A program made the position numbers and the translations under genes. The notes beneath the pieces were generated by a model. The model was not told the DNA's origin. It worked only from the letters and a program-made list of their open reading frames with translations, and searched no databases. A DNA stretch of 63,233 nucleotides, filler included, from Craspedostauros australis (taxonomy: Eukaryota): assembly GCA_030167865.1 (NCBI GenBank). It is 11 parts of 11 records of this genome, joined end to end, with 100 filler letters (N's around TTAATTAATTAA, not from the genome) between each part and the next. Parts side by side here need not be neighbours in the genome. Positions count along the whole stretch, not along the records: positions 49,130 to 55,767 come from JALAGF010004759.1; 10 more parts are not named here. One strand, given 5' to 3'. Of this stretch, positions 1 through 63,233 are shown piece after piece (the first letter of the stretch is position 1; each line of letters starts with the position of its first letter).

Positions 1-1
1 C

Positions 2-2146
2 GCAGGAAGCGGATTCCCGTCAGAGATACCGACTCTGTCAAGTGCTTCTCCATCATCTGTCCCCTCGTTGACGCCAAGCGAGACAAGCGAACTTCCCACG
101 ATGTCCAGTGTCGAGCCTTCGTCAGAGTCAGACGCACCAAGTTCTGAATCAGTGTCACCTTCGTTCATTCCGTCACAAGATCTTTCGTCAACCCCGACGC
201 AAGAAGATAGCGGATCTCCATCGGAAGAGCCATCATCAGCACCAAGCGACGCAACGGTGATGCCGACCAGCGCTCCAACGTCAGCGCCAAGTGTTGCATC
301 AGAATCGCCAACTTCCGACCCAACATCGGCACCCACCGTGATAACTGCGACGCCGACGAGTAGCCCAACATCGGCTCCAACAAAGAAGAACAGCGTATCA
401 CCGTCTGTCACACCATCAGCAACTCCAAGTGTTGCGATGGATTCGCCTACTTCCAATCCAACATCTGCGCCAACTGAAAAACACAGCGAATCGCCTTCGA
501 CCGCACCATCGTTGTCTCCAAGTGTTGCGACGGAATCACCGACAGCAAATCCAACATCAGCACCGACAAGAAGGGGAAGTGAATCGCCGTCAGCAAAGCC
601 TTCGTCAGCGCCAAGCGTTGCGACGGATTCGCCTACTTCGAATCCGACATCAGCACCGACAGAGAAGCACAGCGAGTCACCATCAAGAGCTCCATCGTCA
701 TCTCCAAGTGCTACGACGGAATCTCCGACAGAAACTCCAACATCAGCACCAACAGATAAGCACAGCGAATCACCGTCGGTCGCACCCTCAGCAACTCCAA
801 GTGCTGCGACGGATTCGCCCACTTCAAATCCAACATCTGCACCAACTGAACAACAAAGCCACTCGCCTTCTACTGCTCCGTCATCGAAGCCAAGTGTCGC
901 AACAGATTCGCCCACTTCGGACCCAACATCGGCGCCAACCGTAACAACTGCGACGCCGACGAGTAGCCCAACATCGGCTCCAACAGAGAAGCACAGCGAA
1001 TCGCCGTCAGTCGCACCATCAGCAACTCCAAGTATCGCAACAGATTCGCCCACTTCGGACCCAACATCGGCGCCAACCGTAACAACTGCGACGCCGACGA
1101 GTAGCCCAACATCGGCTCCAACAGAGAAGCACAGCGAATCGCCGTCAGTCGCACCATCAGCAACTCCAAGTATCGCAACAGATTCGCCCACTTCGAACCC
1201 AACATCGGCGCCAACCGTGACAACAGCAACACCAACGAGTAGCCCAACATCGGCTCCAACAGAGAAGCACAGCGAATCACCGTCAGTCGTACCATCAGCA
1301 ACTCCAAGTATCGCAACAGATTCGCCCACTTCGGACCCAACATCGGCGCCAACTGTGACAACAGCAACGCCGACAAGCAACCCAACATCGGCTCCAACAG
1401 AGAAGCACAGCGAATCACCGTCAGTCGTACCATCAGCAACTCCAAGTATCGCAACAGATTCGCCCACTTCGAACCCAACATCGGCGCCAACTGTGACAAC
1501 AGCAACACCAACGAGTAGCCCAACATCGGCTCCAACAGAGAAGCACAGCGAATCGCCTTCTGCTGCTCCGTCATCGAAGCCAAGTGTCGCGACTGATTCA
1601 CCCACTTCGAACCCAACATCGGCTCCAACTGTGACAACAGCAACGCCGACAAGCAACCCAACATCGGCGCCAACAGTTGCGACAGCAGCACCAACTAGCG
1701 CACCTTCGAGCGCACCTTCGTTGACACCGTCAGCCGATCCACTAATTTCTGTGTCAAGTGGAGAACATGATATTGTCAGAGACACTCCAAACACGATTGT
1801 GTTCAATGGAATGCCTGCAGCAGCGCTAAATACCGTCGTCACGGTCACCCTGAGCTTGAGGGGCGACTTTGGCCATCAGTCACAATTTTCGGTTGTCGTT
1901 TTGGATGAAACCGGTTCCGTAATTGGCACCTTCGTTCCCAACCCTGGCTCCACCGAACACTCCGGGGATTGCAATATGGTACCATACCAGACAGATTTCG
2001 TCGTGACAGCGGCGGTCTTCAACTCGAATCTGATGGGTTCACAGCTGACCGTTCGGGTTGACCACTCAGAAGCCGTGGGATCCTTCTGCAGTGAAGAAGG
2101 TCAGGAAGATTCTGTGCAAGTCTCCATCGAGTACACCAGACAGTAA
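2..2146 (+). CDS. Pro/Thr/Ser-rich mucin-like (PT-repeat) surface protein with a C-terminal ~135-aa globular domain; 5' end lies outside the window
   Basis: The frame is open from base 2 to TAA at 2146. SPTSNPTSAPT-type repeats fill ~560 aa, followed by a non-repetitive beta-rich domain with 2 Cys. Confidence 0.8.
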   Translation, partial: AGSGFPSEIPTLSSASPSSVPSLTPSETSELPTMSSVEPSSESDAPSSESVSPSFIPSQDLSSTPTQEDSGSPSEEPSSAPSDATVMPTSAPTSAPSVASESPTSDPTSAPTVITATPTSSPTSAPTKKNSVSPSVTPSATPSVAMDSPTSNPTSAPTEKHSESPSTAPSLSPSVATESPTANPTSAPTRRGSESPSAKPSSAPSVATDSPTSNPTSAPTEKHSESPSRAPSSSPSATTESPTETPTSAPTDKHSESPSVAPSATPSAATDSPTSNPTSAPTEQQSHSPSTAPSSKPSVATDSPTSDPTSAPTVTTATPTSSPTSAPTEKHSESPSVAPSATPSIATDSPTSDPTSAPTVTTATPTSSPTSAPTEKHSESPSVAPSATPSIATDSPTSNPTSAPTVTTATPTSSPTSAPTEKHSESPSVVPSATPSIATDSPTSDPTSAPTVTTATPTSNPTSAPTEKHSESPSVVPSATPSIATDSPTSNPTSAPTVTTATPTSSPTSAPTEKHSESPSAAPSSKPSVATDSPTSNPTSAPTVTTATPTSNPTSAPTVATAAPTSAPSSAPSLTPSADPLISVSSGEHDIVRDTPNTIVFNGMPAAALNTVVTVTLSLRGDFGHQSQFSVVVLDETGSVIGTFVPNPGSTEHSGDCNMVPYQTDFVVTAAVFNSNLMGSQLTVRVDHSEAVGSFCSEEGQEDSVQVSIEYTRQ
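430..1690 (+). repeat. Coding tandem repeats: 93-bp (31 aa) units followed by 138-bp (46 aa) units
   Basis: AACAGATTCGCCCACTTCG recurs at 901, 1039, 1177 and onward (period 138). The earlier TDSPTSNPTSAPTEKHSESPS units have a 31-aa period. Confidence 0.9.
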
Positions 2147-2500
2147 AAATAGACTCCATTGCAAGCACTCGACGCCAAGCTCGCCAGTGAGACTACGAGG
2201 TTGTGGGGGCTGCTGCTTGAGTAGATGCTGAGAAGGTAATAGAAGCAAGATATTCCAGAGACAAAAGCAAGGAACCACAAGAGCACATCAGACATCAACT
2301 GCCAATCTTCACTGATAGCCTCCAGAGTAATCATACTCTAGTGTCATTTTTCCCGAATATCTTAGTCATGTGGACGCCGGCTCAATACTCCAGTGCCTCC
2401 CCACCACACTGGCACGTCGTCACCAGATCACTCGGCGAGAGCACAAGGTTCTGTCCTCCTCGACCGACCAGGAAGTATGCTACAAATAAGTACCGTAATT

Positions 2501-2528
2501 GAGTAGAGTAGAGTAGAGTAGAGTAGAG
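2501..2528. repeat. (GAGTA)n microsatellite
   Basis: gagtagagtagagtagagtagagtagag read directly. Confidence 0.9.
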
Positions 2529-3065
2529 ACGGAGCTTGCAAAGATCGTTGAGTGTCTGGCCTCGGTGTACGGATTTCGCACCTGGCCAATCTAGCACTCG
2601 TACAAGTGTATGCGGGAGTATGTATGTATTCTTTGTTTTCGCAAGTCAACACTCGAGTCCTTCACGCGAATGCAGTTTTGGGACACACTAGCAATTTAAA
2701 AGCGATATCTTGGGACAGGTTTGACCCGGGACTGTGCTGGGACACACCGGTCCAGTCGTGTACATCGTGCTTGGTACATCTACTCACCCATGAGATAAGA
2801 TGCCACCAAATACACTGTGCGTGGCCCAACTTGTAAGCTGCACCTCGTCTAGCCTGCAACCCATCAGCAGCTGTCGCATGAATGACATCATGCACAGCAG
2901 CTGGTAGAGCAGCCGGCCACGCAAATAACCTCAGAGGAGAACATCTGTGTCCTCCCCCTCTTTTTCAAGGCGTCCCACCAGCCAACGGAGCTCGCCAACA
3001 CTGATCCAATGAGGTCAGCTCTTGCCCTTGAGGCATGTCCATGCCAAGGTCAATCCCTGTCCTCT

Positions 3066-3239
3066 CAAACAGGGATACGTGTGAAACGGTTAAAACAGGG
3101 TTAACGTGCGAACACGGGCATCGCCCAACTACAGGAGAACAGTGTACTCTCTGACAATCCTACACGACCCTATAACCCTTATAATCTGAATCCTTTGGGT
3201 TTCCAACCCTCAATGACAATCCGTGTGTGTGTTAACTTG
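3066..3239 (+). repeat. 5' LTR (174 bp, CAAAC...ACTTG)
   Basis: Matches 9290-9463 except for 3 transitions. Confidence 0.93.
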
Positions 3240-3260
3240 GTTTATCATTACGCATCCGCT
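3240..3260 (+). promoter_or_regulatory. Putative primer-binding site GTTTATCATTACGCATCCGCT
   Basis: Lies immediately 3' of the 5' LTR. Its reverse complement AGCGGATGCGTAATGATAAAC resembles the D-arm/anticodon half of initiator tRNA-Met with a looped-out segment. Confidence 0.5.
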
Positions 3261-3710
3261 CACACGGGCCATGCGCAAGCACGCGGGGACCGCCTGAAGA
3301 GGCGATGACAATACTGGGACCCCGCTCCGAGGGTGGACCGCCGTGAGCCGGCACAGCTTGGAATCGTGTTGCATCCCCTTTGACAATGATGTTCTGGTAC
3401 ATGTTGGCCGGTGCCAGAGGGATGTACTCCCACCGTTCGCTTTGGCGTGGTGTGGATGGCAAGACAAGGTGGACGCACCGACCGCAGGCCACGCGGAACT
3501 CCTATTGAGACACGCGCTCCTACTGAGTGAAAGACCGTGTGCCTCGTCGCCACATCCGTGCTTCTCAACGTGGGTCGAAAACAACGACACACACTCGAAA
3601 CACTCACACGACGAAACACGCTCTGTCCCAGCGGGGATTTCTGTCACAACCCAACACCTTGTTGCTTTTACTTCTCCCCTTTTGCATCCAACAACCATAC
3701 GACAGCCAAC

Positions 3711-5191
3711 ATGTTGACCAACAGCGACGAAATCTGCAACTACCTTATCAATGTCATGGGTTTCACCAAGGCCGACATCGGCGAGGCACTCAGTACACAA
3801 GGACTGAACACCTTTGACGACCTACTCATGTTCTCCGACAACGACTTGGAGAAGCTCTGCGACCGTATCCGTAAGGGAAGCGGTCTCGTAGCCAACCCAG
3901 CACAGACATCGGGCAATCGCTCTACCACTCCGGCACAGATCAAGGATCCCGGAGTCACTATCGGATGGGTGCATGAACTAAAGCTTCGAAAGCTCCGCTA
4001 TGTGCGCTTCCATTTCGATTGCGTCCAATGTCCTTTCTCCGCTGCCGAAGCACCGATTGAACGTCTCAACGCCCTCTGGTCCCTCTTTGAAGAGGAAGTC
4101 CGTGCAAAGGACTCACCATCGATGGACCTGCCCGATCCCCTCACTCGTGTGGATAACGTCCGCGAGACTCTCGAGGACATCGCGAACTACCTTGAGAATA
4201 CACTCGGTGCCAGCGACATCCCCTTGTCGTACATCATACGCGAAAACCCACTCAAACCTGAAGACAGAATGCCAGCGGTCCATACTCCATTCGGCACACC
4301 ATCCCTCAAAGAGGAACTTATCGACAGGGCTGCCCACGTAGGCCTCAAGCACAAGGCTGACAATGCGGCCGTGTGGCAGGTCATCCGCCACGTGACTCAT
4401 GGTGGACCAGCATGGAACTGGGGCAAGGCAATGAGCAATCCCGAGATGGACACACTGCATACCTGACACTCCAAGAACACTACCGCGGTGACTCCTATCA
4501 AGTCCGAACCAAGGCAACCGCGACCGGCATCATCAACAACACCTTCTACGATGGCAAGTCACGCAACTTCACATTCGAAACATACACCCAACGCTTGAAC
4601 TCTGCCTTCGAAGATATGGCTGCATGTGGTGAACCGCTCGTCGAGAACGCCAAAGTCCGGCACCTGATGCATGGCATTCGTGTGCCACACCTGACCACCG
4701 CGTGTGATGCCATCATGCTCAATGAAAGCATCCGTACCAGCTTCCCCGCCACCGTGAATGCACTCAGCGAAGTGATCGGCCGAAAACAGGCATCGACTCC
4801 CACGCGTCAAATCTCGTCCATGGGACGTAACAGCAACGGCGGCGGTCGTGGCGGTCATTACCGAGCCAACAAACCAGGACGTGGAGGCCAAGGGCGAACC
4901 AAACAGTACAACCCCAACATGGTCATCACTGACCGTCACTATCTCCCTGAAGAGTGGGCAGTCATGTCATCCGCCCAAAAGGCACGCGCATTGGAGTTGC
5001 GCGGCGCACGTGACAAGCGCCGCGGTGTGATGTCTGTTGGCCGGGGCAACCCTCCCAAGCGTCCACGTGAGGATACGGATGGCCATTTTGGGCCTCCAAC
5101 CCCACCAAACCAGAACAACAATGCTGGTACCAACCAAACCGCTGGGATTGGTTCCATGATGTCTCGCCGCAACCAAAACAACCGTTCCTGA
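3711..5191 (+). pseudogene. gag: gag of the CoDi-type element, with a 1-nt frameshift near 4425
   Basis: ORFs 3537-4466 and 4373-5191 join into one Gag (GASDIPLSYIIR, AWNW|GNEQSRDG, YDGKSRNFTFE). The C-terminus is RGG-rich with no CCHC knuckle. Confidence 0.85.
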
Positions 5192-8100
5192 TCGCAACAT
5201 GGAGGGAACCGACAGATCACATCTGTTCATCTCTCCTTGTCATCTGACACGCCGCGAGCGGAGTTCGACTCACACGCTGACACATGTTGCTTTGGCGACA
5301 CAGCATACATTGTGCACACCACGAACCAAACTGTGACTGCAACTCCCTTTCTTGACTCACTCGGGAACATCGACAACGTGCCAATCGTCACAGCAGCGAT
5401 AGCATATGATGATCCCGTAACATACCAAACATTTGTTCTTTTCTTCCCACAATCGATCTACTTTCCTCGTCTTGAGCACCCGTTATTGTGCCCGAATCAG
5501 ATGCGAGCTGCTGGTGTTGTTATTAATGATGTTCCATTACTCATGATCAATGAGGATGAACGGAAACCGGAGGATCACTCGGTGATCTCCTCCCTTAACA
5601 ACCTCCACATCCCGCTCCGACTACGTGGTACCATATCATACTTCCACACACGAAAACCGACAAGACAAGAAGTCCAATCTGACCATGACTGTATCCACAT
5701 TATGATGACACAGGAGTCCACCTGGGACCCAGCACACTGGTCGGCAGGGGACGACGAGGACGCCATCAGAGCGACCATCCAAACCATACAAACGCCCATG
5801 TCGCCAACGATTACACGAGACATCAAAGCAGTCAGTGGGACACAGTCCTCCAATCGAAAGGGGACGATCACGCCAGAAGCACTGGCACGACGCTGGCGTA
5901 TCGGCGTTGACGCGGCTACACGAACACTACAGGCCACAACGCATCTGGCTATGCGCGACTTTCGCAATACAACGGGTACACGACGACTCAATCCATATGC
6001 CATGCAACTGCGTTATCGTCGCCTGAACACACAAGTGTATGCCGACACGATGCACGCGAAAACGAAATCAATCCATGGCAACAAATATGCAATGATATAT
6101 TGCACACCATTCCACTGGGTCCGTGTGTATCCTGTGACGGAACGCAAGAACGCACACCTCACCCTTGATGAGATGTTTCGCGATCACGGCATTCCCCACA
6201 CAATCATACCTGACAACGCAAAGGAGCTCGTGGCTGGCGAGTTCCGACGCAAACTGCACAAGGCGCAAGTGTCTATCCGTCCGATCGAGGCGTACATACA
6301 CAACCAAAACCGTGCAGAGGCGACTATCCGCGAACTGCGTCGCCACTATCGCCGCTTGATGACTTCCACTAACACGCCCGAATACCTGTGGGACTACTGC
6401 TTTGAATATTGCGCGGAGATCCGAAGCCATACAGCGCTATCTGTATACGATCTGCATGGAGAAACACCCGCCACCATCCTATCAGGCGACACAGCCGACA
6501 TCTCACACATTGCCGAATTTGCATGGTTTGACTTTGTCTGGTACATCAACATACAGGATGCCTCCATGAACGTGAAGCAACTCGGGCGTTATTTGGGGCC
6601 AAGCCGTTCTGTCGGCGAGGCCATGTGCTCGTACATACTCACCGCCAGTGGCGTCGTTGTTTCCAAATCCTCTGTCTTGCCTCTTTCACACGATGATACG
6701 AACGACGACGTGCTCAAACAAAAACAAACCGACTTCATGACCAAACTGAGCACCAAATGGAATAAACGCATGGAGGGCATGATGCCAGATGACGACGGCG
6801 ACGAAGTCAACGACACCGCCGCCGACATCGCCTACCTGCAGAACACAGAGCCATTGGAACCCATCGTCGAACCCGAAGACGTCGCCAGCGAGGTGTACAA
6901 TCGCTACATCACAGCGAAGGTCGTTCTGCCGACAGGGGACGAGATGCGATTCGGCACCGTGAAGCGAAGGAAACGAGACGCAGATGGCAACCTCATTGGA
7001 CATTCGCACGACAATCCGATGCTCGACACATCACGCTACGAGGTCGAATTCCTCGACGGACATCAGGAGGCATTCAGTGCCAACCAGATCGCAGAGAACA
7101 TTTATGCTCGTGTCGACGACGATGGATACGAGACCGTCCTCATGGACGAGATCATCGATCACAAACGCTTACCCTCTGTCTCTTTTGCTTCTCACAAAAC
7201 GAAATCCACAAAAGGATGGAAACTGTGCATACGCTGGAAAGATGGATCAACCTCATGGATACACTTGCGTGACGCGAAGGAGGCCGACCCCGTCCGTGTG
7301 GCTGAATACGCGGAGGCCAATCTCCTTGTCCACAAACCAGCATTCAAGTGGTGGGTGCCACACACCCTCCGCAAGCGGCAGCGCATCATCATGGCAACCA
7401 AACGGAGACAAGTGCGCAAACAAGAGATGTTTGGTGTGGCATTGCCAACCTCCGTGCGACATGCACTTGCTATCGATGCGGAATCGGGCACTGACATGTG
7501 GCGTAAGGCGATCGAGAAAGGGATGAAAGCCGTGCGCCCTGCCTTCGATATCAAAGAGACCGACACGCCCAATCCCGTTGGACATCAATACATGGAGTGC
7601 CACATGATCTTCGCGGTGAAGGTCGACCTCACACGAAAAGCGCGATTGGTGGCTGGTGGCCACATGACAGAGGCACCAGCGGCCATCACCTATGCGAGTG
7701 TGGTGTCACGCGAGAGCGTGCGCATCGCATTCATGCTTGCTGCACTCAACGACTGCAACATACTGGCAGCCGACGTCCAAAACGCATACCTGAACCCACC
7801 GTGTAGAGAACGAATATACACGCAATGCGGACCCGAGTTCGGGTCCGATCAAGGCAAGATTGCCGTCATCTGTCGGGCCTTGTACGGCCTGAAATCCAGC
7901 GGAGCCGCTTGGCGAGCGCATCTGGCTGAGACACTGCGCGATTCGATGGGATACACATCCTGCCGCGCAGACAGCGACGTCTGGATGAAACCAGCTGTGG
8001 CGAGCGATGGGTCAGAGTATTATAAATACGTGCTTGTGTATACAGACGACATCCTTGCGGTGTCCAAACAACCCCAGCGCATCCTAGATGCAATTGGCTC

Positions 8101-9118
8101 ACACTTCTTCCTCAAACCGAGTTCCATCAGCCCTCCTACTACTTACCTTGGATCCACTATCGCGCCATACCACATTGACTCTGATGCAACACGTCCCAAA
8201 TGGAGCATGGGATCACGTGCCTACATACGAGCCGCCATCAAGATCGTGACGAAATAGCTCACAGACCGACAAGGGCGCCTCAAGACAAAGGCACCCAGTG
8301 TGATACCGAACAGCTACCGACCTGAATTGGATGCAACACCGTTGTGCGATGCAGAAGAGACGCAATTCTACCAGCAACTGATCGGCATCCTGCGCTGGAC
8401 CGTTGAGCTGGGTCGCATTGACATCTGCTGTGAAACATCCATGATGTCCTCATACTGTGCTGCGCCACGTACGGGTCACCTGCGAACGCTCTTCCACATG
8501 TTTGCCTATCTGAACTCACACGACCGTTCTCGTCTTGTCTTTGATGATGCATACGTTGACAAACCTGCTGTGATACAACCGGAGTGGGGCGACTTCTACG
8601 CCGACGCCCACGAACAGATACCGAACGACATGCCACCACCGCGTGGAAAGGAGGTCCAGATGACCTGCTTTGTTGACGTTGACCATGCTGGCGATCGGGT
8701 GACGCGTCGATCGCGCACCGGAGTCCTACTGCATCTGAACTCATCGCCTATCCTATGGCACAGCAAGAAACAAAACAGCATCGAAACATCCACATTCGGC
8801 AGCGAGTTCACCGCACTCAAGGTGGCGACGGAGATCGTCATCGGTATGCGCTACAAGTTGCGAATGATGGGCGTCCCTTTGGACGGCCCTACGGACATGC
8901 GCGTCGACAACCAGAGCGTTGTGTACAACGCCTCACTCCCCGCGTCACAGCTACGAAAGAAAGCCAACGCCATTGCATATCATTTCGTCCGAGAAAGCAT
9001 CGCAGCCGGTGTGATGACCGTCTCATACGAGCCATCAGAAACCAACCTCGCCGATATGCTCACCAAACCACAGTCAGGGCCAAGACGAACCACTCAAGCA
9101 CAATGTGTTTTATTCTAA
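5192..9118 (+). pseudogene. pol: pol (PR-IN-chromodomain-like-RT-RNase H) with an in-frame TAG at 8255-8257
   Basis: ORFs 5237-8257 and 8300-9118 are in the same frame and all catalytic motifs are recognisable. Confidence 0.92.
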
Positions 9119-9281
9119 CAGACAGACTGCGCGACAGTACCCATGGATGGTCGACCACGGATTCAATCCGTGGTGGATGGGATGAGCGCCCTGTGGTGCC
9201 CACGCATGGGGCATGCAGCAGGTACATACCGTGTGAAATGAAAATGTGACGATCCGACAGTCAGCAGAGCCACAGCGAATC

Positions 9282-9288
9282 GAGGGGA
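9282..9288 (+). promoter_or_regulatory. Polypurine tract GAGGGGA
   Basis: Purine run ending 1 nt before the 3' LTR. Confidence 0.7.
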
Positions 9289-9289
9289 C

Positions 9290-9463
9290 CAAACAGGGAT
9301 ACGTGTGAAACGGTTAAAACGGGGTTAACGTGCGAACACGGGCATCGCCCAACTACAGGAGAACAGTGTACTCTCTGACAATCCTACACGACCCTATAAC
9401 CCTTATAATTTGAATCCTTTGGGTTTCCAACCCTCAATGACGATCCGTGTGTGTGTTAACTTG
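9290..9463 (+). repeat. 3' LTR (174 bp)
   Basis: Direct repeat of 3066-3239. Confidence 0.93.
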
Positions 9464-9677
9464 CTCTGACGGCACCTCTGATGATGATAATCCAAGCCAA
9501 CAAGAACGAAACATGACGAGGCCAGAACGGACATAGCGCGAAAGCATGACCCCTTCTTTTTTACTTCATCACTCCACCTGTAGCTCAACAACCAATCATA
9601 AACAAGCAATTAGAAACATCTTCAACAGCTGTGCTCCTCAATTCACTAGTTCACATCATCGTCTTCAATACCTTGGT

Positions 9678-10490
9678 TGTTGAGATGTACATGTGAGTAT
9701 ATGTCGAGATGTACGTGTATATGTGCATCGTTCACCCGTTATTCTCTCATACGCACTTGGACGGCATAACTACATTCGTGTCGATAGTATACTGTGATTC
9801 GTCAGAATTACAACAGAAATGGAACACACGAAAATGAGCAGAATTTCTGGAGGAAATTTGCAATCGACGATTTCTGAGAGAATTGGAAATATCGTCCGTC
9901 CATCCATCAATGGAAACGTAAGGTACCAAGCGAATCTCGAGGTACTTCCCAACTAAACCTCAGATGACGATATCATCTGACAGACTACTGCATCACCAAT
10001 GGAACATGACATCTGGAGAGCAGAAGGACGCCTACTGATGTTGACAGGATGTCATCATGTCACCACGTTGACATCTGTCTCCAAGTCAGAGCAGGAGGCA
10101 AAGATCCGATGTCTGAAGGACATCAGGATCATGGATACGGGAGACAAACTTCAAATGGTAAGTACTCATGGAGTAGGAACCAGTACTGAACGAACGGAGT
10201 GTCAAATGCGGAGTGCGCATCGAACATGTAGTATCGCGTAGCACGAAGCACACGATGCTGAGACAGAGAGAGAGAGAGAATACAGAGAGGAGCAAGAGAG
10301 CATCTCGCACACCAACTCATAGTTGGAGATCGAATCTACAAAACAGATTGAAGCACCGAGAGCATTGGGCAAGAGAACGGGTGTACACCGAGAGGATCGG
10401 AGTAGCCAAGTAATGAAATAGCAAACGAACGACTATCAACCAACACCATCTTCCACGATCATAGGTTACTGTGAGCGGAACTTGCCAACA
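9678..10490 (+). mobile_element. LTR family A copy (TGTTGAGA...TTGCCAACA, ~810 bp)
   Basis: End-to-end similar to 24354-25231, with TG...CA ends. No TSD seen at this copy. Confidence 0.85.
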
Positions 10491-10501
10491 TAGATTGGTC
10501 A

Positions 10502-11147
10502 CCGACTATGAGTCAGTACGTGAGATGCTCTCTCGCTGCTATTCGTATTTTCTCTCTCTCAATATCGTGTGTTCGTGTTGCGCGATACTCCGTGTTCGAT
10601 GCGTGCTCCACGTTTGACACTTCATTCATTCACTACTGGCTTGCTACTCCACAAGTGCTTGCCACTTGAACTCCCTCTTGTATATCCACGATCTCGATGC
10701 CCTTCGATCATTGAATCTTCACCTTCTGGTTCTGACATGGAGACAGATGTCGACGTGGTGACATGATGACATCCTGTCGACATCAGCTGTCATGTTCCTT
10801 GTTCCTCCAGATGTCACGTTCCATTGATGATGTCGATGGCCTGATGAAGATGTCATCATTTGAGGTCTAGTTGGGAAGTACATCGAGGCTCGCTCGATGT
10901 CGTACGTTTCCATTGATGGATGGACGGACGATGTTCCTGATACTCTCAGAAATCGTTGTCTGAAAATTTCCTCCAGAAATTCTGCTCATTTTCGTGTGTT
11001 CCATTTCTGCTGTAATTCTGACGAATCACATTATACTATTGACACGAATGTAGTTGTACCATCCGTACACGAGTATAAGAGAATAACGGGTGAACGATGC
11101 AAATATACGCGTACATCTTGACACATACACGCATGTACATCTCGACA
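10502..11147 (-). mobile_element. LTR family A copy, inverted and 3'-truncated
   Basis: Reverse complement of family A, ending in ...CATCTCGACA at 11147 (= TGTCGAGATG start). Confidence 0.85.
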
Positions 11148-11599
11148 GCCCAGGCTGGACCATACCAACAAGATCAAATCAGTCCTCTGCACTGATCCCA
11201 GATCGGACCAAGCTATCCACAATCTTACCGCCGTCCTCCACCATGGAGGAATGACCCACATCAATGAGATCCAACAGATCACCATCACCACAAGGCTCAA
11301 TGAGGAGCTTGAACGGTTGGCAGACAAAGAAAACAAAGATCTCATGCGTGAAGTCATTGGTGACCTTGACGCATGGAATGCGCATGCCGCTATCTTGGGC
11401 AGCAGCACGGCCAACGCTACGATTAGCTTTCTTGCTTCCAGTCAACTCACATTACGACATGAGATGAAGGGGAGTAATGGAGCTAAACTAGCATTTAGGA
11501 TAAGGAAGGATTTCTCAACACACACGACTCGTTTCCCCATGAATTGGTCCGAAACACGTATCAGATATAACCACGTTTGGAACAGGCACAAGTCATTAA

Positions 11600-12030
11600 A
11601 GGAGATCTTTGAAATCTGACACCAGAGAACAAGGGTGCCAATGACAGGATCATCGGACCCCTCCCCAACGAAATTGCGATTCCCATACAAGACTGACGGA
11701 CCGAGGGAACAGTACCACGCAGGAACATGCACCAAAAACCTTCGCCTCGCTCTAGACCCGACGAAAGGGCCCCTCCCGTGGTACTGGAGCTACGCAAACC
11801 CTACGACCCTTCTTGAGGGTCATCACAGGAGATCTCTCCCAAAACAAGAAGCATAGCATTAACTCTCATAATCCACACGTTTCTTCGCCCATCATTAGTA
11901 CTCTCAATCAACTCCTTGTGATCAGAAGACTCATGTTTGGACCGCTTGCCAATCAAGCCTCTGCCTACAGCTAACAACAGCCAACAAAGACCACAACCAT
12001 TTCGTTTGGGCTCTAATAGGGTGAAACGCC
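11600..12030. repeat. Unclassified dispersed repeat, paralogous to 24100-24353 plus 25232-25390
   Basis: Shared blocks include CACAGGAGATC, CATAGCA.TAA..CATAATCC, CACGTTTCTTC.CCCATCAT and GCTTGCCAATCAAGCCTCT. Confidence 0.75.
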
Positions 12031-12039
12031 ATCAGTATG

Positions 12040-13317
12040 ACTCCTCGGCAGCTCTCGATATTTGGGCGAATCTCAACATTCGAGCAAATGCGGAGGCGGA
12101 ACGGCACTGGGAGATGGCCTCCCAGCTCCCGGCCATTGATAAGTGGACTATGTCCGCGGAAGTGTGGCGGGTCAGCTGGTCCAGTGCACCCTACTTGCAC
12201 TTGGACTCCGCCAAAATGGAGTCAGTGGCGCAGCAGCAGGATATTGATGAATACTGGCGGTCCAAGCACGGATGGAGCAGCGAGGATCTCTTCTCGGTTG
12301 ACTGGGTTGCGTATTCCAAAGCGCGCAAGTTCTTGGCGGCTCGAGACAGCGTCAAGTTCATCACCAAGCTTTTGACAGGATTCATGGCGGTGGGGCGAAA
12401 GATGAAACAGATAGGGCAGCAGGAGGACTCTGCATGCCCAGGATGTCGACAGGAGGAAAAAGTGACACATCTCCTTACTTGTGGTGAGTATGAGGAGGCG
12501 TGGGAGGAGTCAGTGATGGAGTTGCTGGACTACATGGTCGCAGTAGGCACATGCCCCCTAGTGGTGGGAGGTATGCGCCAAGGCATGAGAAGGTCAAAGC
12601 GTAAAGTCAAGCTGGCAGGCCCTCAGAGAGCGGTGGGGTGGCTCCTGCTGCTCCAGGGCTTTCTGCATGTTGACTGGAGGATGCAGCATGAAGCATGGAT
12701 GCAGGATAACCTGTCCAAGCACCGTACGGCGGAAGCTTGGGCGGCTGATGTGATACGCTGTATTTGGAAGATTCCCTGGTCGGTTTGGACCGCGAGAAAC
12801 TATAAGGTCCACGAGGCGCCGGGCTCGGAGGCAGTGCGCACGCGAGAATTCGCAAGGCGGCTCCGCTCCTTTCAACCCCCGGCATAACGCTGCGCGAGGC
12901 GCAGATTCTTCAACAAGGCGGGGTGGCCGAAACCGGCTCTCAACAACAAGTACAGCAATGGATCGAACTGCCGAAATGGGTCAGGGAGGACGCACGTGCC
13001 AGGCAGCGGCAGCAGTCCATGCAACAGGAGCGCTCGCTCATGGCCGAGTGGCTCACCAGACCCTAACCGCGACTTCGACGGCTCGCTCGACCGCGGGTCC
13101 TAGTGGGGCCCGCCTAGACGAGGGTAAAGCCCATAGCGGCACGTAACGTATTCTGTTGGTATACGGTCGAAGGCCAGACGGAGCAGCAAATGAACCCCTG
13201 TTCACAGCCTCAGCAGAGACAACAGAGACGAGTCATAATAACTTCACATCACACACACACACACACACTACTCGTATCGTCTCCCGATCATCACATATTC
13301 TCTGAGTTATTATTATT
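12040..13317 (+). mobile_element. 3' portion of an RNase-H-type non-LTR retrotransposon (Ambal-like), with tail
   Basis: Motifs ANAEAERH, VDW, CPGC..E..THLLTC, GW..LLQG.L..DW and WTARN parallel the ORF at 58751-61444. Ends in TGAGTTATTATTATT. Confidence 0.8.
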
Positions 13318-13639
13318 GACGCTCGTCATGGTCGCGAGTGGCTGCGGAGATCTGCGCTTGATCGGGGCTGAGTTGGTAGGGATCGAGGTCATCTGTTCGA
13401 CCTGGGTTGGTGGGCAGGACGAAGGGGACTTCTGCCTGCGTGTGATATACGGTCTCCTTCGCGGTGACGGCGAGGTGGGCGAGGTGCCCATTGCGGAGCG
13501 GCAAGTAGACTGAAGCTGCGTTGGCGCGAAGATGGAGGCTGAGAGCTGCGATGCTCTCGAAGTCGGGCCATCCCATGACGGGGGCGATGATCGGGTTGGT
13601 GAACCCTTCGAGGAGGGCTTCGGGCTTGGTGGTGGCCAT
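13318..13639 (-). pseudogene. gag: N-terminal gag fragment of another CoDi-type Copia, cut by the LINE tail
   Basis: MATTKP..GWPDFESI..L.ANAASV...GHLAHLAVT...FVLPTNPG matches the diatom Copia Gag N-terminal pattern as recalled. Confidence 0.7.
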
Positions 13640-16012
13640 GGTGACAACACGATGTACAGCTATCAATAAACGCAAGTGCGTAAACGAATGATGTACATTA
13701 GTTTATGAGCTTTTGTGGTGCTGGAGTCGAACTGGTGCTTGCTGCTGCTGTTTGCTGTTGGTGCACAAATGGATTGAGTGACGTATGTCCCTTGCATCCA
13801 TCACTCATGTTCTAGCACAGCAGCTCCATCGCAGTGGCAACATAACTACACTATGTGGATCTAACAGGAGTCTGAGACACTGTGTTGAGCCCCGTTCTTT
13901 TGTAATACATCTTTCATGTTTCGTAGATCGACTTGGTGCCTTCTCGTTGTTTCATGATGGTTCGTACTCGTCATCAGACAGCCTCCCTTTGCATGTGACC
14001 CAAATCATGTGATTGTTGCCATTTGGCCGCTCCGATGGAAAATGTGGGTGTTAGTTTTGTTGATGAAAGTTTGGCGCACTTCCGTCCAATCCATCCTAAA
14101 TCAAGCCCCATCTTTGAGAGAATTAGCCGCACCGGGCCTAAGTATTGGGCGCACTTCGATTTGGCGGAGGGTGCGCGACAGCATAGTTGTGTCATTGAAA
14201 ACCGGCGACAGGCGTTATTCCGTGCGCGATGATTCGAGACATGAATCGCAGAAACCAAGCTGGCACGACGAAAGCGCATAGTACTCACCGCGCAGCTCCA
14301 TCCATCCACAATCACGCACCGCAACCCTTTATACTATGCTCGTACATATCTTGCGTTGTGCATTCAATTTGAGTACAATACTTTGGCTCGTACGTGTATT
14401 AAGTCATTTTATGTAATATAATACCAGAGTGCGTATTGGATCCAGGGTCTAAATCAACATACACAGCACAATGCCTTGCCTGTCAGCGATGCACCCATCC
14501 AGCCGCTTCCCTGTCATCCATTTCCTCCTCTGGTCGTTTGCTTGAATCACGTCTACGTCTAGTATCCGCAGCCTCGTTCTCCAAAGTTGCTCCTCTCTCT
14601 GTTTCGGTTGCCCCGCGGCGAATCGTTGGCAGGCAGTCCTTCTTGGATGATTCCTTGGCCATTTGCGAGCGCACCTTCAACGCCCGTAAAGACCAAGCGT
14701 GACGGAGAGTACGCATCGAACCGACCCAATGCAGACAAGACGAGAAGGAACAGGAAAAGTTCATGGACTCAGCATCGATGCAAAGTGTGTACAAGTGTGC
14801 GTCTGATAGACCTTCAATCTATTTCACACCTCCAGTGTCTCTCTCCAGACCTGAATGCCGTCCATGTACAGGAGCTCGTGTGTGCTCTAGCTCGCAGTTG
14901 AAACGTTTCCTGTCTCGATTCTTGCTGGAGAGGAGCAAGGCTCGTGCATCGCGCATCAGGCTCACACAAGAGAAGGAACTGCTCAGCATGTGGGTGGGTG
15001 CCATCGAGGCAGTTGGGCCGTTTCGTTGCGTCCACAAGTTCAAGATGTTGGTCGGTGTCATTGATGAGTCATTACGGAATATCAGAGGACCCAACTGTTT
15101 TCGGCATTGCGCGTGCCATGTTGCCTTCGACATGTACTTTTTCTCCCTAACATTAATTGAATAGCATTGTCCCGTCACGGTGCAACCTTGTTCGGCTTTT
15201 GACAAAGCAATTACTTATGGCGCTGGTGACCGGAGGCTAGGTTGTGGTCGTAGTTGATCTCCACTGTTCTTGGCGTGCGTGCGGACTATTCTGAAGCGCG
15301 TTAAATATATCGCTGAGTACCGAATGAGCCTTTTATCACAACAGAGAGTGACTTGCTTTCTTTTCCCTCTTTCTTCTTTCACTTTGTGAGGTGTTAACTG
15401 GATCCGGCACAGAGGGTATTGCCGTTGAATTGGTTGGGCTTTGTTGTGCGTTGTGCTTCACGCGAAGCCGCGAGCAGCGAAGACATGGAATGGGGAGAAT
15501 CAGCGGTGATGTTGTAAGACTCGTAGTAGTACTGGTACAAGCTTCGCACTCCTGGGGGGATTTGAGAGGGCGAAGCTACCGGATCGTGAAGGAAAATGAT
15601 TGGACAAGAGAGAGAGAGGTGGAGATGACCGTGACGCTGCAGACGCTGGAGGCAAAAACTCTATTCTCAATGAAGCGTTCCAGCGCCAACAGAACTGCAT
15701 GCTTCGCGTGTGTCTCTCCGCAGGGAGCCAGACAGCGAAAAGGTAGGAGAAGAGCTGAGAGTGATGAAGCGTATGGGAGAGTGAGAGTGCAAGCGAGAGC
15801 CAGAGAGACCAACAACAATGTCAGAGTGAACACAGGAGCAACAGGAGTAGTAGTAGGACCAATCAGAGAACGACACCAGCAGGATCACGGTTGACGATCT
15901 TCGACAACAGTGAGAGACAGATAGACACGAAGAGAGACAGATCAAGCAGGAGCGTGGAGTTTCAGGAAGACAACGGATCGCAACCACTGACAGCTTTCAC
16001 GGCGGCCCTGCT

Positions 16013-19000
16013 TTGAAGACAAGCGAGAACTCGAGCGGGAGCTTCGATAAGAGTAGCCCGACCCGAGGAAGAGCAGCGGCAGAAGACGACACCAATACGA
16101 CTACAACTGGAATCAACAGAAACAAGCAGGAAGAGGAGGAAGATTCTGGGATCGAGTTGGCTTGTGTGAGGATTGATTCAAGGCACACACCAGATTGTAC
16201 GAGTACGACGGTAGTATCATCGGAGAGAAGGAAGAGAGACGAAGCATCCAACCGCGAGACGACGAGACGACGAGACGACGAGACGACGACAGAGCACATC
16301 GACGAGGAGACATCCAACGACGACGCAACGCCAAAAAGAACCAACGGAAGAACCAACGGAAGAAGACAACGTACGAGAACAAGACAAGAAGTGGAGAGCA
16401 GTCACAGCAGCAACAAGGAGGAAGAGGAGGAGGCCATCATGAGCAGCAGGAACGACTTTCACATGTCGAACGTGGCAAGTGATGATGAAAGTCTCATCGG
16501 ATCAGACGCCTCGTTCAACGAGTCCGAACGGTGAGTTGCGCTTGCCTGTCTACCTGTCTGCTTGTCTACCTGTCTACCTGTCTACCACAAGTGTCTTTCG
16601 CCTGGTAGATCGCCAGAGTCTTTCAATCCAGTGCCTTTGACTCCGGTGGCCCATGCTGGAGCAACGTGCGTGTCATCGAAGGATGGATCATCGAAGGATG
16701 GATCGAATACGCACTTGTCCACACAGGCACGGCTGTGTTTGACACGGATTGCCATCCATACTCGTAGGTGTATGGACTGAACTCATGCCCGAGAATGTGC
16801 ATGTGACGGTGATGCTGAGCAGCGTCAAGATGACAGCACAGAGGAAAGCTGTCTCATCAACATTTTCATGAACATTCTCTCCTCCATTGGACAACAACAC
16901 TCTTTGGAATGAATCCTTCTGGCGAATGCTATTTACTGATGGATGGAATCTGGCTTCGACCAACGGCGTCATGATCGACGGACTTCGAAATGGATTCATG
17001 GATGCACGCACGGATTGGCGAACGAACGAACGGATCAATGGACGGATCAATCAATCAATGGACGGATCGACGCATGGATGCAACGCTGGCTGACACATGA
17101 TCGTGCTGGATCGACGGAATCAACTCACCAACTCACGACCAATTTCACCACCGAACAAAACGAGCGCAGACGCGGACGTGGACGCGGACACGATGCAACC
17201 AGGAGTGGCCAACCCAGATTCCACACGCAGGGTGCAGGCAACCTGGCGGGCGCGTTGCCTCATCCGGGAAGCGGCCTTTCTGATGCAAGCACATTTTCAT
17301 CGCTTCAGAACGCTGGCATCGTACCTGTGAGGCAAGGCTGGTCTCATATCACCGAAACTCAGAACTCAGCCAACCCGGTAGCCGCGGCACGGATTTCGCG
17401 CCCTTCCTTCGAACGGCAGGAAGTTTCGCAACCAACGGCTGAGAATTCTTCATCGGTGCCAGCTTCGTCGACCTTAACTCCGGCCGAGCTCTACCAGCCG
17501 GGAACTTCCAGGACGATCGACCAGATGACGGAATGGTTACGATCCCATCCGCAGTACGGCTCGATCCCAGACTACATCAATGCCGTCGCTCAAAACGTGG
17601 ACCTGTCGCGACTTGCAGTGACACCAACCGTACCGATCCCAGAACCCGAGATGGACCCTGAGATTTTGCGGCTCGAAAGGGAGATCGCGGAGATGGACGC
17701 AGAGATAGAGGCAGAAAGGCAGGCAGAAAAAGAGGCGAATGCGGATTTCGATTTGTTTCGGATGATCCCGTTGGCACAACCTCAGGGTCCGCTCATTCGA
17801 GACGAAAGCTTCCACACAGCCGCAACTCGATTCAACATGCCCAGATCGTCTCGCGCGCGTGCGCGAAGGTACGTGGTACTGAAGACACACCGTCGAATCG
17901 TCGTTTCTCATGAATTCAAAGCAACAACCATTTCACATCATGCACTCCAGACCATGCGCTCCAGACCATGTACTCACACCTTGTCTGATCCTACTCGCTT
18001 CTACAATTCCATCCTCAAATACAACAACACTCCACTTCACAACGCTTCGCAACACAACACGACTGTACTATGCTCTGCTCTGCTCTATACTCATACACAC
18101 ATGCCGCTGTATACTCCGTGCATTCTCTCACCCAAGCCGAGACGCGATGAGTATGGACACGTCCATCCGAAGCGGCGATCGATTCACGGAAGGCTCGCGC
18201 CGAGAGGATAGAAGGTAAGGCTGTCGCGATGATGATGGGCCCAAAGAGGGCGATTGTGACTTCGCCTATGTTATGCACAAGTACACGCAACACACAACAT
18301 GGAACACGCAATAGCATTTCTGACATCCGCGCTTCTCCATTCCACGCTCGCTTCATTGCCATGCTCTCAACACATTCGTAACGATACCCACCTCCACCGT
18401 GATCACCATCACCATCACTGTCACCACCTCCGTCACCATCGCTGCCATCATCACCAGCATCAACCTCCGATCCATGGACGCAACGTTGCGGAGCGAAACA
18501 GCGCACGAGCGATCTCGCAGGATCACACAGTAAGTCATCAACACGCCCTGGCGATCATTCCACGAACAGTCACCGATGTTCAATTCGTCGTAAACACCGA
18601 CTGGTGGGATGAAGCGCTTTTCTTGCATCTCCCGTTTGTCTCACATCCTACTCCTCCCTTTTCTTCCAATCTTCCAATCTTCCCAATCGTATCTTGCGCC
18701 AACACTTCTCTTCATCAACACCAGGACGATTCTGCGCGACAATTGGACGGTGGATTCGTCAGTTCGGAGCGAATCGATGATGGAACGGTCCCGTCGCTTG
18801 AATAGGTAAGTGGAGCCAAATTGCAACGCGTCTCACTGCGCTGAACACGTACCATCTCGCGACGCTGCGCACACACGTCGTGGGGTTGGGAGCGATGCAA
18901 AGCCGCACCCGAAAACGCAGCGAGGCACGCTGATCAACGAAGTAGAGTCCAATCTTCTTGGGGATCATTGAATGCCCGCCTATCTGACACCGTCAGTCTT

Positions 19001-19567
19001 TCAAATTTCATTGCATTTGCATGTGCATTTACATTGCATCTATCTCATCATCCCTCCTGTCTACAGGGGTGTCGCAAGGGGCACCGGTGCCATCCGTATG
19101 CTGGAACGATCCGAGGAAGCGGCCCTGTTGATCCAGCACAAGTTCCGGGTCCACCGAGAGAGGGCGGCACTGCACCGCAGCACCATGTCGCTTGAGAGCT
19201 ATGAGGCCAATGCACATAGAGGCAATGGCCAACAGACAGACGACGTGCTCGTCAACCAGCAAGCATACCAGTGCATCTTTTCTTTCCAGACCGATGAAGA
19301 AGGCCGCGTCGTGGAGGACAACGGCAGCCACCAAGGAAGCCACGAAACTGAAGAGTTCTACGATGATCCAGCATACATCGACGAAGACGATAACGACAAC
19401 GGCAAGCGAGACAATCACACTGCTGACGAAGAACTTTCGCACGATGAACGGACAGGTGATGGGTCCGATGATGAATCCGAACAAGCACAGGGCTTCTTGA
19501 CACTCTTGTTTGTGGCTGCGGTTAGTATTGGCATGGTCTTGTGGAGGATCATATCATCATGTCTCCC
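16013..19567 (+). CDS. Multi-exon host gene, largely disordered and acidic, with an IQ-like motif and a transmembrane segment; truncated by the linker
   Basis: GT donors at ~16532, 17869, 18214, 18530 and 18806 with CAG/AAG acceptors. The last visible exon has AALLIQHKFRVHRER and FLTLLFVAAVSIGMVLW. Exon boundaries are approximate. Confidence 0.55.
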
Positions 19568-19667
19568 NNNNNNNNNNNNNNNNNNNNNNNNNNNNNNNNN
19601 NNNNNNNNNNNTTAATTAATTAANNNNNNNNNNNNNNNNNNNNNNNNNNNNNNNNNNNNNNNNNNNN
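19568..19667. other. Artificial 100-nt contig linker
   Basis: N44-TTAATTAATTAA-N44 (stops in all six frames). Confidence 0.97.
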
Positions 19668-20880
19668 ACACCAGGTGGTGGACCACCAGCTGACGTGCTA
19701 GGTATGAAGGGAAGCCCCATGTGCTTGTAACTTTCTGCTCTCCAAACTTCATTCTGCTGCATGACGTACCCCAGCCACTCGCCCTGCTGGGCTTCCGGGA
19801 CGAGCGGGGCGACGCCTATCGATCGGGAGCCCGTCGCTTGGATGGCACGCTCCGCCAATGCCTCAAACAGAGGGACAGTGACCAACGGCCAGGTCGAATT
19901 CGTTTGGATGGCATGTGCGGTGAGCGATGTACTGAATTCCTCCAATGTACCCACGATGTGCTCCCCATTCAATTCGTACACGGTGATGATTTGATTTGCA
20001 AAGTCGGTGAACTAGAGAGACATGTTGCATCCGCGTTTGCATTCATAGTTGCAGGTTGGTTTGGCGTGCGTAGCAGAGTTCGAGTTGGTGCACAAACAAG
20101 GGGAGAATGGAACCGCCGCATGGGCGTAGGTGGAGCCGTATGGTATGTACGGCAGAGCACGTGGGAAGAGGAAGGATGAGATCGGGAAGGATGGTTAGAG
20201 ATGAGATGCCAACGATGATGATCACCACCATGGTGGAAAGCCAGCCACATGCATTGCCTCCTCTTGGTGGAATCTCATGTGGGCAATTGCAGATCAACCA
20301 CTCCAGAACCGTACTCGTACTTGTACTTGTACTCGTACTTGTACTCGTGCTTCTGTGTCAATGTGGGACCGGCATTCCGTAAAACCGGATACGATAGTTT
20401 CATGCATACAATCTTCCATACGCTCCAACAAAAAGCACGTACTCTGGTGACGAGATCATCTTCCTGTTGCTGTGATGTGAAGAAGTATGTGATGGTCGCG
20501 AATGCAGCCATGGTGAGCAGCAGGACCATCACCAGCAGCATCTTGGAGCACGTCACGAGACGTTCCTCCTCCGCCGCGAGTGTGGAGGTGCTCATTGGCC
20601 GCGCCTTGTTGTCGATGCTGCTGGACGGTACCGAGGCATCGTCATCTTCCATCACAGACGACGCGGATTCATCATCGTTGTGTGGGTTTGGCAGCCGTAC
20701 GGCACTATTGTAGGTATGGCCATGGAAGGATTGGATCGATGTGGCTGGGGAATGGGTTGTTTCCGTGGGGCCCGAGTTGCCGCACGCGGCTTCATCGACT
20801 GTTGACGCAACAGCTGACTCCTGCGGTGCGTGCGATGCTGCTTGGACTCCATTGGGATTATTTCCGGAAAGCTGGACCAT
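19668..20880 (-). CDS. N-terminal part of a diatom-type receptor nucleotide cyclase/phosphodiesterase (exons 20880-20443 and 20011-19668)
   Basis: TM helix (SKMLLVMVLLL..TITYFF), a GTACGT...TAG intron spliced in frame, then FTDFANQII..NSTWPLVTVPLFE..APLV..EW..Y. The catalytic domain lies beyond the linker. Confidence 0.7.
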
Positions 20881-22299
20881 GGCTGCAGATGTCGGTGTTG
20901 CAGTCTGAAAGGGATGCAATGGGATGCAATGGGTCGTTGCGGAGACACAGGAGATGCGTGCGTTGGTTGCGAGAAAGTGATCAACAACGCGCGAGGATGG
21001 TATTATACGAGTTTGGTATGATACGAGTTTGGTATTATACGAGTATGGTGTGTAGGACCAATGTCAAGAGGGGAACGACGCGACGCCAATGCTGGTGTTG
21101 TTTGGATTGTGTCGATTGTCTTGAGACTACTGATACACGCATGCGTGGCATTGAGCCTTCTTCTCTTTGAAGTTGCCCAGCTGCGTGACGATCGTACCGC
21201 TTTCTGTTCACAAGGGCCCGATCACAATGACGTGGTTGAAGATCGTGGGACGATGACAAAAGATGCCCCGCCAATGAATGGCAGTTTTGCAAAATGCAAA
21301 ACCATCGCGACAACTCCCCGAGACAGCGTCGTTAAAGTCCATTCTCGTCACCAGATGCACACTCGCCCGCCCAGGAGAGGAACTCCCATAGGCGCACATT
21401 TCCTTCCTGTACATGAGTGCGACACGCCACCAACAGCACACCAGCACCGGCCTCCCGTACATTCCATCGTACAACAATCGCCGCTCATCGCAAAGTTCAA
21501 TCGCACCCAACAGTTAGGCACATTGAGTGTCGTTGACAAACAACAGGATGAAAATTGCGAACCAACTATGGGGTTGATTCCATGCGTTGCGACGAACATG
21601 GAGAAGCAATCCACGTACAATGATTATGTGAGCGGGTTGATGACTCCCAACGTCTGGGTCACCAGTGTGTGCACGGTGAGAGAAGAGTTGATCGCGGTGA
21701 TGTTCTTCGAAGCGAACTTGGCAGCAAGAGGGAGATAACAGTCCTGCAATCAATGTCCGTTTGTCAAGGGGAACTCTGCGCCTATTAAGTGTCAAAGTAC
21801 GACCTCCAGATACCGGAAAATGCGTGGAGCCTGTTGGCGATAACGCTACTTGTGGGGTTTTGTGGGTGACAAGTCGTGTTAAAGTCGACAAAAATAGAGC
21901 ACGCCCCAAACCATCCAAATTACTGCTTATGATGTTACATCTCAACAACACACCATTTAAAGATAAAACTAGACAGTGTATTCGGACGCTTGGCTATCAC
22001 TTACTCTGAATATCGAAGTTAAATTTGTATGAACTTTATTTTTAATGTCGTTTTGGCTTGCTGTCAGTCAGGTGGTGGGTGCAAAAAATTCTCGATGGCA
22101 CCATGCTGCCCTCCCTTCAGCACCCATGATCATCATCACCATCATCATCATCATCATCATCATTCTGGCATTTCCATATTCTGAGCACCACATTGGCTCC
22201 ACATATCCCCCATCTATCCACTCCATGAAGGACAAAAATCTGGGCGCATTGGATATCCCAAAGGCTCCCTGCACTGAAACGCAGAAATTTCGAACACCT

Positions 22300-22470
22300 G
22301 ATTCCGACACGGATGCCATTCGTATTTGGATCCGTATCTGTGGGATAATATGGTATCCGAGAATCACATACGGGACTCAACTGGTATCCAAGACACGAAT
22401 CGATCGACTCAAAGGTATCCGAGAGCCAGACATGTGACGCGATCGTATCCGAGACTGAAAAGGATCCCAG
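22300..22470. repeat. Cluster of GTATCC(GAG) motifs, possible subterminal repeats of a DNA transposon
   Basis: ggtatccgag, ggtatccaag, ggtatccgag and cgtatccgag within ~110 bp. Confidence 0.45.
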
Positions 22471-22676
22471 AAGCATAGCTCTACCGCCCCGCACAGTATA
22501 CTACTTCAAATCGGATCCTGGAAGAGAGGCATGATTGGTTCAAACGGTCCCGCCTACCAATGACACGGATGCACGATACATTCAAACCAAAAGAGGAGAA
22601 ACTTCAGATAGCAACGCGAATGCCAAGCAACTCAATGAAGCAACATCNNNNNNNNNNNNNNNNNNNNNNNNNNNNC

Positions 22677-23340
22677 ACAGTTACAATGCATTCCTAAGTT
22701 GCTAGTTGTCACCAGAGCCAAGCAGCGTCCTCGTCCAAACCAGGCGAGTCCACTGCTGGGAAACAACAGTATCTCGTTGATACAATCCTTGCAGCTCCTC
22801 CACATGCCCCTCATGTGTTCCCACATTCTCTGGCGACACACTGATATGTTCAGAATGGGTGGGGCGTTCATGCCTCCAAAGGTACATCTCCATGTGATGA
22901 TGCCACCATGGAGTTTTTGTGACACCCAAAAAAGACCCTTTCATGTGCATTCCAGGCTGCAGCCTCTTCCAGACCTTTTCTTTTTCTGGAGCTTCATGCA
23001 CTGATCTCTGAGTTAATTCTGAACACATCTTGAATGGGTGGCTTGGTGATCTGGGTGACTTGTTGATGGCACCCATCACCACCCAAGTCACGTGATGTGT
23101 CCGCCACCACCCACCAAAAAACTCCTGCCCTCCACTTGTTTCTTGCGTAGGGCACCTTCCAGGCCACCCCCAAGCCTCAAACTTTGTGTACATCTTCATT
23201 GTATCCTCTTGGATGCGTCTTGCCCATCCATGGTCGTTGGGATGGTCTGTGCATTCCAGGCAGAGACTATATCCAATGAGCGGATTTTCCTCCGAATCGT
23301 GTCGTTTGCGTGTGGGCCTGCCACGGTCCCAAATCAACCA
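22677..23340 (-). pseudogene. Degenerate PIF/Harbinger-like DDE transposase, N-terminal region
   Basis: Frameshifted remnants of the F...FR.N..S helix, GGITT..L and a ...SV....W....CIN HTH segment. Many stops. Confidence 0.45.
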
Positions 23341-24353
23341 CTATGGCATCCCCCTCTCGCTCATCCACCAATATTTCCATGGCGGTTCCGCCTATTCCCT
23401 CAGATCTTGCACTGGACCGCTGGTTATTGCAGTGCCGATGATGCCGTTCGACGGCGCTTGTGGAGTGTTGTTGTGTTTCTCCATTGTCGTGTCATTGTGT
23501 TGTGTTTGGTGTTCTCGACCAGTTTTTGCTGTTGGGGGCCACGGAGATTAACCACAATTCTACCGAATGCGCCCAACAATGGGAACACTTTGCGAGTCCC
23601 GAATTGCAAATCCATTCCACGACGCCAAACCGCTCCTCACAAAGTGGACAACGGAAACACTGCGCATCTCTGACGAGCTCCTCCTGTTTCAGTGCTGCTT
23701 GTAGTTGCAGCTTGTAAAAAAATATAGAATGACTGTGACCATCCTACATGGGCGAGAGTGGACGATACGAGGCACCTTGTGACTGTCCTCCCATGTTGTC
23801 TATGCCCCCTGTGATGTTCTGCGCTGTGCTGTGCGTCGATGGCTGATGATGCGCTGCGCTGTGTCGCTGTCCTCATGTTCTGGTGTGCCTTGCGACGCGC
23901 CTTTCTACTCAAATGCAGCCTCCATCAACACAGCACACACCATCCTCCATTCACTGCAGTCTGCACCTTGTAATAGAGCTAACTAGTAACCGCCTGAGAG
24001 AGAGACACTACGAACCATCTGACTCATCTGCAGTCCAGTCGATCGAATACACGCCTCATCCGCACCCATGTTTGGGGACCGATCCAGACCATTGAAGCAG
24101 ATCTTTGGGACCCGTGTCAAGTAAACAGAAGGGTTCCAATAACCAGGTCACCGAAATCCATCCTTGCCGAACTGCCAATACATGGGAACGGCGCCTCAAC
24201 AACGCGCATCAACACTCTTTGTCTCTCACAGAACTCAACCAAGGGATCTAGACCCATGATACTTGGGCTACGCAACCTGTACACACAGTCACTCAGGACA
24301 CCACAGGAGATCCTCCCTGCAGGGAAGAACCATAGCACTAATCCCATAATCCG

Positions 24354-25231
24354 TGTCGAGATGTACATGTGAGTATACGTCAAGATGTACGTGTATATGT
24401 GCATCGTTCACCCGCTATTCTCTCATACGCACTTGGACGGTATAACTACACTCGTGTCAATAGTATGCTGTGATTCGTCAGAATTACAGGGGAAATGGAA
24501 CACACGAAAAGGGGCAAGATTTCTGGAGGAAATTCGTAAATAACGATTTCTGGGAGAATCAGAAGATCGTCCGTCCATGCATCAATGGTACCAAGAGAAT
24601 CTCGAGGTACTTCCCAACTAAACCTCAGATGACGATATCATCTGACAGATTACTGCATCACCAATGGAACATGACATCTGGAGAGCAGAAGGACGCCTAC
24701 TGATGTCAACAGGATGTCATCATGTCACCACGTCGACAGCTGTCTCCAAGTCAGAACAGGAGGCAAAGATGCGATGACCCATGAAGATCATGGATACTGA
24801 AGGTGAACTTCAAATGGTAAGTACTCATGGAGTAGAAGCCAGTACTGAATGAACGGAGTGTCGAATGCAGAGCACGCATCAAACACGGAGTGTCGTGTAG
24901 CACGAGCACACGATGTTGAGAGAGAGAGAGAGAGAGAATACAGAGAGGAGCGAGAGAGGATCTCGCGTACCGACTCATAGTCGGAGACNNNNNNNNNNNN
25001 NNNNNNNNNNNNNNAGAGAGAATACAGAGAGGAGCGAGAGAGGATCTCGCGTACCGACTCATAGTCGGAGACTGAATCTACAAAACAGATTGAAGCGCTG
25101 AGAGCATTGGGCAAGAGAACGGCGTACACCGAGAGGATTGGAGTAGCCAAGTAATGAAATAGCAAACAGACGACTATCAACCAACACCATCTTCCACGAT
25201 CGTAGGTTACCGTGAGCGGAACTTGCCAACA
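24354..25231 (+). mobile_element. Solo LTR family A with 6-bp TSD AATCCG
   Basis: TGTCGAGA...TTGCCAACA, with AATCCG at 24348-24353 and 25232-25237. The empty-site paralog near 11870 has a single AATCCA. Confidence 0.92.
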
Positions 25232-26010
25232 AATCCGCACGTTTCTTCACCCATCATCAGTATTCTCAATTGACTACTCGTGATCCAGAAGACTCACATA
25301 TGGACTGCTTGCCAATCAAGCCTCTACAGCCAACAACAGCTAACAAGTGATAAGCCATAACGTTTGGGCTCTATTAATGGGTGTAATGAATATGTTCTAT
25401 TCGTACCTGGTCGTGCCGAGGATTGGAATTGAATGTTGCCGACATCCAGAGCAAGAGGATTGTGTGTCTGCCTTCGGGGAGGATTGCACACTGCGACTAT
25501 ATGCAGCCTTCTCCCGATACTCATCGCAACCCTTCGTGCGTCATCCGTGTGGGATGTGACGGTGTGGGTGCACTGCGAATAGCTCGCACAGCTTCCGGAG
25601 CAAGCCGAGCAGAACACAGGACAGCAAACCGCTTGTTGTGTCAAGCGAAGATTGCCCACGATCGACTCATCCATCTTTGTCTGGAGCTTGGTCGGACCAC
25701 GCAGATCCTAAATGGAGTTGGTCGAACTGGACGGAACTGGATGGAACGGAACGGGTGCAGGGCTCGCAGCTTTCGCGGAGAGTCTCTGCCAGAATGGACC
25801 TTCGCATCCGCACACATCCGCGCAACAGGAGAAGGATGATGGATGTGCACAAGAACAACCACAACTTGAGGATCAACTGGGATATAGACTACTATACAAC
25901 GCAAGGGGAAAGCAAAACAACAACACCACACCAGATGACCATACTCCATTCATACGACTATTGTTTATTGCACAACTCAATACCGCACTCCACTCTATTT
26001 CACCACCTTC

Positions 26011-27326
26011 TCACTTCTCCGCTAGTTCTTCTTCGATGGCTACCTTCAGCTCTGAGCATCCAAACTGCTTTGCCGCCAACAGCAAGCCTTGGAGATCGCT
26101 CTCATTGGCCATCTCGCCAGCCTTGATGAATGACATGTCACCAAAACAGATGCATTGAAGAACTCCACGGACGTGCTTCGGGTGATGTTGAGAAAGGTTG
26201 ATGGTTGTGTGTTGGGTGCCGTCTTCTGGACTTGTACGAGTATGGACGCTACCGGAGTCGATGATTGCTTTGATGGATGGTTGAGCCAATAGAAGGATTG
26301 TGCTCTTTGCTTTGATTGCTTCTTGGACTTCACCGGATCCAGCCAAGAAGGTGAGATCGGACACCGCCTGTTCGCGAAGAGCATGAGGCCCATGCTGATC
26401 GCGACCAGGCTCCGGGCCCGACATGTTGTTTTGTGATGGGTGGTTGGATTTCCTCTCCCGTTCCTGTTCAATCTTTCGTATCAATTCATTGTGGAACATG
26501 CGAGCAAAGTCCAGGTATTCTTCGCCCCAGTACATCGCATCCCTTAACTTCCAGCCATCTGTCTCTGGTTCATGATCCATACTCTCAAACGCTGTCTTGC
26601 CATCATTGTTCTCGATGGTGAGATCTATCTCACATGATTCGATCAAGTACTTCGCCAACCCAGAAGAGACACCATCAGGGTCTTTGAACGCTTGATGGAG
26701 TGCAGTGTCGCCATTCTTGTTTTGAACGTTGATGTCGACATTGTGTGACTCCATGAAGTACTCCCTGACATCCTTGGATCTGCTTCGGCATGCATAGTGG
26801 AATGGAAGGCTGCCCCACTCGTCCTCAATGCTAACGTCCGCACTGTGTGACTCCACCAAGTACGTCACCAGACGTACGTCATTGTCGCGGCATGCGATGT
26901 GGAGAAGAGACCGACCATAGTCACCCTTGCTGTTCACATCAACTGCGCCCGAATTCATCAGGTACTCCGTAATATCCCTTTGGCCCCGCTCCCATGCACC
27001 CAGAAATGCATTCATCCCAACAATCTCTTGGAACTCCGAATTCAGCTCGGATGCCTCTATGAACTCTTTGACAGTGTCGAACCATCCCTGTTCGCATGCT
27101 GAGTTAAGTGCGTGCTTGCTTCTTTTCAGGTTAGGTGTGGGTTCTGCTGCAACTGACTTGATCAAGAACTTCGCAATGTTCAGGTGCCCCTTCTCGACAG
27201 TGCGCCAAAACCCTGTCGTGTAATCGCGATCTCGAAGGTCGAGGTCTGCTCTTCCTGAAGCCACGAGACACTTCACAATCTCGAAATGTCCCTCTTCGCA
27301 GGCAAGGTGGAACGCCGTTCTCCCAC
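26011..27326 (-). CDS. Ankyrin-repeat protein with a C-terminal BTB/POZ domain (5'-truncated, probably spliced at the 3' end)
   Basis: Repeats of GRTAFHLAC..GH, GRSLLHIAC and GDTALH, followed by SDLTF..G..IKA..ILL..HP..V..VLQ.I..G..LL.AAKQFG..EL. Confidence 0.85.
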
Positions 27327-27426
27327 NNNNNNNNNNNNNNNNNNNNNNNNNNNNNNNNNNNNNNNNNNNNTTAATTAATTAANNNNNNNNNNNNNNNNNN
27401 NNNNNNNNNNNNNNNNNNNNNNNNNN
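27327..27426. other. Artificial 100-nt contig linker
   Basis: N44-TTAATTAATTAA-N44. Confidence 0.97.
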
Positions 27427-27740
27427 GGTTTGATCCAAGCTCTGCATTCTCGGTGGGCTGGTATTCCGCATACGATGCATCGCACCGCTGCTGCTGCTTG
27501 CCCTCGTCCCTTGCAGTACTTGCCTGCGGCGCACTCTACGTTGCGGGTGCCTCTTCCTTGTTTTCCATCTTCCTGTCTCAATTCTTCCCCGTTTTTCTTT
27601 GTGTTTGTCCCTGCCTGTCCTTCCATCTCTCCTTGTCCTCTCGTGTTTGTCTTGTTGCTATTGATGCCTCCTCGGACGTACGCTTCCATCGGCATTTGGC
27701 CGGTCGGACGCGTCATCTTGCCAATCCTCTTCGTCGTCAT
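27427..27740 (-). CDS. N-terminus of a protein with a Cys/His zinc-finger (C-x5-C..CxxC..HxxC), probably TE-encoded
   Basis: CAAGKYC..CIVCGIPAHREC. The ORF runs into the linker. Confidence 0.4.
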
Positions 27741-28197
27741 TCGTTCGTTGTTTCACTAGTAGTTTTTGCTGTCTGTTGTTTGTCTTCAATTTGTTTATTC
27801 GTGGTTTATTTGCTGCGACAATTTCTTCCGGAAGTTGGTTCCCTTCGAAAATTGTGATATATCTAAGAGAATACTATCATAGTCCGTCGGGCGTGCTTTA
27901 TATTGCTTCAAACACTTTATTGTGCAAATTTATATTTCTACCGCAGCTTCTGATATCGACTGAACGACAAAACCAGAGCGTGTTGTGCCTGTTCGGGCTT
28001 CAAGCAATCTGGTGGTGCAATTGCACTTGCATCACTGTTTTGCGTTGGAGGCAGGCCGTAAAATACGATCGAGTTTCATTTTCCGAGGAGCGAAGTTCGC
28101 AAGTTCCCCGTCCCCTCTCAGAGTATCTCTATCAGGTCATTTGTATAGTATCGTGGGACTCGCAATGCGAAATGCGATATCCGTGAGGAAAATAAAA

Positions 28198-28312
28198 GGA
28201 CTCGTGAGTCCGTTTAGCGCTAAGTGGACTCACCAACCCACTTGGCATTTTTGTTGCGTCGTAAGTGGACTCACCGATCCAGTTACGTAAATGGACTCAC
28301 CAATCCACTTAC
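28198..28312. repeat. Array of ~26-bp hairpin units (GTAAGTGGACTCACCAATCCACTTAC-like)
   Basis: Units at 28221, 28261 and 28287, plus the inverted repeat GGACTC-GT-GAGTCC at 28198-28211. Confidence 0.8.
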
Positions 28313-28474
28313 GAGCACAAAATGACTCGTCAGATTACCCCCTCTCTGAGATTGGAATAGTTCGACTCGCCCAACATCCATCTTTTCACCGATTCCTCGT
28401 GATGTTTTACACACTGCGTGTTTTGTCGCGTTATTCTTCCAACCCAACAACACATGGTGCATTTCCCTCTCGTA

Positions 28475-29160
28475 TTAATATAATAATAATAAAAATAACA
28501 ATAACAATAACCCACAACAATTAAACCCATAATAGGGAGTGCCCAAGGGCTTTAGCCTCACCCGCACATGCCTGGCTGTACCAGGTAGGTCGAGTATGTC
28601 ACGAATATATGCACTCCTGTCATTTCCGCGTTTTAACAGCCACAGACCCAGGTGCCTGTACACTGCGCAACCTGGGGGATTGTGTAGCCCCACACAGGGC
28701 GCTGGAGGCGTCCCTTGTATCCTGGAGCACCATCACCAGGCCACGATGCACACACACCCAGCTGACCCGCAGTGAGTCACCCCCATAGCCCATGTGCGAA
28801 CGTGGGTGTCGCCGTCCGGACTCCTGGCCTCCTGTCCAATCCGATTCTGTCCAGTCCTGTAGTCACCCACACGATCATCCCCCGTTGCCTGCCCTGCGCC
28901 ATCAGACCGCTCACTGCCACCCTCCAGCCCAGACCTTCCACCGCTCTGCGCACTTCCATGAAACAGAACTTTGTCTCGTACCACCCAACCAAATCGCAGC
29001 CAGGCTTTCCAGGCGTCATCCTCCGTCACCACACCAGACTCGCCTCCGTGATGGGCCATGGCTTGATCCAGCTGTTGCCAACCAGCAAAACCAAGACTGC
29101 GCTCCGCAGCTTCATCGCTCGCCTCGCAATCTCCCTTTCACATTGCCTGTCAGTGTCTTC
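28475..29160 (-). mobile_element. Degenerate 3' end of a non-LTR retrotransposon with a (TTA/TTG)n tail
   Basis: A WKAW..GW..RDKVLFHG remnant resembles the W..RN..LH C-terminal motif, followed by an AT-rich simple-repeat tail at 28475-28522. Confidence 0.5.
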
Positions 29161-30826
29161 TACACACCCGTTGGATTTCATCTTTCTCCATCTGCATCCG
29201 TTCCGATGTTCATTCCATCTGAACCCCTTCCGATCCTTGTTCCACACTGTCATTTGCATACCTACAAACCATTGCTGCCTTCTACACTCTGTATCACTCT
29301 GCTGCATCATGCGTGCTTCAACATCCCTTCTATCCCTCGTGAAACGGAGTGTTGACTGGACTGATGACGACAGCGACGACAATCACCTCGACCCCAACTG
29401 CGTTGACGACACCTTTGACAGTGATCGAGTACTTCGTTCTCCTGATGGCTGAAAGCGACGAGGACACTCATAGCGTGTTGGAATCCAACGCCATCAGCGC
29501 TGATAACATTGATGCTGATGTTGATCGAAGTGGTGATTCCTACTTTGCCAAAGGTGGATCATGAGGAAACCTTCTTCCATCCATGACAACGCCAACCGCC
29601 AATGCCTCTACCAAAATTTCAGTGCAACTACTGCGGGTGATGCTGCATCCACAACAAACACAAGCACCCCATGCAAAGAGCACAACCAATCAGAGGCAGA
29701 ACGGCTGGCAAGCATGGATCTTCATTGGCTCCTTCTTGATCCTGAGAATGAAGAGTTCCCAGTTTCGGTGGGGAATGCCCGTCGGTACATATACGAATTG
29801 CTTCTTGATGAGGTTCATCAACTCAGCTGTACCACCACAGATTGTTGTGGTTCCACAACCCATCCATTTCAATACCCAGTTGACCAACCTGATCTTAGGT
29901 CTTGGATCTCTGCCTCGTCTTGGCATGGCGGCTCTCAGACACATCGATCGCACTCCGCAAATGCAGAGTTCCGATCTATGAATCCGGTTGCATCGGAAGA
30001 CGATGAGCAAGCATCGCAGACTGACAAGGTGGGAGCAGAGGAGGAGTATTCCACCAACAATCAATCCCACACCAGCATCATCGAAACAAACCAATCTACA
30101 CAAACTACTGCACCATCAGCGACACCAGCCGCAGCCAGTGATCCTCTGGTGGCCGGGCCAATGACCATGACAGCAGACGATGCAAATCTGGACATGGCAG
30201 AGGTCCATTGCTCCGCAGACTTCCAGAACCTGAAGAGCCTAAAAAACATGCCAAAACAGCGCTGATGCCATGGTTCATGACACCACAGAAAGGTCAGGCG
30301 AACAGGTATGCCAGACTCGGCCACATGAATGAGGAGCCGCTGATGCAAGCGGCAATGGACTGTCAGGGCATGCTTGGAGGAAGCAGCCAATTCAGTGCAG
30401 CATTTAGGGTGGGACTGGTGAAGAAGGGCGGCAAAGGCTACACTCGCGCATCTGTTGGAAGGCTCCGCGCACGGAGAATCGGTAGTAGTCAACACTCTTT
30501 CTCAAAGTGTTTCTGTTACTGTTACTGTTGTTGCTATTGATTGTTGGTGAGCAAGCGTGGGGAATGAGATGATCAAGATGCTCTCTTGATCCATCTCTTC
30601 CTTGCTCTGCATTGCTTGGTGCAATCCTCTTGCACCTCCATGCACATTTCTCTCATGTTGCTCGTTGATGTTGACTTGACCGTCAACGTTGTCGTTTCTC
30701 TCTCGTTGTCTCGTCGTTGTTCCGTTCTCAGGCTTTGTTGAACCTGATGATTGATCCAATCTGATGGAATATTCACAACATATTTCATTCCTGTAGACCT
30801 GGTAGTTAAGGTCTCGATGTGACGTC

Positions 30827-30930
30827 ACGTGTGATGGATACTGTGGTATCCGCTGGTATCCCGGTATCCTGCTATCGTAGTATCGCGGTATCCTCGTGGT
30901 ATCGCGGTGGTATTCCTGTGACGTCATAGT
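30827..30930. repeat. Dense GGTATC(C/G) motif cluster between two GTGACGTCA sites
   Basis: ggatac-tgt-ggtatccgct-ggtatcc-cggtatcc..gtatcgc-ggtatcc..ggtatcgc..ggtattcc. Confidence 0.6.
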
Positions 30931-31636
30931 TTTGGGTCGTGATTCCGCCACCAAATATTCTGGATGATGGCGCGCAAGTGTGACTGATGCATACACATCC
31001 GAGTACACACATTCCGACAAATATGCGAACGCCCAACGAGGGTGGCGAACAAAGCATCAGAATCAGGAGATAACGATGGCTACACAACTGCACGGGAGAC
31101 GATGTACGCTCCAGTGGCAACAGACAGGCCCAACTTCGAAACAGACGGGTCAATTATCAACAACAACGTCGCAGGCATGAGGATCGGTACTTCCCAATGA
31201 AGGATGAGAGCGATCGACTTCATTGCTGCGAATCAGGATAATAATGATGATGAGAGAGAGAGCGCGCGCGCGACGGCGAGAGATTCGAGCACATCAACAC
31301 CGAAATGATGCTGAGTCTACGTACGCCTGAGGAGTGCTAGGATCATGTGGATCTTGACGAGCGGAAGCAACGAGACGACGCTATCAACAAAGAGTCCAAT
31401 GACATGGCCAGAAAAGGAGGATATGGCAGAAGATCAAGAAGGACCAGATGCCGAGAGACCGGCAGTGCGTGAAGATCAAATGGGTATTCAAGGAGAAGAG
31501 GAATGGCGTATTCCGCGCCAGACTTGTTGCATGCGGATACTCGCAGATCGCAGGAGTCGACCTCTCAATGCAACGCGCACCATGATACACGACGCAACCT
31601 GCCGCGCAATGCTCACAATGAGGATGCTACTGAACA

Positions 31637-32783
31637 TTGGGCAGCATCACTATCGACCTTGAGACAGCATTCCTACACAGAGACCTCGAAGAGGAGACCT
31701 ACATGCTTTGCCAGAAGGGCGTGGAGCATGATGATAACGAATGCCTGTTGCTCAAGAAGGTGATCTACGGACTCGTAGAGCGCGCAAGACAATGGAACAA
31801 GAAGCTGGTCGACATCCTATTCAAATTGGGATTCAGACAGAGCAGAACGGATCCATGCCTCCTGATTCGGGATCAGGAAGGGAGACTACTGCTGATCGGA
31901 ACCTACGTTGACGACTGCCTATGCATCGGAGATGAACAGGGGTTGAAGAGACTCGTAGGGGATATCAAGGCAGAGCGGTTTGGAATCAAGGTGGAAAAGG
32001 ATCTCGAAGACTACCTCAGTTGCAAGATCAGATTCAACCATGACGAGACCAACTGCTGGGTGAACCAACCGCACATCATCAACAACATCGTCAGCACTTT
32101 CAAGGACGATGTGATGAAGCTGCAACGATACGGAACACCAGGGACGCCAGGACAAGGCATCCAGAGAGAGAGAGAGTGATTCACCAAAGGTCGACAAGCA
32201 ACGACACAGCAGCTACCGAAGTGGAGTAGGCATGCTGCTGTACCTGGTGAAGCACTCACGACCTGACATCGCAAACGCAGTGCGTGAACTGACCAAGGTG
32301 TTGGATGGACCAACAGCCGCAGCATACAAGGATATGCTGAGGGTCATGGAGTTCGTGTCAGATACGAGAGAGTATGGACTGAGGATGAGACCGAGTCCAT
32401 TGGAGAACGATGCATGGAAGATTGTGTACACCGACAGCAAGTTCGCTGGTGACAAGAACAATCGCATCAGCGTGGGAGGGCATGTCGTCCTGCTACAAGG
32501 AGTGCCAATCATCTGGAGATTGAAGACACATGGATCTACAGATGCGACGGTCGACAATATGGGAGCAATCTACATTGCTTCCAATCCATCGACATCAACG
32601 AGAACGAGACACATCGACATACGACATCAATTCATTCGAGAACTGATTGCGAACAGAGTGGCTAGAGCTCGGTTCGTACGCTCAGAGGACAGAATCGCAG
32701 ACAGGGTTCACGAAGAACACCAAGAAGAGATATGTGACAGACACAAGAGCAATATCATCCAGCCGCAGTTGACAATGGACTGA
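31637..32783 (+). pseudogene. pol: Copia RT-RNase H, degenerate (lineage B)
   Basis: IDLETAFL, IYGL..AR.W, YVDD, SRPDIA.AV, TRHIDIRH.FIRE, with frameshifts. Confidence 0.9.
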
Positions 32784-32867
32784 TGGGATGGCGAGAAGGA
32801 TGGTGGTGATGGGAGCCAAGGGAGTGTGGAGTCAGAATGATATATTGTCGATGCGACAATGGAAGGG

Positions 32868-33294
32868 TGTCAGGAATCGGGGGTACGACTTTGTCAAGAT
32901 ACCCATGATTGCCGCACCTCCCAATAATATCTTCACGACTCAATGGATTCAACNNNNNNNNNNNNNNNNNNNNNNNNNNNNNNGCCTGTCCCACCTCACG
33001 CAACCAATCGTGTCTTGCATCACAGGGTCTGTCCATGGTCCGTCATGGAAGTGAGGGCGAACCTATGATTTTACCACTAGGGATGCATCCGCGCATGGGC
33101 CAACAACTATGGGTGACGCGAACAATAAATCCCAACCAAGTCGACGCGCCCCTACGGACAGAGACACTTCGGAGTCACCTGAAAGGGAGAAACGGTGAGA
33201 AGGAGAAACAGAGGCGATCCCCTATCCGCTCAAGAGCACGAATGGCGACGCGACAGGTGACATGATGGTCGCGTGAGAGGAATACTGAGGAATT
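32868..33294 (+). repeat. 3' LTR family B (5' part), preceded by PPT GGAAGGG
   Basis: TGTCAGGAATCG start directly after the purine run. The same start occurs at 37112, 47297(-) and 48559(-). Confidence 0.8.
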
Positions 33295-33394
33295 NNNNNN
33301 NNNNNNNNNNNNNNNNNNNNNNNNNNNNNNNNNNNNNNTTAATTAATTAANNNNNNNNNNNNNNNNNNNNNNNNNNNNNNNNNNNNNNNNNNNN
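33295..33394. other. Artificial 100-nt contig linker
   Basis: N44-TTAATTAATTAA-N44. Confidence 0.97.
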
Positions 33395-33833
33395 TCATGT
33401 CACCACGTCGACATCTGTCTCCAAGTCAGAGCAGAAGGTGAAGATCCAATGACCGAAGGGCATCAGCATCATGGATACAGAAGGTGAACTTCAAATGGTA
33501 AGTACTCATGGAGTAGGAGCCAGTAGTGAATGAACGGAGTGTTGAATACGGAGTACGTATCGAACACGGAGTATCGTGCGCAACGAGCACACGATGTTGA
33601 GAGAGAGAGAGAGAGAGAGAGAATACAGAGAAGAGCGAGAGAGCATCTCGCGTACCGACTCATAGTTGGAGACCGAATCTATGAAACAGATTGAAGCGCC
33701 GAGAGCATCGGGCAAGAGAACGGGCGTACACCGAGAGCATCGGAGTAGCCAAGTAATGAAATAGCAAACGAACGACTATCAACCAACACCATCTTCCACG
33801 ATCGTAGGTTACCGTGCGCGGAACTTGCCAACA
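33395..33833 (+). mobile_element. LTR family A, 3' half
   Basis: Aligns to 10055-10490 and ends GGAACTTGCCAACA. Confidence 0.88.
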
Positions 33834-36800
33834 CGAATGCGCCATGACGAGGGCAATGGCGATAGTGAAACGGTACGCCATGAGCATGGTTGCGATAAAT
33901 TGCTGACGGCCTCTGCACCATCAGAATCCATTCTTTTGGTTCACAGTCATCATCAGTCAGTCCGTCCTACTAGTTTGCAGGAACTCAGCAACAGCTACAT
34001 GCAACGAGCAACAAGCATGCCACAAGAGCGCTTTGGCTGTCTGGGGTCTTCATAACGGCAGCATTGAACAACTAGAAGAGGTGAGGTGTGTTCTGACATG
34101 GGCTACAAGCATGTCGAGGAGGTGACGATGCATGAGACTAGCGATGCATTGCATTTGTATGTCTGTGTGGAATCTTCCCAGGTTGCGAGAGCTTGGCTGT
34201 TGGCAACTGGGCACAGATGATGCCTCTACACACACACTGGTGGCAGTGTGCCAGTGGGTTCAGCGATCAGCATTTGGTACAGCTTTGAGAACAGTCCTGC
34301 CAGGTTCTGCGTACACCAGAATATGCAGCATCCACATACGCAAGTTGGTTGCTACACAGTTGGATCTTGGACCTTGGCCATCATATGCCTTCCTACTCTG
34401 GCCATGCTGACAGCGGCCAATTGGCATATGCCAAAATTGTGACCAATGCAGGCTTCGTTTCGGGGTGCGCCTGGCAATGGAATTAATTGAGGCAAAGATA
34501 TTGGAAGCGGGGAGATGACTGCTCACTACCTTGTTGTGTGGGGTCAATTTTTGGTGGAGTACGCTGGTTGTGAGATCAGTTGCACCATGCAGATGCCACT
34601 TCTTTGGGCCAGTCGTTCACATGGGCAAGGCGACATCGGAGGAGAATCGATGCGAAGATTGCGAAAACTATGCAGAAGATGGGGTGCCCCACACCAGGTA
34701 AGTGCAGCGGTGATGGCATTGTGTGTGTATTGGAACATTGCATTCATGGCTCAGACTCTGACACCACATGGTGGGTATTGCATTGGAGTTGTTCTTCAGC
34801 TCTGTTGCATGGTATGCATCATGCTATACTGCTGTGTGCAAATCCTCAATACTTGGACCATCCAGCGACTCTCATGTCATTGAATATTACTATCACTGTC
34901 ATCATTGTCGGCCGCAATCGAGTCGGTCGCCAAGCTCATACCTTCGCCGTCGGTCACAAAGCATGGAAAGAATTAAAACCAAATGGATACTCGTGCTAGG
35001 CCAGATTCCAGGGAGCAACATTGATCTGATACTTGAGCGTCATCATCTCGATCTGCAAACACTGATCGATCCCAGCGGCACGTGTCTGCTCCTGCATCCG
35101 ACAGTCCTTGGATGAATGACCCAAGAGAGACTGAAGGAATCACCAACATGTCATGATCCTAAACCAGATGGACTCCTTTTTGCATCAATCATTGCACGCA
35201 ACGTGGACAATGCAAATCGAAAGCGGGCCTTCGACAGATGTCAACATCACAAGTGTCGCGCACGTGCATGGAGCACAAACATCTTGCGCGGTCAAAGCTT
35301 GCCCAGGCAGAGTGACAAATTTTGAGTGTGCGAGATACGTGTTGCCCCCCACGACAAATTCAGAAATGGATGCCGGTTGTGCTTTTGATGGCTGCCATTG
35401 CACGATGTCCGATCATGACAATTGGCGGTTGCAACGCGGATTGTTAAGGAGCTGCTTTTGTGGTTAGATTGTTGTTGCCGTTGTTATTGTTGTCATTGTA
35501 GCTCATGGTGTGTATTAGCACAACGCTTTATTCACCTGATTCGTTTTCTGATTAGTCTGTCCTTGTATGTGCTGAAACGATGCTTTCCTCAGACACATGA
35601 ATTTCGGCATGAGGGACACACTAGGGAACATCAGAGCTTCGGTCTGGCCACCACCCAGCAAACATGTGATGTCCAATCCGATCTGATATACTTCCCAACT
35701 AAACCTGAAATGACAACACACTCGACGACCTCAAGCATCATCAATGGAATGTGGAATCGACAGAGCCATGGAACGGTGATGAATGACGTCGACACAGAAG
35801 ACATCATCGCCACATCATGGGTCATCTCCACATCAGAACAAGATCGCAGAGGTGCAATGNNNNNNNNNNNNNNNNNNNNNNNNNNNNNNNNNNNNNNNNN
35901 NNNNNNNNNNNNNNNNNNNNNNNNNAGAAGTCACTCAACCCAAACAGTGTCTTCACTCACCAGCTTGTCACCCTCGTCCTGAAAGACTTGATCTCTCTTG
36001 AAGGACTCGTGTGATTTCGCTGTGTTCAATACCGAGATAACAGTGTGTGGGCATGGTAGAGGTTGGCGATCTTGGGGAGATTGCACCCAACACAACAGGA
36101 TCACGGGTTGAACTCTCTCGCACCAAGATCTCAATCGCCGCAGGTATTCGCTGCCAAATACAAGGTCTGTCCCTCTATCGTGAAGATGTTGTGCGTCACC
36201 GAGAAGAAATGATTGGTCACTGAAAATTCAAACAGTTTCATGGAGAACACCTCTCACCGAAGTTAGATCAGAAATCAGAAATTTGGAATCACAATATGAT
36301 GACGTCAGGCCTTTGTTCTGCTCCAAAACGTGAAATACGTTGAGAACAAGAAAATCATGCGTCTCCAGAAATGGGAAAACACGCGAAAATGCCTTCAATT
36401 CGGAAGAATCAAATGATCGACACCGAAATAAGAAGCCGATAGGAGAACAGATGAACAACGGCCAGAAGCCAACGATGGCTGTTGGCGACGACGAGCAGAG
36501 AGGAGGTCGAAAAGAACAAACAGAGAATAGACCTGAAGAAAGGATGAGGCCACAGAATAGATTGGGCATGTAGATGGAAGTCAGTGTGTGCTGATTGAGA
36601 CAGGGACGAAGCTCAACGTCCTGGGACATAAACGGCGACAGAACCGAGAACAAGGCAGTGTGACAGTCAAGCTGGGGGTCAAGATCTGGATTACCCACCA
36701 ACCCACAACTCTGAATTTTGACAACTGATCCACATTCCAGACGAGGCAGAAGCCTCCGCGTGCCTACCGCTGCCACGCAATCCTCGAAACCAACCGCCTT

Positions 36801-37039
36801 CCCCACGCGAAATGTGGGTGTGTCGATGATGGGCACGACTGGAGATCAAGCTGAAGCACGACTGGCGATTGCGAATCCAAGTTGCCCCTCCACGTCCGCA
36901 TGCTCAACGTTTTTAGTTGTAGATTGCTGCGAAAAATATAAACTTTTTAACTACAGGGCCCAGGAGCTTGTAACTTCACACATATACTCTCTAAAATATA
37001 TTAGGATGATATAGATTATAAAATAAAAAATCCGCATTT

Positions 37040-38214
37040 GCGTACGTGCGAACCCTGAATGGGGTCGTAGTCACCGTCATCGCTGTCTGATACAGTAGTC
37101 GCAGAATCGGCTGTCAGGAATCGAGGGTACGACTCTGTCGGAAAGATACCCATGATTGCCGCAACTCCCAACATTATTTGTCACACCTTTGGATATTATT
37201 NNNNNNNNNNNNNNNNNNNNNNNNNNNNNNNNNNNNNNNNNNNNNNNNNNNNNNNNNNNNNNNNNNNNNNNNNNNNNNNNNNNNNNNNNNNNNNNNNNNN
37301 NNNNNNNNNNNNNNNNNNNNNNNNNNGAAGGAAGATGATGACCGACACATTGATGATCACCCCATCTGGAGATCATGGCACGTGTCAGCCACGGACTAGA
37401 ACAACTCAGAAAGAGCATCAAACATGACATCAATCATGACACCAATCGTAAAGTTTGGTGTCAGGAGATCAAGAGCGAAACGCAAGACTGTGGAATCGTA
37501 CCGCAGGGAATGTAGAATAAGGATATGCACNNNNNNNNNNNNNNNNNNNNNNNNNNNNNNNNNNNNNNNNNNNNNNNNNNNNNNNNNNNNNNNNNNNNNN
37601 NNNNNNNNNNNNNNNNNNNNNNNNNNNNNNNNNNNNNNNNNNNNNNNNNNNNNNNNNNNNNNNNNNNNNNNNNNNNNNNNNNNNNNNNNNNNNNNNNNNN
37701 NNNNNNNAGCTGAAGAGAATGAGCTCACAGTTCTGAATAGTACGATCTAACAACGAATTAGTTCTTACTAACACTAACCCCGGATTTCCAACAATCGGCA
37801 TCCTCCCCCACGAGTGGAAAAGGATAGTCGGCTCTCAAGTTGCGAGTAGAGGCATCATTGGCGGCGCGGATAGCAGACCGAGGCAGGAGTTGTTGTGTCG
37901 CATCGTCGAGCACCCAGAATGTGAGGTCGTCGCCCTTGTGGAGGCACGGACCGGCCCAGTGGCCGCAGCGCTCCTTGGACTCACTTGGGAAGCCAGGACG
38001 TTCCACACGGTAGTAGACCGGTTACCACCAGTAGTACGCAAGGTACTTGCTGATATCCGGACGCTGCCCAAAGGCAGCCTGTGACGGGGTCACATTACCA
38101 CACGTGCGCTGCGCGATGTGATTGAACAGGTCAATGACGTACATCGTGCAGATGAGCCAGAACCGCGACGGGGTACCCGTGCGATCCATGACGCCGTTGA
38201 CAGTACGCTTGATG
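37040..38214 (-). pseudogene. pol: CoDi-type Copia integrase fragment interrupted by a solo LTR
   Basis: IKRTVNGVMDRTGTPSRFW..YV and FPSESKE..GHW.G....GDDLTFWVL. The frame resumes (GED|ADSATT) across the LTR insertion. Confidence 0.75.
37112..37793 (+). mobile_element. Solo LTR family B with 6-bp TSD ATCGGC
   Basis: TGTCAGGAATCG...CCCCGGATTTCCAACA, with ATCGGC at 37106-37111 and 37794-37799. Contains internal N gaps. Confidence 0.88.
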
Positions 38215-38314
38215 NNNNNNNNNNNNNNNNNNNNNNNNNNNNNNNNNNNNNNNNNNNNTTAATTAATTAANNNNNNNNNNNNNNNNNNNNNNNNNNNNNN
38301 NNNNNNNNNNNNNN
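38215..38314. other. Artificial 100-nt contig linker
   Basis: N44-TTAATTAATTAA-N44. Confidence 0.97.
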
Positions 38315-38592
38315 AATACTTTTAGGAGTTAGTTGCGTGGTTGGGGGTGGGGTATAGGAATGGATATCGGCCAATGTGTGTTGTGCTGTGAGTGATGGCA
38401 AGGGTCAGGGCTCTATGAACTTGTGGCAAGGGTGAATGGCTGATGAACTTGTATCAAGGGTTAATGTGTGATGAATTTGTATCAAGGGTTAGTTTGGGCA
38501 ATACTTGCAGCAGTTAGTTGCGTGGTTGGGGGTGGGGTATAGGAATGGATATTGGCCAATGTGTGTTGTATGGTGAGTGATGGTTAGGGTTT
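38315..38592. repeat. ~185-bp tandem repeat (about 1.5 units), G/T-rich
   Basis: AGTTAGTTGCGTGGTTGGGGGTGGGGTATAGGAATGGATAT at ~38327 and ~38512. Confidence 0.8.
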
Positions 38593-39138
38593 AAATAAAG
38601 CCTAACCTGAATTATGCTAGTGCTATGGTTTGGCTAAACACAACTCGCTGTTACGAGTCAAATCCCAGTGAAATAAACCATAACCTGATTAATGCTAGTG
38701 TTCGTGTTTGGCAAAACACAACTCGCTGTTATGAGTCATATCACAATGAAATAAACCATTACCTAATTAATGCTAGTGCTATGGTTTGGCAAAACGCAAC
38801 TCGCTGTTATGAGTCATACCATAATGAAATAAACCATAACCTGATTAATGGTAGTGTGAGTGTTTGGCAAAACACAACTCGCTGTTATGAGTCATACCAC
38901 AATGAAATAAACCATAACCTGATTAATGGTAGTGTGAGTGTTTGGCAAAACACAACTCGCTGTTTTGAGTCATCTCACAATTAAATAAACTATAACCCGA
39001 TTAATGCTAGTGTTAGTGTTTGGCTGAACGCAACTCGCTGTTTTGAGACGTACCACAATTAAATAAACCATAACCTGATTAATGCTAGTGTTGGTGTTTG
39101 GCTGAACGCAACTTGCTGTTTTGAGACGTACCACAATA
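38593..39138. repeat. 78-bp minisatellite, 7 units
   Basis: AAATAAA(CC)ATAACCTGATTAATG units start at 38593, 38671, 38749, 38827, 38905, 38983 and 39061. Confidence 0.93.
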
Positions 39139-39885
39139 TGGTGAATACTCACCATGCGGTGACATTCGTGTATCCAGATGTCAGTTTCACCATTCGTAGC
39201 AGTCAGAAGGCTGTTCAATGCATCTATCGTGGTCTGTGTATCGCGTGATTGTAGTAGCTATTTTGTCATGGTCGGAGTGGGCAGGTGTGTGTGTTCTAGA
39301 TGTTGTGAGTGTCTGTTGTGGTCTGTGTGTGTGGTGCTTGTTTCCAGTGGCTGCTAGTAGTGGCTGCCTGCAGAGACTTTTGTGGGTGCCTGTTGTGGTC
39401 TGTGTGTATTGCCTGTGTATAGTAGCTGATTATAGTAGCTGATTGTGGCGACTAATTGTAGTGGCTATCTGCAGCGATCTGTGTATGAACTGGTTGTTAC
39501 TGGTGAATGCAGCACGTGTTTGCACCAAGATGTTCTCCTAGATGATTGTAGTGGCTGCAATGCGTACTGTGAGTGAATGTGAGTGGAACCAATGTGACCG
39601 CGCTTGAGACTGACACCATGACAATTGTTGTGGCTGTAGTGGCAACAAGTGCCATAGTGAAGTCATACATTGTCAATCATTGTCATGCATTGTCATGTGT
39701 GTGTTGATGAAAGTCATGGCACATTCCGGACATTGTAGTGAGTGTTGTGTGTGCAGGTAGTGGATGTGAGTGGCACCATTGTGACTGTTGTTGTTGTTGT
39801 TAGTGTAGTAGCAACACGAGTCATAGTGGAGTCATGCATTGTCATGTGTCGTCATGCATTGTCATGTGTCTTCATGTGTGTGTGT

Positions 39886-39957
39886 GTGTGAGCATGTGGA
39901 TGTGTGAGCATGTGGATGTGTGAGCATGTGGATGTGTGAGCATGTGGATGTGTGAGT
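39886..39957. repeat. 18-bp tandem repeat (GTGAGCATGTGGATGTGT) x4
   Basis: Read directly. Confidence 0.9.
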
Positions 39958-39967
39958 ATCACAGTTG

Positions 39968-40118
39968 ATGGTGTTGACTTCCCCCTCCTCCCCCACAAGT
40001 CAGCCATTTCATGGGACTTGTGCCATCCTCCNGTAGTTGGAATGGTGTTGACTTCCCCCTCCTCCCCCACAAGTCAGCCATTTCATGGGACTTGTGCCAT
40101 CCTCCTGTAGTTGGAATG
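39968..40118. repeat. 74-bp perfect tandem duplication
   Basis: ATGGTGTTGACTTCCCCCTCC... at 39968 and 40042. An N near the junction suggests it may be an assembly artefact. Confidence 0.75.
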
Positions 40119-40578
40119 TGTGAACAATAGTTCATTTGATGTTGACAGATAGTTCATCTGCCATTGACAATGTTCATCTTACATTGACGATGTTCATCTC
40201 ACATTAACGTGGTTGCACGTGTTATCACATGTTGTCTGTGTTGTACTCATGCATCACTATCTCCATCACCAAGTCGATTCAGAGTGTGGTTCTTGTTGTC
40301 ACACGTGTGTATAGACATGGTCGACATGTGCGTGTGCTCACATGTACATGACACTGTGTATTGCAAGTACTGGTTGATGTTGAGTACTTTGATCATCCAT
40401 ATCTCACCTTGTAGAGGTCCGTTGAAGGTGGTAGAAGTGTTGACAGGTACGTATGGACACGCTGCGTGTATGTGTACACATAGATGTACGTGAACATGTG
40501 TACATCATGGTGTGAAGTGCTGTACATGTTTAACACGGTGTATCGCGTGGCTCGTAGTATCTCGTGTTGTTTGGGAGT

Positions 40579-40678
40579 NNNNNNNNNNNNNNNNNNNNNN
40601 NNNNNNNNNNNNNNNNNNNNNNTTAATTAATTAANNNNNNNNNNNNNNNNNNNNNNNNNNNNNNNNNNNNNNNNNNNN
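40579..40678. other. Artificial 100-nt contig linker
   Basis: N44-TTAATTAATTAA-N44. Confidence 0.97.
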
Positions 40679-40809
40679 CCAATTCCTCAGTGTATAGCTT
40701 TGAATGAGAGCCTTCCATGTACTTGTTTGTTGGGGTTTTGTGTGCATGTTTGTATGCATCACTCACTCTCTGTGCAATGGCGCAAGCAAGTGGAAAAATC
40801 ATCCACGAC

Positions 40810-41570
40810 TGTAGGAATGTGCAAATGTGTATTTACATCGCTCACCCATTGTTCTCTTATACTCATCTACGGATGGTACAACTACATTCGTGTCATGAGT
40901 GAACTGTGATTGAACGAAATCACATCACCAAATCGAACACATGAAAATGAGCAGAATTTCTGGAGGAAACTTGCAATCAACGATTTCTGAGAGTATCAGG
41001 AACATCATCCGTCCATCCATCAATGGAAATGCATGGCATCAAGTGAAGCTTGATGTATTTCCCAACTAAACCTCAAATGACGATATCCTCACCAGACCAT
41101 CACATCATTGATGGAGCATGGAATCAGAAGGACTGTGGAAGGTGACAGCTGATGTTGACAAGATGTCATCATGTTGACATCTGTCTCCACATCAGATCAA
41201 GAAAGCGAAGATTTGATGACCAAGGGACATTGAGATTGTGGATATGCAAGGAGGAGTTCGAATGAGATGTTGGCGACTGCACACAAAGTAGTAGGCCAGT
41301 AGAGGATGAGACAACTGAATATGTATCAAATACAGAGCACGTATCGAGTACGGAATATTGTGTAGAACCAACATGCAAGAAAGAGAGAGAGAGAGAGAAA
41401 ACGAGCAACCGTGAAAGATCATCTTGCATGCTGACTCATAGTCAGGAGACTCCAAGACAGAATTGGAATAGCAACGTAATGAACTAGCAAACAGAATCGC
41501 AGCCACCACCACCAACAACAACACTGCCATTCACAGTCGCAAGAGTATCTGTGAGCGGAACTTGCCAACA
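40810..41570 (+). mobile_element. LTR family A, diverged copy abutting Copia coding sequence
   Basis: Shares AAAATGAGCAGAATTTCTGGAGGAAA, CCCAACTAAACCTCA and the terminal GTGAGCGGAACTTGCCAACA. Confidence 0.8.
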
Positions 41571-44500
41571 CGTTTATAAACGATAGATCAGTGCGAGCCC
41601 GCGGCTCGGATTGTGAAGCACACGACGACGAGGCCGTACCAGCGTGGCTCAGCGACGAGCCAATCATCCATGAAGTCAATCCACATTGTGAAGTCAGCTA
41701 TGAGTACTGCTTCAACAAGAATGACATCATCAATCCATCCGGTGACGCAGCTGATATGGGAACTGAGGCCATCGATATCGAGATAGAAGCTGCCAAGAAT
41801 GCAAAGGACACAGACCCCAACAAGAACAAAGACGTCTCCGACGACGAGATGAACAGCAGCGAGGAACAACAGAACGGGCATCTTCGATGAAGATAGCAGC
41901 GATGAATCAGAAAATGGATTCAACCCCGACGAGCGAGTCGCCTACCCAGCCGACGCCGCATTCGCACCNACTGCAGAGTTCAGAGGAACAAGAGTGANAT
42001 ACAGACTTGACATAACACCANGGNCCCCAGCAACAGCAGAGATCATGCAATGGCAGCTCATCCACGACGCTGTGATGACAGCAGGCATGCATCTGTACNC
42101 AGACGATGCCAATGCGGGAGAGCGACACCTATGGGTGTGCGCGACAGCTACGATACTGTCCAAGAGCTTCCGATCAATCGAAGAGATTCTCGCCAACGGA
42201 TCGGTCATCAACCGATTGTTGGGGGAATACAACAACGATTCCATTCCTGACATGGCCATGCACTACATCCTTGGAGGATGTATGCTGGTACTCCTGCGCG
42301 AGCGACCACGAGTCATGCCATACGATCTGGCGACAGGAACTCATCAAGAAGACATGACCCCATCAGCGGTCGGAGAACCATACTTCGACCGCATGAACCA
42401 CGGCATGGACGACGGGAACGAGGATGCCAACGATGAAGACTACAACAATGACATAGCAGCGGCCGCCATGGAGCAGCTCCACGAGCTGAGCACCAAGCAC
42501 AAAGACAAGGTCAACAAGGACACCTGGCTTGCTGACAGCGGAGCCTCGTGTCACATCGTGAACTCCGACGCCGTCTTCAACATGCAGCACATCAAGTCCT
42601 TCATACAAGTGGGAGACAGCACGAAACTGGACTCTCCCAAGATGGGCTCCATCAGGTTACAGGTCAAGCAACAAGACAACACAGGTCACATCATCTGACT
42701 TGACCATGTGAAGTACACGCCCAAGATAGCAGTGAGCTTATTCTCAACAACAAGGCTCTGTACAACGGTTGCCAGCTTGGTAACAATGGCATTCTGATGG
42801 ACATCATCAACGGATCCGGAACGAAGATCGTGTTCGATTGAGTCTTCCCCACATCTAACGGATTCATCATGGGAGTGCAGATGCATCCCATCACGCCAAG
42901 AGAGGATGGCAAGGCTTGCACAGCCATCATCAAAGGCCCATCCAAGGAGGTGAGTGCAGTGAGCTTGCACTGAATGCTTGGCCACACACCACTCGAGACC
43001 ATGAAGCGGACAGCCGCTCAATACGAATGGAAATCATTGGCGAGATGCCGGTGTGTCGCGACTGCGCGGTCGCGAATGCGAGAGTGAAGAACATCCCAAA
43101 AACTACAATCCCAAGAGCAACTCGCCGTGGCGAACGTTTCTTCATCGACATTAGTTACACTAAACACATAAGTTTTGGTGACAAACGTTACTGGACTCTG
43201 ATTGTGAACGACTGTGCAGACTACTGCTGGAGCTTCTTCCTGAAGAACAAGAGTGACCAACCAGGGTACATCAAACAATTCGTCCAGACCATCAAGTCAC
43301 AGACAGGTGATCAACAAATCATCGTCCGAGGTGACAACAGCGGAGAGAACAAATCCACGCAGGATACTCTCATCGATGCAGGACTCAACGTGAAATTCGA
43401 ATTCACGGCATCGAACACGCCGCAACAGAATGGCAGGGTGGAACGCAAGTTCGCGTACCTCTACACCAAGATCCGCTCCATGCTCAACGGAGCACAGCTC
43501 GACGAAGGGTATAGGCATGGCCTGTGGGCAGCCGCTGCGAGCACTGCCACTGCCATTGCAAACATCACTGTAGCGAAGAACCAGAAGGAGTCACCACATT
43601 GCCAATTCCTCGACAGCGATCCACCATATGCCAATTAACTTAGAACATTCGGAGAGGTGGGTGTTGTGAAGACTACCTATGGCAGGATCACTGCCAAATC
43701 AAGAATAGAGGAGAAGAGATGGTGTTCATTGGATATGCACACCAACATGCATCAGGAGTATACAACATGTACAGACCATCAACCAAGTCATTGGTCTGTT
43801 CTCGCGACATCAAATGGCTCAACCAACCATACGGACAGTTCCGTGGCTGGGCACCAGCACCGAACATATCCAACGAAGCAGGAACAACGGACACGGACGG
43901 CTTCACAACCATCGGACGGAAGGGAGCGATGCCAAGGACGGCAATGCGTCAAACATCAAAAGCGAAGAGAGTATCTTTTGCTAACACGAACACATATCAT
44001 ATCCTATCAGACAGTGATGATGAGGATGATGAGAACAAGGGAATGGAGATCCAACCAATCGACGACGAGATGAATCAGAGCGAATCTAGCTCTAAGGATG
44101 ACACCATACAACTATCCGGCGACGAAGCCGATGCCGAAATGGGTGCCACTCCTCCGAACACACCAGCAAGGTCTACACATGACACACCATCAAGACCTCC
44201 ACCAACAAAACCAAGCAAACGTGACATAGACAGAAAGGAGAGGATCCGACGTCACAAAGCACAAGGCAGGAAGGGAGAAGCTAATCCCAAGCCTACTACA
44301 GGAAAGAATATTCCCAGAGCTCTGCGTGAGCTCGCAGACTTCAACGAACGAGGTCGAAAGGAGGAAGGCTATGAGAGCAAATCATCATCCAATGAAGACA
44401 GTGACGAACTGAGCGATGAGATATCCGACGAGTCCAACAACGACACTACAGACGATGAAAAATTCCTAGATGAAGATGAAGAGATCGAGATCACTCATCA

Positions 44501-44774
44501 TAGCACAACAGAACTATACGGGATGAACACAATCATCACCAAGACACCAGCGATCGATATCGGATTGTCGATGCAGGACCAGAACGAAGAACCAGAGAAG
44601 CACATCGAACCAACGACATTCGATGGAGCCTTCAATAACCCAGATCCCAGTCATCGAAAGGGATATCGAGCAGCCATCAAAAAGGAGTTTGACTCCATGG
44701 ATACATGCAAGGTGTACAGCAAGATCAAATGAGACGCCATCCCGCACGGCCGCAGATGCTGCAAATGCAAATGG
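41571..44774 (+). pseudogene. pol: Copia lineage B internal region: extra domain, PR, IN, acidic spacer and start of RT; degenerate
   Basis: TWLADSGASCH; C..C..AN; RGDNSGE; TPQQNGRVER; FIGY; EPTTF..A....AI.KE..SM. Confidence 0.9.
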
Positions 44775-44874
44775 NNNNNNNNNNNNNNNNNNNNNNNNNN
44801 NNNNNNNNNNNNNNNNNNTTAATTAATTAANNNNNNNNNNNNNNNNNNNNNNNNNNNNNNNNNNNNNNNNNNNN
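44775..44874. other. Artificial 100-nt contig linker
   Basis: N44-TTAATTAATTAA-N44. Confidence 0.97.
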
Positions 44875-46398
44875 TCTGAACGCCCAACGTGCTCGAATCT
44901 TGAACACGTCGAATTCGGTGCATTCTGTGCACCACGAATACATCGCTCCACGCGCGAGGCAGATTGGACACCATGCATCCGTTCTGCTGCGTTCACACAC
45001 GCGGTCGATTTCGTCGCGCAGGAAGTAGTCGATGGCGTTACTCATCCAAGTGGCCACTGCTTCCTCACCTTGCGCAGGTGGCGCGTTGTTGACGTCGACC
45101 CCTGGCATCGCGATTTCGGTGTCCCCAATGCTCTCGTCTGATTCGAGCAGATCGTCGTTCATGAGGTCGCGGATGCCTTCGGTGATCGGCGATTCCGCTC
45201 TCTCGTTCGAAGGGAACGACTCCATGATTTCGAAGAGATCCTCTTCGAGTCCATCCTCGAGTTCGATCTCATCAAGATCGTCAATCTCAACGAAACCACC
45301 ATCTGCGATGACCAATGCCATATCGTCCATCGCATCGTCGCCATCCATCGCCATGTTGGCGCTCTCAGCTTCCTTCATTGCTGCCTTCAGCTTGAAGCAT
45401 TGGATGATCTTGTGCCCTGCCTTTCCACAGTAGTTGCACTTCCCGTCGAATCCTCCTTTCTTGGATCCGCCTTTGGCATCGGCGTGGTTGCCCTTCTTCT
45501 TGGACCCACCGCCTCTTTTGTTGTTGCTTCCCTTGGCTGGCGCACGACAGTCCGCCTTCTTGTGCCCGTAGGCACCACAGTTGCGACAGTTTCCCTTGAA
45601 CTGTCCGGCTCCGAACAGAGCGAGCTCCTCGTTGCTGCTGTTGCCTGCGCGCTTATAACCATGTTTGAGATGGTGGCGATTGTAGGTTAGGCTCACAGCT
45701 TCGCGGATGTCGCCCACAGTCATCTCCTTTTCCTTTCCGTGGAACTTGAGTTCGAGCAGCTTCACATCCATCTCATACTCGCGACCGAGCGCGTTGAGCA
45801 CGAGCATGTTGAATTGCTCGACGTCGACGATCACCTCCTGGTCGATCAGTCGGTTGCGAAGGACCTCCATGTCCGTCAAGAAGAGATCCGGATTCTCTCC
45901 CTTCTTCAATTGCATCGCGTTGAGCTCCGCCAGCAACTTTGCCTTCATAGGTGCAGTGCGCTGCTCGTAGATGCGTCCGAGGACCACCCAAGCTGCACGA
46001 GGTTCTCCTCCTCCATTCAGCATGCCCTCGCATCCCCACACCGCCTCGAAGGCGATCTTGCCTTCCTTCGAATCATGGTTTATTGCCATGGTCAGTTCCT
46101 CGAAGGCGAACCTTGCCATTGCTGCCTTGTACTCCGCTAGATCCGCAGCACTTGGTTTGGTACCAGACTTGGTACTCGCCTTGAGTTTGGCGCCTGGATC
46201 AGGCTTGATCGTTGCGACCAGGCTTTCGGTAACCTCAGAAGGAGCTTTCACCTTCACATCGGAGTAGGGCTCCAAGAGCATGTTGCGATAACCACGACGG
46301 TCAGCGCGACAGAGGAACTTGGCGTGCCAGAACTTCCAGTTCTCCTTTTTACCGTCGAAGTAGACGATACGGTCGGACTTGGACTCGTAAGTACTCAT
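44875..46398 (-). CDS. gag: Copia lineage B Gag (two CCHC knuckles) with an acidic and CxxC-CxxC extension; open to the linker
   Basis: FDGKKENWKFW; UBN2-like core; CRNCGAYGHKKADC; CNYCGKAGHKIIQC; WCPIC..WCTEC. Confidence 0.9.
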
Positions 46399-46479
46399 GA
46401 TGATGATGATGATGAAGGTGGATGATGGCTTGTTGGTGCAGGGTGAAACGTAGGATTTCAATCGTAACGTTTCGAAACG

Positions 46480-47297
46480 TGTTGGAAATCCGGGGTGGTG
46501 TGATAGTAGAAAGCAAATCGTTTGTTAGAATCTACTTCTCTGAACTGTGAGCTCTTCATTGCTCTCAATCTCAAAGTTCGATCTCCTCCTGAGATCACCA
46601 TGGTCCCTCTGTTGGTCTAGCAGGCATCCGTCTTGCATTCATTGCAAATTCATCATGGACATGCATGCACCACTGAGTATCCCATGTTCGTGCACTTGAG
46701 CACGTTGTCCTCCACTGATAGTTTCGATGCCTTAGACATCACCAAGTTGTAGGCATCACACAGATCGGTTCATTCGATCAGATCACGATCTTCCCATTCG
46801 TCACGGGAACTCCCTGGTTGGGAGCTCATTCAGCTCCTCGACCATCACACATCTCCGATCATCTCCGATGTTTCTCCTGTCGTTTCTCCCCTTACTTCGC
46901 CGATCACTTCACCGGCTTCCTGGAGGTTCCTCATACCAGGTTCGTTCACAGGCCATCTCACACTTCGTGACATCGGCCTTCTTCCAGTACTCTTTTCTCA
47001 TTGGTTGCGACATGGGGGCCGTAGTCGCTTGTATCGTGATGTTGGTCACGATTCCAACATCCCTGTCCCCTGCGACATGCACGTGTGATTCGCATTCCTG
47101 TATTGAGGTCACGAACGCCAAAGTACGGTTCGCATTCGGCACGTGTCGTTCTCCATCACGAAACACGTGCAGCTCACATTTTTCTGTCACAAAGATCCAA
47201 AGGTGGGAGTTGCGGTAATGTAGCATATCATGACGTTCGGCTCCTTTCCCTTGGGAGGTGCGGCAATATGGTGTTTCAGAACACCCGATTCCTGACA
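46480..47297 (-). repeat. 5' LTR family B variant (818 bp)
   Basis: The minus strand reads TGTCAGGAATCGGG...CCCCGGATTTCCAACA, directly upstream of gag. Confidence 0.85.
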
Positions 47298-47765
47298 GAG
47301 GCGGATGCATGCACGTCTGTAGATGTGTTGTGGGGTGGATTAAATGCAGATGAGGCAGTGGGTCAATGAAACCCTGGTCCATCATCAGCAGGATCTCATC
47401 GAGTTGATTCGCATCATCCAGAAACTGATCTTGAACCACCTCCATAGTTGATTCGCAGCTGTCCGCATGGCGCTCGCGGACGAACACTATGATGTGACGG
47501 AGTCAGCATGTTGTGCTGATCGGAGGTGGAGGAGTTGATGGGACCACCTCAGGTGGACGGAAGTGACCAAACAGCTTGGAATGACAGCACAAAATAGAAT
47601 CAGCAGTGGGCGTAGCTGCAGCCGACACAGGAAAGAATAGTTGAATACAAAGCCAGCAGCGGATGAAATGCAAGGTGTTGGGTGTAATGCAATGGATGTG
47701 CTATTGTGATGATCAGGAGACAACACAGGATGTGTTGTGTGTGTGATGTGAATATAGTGATTATA

Positions 47766-48559
47766 TGTTGGAAATCCGGGGTTATAGATATAGTCTAATG
47801 CTTATTAAACTGTACCGTTTTAGAACTGTGAGAATAACACACTCATTTCTCAAAAATCGTCAACTCGTTTGCCCATGATGATGTTGATGGCCTCCTGTAG
47901 TTGCCCCTCACAATCATCATTGCAGTCTCTCTCTGTCATGCTCATTTCATTGCTCATGACATGTACATTTCACCATGCTCGTCCTGCTGAGATATCGGTC
48001 TACACTCCTGAGGTGCATGCATGCTGATGCTTGATTCATTCTCTTCTCATCAGGCATCCATCACTCATTCAGTACACTCTTCTGTGTTGTTCACTCACTC
48101 CTCTCACATGCTCACCGACAATCACACTTGCTCAGAACATGGAGTTCTGGCACGATCAGTCCAGTCCTTCGATGTTGTTCCAGTCCGCTCTTTGTTCTCC
48201 TTCGCTGGATCTCTATCGGTCACGTAATCATGTTCTGGGTTCCGAGCGATTCAGTCCGTGATTGCGTCCTTGCATAGATGTTTCAAGTTAACCGGTCAAC
48301 CCTCATGCTTGGAACACTTCGGTGTTCCAGTCTCCTTTTTACATCCATCGTTCGCCATACCAGTTCGTCAATCCACTCAAACCATGTCTCACGATTAGTC
48401 CGTCCGTCGTCCGTCATACTCTTGACACACAGAGGAGGAGGTCCACAATAGACTTGGGAGCGTGTCCGACTTTGATAGATCGGTGAGTCTAATTTTGGTA
48501 TTATGGGAGGTGNNNNNNNNNNNNNNNNNACGACATAGTCGCACCCTCGATTCCTGACA
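47766..48559 (-). repeat. 3' LTR family B variant (~794 bp) of a separate element, after PPT GGAAGGG
   Basis: Same termini; follows the RNase H end and the purine tract at 48560-48566. Confidence 0.85.
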
Positions 48560-48630
48560 CCCTTCCATTGTCGCATCGACATCATACCATAGACTCCACA
48601 CTCCATCACTCTCTTGTACCACCATCCCTC

Positions 48631-49029
48631 TCACTCTTCTCGGTCCACTGCTGACCGGGGCTGGATGATATCTCCCTTGTGTCTGTCGTAGATCTCCTTC
48701 TTCGTGTTCTTGGTGAAGCCGTCAGCTATGTTGTCCTCTGAACGTACGAACCGGGCTCTAGCCTCTTTGTTCGCAATCAGCTCTCGGATGAAGTGATGTC
48801 GGATATCGATGTGNNNNNNNNNNNNNNNNNNNNNNNNNNNNNNNNNNNNNNNNNNNNNNNNNNNNNNNNNNNNNNNNNNNNNNNNNNNNNNNNNNNNNNN
48901 NNNNNNNNNNNNNNNNNNNNNNNNNNNCAGGAAGCGGATCTCCTTGCCTGCTTCCGACAGTGCAACGTACTCTGCCTCCGTTGAGCTCAGCGTCACGCTG
49001 CGTTGTGCCTTCGATCTCCAGATGATAGG
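48631..49029 (-). pseudogene. pol: Copia RNase H C-terminal fragment
   Basis: WRSKAQRSVTLSSTEAEYVALSEA; HIDIRHHFIRE; NIADGFTK. Confidence 0.92.
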
Positions 49030-49129
49030 NNNNNNNNNNNNNNNNNNNNNNNNNNNNNNNNNNNNNNNNNNNNTTAATTAATTAANNNNNNNNNNNNNNN
49101 NNNNNNNNNNNNNNNNNNNNNNNNNNNNN
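49030..49129. other. Artificial 100-nt contig linker
   Basis: N44-TTAATTAATTAA-N44. Confidence 0.97.
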
Positions 49130-49213
49130 CAAGTAATGAAATAGCAAGCGAACGACTATCAACCAACACCACCTTCCACGATCGTAAGTTACCGTGCGCG
49201 GAACTTGCCAACA
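49130..49213 (+). mobile_element. LTR family A, 3' end
   Basis: CAAGTAATGAAATAGC...GGAACTTGCCAACA. Confidence 0.85.
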
Positions 49214-49474
49214 GACAGTGACGACCATGCAACAGGGACACCCGGCAAATGCATTGAAACGTGTGTCATTTGACTCGTTTGACCATAAAATAAATCGAGA
49301 CTATTTAATCGAGTTAGTCTTCTCTCTAAGATCTTTGTCTTTGCATTCGATGAAAATGACCATGAAACGTCTTGTCGTTAAGTACATTATTTAATGAGAT
49401 CGTGTTGTGGTGTTCAATGACCGTCTTTGTGCCTATAGTTGCTTAAGTCACGAATTAATCTGGTGCACAAATGA

Positions 49475-49569
49475 AAGTGCATTTAATGCACTTCAAATGC
49501 ATTTTTTGAACTCCAAGTGCATTTAATGCACGTCAACTGCATTTAATGCACTCCACATGCATTTTTTGG
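49475..49569. repeat. 20-bp periodic array of palindromic GTGCATT-T-AATGCAC units
   Basis: About five units at 20-bp spacing, three of them with the near-complete dyad. Confidence 0.85.
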
Positions 49570-50725
49570 TGAGAGCGCACAGGTTGCGGGACTCGCTGGA
49601 GATGGTTGTGTGTGGGTTGGCGATTGGTTTGGAAGTCCATCTGTTCACGTTGCTTCGTGTCGTTCCATGGCAGCCCCAGTTATCTTGAGTGCATGATCAC
49701 CACGAAGGTGGAAAGGCCTCCACACAAATCGCGATACTCTTCAAGAACTTCAGACGCCTCGCGATGATGGCTCTGTGTATGGACAGTGCAGCCGGAACGG
49801 TTTCGCCGGAGCTGGCGAACGCTCAACTATCAATGCCAAGAACCTTCCTCGGGCATTCCGCGCCTTCCCAGATGTAAATGCTGCCGTGTTCAGTCATTTT
49901 GCTGTGACCGGCAATCGCATCTTTTCTCGTGGTTGTGGAAGTCTCATTGGCCTTGTGAACGCGAATGGTGTGCGCGAACCCGATGCCCACAGAAGCCTGT
50001 ATGACCTAATTTTGGCTCACAAAACAAGGCACGAACACATCCACATCCACAACCACAACCACGATGAAATTCTCTTTCCCAGCGTCGCCCCCCCCCCCGA
50101 AGCGCACGGGGAAGCCATCACCATGGGTCACCAGCACCTCCATTCTCTCTCCCCAGAGCCCATGCGGCCAACTTGGTCGACACAGCTGCAACAAACATGA
50201 TGCTTGGTGGGACAGCTGCCCAAACCATCAACCAAAACACCAAGCACGACAACCGCCCAGGAGCAGTCCACGCTGCTTGCTCTGTCATCCACGACACTGG
50301 GAAGGCGCCATCCCCAACATTCTTTGGCCTGCCCGATGGGCACTTCTTCGCCATGGGCAAATCCCATTCTCGTGGGCGCCGCAGTAGCCCTGTCGAGCTT
50401 TCCTTTCGTGCCGCTTTCGCGTCGATGGGCGATCTGGTCGATGCCGGAAGCGTCGCGACATTTTACTTCGATGGGTGCATGTCCGGCTTCTGTTTCATGT
50501 CTGGCCACATCTTCTGGCTGCTGGGATACGTGGCCTTTCTGATGTTCGTGCATTTGATTGTGGTTGTGAAGACCGCAGGTTTCGCCGTTTCCGCCATGAA
50601 GCGACTTGTCACAACCGTTGGAGGAGTCCTCGTTCGCGGCAGAATTCCAAATGCTCGCTACCACTGAGAGCACACAGAACACCAACAACAACAACAGCAA
50701 CCAAGTGCAATCAACAACAGGAACA

Positions 50726-51852
50726 ACTATCCCTTCATGACCCAGGCCCAATGCGTTCATTATATCCTTTTTTTTCGGCCCGTGTTAAATTTTGAACGCG
50801 TTTGTCCTACCGCAGCCTACGTAAACAACTAAATCGGTACCTTCATTACTGTGCTATCGTTGGGAACCACTGAAATTATGTTTTACCTTACTTCAACGCC
50901 TTCCATGGTAGATACCCCAATTTTCTTTGCAGATATGGAATCCGCATAAGCTGGAGATCTTTTTGACCGTCTTTGGAGTGTTTCTTTCTAGGCCAGTAAT
51001 TTTATTTGTGGCCTTCAAGTAGCAGCACTTCCCATGATGGGGCTTCCAGCAAAACGGACTATCGTACTAACGGACAACATTGAAGGTACATTTACGGACA
51101 ATAGTAGTGAATGCGAATTATCTAGTCGTGGTGAGGACGTCGTCTCCGACGGTTTCAAATTGTCAATACATGATTGAAATGTCTCTCAGATGTAGTGAAA
51201 CAAAGCGTGCCCTATTTAAAGCACGTTTTGAAAAGGTGCCCTATTTCAAGGCATGTATGGACACCATACAGATACGAGTCGCGACGAGAATGTCAAGGAC
51301 ATGACAACCATGACTAATAAAGTCGCACTCACGACCATTAGTGTTCTTCCCTTCACGAACAGTATGTCCGACTCTCAATGTCCGGCAGTTTACCGGAAGC
51401 CCCTGTGTGTGATCTTCGTACACGCCCATGGACGTTTCCTCGCCCAACACTGGTCGAGTGCTGCTCATCTTTCTGTTCGTTCTTGGAGATGATAACCTCC
51501 GGAAGAGGATGGCAATGTATCCCAGAAAGCAGAAGACAACGACAAGTGTTGCGAGTTTGATATGCAGAATAACCAATGCGATTTCGCCCACAATCTGCGT
51601 GTTGCTGAACAGGTTCGCGCCAGTCCCGCTAGCCAAAAAACTATTCATGGGTGGTTCAGGCTCTGGTTGCGACACAATCATCCTAACAACCCCACCGAAA
51701 GCGACACATGGCTGGATCGCCCATCTCTCAAACTTTCTTCAGGTATGAAGAAAGTGATATGTTACATGTAAACGTTGACGTTAAAATGAAGATTCCATGA
51801 AAAAATTTTGCTATTTGGATTCACTATAGGCCCTGGGTCATGAAGGGATAGT
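50726..51852. mobile_element. Non-autonomous TIR DNA transposon (MITE-like, 1127 bp)
   Basis: Perfect 21-bp inverted repeats ACTATCCCTTCATGACCCAGG (50726-50746) and CCTGGGTCATGAAGGGATAGT (51832-51852), extendable to ~27 bp. AT-rich interior. TSD unclear (TA on the right only). Confidence 0.85.
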
Positions 51853-51897
51853 ATAGAGCAATAAAATAGTAATATCAAGGCTACTATGCAATTATCT

Positions 51898-52423
51898 TCA
51901 CTTCTTCATGCATTCTGCCTGCTCTCTCTTCGATTGCAAATGATTGTTGAACTTCTGCGCCTTGGCTTCTTGGTAGATGTGCTGCTTGAACTGCACCAAA
52001 TCGAACGCAGCATACTCTGGTCTGCTAGCCTTGAGTTCGGCTGGTGTCATTTCCAAATGCTTCGATTGCTTGATATCTTGGACGAGCAAGGGGCTTCGCG
52101 GGAGACAGGTACATGACGGGCTTCCCACGGATGTTGCGTCGTTGCTGAGGATGCAACGTTCGGTCATGTTCAAGCGCACGCAATTCAGTGGCAGAGCGGC
52201 CACGATTCTTGCTCACGCGTTTTTCGAATTGCTTGAAGTATCTCGCGAACACAGCTTGCGTCATCCCTGGAACCTTGAATTGCTCCAGGACGCGGTAGTG
52301 CGCCCACGCCTCGTCCACAGACACATCCACCTCGTGGAAGATGCCGCCAATGTCGAAGTCGTTCTTCATCATTGCGCCAGCTGGATTGCAGCGCCAGGTG
52401 AATTTCGGCGTGTTGGATGCCAT
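51898..52423 (-). pseudogene. Small basic helical protein of unknown function, with one frameshift near 52090
   Basis: ORFs 52025-52423 and 51898-52203 join: ALEHDRTLHP..N.RGKPV..SPAKPL|LVQDI..KHL.MTP.EL..SRPEY..F....F..HIYQE. Confidence 0.6.
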
Positions 52424-53051
52424 CTTTCCAGCTTGCCCTTCATGTGACGATTATGATTTCAAATGCATTGCAATTTAATAGTGTCTCCATTGGTTCCTTG
52501 CCCATAGCAGTATCAGTACTGGCGCCAATGATGGCGCGCACGCAGGTGCTCTAGAGTGACGCTTAGAACAATACAATTTGAAGCAGTCGTGTGTTTGTTC
52601 ACACCATCACACAGCCACAAAGCTGGACCCAATGCTCCATCTTTCCCTCCCCGTTCACAATCTCACAACAGAAAGCTGGCTCATGTGTTTCTTGCCACGG
52701 CAGTCTTGGTCATGTGCAGCAACCTGCTGAATAGTTTTGCACATACATGCCGAGATCATTGTACAGAAACCACAATAGCTCTGATTTGGTTGGAATGTCT
52801 GGTGAACAATCCTCCCAATTTCATGGTCCTTCTTCCGTTCAGACTTGGCGGGCATCCGGTCTGAAATGCAGCATTGGTTCCCTCGCTGATGGTTTTTGTC
52901 CGACGGAATCGCAAGCTGTCGCGAGCACTCGTATGATGTGAAGCTGGAACCACGCGATGATTCGTTCACAACCTCTGCGGAAAGTAACAACACGGCCAAC
53001 TCCTCAACAGCAGCGCTTCCAAACAACATCATCTCATAATCTCCACCGATA

Positions 53052-54404
53052 ATGCAAGACACCAGCTTCAGCAAGAACGATCGTAAGTGTCTGGCCGAAA
53101 GCATCGCTCGAGCCGTTGAGAAGATTGGCAAGAGTCGACAGCAAGTTAGATTCTCAAGAGAAGTTTGTGACGACGACAACGTTCTGTTTGGTGCACCAGG
53201 ATCCAATCGTCGCGTGCAGAGCAGTCGGTTGTTCAGCGGGCTCAAGAAGCGGACGATCACGAGCTACATGTCGCTCCTTCGCAAATCGCAAATCGAAGTC
53301 GGCAAAGGGACTCTCGCCGAGCTCAAGGAGCATGAGAAGAAGACAAAGGAGAAGGACTCGGACAGTTCGGATGCCTCGGATGCCTCGGATCACTCAGATG
53401 GCTTGGGCAGTTCAGATGGGTCGCACACGGATGATGTCGGTGACAGTGTTGATGATCTTGTTGACGCGGTTAATGGCATCTCACTACAACCGCCCGTTGC
53501 TCCTTCTTCTGTGAACAAAACCTCCGTCCGAGCTCCGCCATCAACAGCTGCCATTCACAAACCACCACTCCAACGCAACACTGTACACATGAATCTCGAC
53601 GGGATGTCCACCCCAAGCAAGGATCAGCTCTTGCCAAACCGGGTGGAGACGCCACAGCGCGCCTTCGGACCGCCATCGTTCGCTTCGCCGGCCCCTTCCT
53701 TTGCTTCCCCTGGCATGTCTGCCCGTGGACTTGGGGAGGCCAATGTTGGAAACGATGCGCTCGCTTCTCTTTTTGCCAATGCCCAAGACGGAACAAAAGA
53801 GAACCCGTACAAAATCCCGGTTAATACCAGGTTCCCCGAACGCAACGGTCCCTTTCTCATTGACCACGTCAATGACGTTGCTGTGAAGAATGCGAACTTC
53901 TCGGGTTATCACATTCGGGTGCCGACTTCCCTCCACGACATCAAGGAGTGGACGGCAACAATCCCTGTATCCGCCCCCAGCCTCTCCGAGCGTGCAATCA
54001 TGATTCGCGGCCCAAGCACCTCCGGCTGGCATCGCGACGCAGAGCGCTACTACGCTGGGGATGAAGATTGCGGAACGGCAAAAAACGCCCTGGGTTCTAC
54101 GATCGCAAGCATCCAGGCCTCCCAAGAACGTCAGTTCTCGTACTGGCTTGTGATTTTTCCGATCAACGTCCGGTTCGATCACACCGTGTTCCCACGGCTC
54201 ATTGACAACACCATCGTGACCCACTTGTCTCTCCAGCGTGCCAGTGAAGGCACAACAGAGCTTGGGCGTGTGACCTACGGAGCTTCTGTGTATTGGAAGG
54301 TGGCTTTGCAAGGCGGCCGCTTGAATTCAGTGCCCAAACCGACCGCAATGGCAAAGTACCTCGAGTTGTTTGACGAAGAGGATGGCAATGGCGCTGGCGC
54401 ATGA
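53052..54404 (+). CDS. Hypothetical 450-aa protein (basic N-domain, S/D/P-rich linker, globular C-domain)
   Basis: Uninterrupted ATG-TGA ORF; the C-domain starts DGTKENPYKIPVNTRFPERN. Confidence 0.75.
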   Translation: MQDTSFSKNDRKCLAESIARAVEKIGKSRQQVRFSREVCDDDNVLFGAPGSNRRVQSSRLFSGLKKRTITSYMSLLRKSQIEVGKGTLAELKEHEKKTKEKDSDSSDASDASDHSDGLGSSDGSHTDDVGDSVDDLVDAVNGISLQPPVAPSSVNKTSVRAPPSTAAIHKPPLQRNTVHMNLDGMSTPSKDQLLPNRVETPQRAFGPPSFASPAPSFASPGMSARGLGEANVGNDALASLFANAQDGTKENPYKIPVNTRFPERNGPFLIDHVNDVAVKNANFSGYHIRVPTSLHDIKEWTATIPVSAPSLSERAIMIRGPSTSGWHRDAERYYAGDEDCGTAKNALGSTIASIQASQERQFSYWLVIFPINVRFDHTVFPRLIDNTIVTHLSLQRASEGTTELGRVTYGASVYWKVALQGGRLNSVPKPTAMAKYLELFDEEDGNGAGA

Positions 54405-54581
54405 GGGCAGCTCAGACGAGTAGCACAGCAAGAGGAAGGAGCAACTGCCATGAGCAGTCAGCACAATCGTAACAATAATAACTAGTGAACAAGTGAAGAG
54501 AAATGGTGCTTGGTCTGTTGCCTATTTTAGTCTCCTATTGACATGGTGGGGTTGGTGTTTGATGCGCTTTGCTGTTGCCCG

Positions 54582-55127
54582 TCACCCCATCTTGACTTCG
54601 CTCACATCAACCACACGGATGTTTGCGTCATCGCCAAGCTCCTTGCGAATATCTGTGGCCTCGTGGATCTTCTGCAGGAGAATTGTATTGAAGCTTAGAA
54701 GATCCCCGCTACGGAGAGTCATGCGGCTGTTCCCCTCCACAACACCGAGATTGCAGCAGTCGCACAACGCCATCGCGAGCTTCTTAACCATTTTGTTGAT
54801 GTCAGGCTGTTGTTGCATGATTGCCTCGGCTCTGTTTGCTGGGATCTTGCGGCGCTTGACGTTCTCCTTGTTGATGGCAGTCGCCTTCTGCTCGCCATCG
54901 TGGAGCTGCAAGACGACTGGAAGGCGAGTCTTGGTTGGCTTCTTGTCCACGTTCACCCACCCAATCAGACCCTTGTACTTGCCGCCAATGACGGAAATTG
55001 GTTTGCCTTTCATCACCATCCTGCTCTGTAATTGGTTGATTTGTGATGGCATCGTGCGTTCCTCGACAGTAACATGGGCAACAGCAACAACGGGCGCAAT
55101 CACGACGATCTGTGTCATGCCTACCAC
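54582..55127 (-). CDS. Hypothetical small protein with a KOW/SH3-like motif; start codon uncertain
   Basis: KGKPISVIGGKYKGLIGWV is KOW-like and is followed by a helical segment. Confidence 0.6.
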   Translation of the reverse strand: MVGMTQIVVIAPVVAVAHVTVEERTMPSQINQLQSRMVMKGKPISVIGGKYKGLIGWVNVDKKPTKTRLPVVLQLHDGEQKATAINKENVKRRKIPANRAEAIMQQQPDINKMVKKLAMALCDCCNLGVVEGNSRMTLRSGDLLSFNTILLQKIHEATDIRKELGDDANIRVVDVSEVKMG

Positions 55128-55407
55128 TTGGCGACAATGGGTTCATCGAAACCAACGAGCAACCGTCGCAGAATGGCATCTCCCGTGTTTGCTACACGTC
55201 GCCAAACTACCTTGCTCTATCCCTGTCATAGTGCATACATGTAGTTGAATGCTTGCACGCTGCTATTTCCCGTCTTTCCGTTATTTTGGACTGATGTGTT
55301 GCCAGCGGCCGGCGCATGCCTAACACGCTCGCTAATTCAGAGCCAACATCATCATCACCGCTATCAGCAGCAGCAACAACAAGACGAACATCAACGTCGC
55401 AGCACGG

Positions 55408-55442
<35 letters not shown>

Positions 55443-55464
55443 GATTGCGACTACGACTACGACG
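55408..55464. repeat. (CAGCAA)n and (CGACTA)n microsatellites
   Basis: Read directly. Confidence 0.85.
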
Positions 55465-55573
55465 GAAACAAACATGGCAGCAACAGTCAATGCACCAATC
55501 ATAAGAACAACAACTCCACCAATTCACAGGATCAATCACGATAGTCAACATCATCTCATCTATTCTACGCATC

Positions 55574-55767
55574 ATGTTCCTCAGCGCAAACACCGTCCTC
55601 ACGCTTGGGCTCGAGTTGGTGGGGATCCAGGACACGAAGTGGAAGGCCATTGAAGCCCTGACGGTTCTGTTCCGTCAGCATTATGGTTCCAACCCACTGG
55701 ACGTCGCAGAGATTTGGTATGACTTGTGTCACACAACCATCCGTGCGGCAGCCATCGACGCACAAGA
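55574..55767 (+). CDS. Probable N-terminus of a PIF/Harbinger-ISL2EU-like DDE transposase, cut by the linker
   Basis: GL.LVG..FRQHYGSNP..VAEIWYDL..T.I..A.I resembles the N-terminus of diatom DDE_Tnp_4-type proteins as recalled. No catalytic residues are visible. Confidence 0.55.
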
Positions 55768-55867
55768 NNNNNNNNNNNNNNNNNNNNNNNNNNNNNNNNN
55801 NNNNNNNNNNNTTAATTAATTAANNNNNNNNNNNNNNNNNNNNNNNNNNNNNNNNNNNNNNNNNNNN
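55768..55867. other. Artificial 100-nt contig linker
   Basis: N44-TTAATTAATTAA-N44. Confidence 0.97.
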
Positions 55868-56223
55868 AGTTCCAAGCATCCAAAGGCAACCATCGAGATG
55901 ACCGGAGAGAGGAACTGAGATGAAGTGGGACCAGCGAGGTGACAGGAGACCGAAGGAGAGGTACCTACAGGTCTACGAGTATGAACTTGACGAATGTAGG
56001 TGCTCTCCAATCCTCAGCCAAGCAANCGATGAACCACGATGAAAGCAAGATGAAGATGCAGACGAAAGGAGCCAAGCTAAAGGGTGTAACCTCGGGTGGC
56101 TACTGCAGATCATGCTTATTGTGAATTGGAATCGAAAGGAGATGAGCATGTTGTGCTCACAGTTCTAAAACGGTACAGACTGATAACAGATTAGTCTACT
56201 ACTATATCCCCGGATTTCCAACA
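55868..56223 (+). repeat. LTR family B 3' part, abutting pol of the same lineage
   Basis: CTCACAGTTCTAAAACGGTACAG...CCCCGGATTTCCAACA. Confidence 0.8.
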
Positions 56224-57744
56224 CATAACGACGAGGAAGATCGGAGCGAATCCAATCATGAGGATGATGAGATCATACCATCCAGCGACGAAGCCGACGA
56301 TGACACAGGCGTCACCCCTCCGAACACACCAGCGAGGTCTACACATGGTACACCATCCAGACCTCCACCAAGCAAACCAAATAAGCGTGGCATAGCTAGA
56401 AAGGAGAGGATCCGACGTCACGAAGCACGAGGCAGGAAGGGAGAAGCTAATCCCAAGTCAACTACAGGGAAGAATATTCCCAGAGCTCTGCGTGAGCTCG
56501 CAGACTTCAACGAACGAGGTCGAAAGGAAGAGGGCTATGAGAGCGATTCATCATCCCATGAGGCGAGTGACGAACTCAGCGATGAGGTGATCGACGACTC
56601 CAACAACGAAACCACAGATGACGAAGAAATCGAAGACGAAGATGAAGAGATCGAAATCACTCACCATAGCACAACAGGACTATATGGGATGAACGCAATC
56701 ATCACCGAAGTACCAGCGATCGACATTGGATTGTCGATGCAAGACAAGAACAAGGAACCAGAGAAGCACATCGAACCAACGACATTCGATGGAGCCTTCA
56801 ATCATCCAGACCCTATTCATCGAAAGGGATATCGAGCAGCCATCAAGAAGGAATTCGACTCCATGGATACACGAAAGGTATACAGCAAGATCAAACAAGA
56901 CGCCATCCCACGCGGCCGCAGATGCTGCAAATGCAAATGGGTCTTCAAGCTGAAACGCGACGGCACACATCGAGCACGACTCGTTGCATGTGGCTACTCA
57001 CAAGTCGCAGGAGTGGACTTCCAAGAGCACTACTCACCCGTCATCCATGACGTGACCTATTGGGTCATGATGGTGATCATGCTGATCAAGAAGATGGACT
57101 GCGCACTCGTCAATGTCGTAACGGCATTCCTACACGGAGACCTCGACGAGGAGATCTACATGAACTGTCCCAACGGGATGAATCATCAACCAGACGAAGC
57201 CCTGACCCTACACAAGCCAATCTACGGGCTTGTGTAGAGCGCCAGGCAATGGTTCAAGATGTTGGTATCGACCCTCAAGAATATCAACTTCGAACAGAGC
57301 GCAGCAGACCCGTGCCTGTTNNNNNNNNNNNNNNNNNNNNNNNNNNNNNNNNNNNNNNNNNNNNNNNNNNNNNNNNNNNNNNNNNNNNNNNNNNNNNNNN
57401 NNNNNNNNNNNNNNNNNNNNNNNNNNNNNNNNNNNNNNNNNNNNNNNNNNNNNNNNGGACTCGGAGACTACCTCAGCTGCAACATTGAGTTGAACCACGA
57501 CAAGACCAGAGCGACATTGCGTCAACCACATCTCATCCGACACCTCATCGAAGAGTTCGGAACCAAGGTTGAGAAGATGCAGCGCTACGGGACACCGGGA
57601 ACCCCGGGTCAAATCATCGTACGACCGTCCGAAGATAACGGATTGCAGAAGGTCGGACCAGAAGAACATGCCGAATACCGCCGAGGCGTCGGTATGCTAC
57701 TCTTCCTCATCAAACACTCGCGACCAGATATCGCGAACCCTGTG
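56224..57744 (+). pseudogene. pol: Copia lineage B IN-RT spacer and RT, paralog of 44060-44774
   Basis: KWVFKLK, RARLVACGYSQ, TAFLHGDL, IYGL(stop)SARQW, SRPDIA. Confidence 0.92.
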
Positions 57745-57844
57745 NNNNNNNNNNNNNNNNNNNNNNNNNNNNNNNNNNNNNNNNNNNNTTAATTAATTAA
57801 NNNNNNNNNNNNNNNNNNNNNNNNNNNNNNNNNNNNNNNNNNNN
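57745..57844. other. Artificial 100-nt contig linker
   Basis: N44-TTAATTAATTAA-N44. Confidence 0.97.
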
Positions 57845-58593
57845 CGCTCTGCATGTTGGTGTCCGACGACTACATCGAAGACTCCTTCTTCGATAACTTC
57901 GAGTGCGTCGGAAGTGACGACGAAGTGCGGGACGATGAGATCGTCCCGGAGTGGCTCAGCGAGGAGCCAATCATCCACGAGGTGGACCCAAGACGCGAAG
58001 TAAGCTACGAATGCTGCTTCAACACGCACGACCTGATCGGTTCATACGGCGACGAAGCTGAGATGGACGACGAGGCCAACGATAGCGACATCGAAGAGGC
58101 CATGAGCGATGACGACGACGACGACGACGCCGACGAGGACGGCGCAGATGAAGACGACGAGGCGAACCGCGACGAGTTGCCTCCTCCTCAAGCTGGGAGA
58201 TACGAGAGAACGGGAACCTTCATCAATCAAGGCCAAGGCGAAACGAACCGCGCAGCGGCGCCGCCTCCTCCAGCGGCGGGGAACAACAGATCGGGCATCT
58301 TCGACGAAGATGACAGCGACGAAACCGAAGACCATCCAGACGACAGCTTCAATCCAAACGAGCGTGTCGTCTATCCAGCGAATATCGACTTCCCAGATAT
58401 TGAGGATCCCAACAGTGTCGACTATCTCCTCCGTCACAGCGTCACTCCAAACGCAACAGCAACACCATTGATAATCCAAAAGCAGCTCATCTTTGACGCA
58501 GTAATGGAAGCGGGGATGCGACTGTTCTCAGGGACTGCACGAGGAGTGCTCAGACCAATATGGGTGAACATGATGGGATCCATCCTATCCGAG
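57845..58593 (+). CDS. Copia lineage B extra-domain fragment (homolog of 41571-42200), cut by a LINE tail
   Basis: VPEWLSEEPIIHEV.P..EVSYE.CFN, FNP.ERV.YP and QLI.DAVM.AGM.L are shared with the 41.6-42.2 kb frames. Confidence 0.75.
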
Positions 58594-61500
58594 AATAAAT
58601 AAATAACTCATAGATTAGTCGGTCTTATGCTGCGACTGCGTCGGCGACGCTTTTCTCCGCCTCCTTTCAACTCCAGGTGGAACACCTGGAGGGGGTACGG
58701 AATCTGAAGTATGGGTGCTCTGTACTTGTTTGCTTGTGTTGATTTCGTTCTCATTTGTTGGGCTCGGTCCTGCGGTGCAATTGGAACCCCGTCTTCGAGT
58801 GGACTTGCATCCACTTGAGCAGAGGGCCTGTGGCTAGGTTGGTTCGCAGCAGTCTCGCCGCCTGCTCCATCCACAGCGCCACGCTTGCAGCGTCGGACTC
58901 GCATCCTGGACGTACTGCCAGCACACGCTTATGGACGGCATTGTCGGCTTGGAGCATGCTTGCCAGGTCTTCCGACCTGTCGCGCATGGCTTCCACCATC
59001 TCCTGCTCGGCTGACTCGGCTTCGTTGAACATGTCATGGTTCCGAAGCCGCCATTGTTCCCACGCTATTCTCCATATGCGTCGGGCCAGCTCCGCCCCCC
59101 ACTTTAGGGGCGATCGTCGCGATTCTTGGCTTGCCAGAAACACCGCTTGTAACTCCACCCACTTTGTGCCGATCAGCCCGCGCGAAAGAGACACGTTCCC
59201 TATNCGCCGCTGCTGCTCGATTGCCTCGGTCAGCGCTTTGCTCGCAGTCATTGCCTGAAGATGCACTGTGCCTGCCAGTTGGCTTCNCAGCATGGCTGTT
59301 ATGGCTGCNGTGACCTGCGGGCTGGTTGGATATTTGGCCATCCACATGCGGATTCCCTTCAGGTGCTTGGCAGTCGCTTCCGCCCTGTGCTCGGCGGGGC
59401 AAGACCAGATATGAGCCTGGACTTCTTCAGCGTTGCAACTGGGGCAGTTACTGGACGCCCGTAGCCCCCACTGTTTCATTCGTTTTCCCACTGCTGCTTC
59501 GCCGGTGACCAATTTGAACGTCAGCATTGCGTTGGCATGATCGAGGCCGGTAATTGCCCTTCCCAGTGCCGGCCAACTGACTTCGTCTGCTCGGTCCACC
59601 ACTTGTCTGTTTCTCAATATCTCGAATGTTGCTTTGGTCAGACCTTCCTCGGCTATGTGTTCATAACGCACCGAGGTTATCTTCATACGCCTGGAAAGGC
59701 ATACTTCCTCGCCTTCGATGATATCGTCATAGGGCGTGGTGCCACCGCTTACTCGCCGCTGGGCCCCGGCCAATTTATCAGCTTCCACGTTCATTTTTGC
59801 CCACTCATCGAGCTCGTGCCACTGCTTGTCGTCATCTTGGTGCCCTTTCACGTGCCGTCCTTCAATGCTAATTGGTAGCTGCAGCATCTTGTTTCGCGTA
59901 GCCCGCATTAGGTCAGCATCGGAGGACCTGGGTGTCAAGTGCCAGGTAGGATCCAGCGCCTTGAGCGCACCGACATTGTCGCATCCGACCACTGCTCGCC
60001 CCGACGCAACTCCCTGGGAGTCGCATATGCATTGGATCGCCACCATAAGGCTGTACAAACCTGATAACTCCGCCCTGTGGGACTGCATTGTGTCGCTGCT
60101 GCGTGGCGTCCTGCAGGTTAACCACAGTTTGGCCATTTGGTCGTGGGCCTCGCCGGTGATCACTGCTCCTGCCGCTCCTAGCCCATCGGCTACCGAACCG
60201 TCGCTGCATGCGGTGAGTGTTCCGGCCTTGATGGCGTCTCCGAGCACTGTCTCGTCTCCCTCGATGTCCCATGCCTCGATCGCCCACGCTGACGAGTCCG
60301 AGAGATGCTGGAACTTCGCCGCGAGGTCTTGAACTGGCGGTGGCGGCTGGGAGGCGATACCTGGGGAGCTTCCTGTAACTGCCAAGTTTGGTCCGCTGGT
60401 GTAGCCATCCACTGGTTGCGTGCCCTGGGCGGTGGTGCCGACGGTTCGCGCGTACTCCCTCCTGCGTCCCCTGCGTGGGACTCGTCGGTAATATACTCCC
60501 GCCTGGTCGATGGATGTGATTCTGTCTGCTTCCGGATCATACATGAATTGGGGGGTTTGAGAGCCGTAGTTCCGCCATTCTCCGAGCGGTGGGGACAACG
60601 TTCTAGATGGCCCCCTGGTGGATGGGAAGCATCGGCCGACTGCCTGTGACCACTCCTTCCACTGCCGTGGCGATGGTTCTCCGACTCGCGGCCATCTCAT
60701 GCTGCTATTCCGGAGAGGCGTTGGCCCCGGAGAGACGGAGGCCGCTAGCACTTCGTCGCCTTGGACATTCGCTATGTCGGATACCCACAGCACCTGTTTC
60801 GCCATTCGGCACAGGTTGACTGCTTGGAGCTCCGCCTTGGTCAGGTTGAGAGAGAGTATGCGCTCCATGATGAACGTGTCGCCTTCCCTTGGTGGTTTCA
60901 GCGGCGACGTTTCGAACCGAAGGGTGATCTCAACATGGTTGAGCTCGGCCCATACTGCTTTCATCCACGAGTCTGGCAATACTCCTTGCCACTGGCTCAG
61001 CGTCTTAGTGAGCACTTGGTCCATGCCGGCTTGTAGTTCCAGTGTGCCCATGGCGTTGCGCATCAGCTTTCCTGTGATCGTGCTCTGGTTCCAATGCTTG
61101 GTGATTTCCTCGACGTGTCGTGTGACCTGCGTATAATATATGTGCGGTACACCCAATCCGAATTGCCGCCGCGGACCAAATACTAGTGCTCGAGACACGT
61201 TTCGTTGGACTCCTGTCGCCGGGAGCGCTGATTGTAGCATGGGTCGCATGATGCTTTCGGACTCTGCTTTCGTAAATGTTGCGCTTGCCAGGGGATACTC
61301 CAGGGTTTTCATGATGGTAGCGTGCAGGGCTACCTTTGCCTGCCCTCGGAGCAGCCCGCCTCGTCGTATTGCGTCAGCCCATTTCCGAGCTTTCTGCGTG
61401 TACATTTCCGCGTTGTCGTGTTGCACTCCGTCATGGCGCACCATTACTCCAAGAGCCTTTCTGGCTTGATCGACTGGCAGTCTGAGCAGTGTAGATCGCT

Positions 61501-61639
61501 CCGCGCTGTCTGGCTGTCGGATATTGATGCTGCCCGGGACCTCCTCATCGCCTCGGTGTATCCATTCCTTCCCGCTCCATTTGAAGGCCAGAAGATACCA
61601 GTAGCTTTTCCGCGGTTCGAGCGCCCCGCCTGTAGCTCG
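58594..61639 (-). mobile_element. Non-LTR retrotransposon (Ambal-like), 3' ~3 kb: RT C-terminal region, RNase H, CCHC, 3' UTR and (TATT)n tail
   Basis: ORF open from the linker to 58751: GALEP.KSYWY, GP..FGLG, SDGS, RAELSG, CDN, HVKGHQD, N.EAD.LA, CPSC..E..H...C, WR.RN. Confidence 0.9.
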
Positions 61640-61739
61640 NNNNNNNNNNNNNNNNNNNNNNNNNNNNNNNNNNNNNNNNNNNNTTAATTAATTAANNNNN
61701 NNNNNNNNNNNNNNNNNNNNNNNNNNNNNNNNNNNNNNN
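61640..61739. other. Artificial 100-nt contig linker
   Basis: N44-TTAATTAATTAA-N44. Confidence 0.97.
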
Positions 61740-63113
61740 GAAGTATCGGCCTCCAGTGGCCATTGGAGCAAAGGGGGGTATTGCAAAGGCCATTTGCAAC
61801 CTTCAGGCGACCCGCTTCGTCGACGCAGCACAGAAGGCACAAGCACACGACCTGCAAATGCAGAAGGCCGGTTTTGCAAAGGGGCACTGGTGCAAAATGC
61901 TCGTGCCAATGCCCTTCGCTATCGACACCATGTTCTGTCCATCCGCTTGCGGCACGCTGGGGGGCGTTGTCTGGCTCAATCATGTGATGCCAGACAACAA
62001 TGGGNAACCACGTAAAGTCCTCATCTTGTCGACGAGGGTGAAGGAGAAGACAACNACTGTGGGAATGACGTGCAGGTTTTCAAAAATGCATGCACTTGGT
62101 TTCAACTCNGGCGGAACCAATCCCATCGACAAAGGGGCCAAGTCACAAATGCTACCTCCACAGTCACACAGAATCCCCCAATACACGGACAACAACAGCA
62201 ACTCCAGAAACCCACCATCTGCCAGCAATGTCCAGAAGGTGACCCCATGGCCACAACCCTTGCAACCCAGGAGCCCAATGGGCAGCCGCATTCAACAACA
62301 CTTCCAATCGCCAAGAACGACACAGAATCTCTGCACCCTTGGAGCACGCAACATGCTTCATGGAGACGATCAATCAGTCACAACGCAGGTGACTCAGGTG
62401 TTGGAAGCCCAACTCGAATGCCAGGTTGNGAGGGTGGCCGAACTTGAGCTGAGGGTGGCACTGCGAAAGCAGGCTGCCAGAGAAAGGGCAGAGCTGAGAC
62501 GGCAAGGACAGCTCAACCAGAGCCGTCCGGGAATGGTGGTGACTGGTGGTACAGCTTCTGATGAGGCTGCCAGAAACCTTCCTGATGGTGTCTTCAACAA
62601 AATGGACGACCTCACCAGACCGTATTTCGTAAAGGGCCAAGGATCAGTCCAGCACCCGGCAATGATGCAGAATGGTCAGACTGGGACGGGCAACATGCAG
62701 TCGACGAATCNGCAGCAACTCAGCACAGGGCAGATCCTTCCGCACGGACGGGAGGAAGGAATATCAGCAACAACAACACCTCAGATGTCTCCTCCACCAA
62801 CACGAGTTGTTTATCCATGTGAAGGAATGTTGGTCCTTGCAGACCAAGCCAACAAACTGACAGAGGCAGCAGCGGTGGGAACAGCAGCAGCAGAAGCAAC
62901 CAACCTTGCAACTGCAACAACCACCATCACAGCGGGGTCCACAGCTGTGAATACGAATCAGAATCCGGAAGGAGAGAATGTGAGGCAATCCGCAGGCAGT
63001 GCAGGAGCTCAGATGACCAGTCAGGAGGTGCCAAACCAACCTGAAGGCGGAGGGGATGGGCCAACAACCAACAACTCGCTGGTCAAAGATGTTGAGATAG
63101 TGCAGGACCCAAC

Positions 63114-63172
63114 AGCACCATTGAATGCTGCAGAAGCACCATGGAATGCTGCAGAAGCACCATTGAATGTTG
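63114..63172 (+). repeat. 21-bp tandem repeat x~3
   Basis: AGCACCATTGAATGCTGCAGA units. Confidence 0.85.
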
Positions 63173-63233
63173 ACGAGGCAATGGACATGACTGGAGATGG
63201 AGAGAGGCAGGGTGACAATGGAGGCAGTGACGG

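Follow-up and report, generated by a model that had tools for sequence, protein, structure and literature searches.

The Harbinger superfamily is the textbook case of cut-and-paste transposition in which the transposase works together with one required helper protein. All six PHIS groups covered by the published description contain at most two ORFs (PMC4482050), whereas each of the two loci analyzed here combines four genes that have homologues in the other. The presence of Harbinger elements in stramenopiles is illustrated by the ANT-type Harbingers reported in Ectocarpus (PMC12477816). A search of the published literature, as distinct from Repbase, revealed no Harbinger-type element with the partner genes described below. 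With moderate confidence, we consider the locus in this assembly of Craspedostauros australis to represent a DNA transposon lineage of the PIF/Harbinger superfamily (PHIS, DDE_Tnp_4) that carries three conserved accessory genes.

The window, that is, the whole stretch of 63,233 nt that was analyzed, is made up of 11 small contigs, with a linker of the form N44-TTAATTAATTAA-N44 at each of the 10 junctions. The cassette is located on a 6.6 kb contig (49130-55767) and comprises the genes for a basic protein (− strand), a 450-aa protein (+ strand), and a KOW-like protein (− strand), followed by a truncated transposase gene (+ strand). The earlier note had described compact genes of alternating orientation without introns, and this arrangement was recovered with all ORFs in place: the orientations alternate, the intergenic gaps are 628, 177, and 446-521 nt, and introns are not required. 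The spacer between the divergent basic and 450-aa genes (52424..53051, 628 nt by the ORF coordinates) is a candidate site for a promoter, and CAG/CAA-rich simple sequence is present in the spacer (55128..55573) from which the KOW-like and transposase genes diverge. Apart from the basic protein gene, every visible ORF of the cassette is intact. The transposase gene continues beyond position 55767, the contig end, which is marked by an assembly linker (55768..55867) that is not biology. Because the contig stops at this position and the contig placed after the linker, which carries a Copia-type RT, is unrelated to the cassette, the transposase ORF cannot be extended within the window. Fragments of Copia-type RTs are present on several of the unplaced contigs of the window.

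The same four gene families are linked on a metagenome contig (L002), where a 450-like (+), a KOW-like (−), a transposase (+), and a basic protein gene (−) are found within 4.8 kb. Across the four genes, the two loci show 23-47% identity, with E-values from 1e-11 to 1e-22. Because each of the ORFs in the window has a homologue in L002, they are, judged by sequence conservation, real genes rather than chance ORFs. The linkage in L002 also led us to reject chance adjacency of unrelated genes, and the prospect, raised in the earlier note, that the genes might be single-copy and unlinked elsewhere did not materialize. Linkage of all four genes is documented at two independent loci only, the window and L002; a further contig, L001, matches L002 with 100% identity over 1422 nt and represents the same element. 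Given the difference in GC content between the cassette contig (0.51) and L002 (0.36) and the identity of 23-47%, the retained linkage does not reflect a chromosome segment inherited from a recent common ancestor.

The 450-aa, KOW-like, and transposase genes form a block (450> <KOW Tnp>) whose order and orientation do not differ between the two loci, and the basic protein gene is located on opposite sides of it. The gene order of the window is <basic 450> <KOW Tnp> and that of L002 is 450> <KOW Tnp> <basic, so that one is a circular permutation of the other with every orientation retained. The KOW-like and transposase genes are arranged head-to-head, with a spacer of 239 nt in L002 and 446-521 nt in the window. 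As to the expected presence of multiple copies in conserved order, the three-gene block bore out the conserved order, but a second copy of the cassette genes was not detected within the window by protein-versus-window comparisons; when 270 proteins were compared with the window, all 269 HSPs fell on the two genes of the + strand. A scan of genome contigs recovered, from 45 pattern matches, one further locus (L003), which contains a distant transposase relative (39% identity) alone among ordinary-looking genes. This transposase gene is single-copy in its 4.8-Mb genome bin, and a 450-like gene was not found in the same bin. Scans of viral contigs with the transposase alignment and the 450-like alignment produced 63 and 22 pattern matches, respectively, none of which was a relative. 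The cassette proteins of the window themselves had no close relatives in the collections searched.

The transposase gene is represented in the window by its first 64 codons (55574..55767, + strand), at which point the contig ends and truncates it. The 64-aa fragment is 43% identical to a 324-aa protein of L002 over 51 aa (E 3e-14) and up to 56% identical to other family members, and 105 HSPs from proteins of the transposase family land on 55574-55767; among 84 candidate longer proteins with which the fragment was compared directly, none was significant. The 324-aa protein passes the Pfam gathering score for PF13359 (26.2 bits vs. 24.8), and this family is matched by all 18 aligned members of the transposase family, the sole additional Pfam match being PF01609 in 2 of them. 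A PDB sequence search with the transposase profile was empty. Within the DDE_Tnp_4 region, the acidic residues D157/D160, D239, and E277 are invariant and would constitute the D-D-E triad. At E<=1e-3, 223 of 808 candidate proteins were recognized as relatives, a lower bound for the size of the family. The comparisons support the view, already expressed in the earlier note, that the fragment is the N-terminus of a Harbinger-type (DDE_Tnp_4) transposase, the catalytic domain of which is absent from the window; the DDE domain expected of the extended ORF is indeed carried by the extended homologues.

The 450-aa protein (53052..54404, + strand) matches its L002 homologue with an E-value of 3e-22 across 412 aa and a further protein, P0001, with 32% identity over 196 aa. 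In the AF2 model (mean pLDDT 76.7, both domains above 90), a helical N-terminal domain (residues 8-107) and an alpha/beta C-terminal domain (231-441) are connected by a disordered linker rich in Ser, Asp, and Pro (111-230). The 450-like family includes 609 representatives of 50%-identity clusters at E<=1e-3, 103 of them at E<=1e-30; a word-based search with the window protein yielded a single match among 8000 scored candidates. Pfam returned nothing except low-complexity matches for all 92 members of the 450-like family that were compared, Foldseek searches of PDB and BFVD with the model returned no structure at E<=1e-3, and an ESM Atlas search gave nothing usable. With VIA-align, the C-terminal domain could be aligned to the beta-sandwich of HSP20 / CS (p23-like) proteins over 73-121 residues, with Z-scores of 5.0-6.8 that fall below the value of about 8 that the tool terms 'common'; examples are 3w1z_A (Z 6.8, rmsd 6.1, 106 aligned residues) and 2o30_B (Z 5.8, rmsd 2.5, 73 aligned residues). 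The protein is confidently modeled with two domains, and the model has no clear counterpart among known folds.

The KOW-like small basic protein (54582..55127, − strand) may start at GTG 55127, ATG 55118, or ATG 55052, its length being 181 aa from the GTG and 156 aa from the last ATG. It is 28% identical to a 153-aa protein of L002 over 94 aa (E 2e-11), and the motif G-x-Y-x-G-x-x-G is conserved in both orthologues. A Pfam comparison with KOW5_SPT5 gave an E-value of 0.11 and 12.4 bits, compared to a cut-off of 27 bits, a PDB sequence search was empty, and hhalign indicated no relationship to the 450-like family. A match was obtained to PHROG 7007 (MotB-like), positions 2-55 of which match residues 11-63 of the 156-aa form (E 5e-5); the L002 orthologue had no match among the PHROGs. 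For phage T4 MotB, the description in PMC7827196 includes a predicted KOW domain at the N-terminus. The likeness is confined to this short N-terminal motif, and the KOW-like protein differs from MotB in that it has no OB-fold part. The resemblance is one of shared domain type, not of common ancestry with the phage protein.

The gene for the basic helical protein (51898..52423, − strand) is split between two frames that overlap, 52025-52423 and 51898-52203. Each of them matches a 271-aa protein of L002, the first with 31% identity over 104 aa (E 1e-13) and the second with 47% identity over 66 aa (E 5e-15), and they are collinear on this single continuous ORF. Because both frames match it in order, the gene contains, as far as can be read from the sequence, a frameshift of 1 bp, located within a CCCC run close to 52095, which is either a true lesion or a sequencing error. 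The small basic protein gene of the earlier note does exist, but not as a single intact ORF. The protein has a pI of 8.9-10.1 and was without a match in Pfam (window and L002 versions), in a PDB sequence search (E<=10), and in a Foldseek search of PDB with its model; an ESM Atlas search gave nothing usable, and hhalign revealed no relationship to the 450-like family. An internal repeat suspected by eye found no support (BLASTP E 0.92). In the AF2 model, which is of low confidence (pLDDT 62.7), residues 105-175 align weakly to the three-helix folds of homeodomain, SANT, SLIDE, and GT-1 proteins, with Z-scores of 3.9-5.2 that are in the noise range for helical models. A complex prediction for the L002 transposase and the L002 basic protein, run without alignments and without controls, had a score of 0.00, which is no verdict for or against an interaction.

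The earlier note had proposed to test for co-occurrence of the four genes between TIRs and TSDs. Co-occurrence was found in L002, but no TIRs or TSDs bounding the cassette were found on the contig, and the right side of the cassette lies off the contig. The contig does contain an inverted repeat with arms of 27 nt at 50726..50752 and 51826..51852, 1073 nt apart and 93% complementary (21 nt exact, blastn-short E 9e-6). The right arm, 45 nt past the stop of the basic protein gene, is a candidate, though unproven, terminus of the element; equally, the repeat could be a separate small element.

Taken together, a copy of a DNA transposon with three accessory genes, incomplete on its right side, is the best explanation for the cassette in the window. 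The families are large (223 transposases and 609 450-like representatives) and therefore fit a mobile element. The window copy itself may be defective because its basic protein gene is frameshifted. In the mechanism that we propose, the compact transposase of about 300-320 aa would cut and paste the element and would depend on the accessory proteins for functions that it lacks itself. The basic helical protein would probably play the role of the second Harbinger ORF, namely in nuclear import and in binding to the ends. The 450-aa protein, whose N-domain is winged-helix-like and whose C-domain is a beta-sandwich, is probably a DNA- or protein-binding adaptor, and a probable target of the KOW-like protein is nucleic acid or the transcription machinery. 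A more far-reaching version, to which we give somewhat less than even weight, is that the cassette represents an undescribed, abundant PHIS group of environmental, probably marine, protists. Such an element would be an autonomous four-protein machine, in which a minimal DDE transposase works with the basic helical protein, the KOW-like protein, and a protein of 400-470 aa, all three partners being needed for movement or for evasion of host silencing. The 400-470-aa family would then combine a winged-helix-like head with a beta-sandwich tail that has no clear match among solved folds, and the circular permutation of the genes might be the trace of an intermediate that is circular or tandem.

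Harbinger-derived genes can also be domesticated, as in the case of HARBI1 and NAIF1, and the cassette could be an immobile cluster in which the host has retained a Harbinger-derived transposase together with its partners. We regard this as unlikely. It would accord with the lack of detected termini and of a second copy within the window, with the visible ORFs being intact except for that of the basic protein, and with the solitary, single-copy transposase gene among ordinary-looking genes in L003. However, the linkage of four eukaryotic host genes across a divergence of this extent, in both protein identity and GC content, would be unusual, and the transposase and 450-like families are very large and diverse. 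Moreover, the copy is found on a small unplaced contig amid repeat fragments, and one of its genes is frameshifted.

The cassette could, furthermore, be a composite in which an ordinary two-gene Harbinger-like element (transposase and basic protein) repeatedly carries, or lies next to, a separate module of the 450-aa and KOW-like genes, which would be passenger cargo outside the transposition machinery. The 450-aa and KOW-like genes indeed form a convergent pair of their own in both loci, and the transposase and basic protein genes of L002 are arranged tail-to-tail, as in the two-gene Harbingers described in PMC12477816. Nevertheless, the short spacer shared by the KOW-like and transposase genes in both loci connects the two supposed parts. 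In addition, the leaders of the 450-aa gene (53024..53054, + strand) and the transposase gene (55546..55576, + strand) in the window have an exact 14-mer in common, in the same register upstream of the ATG, and the transposase family does not exceed the 450-like family in size. We regard this origin as improbable. The circular permutation and the compact, intronless genes would also accord with a small circular element, be it an episome or virus-like, that encodes a DDE transposase and is present as an integrated or tandemly repeated copy. This origin is very improbable, given that a replication or capsid gene was not found, Pfam, PHROGs, and NCBIfam being otherwise empty, that neither the two viral-contig scans nor BFVD (at E<=1e-3) provided a relative, and that tandem copies or simple rearrangement explain the permutation equally well.

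If the preferred reading, a transposon lineage with three accessory genes, is true, the picture of one helper per transposase would be widened by a lineage that has maintained three, all of unknown families, over a deep divergence. It would also assign a likely role to a large uncharacterized family (609 cluster representatives, no Pfam match) and, in genome annotation, attribute to transposons a class of 'orphan' genes found in protist assemblies and metagenomes. The cassette would then offer a compact, intronless four-gene system for testing what helpers contribute to transposition in eukaryotes, be it end recognition, nuclear import, or the coupling to chromatin or transcription.

Among the known systems, the cassette is closest to PIF/Harbinger elements, with which it shares a DDE_Tnp_4-type transposase, a compact size of a few kb, and a second gene for a basic, helical protein, which in L002 is located tail-to-tail with the transposase gene. 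It differs in having four conserved genes instead of two and a basic protein without a Myb/SANT/trihelix match in Pfam; the TIRs and TWA target-site duplications of PIF/Harbinger elements were not found around the cassette within the contig. As anticipated, none of the three partners matches Myb/SANT or YqaJ in Pfam. The assertion that this is not the Harbinger architecture is possibly too strong because of the tail-to-tail position of the basic protein gene in L002 and the low-confidence, weakly SANT/homeodomain-like model of its product. The same tail-to-tail position of the second gene is described for the Ectocarpus Harbingers (PMC12477816). ISL2EU elements also belong to the PHIS superfamily and combine a DDE transposase with a partner other than a Myb-like gene, but, as characterized in PMC4482050, their transposase carries a THAP domain and their partner is a YqaJ exonuclease; by Pfam, neither THAP in the 18 transposases nor YqaJ in the accessory proteins of the two loci was found. 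Pangu, compared here by its description, is similar in that its transposase has the DDE motif only and its second ORF is without a recognized motif (Han et al., 2015; PMC4482050). According to the same source, Pangu elements have two ORFs and an average length of about 3.5 kb, compared to the four linked genes of the cassette.

The compact group of genes described in the earlier note was confirmed on the contig at 49130–55767 (6638 nt, GC 0.51). It consists of a gene for a basic protein, which is located at 51898–52423 (−) and falls into two frames, a 450-codon ORF (53052–54404, +), a small KOW-like ORF (54582–55127, −; possible starts at 55127, 55118, and 55052), and an open transposase frame (55574–55767, +) of 64 codons that is cut off by the contig end. 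For all four genes of the window, the Pfam search yielded no significant match. The window is no single chromosome stretch: it contains 11 small contigs and 10 linkers (N44-TTAATTAATTAA-N44) spanning 19568–61739, so that features on either side of a linker are not physically linked. Beyond the linker at 55768–55867 follows an unrelated contig with a fragment of a Copia-type reverse transcriptase; therefore, the transposase frame cannot be extended within the window. Two further ORFs, at 53541–54311 (−, 256 aa) and 54493–55248 (+, 251 aa), run antisense across the 450-aa gene and the KOW-like gene, respectively. Neither was matched by a stored homologue, so both probably represent shadow frames.

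The other contigs of the window harbor three Copia-type RVT_2 fragments (5192–8254, 31634–32176, and 56146–57234, all +; E 6.5e-16 to 1.8e-21); the window is repeat-rich. Another contig includes an ORF of 897 codons with a few N (58751–61444, −), which had no Pfam match at E ≤ 1e-3 and whose product, by eye, resembles that of a retroelement.

In a word-based search, the 450-aa protein retrieved a single relative, P0001 (32% identity across the C-terminal 196 residues, E 3e-22). When both proteins were used to scan metagenome contigs, 132 pattern matches led to two loci, L001 and L002. These loci overlap by 1422 nt at 100% identity and are thus a single element seen twice, that is, one independent locus. 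L002 (4791 nt, GC 0.36) contains a 450-like gene (2–1210, +), a KOW-like gene (1465–1929, −), a transposase gene (2168–3142, +; 324 aa), and a basic gene (3301–4119, −; 271 aa). The identities between the window and L002 are 23% over 412 aa for the 450-aa protein (E 3e-22), 28% over 94 aa for the KOW-like protein (E 2e-11), 43% over 51 aa for the 64-aa transposase fragment (E 3e-14), and 31% and 47% for the two frames of the basic protein (E 1e-13 and 5e-15). The two frames match residues 9–112 and then 102–167 of the single L002 ORF; they are collinear on it, and therefore a 1-bp frameshift is placed within a stretch of four C at about 52095, reflecting either a mutation or a sequencing error. 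The 450-aa, KOW-like, and transposase genes form a block (+, −, +) whose order and orientations agree between the two loci. The orientation of the basic gene is likewise kept, but this gene is located to the left of this block in the window and to the right in L002. The linkage, kept in these two independent loci despite low identities and different base composition, suggests genes that move together as a functional unit rather than conservation of a stretch of chromosome. The multi-gene cassette suggested in the note, whose transposase is of the DDE_Tnp_4 type, is real and conserved, which supports the interpretation given there in part.

The class of the transposase is evident from the 324-aa protein of L002, which passes the Pfam gathering score for PF13359 (DDE_Tnp_4; 26.2 bits vs 24.8, E 7e-6). 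Of 808 candidates in a search with this protein, 223 reached E ≤ 1e-3. The 120 relatives listed share 40–99% identity, are mostly 300–320 aa long, mostly have PF13359, and come nearly all from metagenome-type sources. In an alignment of the L002 protein with 17 of these 120, hand-picked across the identity range, all 18 members matched PF13359, and D157, D160, D239, and E277 were invariant; judging from the known DDE_Tnp_4 pattern, these residues are likely to include the catalytic triad. The 64 residues encoded in the window, which had been guessed to be a transposase N-terminus, indeed match the N-termini of this family, with up to 56% identity and 105 HSPs from stored transposases. The catalytic domain of this copy is not contained in the window, and a search with the fragment for longer proteins (84 candidates) did not recover the full-length protein of the source organism.

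The 450-aa protein belongs to a large family: a three-sequence profile matched 609 of 1.84 billion cluster representatives at E ≤ 1e-3, 362 at E ≤ 1e-10, and 103 at E ≤ 1e-30. Ninety-two members were aligned (the window, L001, and 90 of the 150 listed matches, with most short fragments left out), and Pfam detected no real domain in them, only seven low-complexity families in one or two members each. His and Cys positions conserved in the family are not kept in the window and L001 proteins, and neither a metal site nor an enzyme role is proposed. The AlphaFold model predicts two confident domains, a helical N-domain (8–107, pLDDT 92–98) and an alpha/beta C-domain (231–441, pLDDT mostly >90), connected by a linker predicted to be disordered (111–230, pLDDT <50). 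Foldseek searches of PDB and BFVD returned nothing at E ≤ 1e-3. In a VIA-align comparison with 48,161 chains, the N-domain weakly matched PadR/TrpR-type winged helix-turn-helix folds (Z 4.3–4.7) and the C-domain HSP20/CS-type beta-sandwiches (Z 5.0–6.8); these scores are in the common-arrangement range of the tool, so the matches are leads rather than assignments.

No relatedness was detectable among the three partner proteins. The 156-aa form of the KOW-like protein matched PHROG 7007, a MotB-like regulator (E 5e-5, residues 11–63 vs profile positions 2–55), and Pfam KOW5_SPT5 only at E 0.11; its L002 orthologue did not match PHROG 7007. A KOW domain is predicted for the MotB N-terminus (PMC7827196). 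Both orthologues have a G-x-Y-x-G-x-x-G motif, and the designation "KOW-like" appears reasonable but not proven. The basic protein (pI ~10), which in L002 has a long tail rich in Lys and Glu, found nothing in the Pfam, PDB sequence, and Atlas searches. Its model, built from a three-row alignment, is poor (pLDDT 62.7); the best part (105–175) aligned weakly with homeodomain, SANT, SLIDE, and GT-1 three-helix DNA-binding folds, at Z 3.9–5.2, values that do not rise above the noise expected of helical models.

On the cassette contig, a single inverted repeat stands out; it comprises 27 nt (50726–50752/51826–51852; 25/27 complementary, 21 nt exact, blastn-short E 9e-6). Its right arm is located 45 nt past the stop of the basic gene, the arms enclose 1073 nt without a recognisable gene, and on both sides similarity ends at 27 nt. 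Either the cassette begins on its left with 51826–51852 and the other arm is the end of an unrelated neighbouring element, or the arms bound a separate, possibly small non-autonomous, element of 1.1 kb. If they were the facing ends of two elements, GGCC-like ends would face outward, possibly similar to PIF-type termini. No clean target-site duplication was readable at this repeat on the cassette contig. An exact 14-mer is common to the leaders of the 450-aa (53024–53037) and transposase (55546–55559) genes, in register and 28 nt upstream of both ATGs; in L001/L002, the corresponding genes share a CACAAA before the ATG, too short to be given weight. Such leaders hint at common expression signals. 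Near the left end of the contig (49475–49574), a 20-nt unit is repeated about five times in tandem; the copies, each with the palindrome GTGCATTTAATGCAC, could be protein-binding sites.

Taken together, we consider it fairly probable that the cassette is a new PIF/Harbinger-superfamily variant with four genes and putative mobility. Several points speak against a transposon: the ends are not proven, no second cassette copy was found within the window, the linkage comes from only two independent loci, and L003 carries a more remote relative of the transposase (39% identity, in two frames) that lies alone among ordinary-looking genes. This 442-kb eukaryote-like contig, filed under a bacterial MAG labelled Desulfobacteraceae, is probably misbinned; long ORFs at 1–20911 resemble, by eye, a ubiquitin hydrolase, an LRR protein, and a desaturase. 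The 4.8-Mb bin contains a single transposase locus but lacks a 450-like gene; transposase relatives can thus exist without the partners. A domesticated cluster, for which the missing second copy and the unproven ends would speak, is unlikely. A composite of a two-gene element and cargo is unlikely as well. A circular or virus-like element, of which the placement of the basic gene, formally a circular permutation, is reminiscent, is very unlikely.

The four-gene variant of PIF/Harbinger favored here can be compared with the described groups of the PHIS superfamily, which includes PIF/Harbinger and ISL2EU. No description of a four-gene element of this kind was found in the published papers searched. 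According to the sections of the PHIS survey used here (Han et al. 2015, PMC4482050), PIF/Harbinger, NuwaI, and NuwaII combine a transposase with a Myb/SANT protein, ISL2EU a THAP-containing transposase with a YqaJ protein, and Pangu a DDE-only transposase with an ORF without a known motif, whereas Spy has a single ORF; none of these groups is described there with more than two ORFs. The transposase of the cassette, and possibly its basic partner, resemble those of Harbinger-type elements, but the cassette departs from the pattern of one or two ORFs, and Pfam detected in its partners none of the partner domains described in these sections. By description only, and as far as these sections portray it, the closest likeness is Pangu, which likewise combines a minimal transposase with a motif-less partner.
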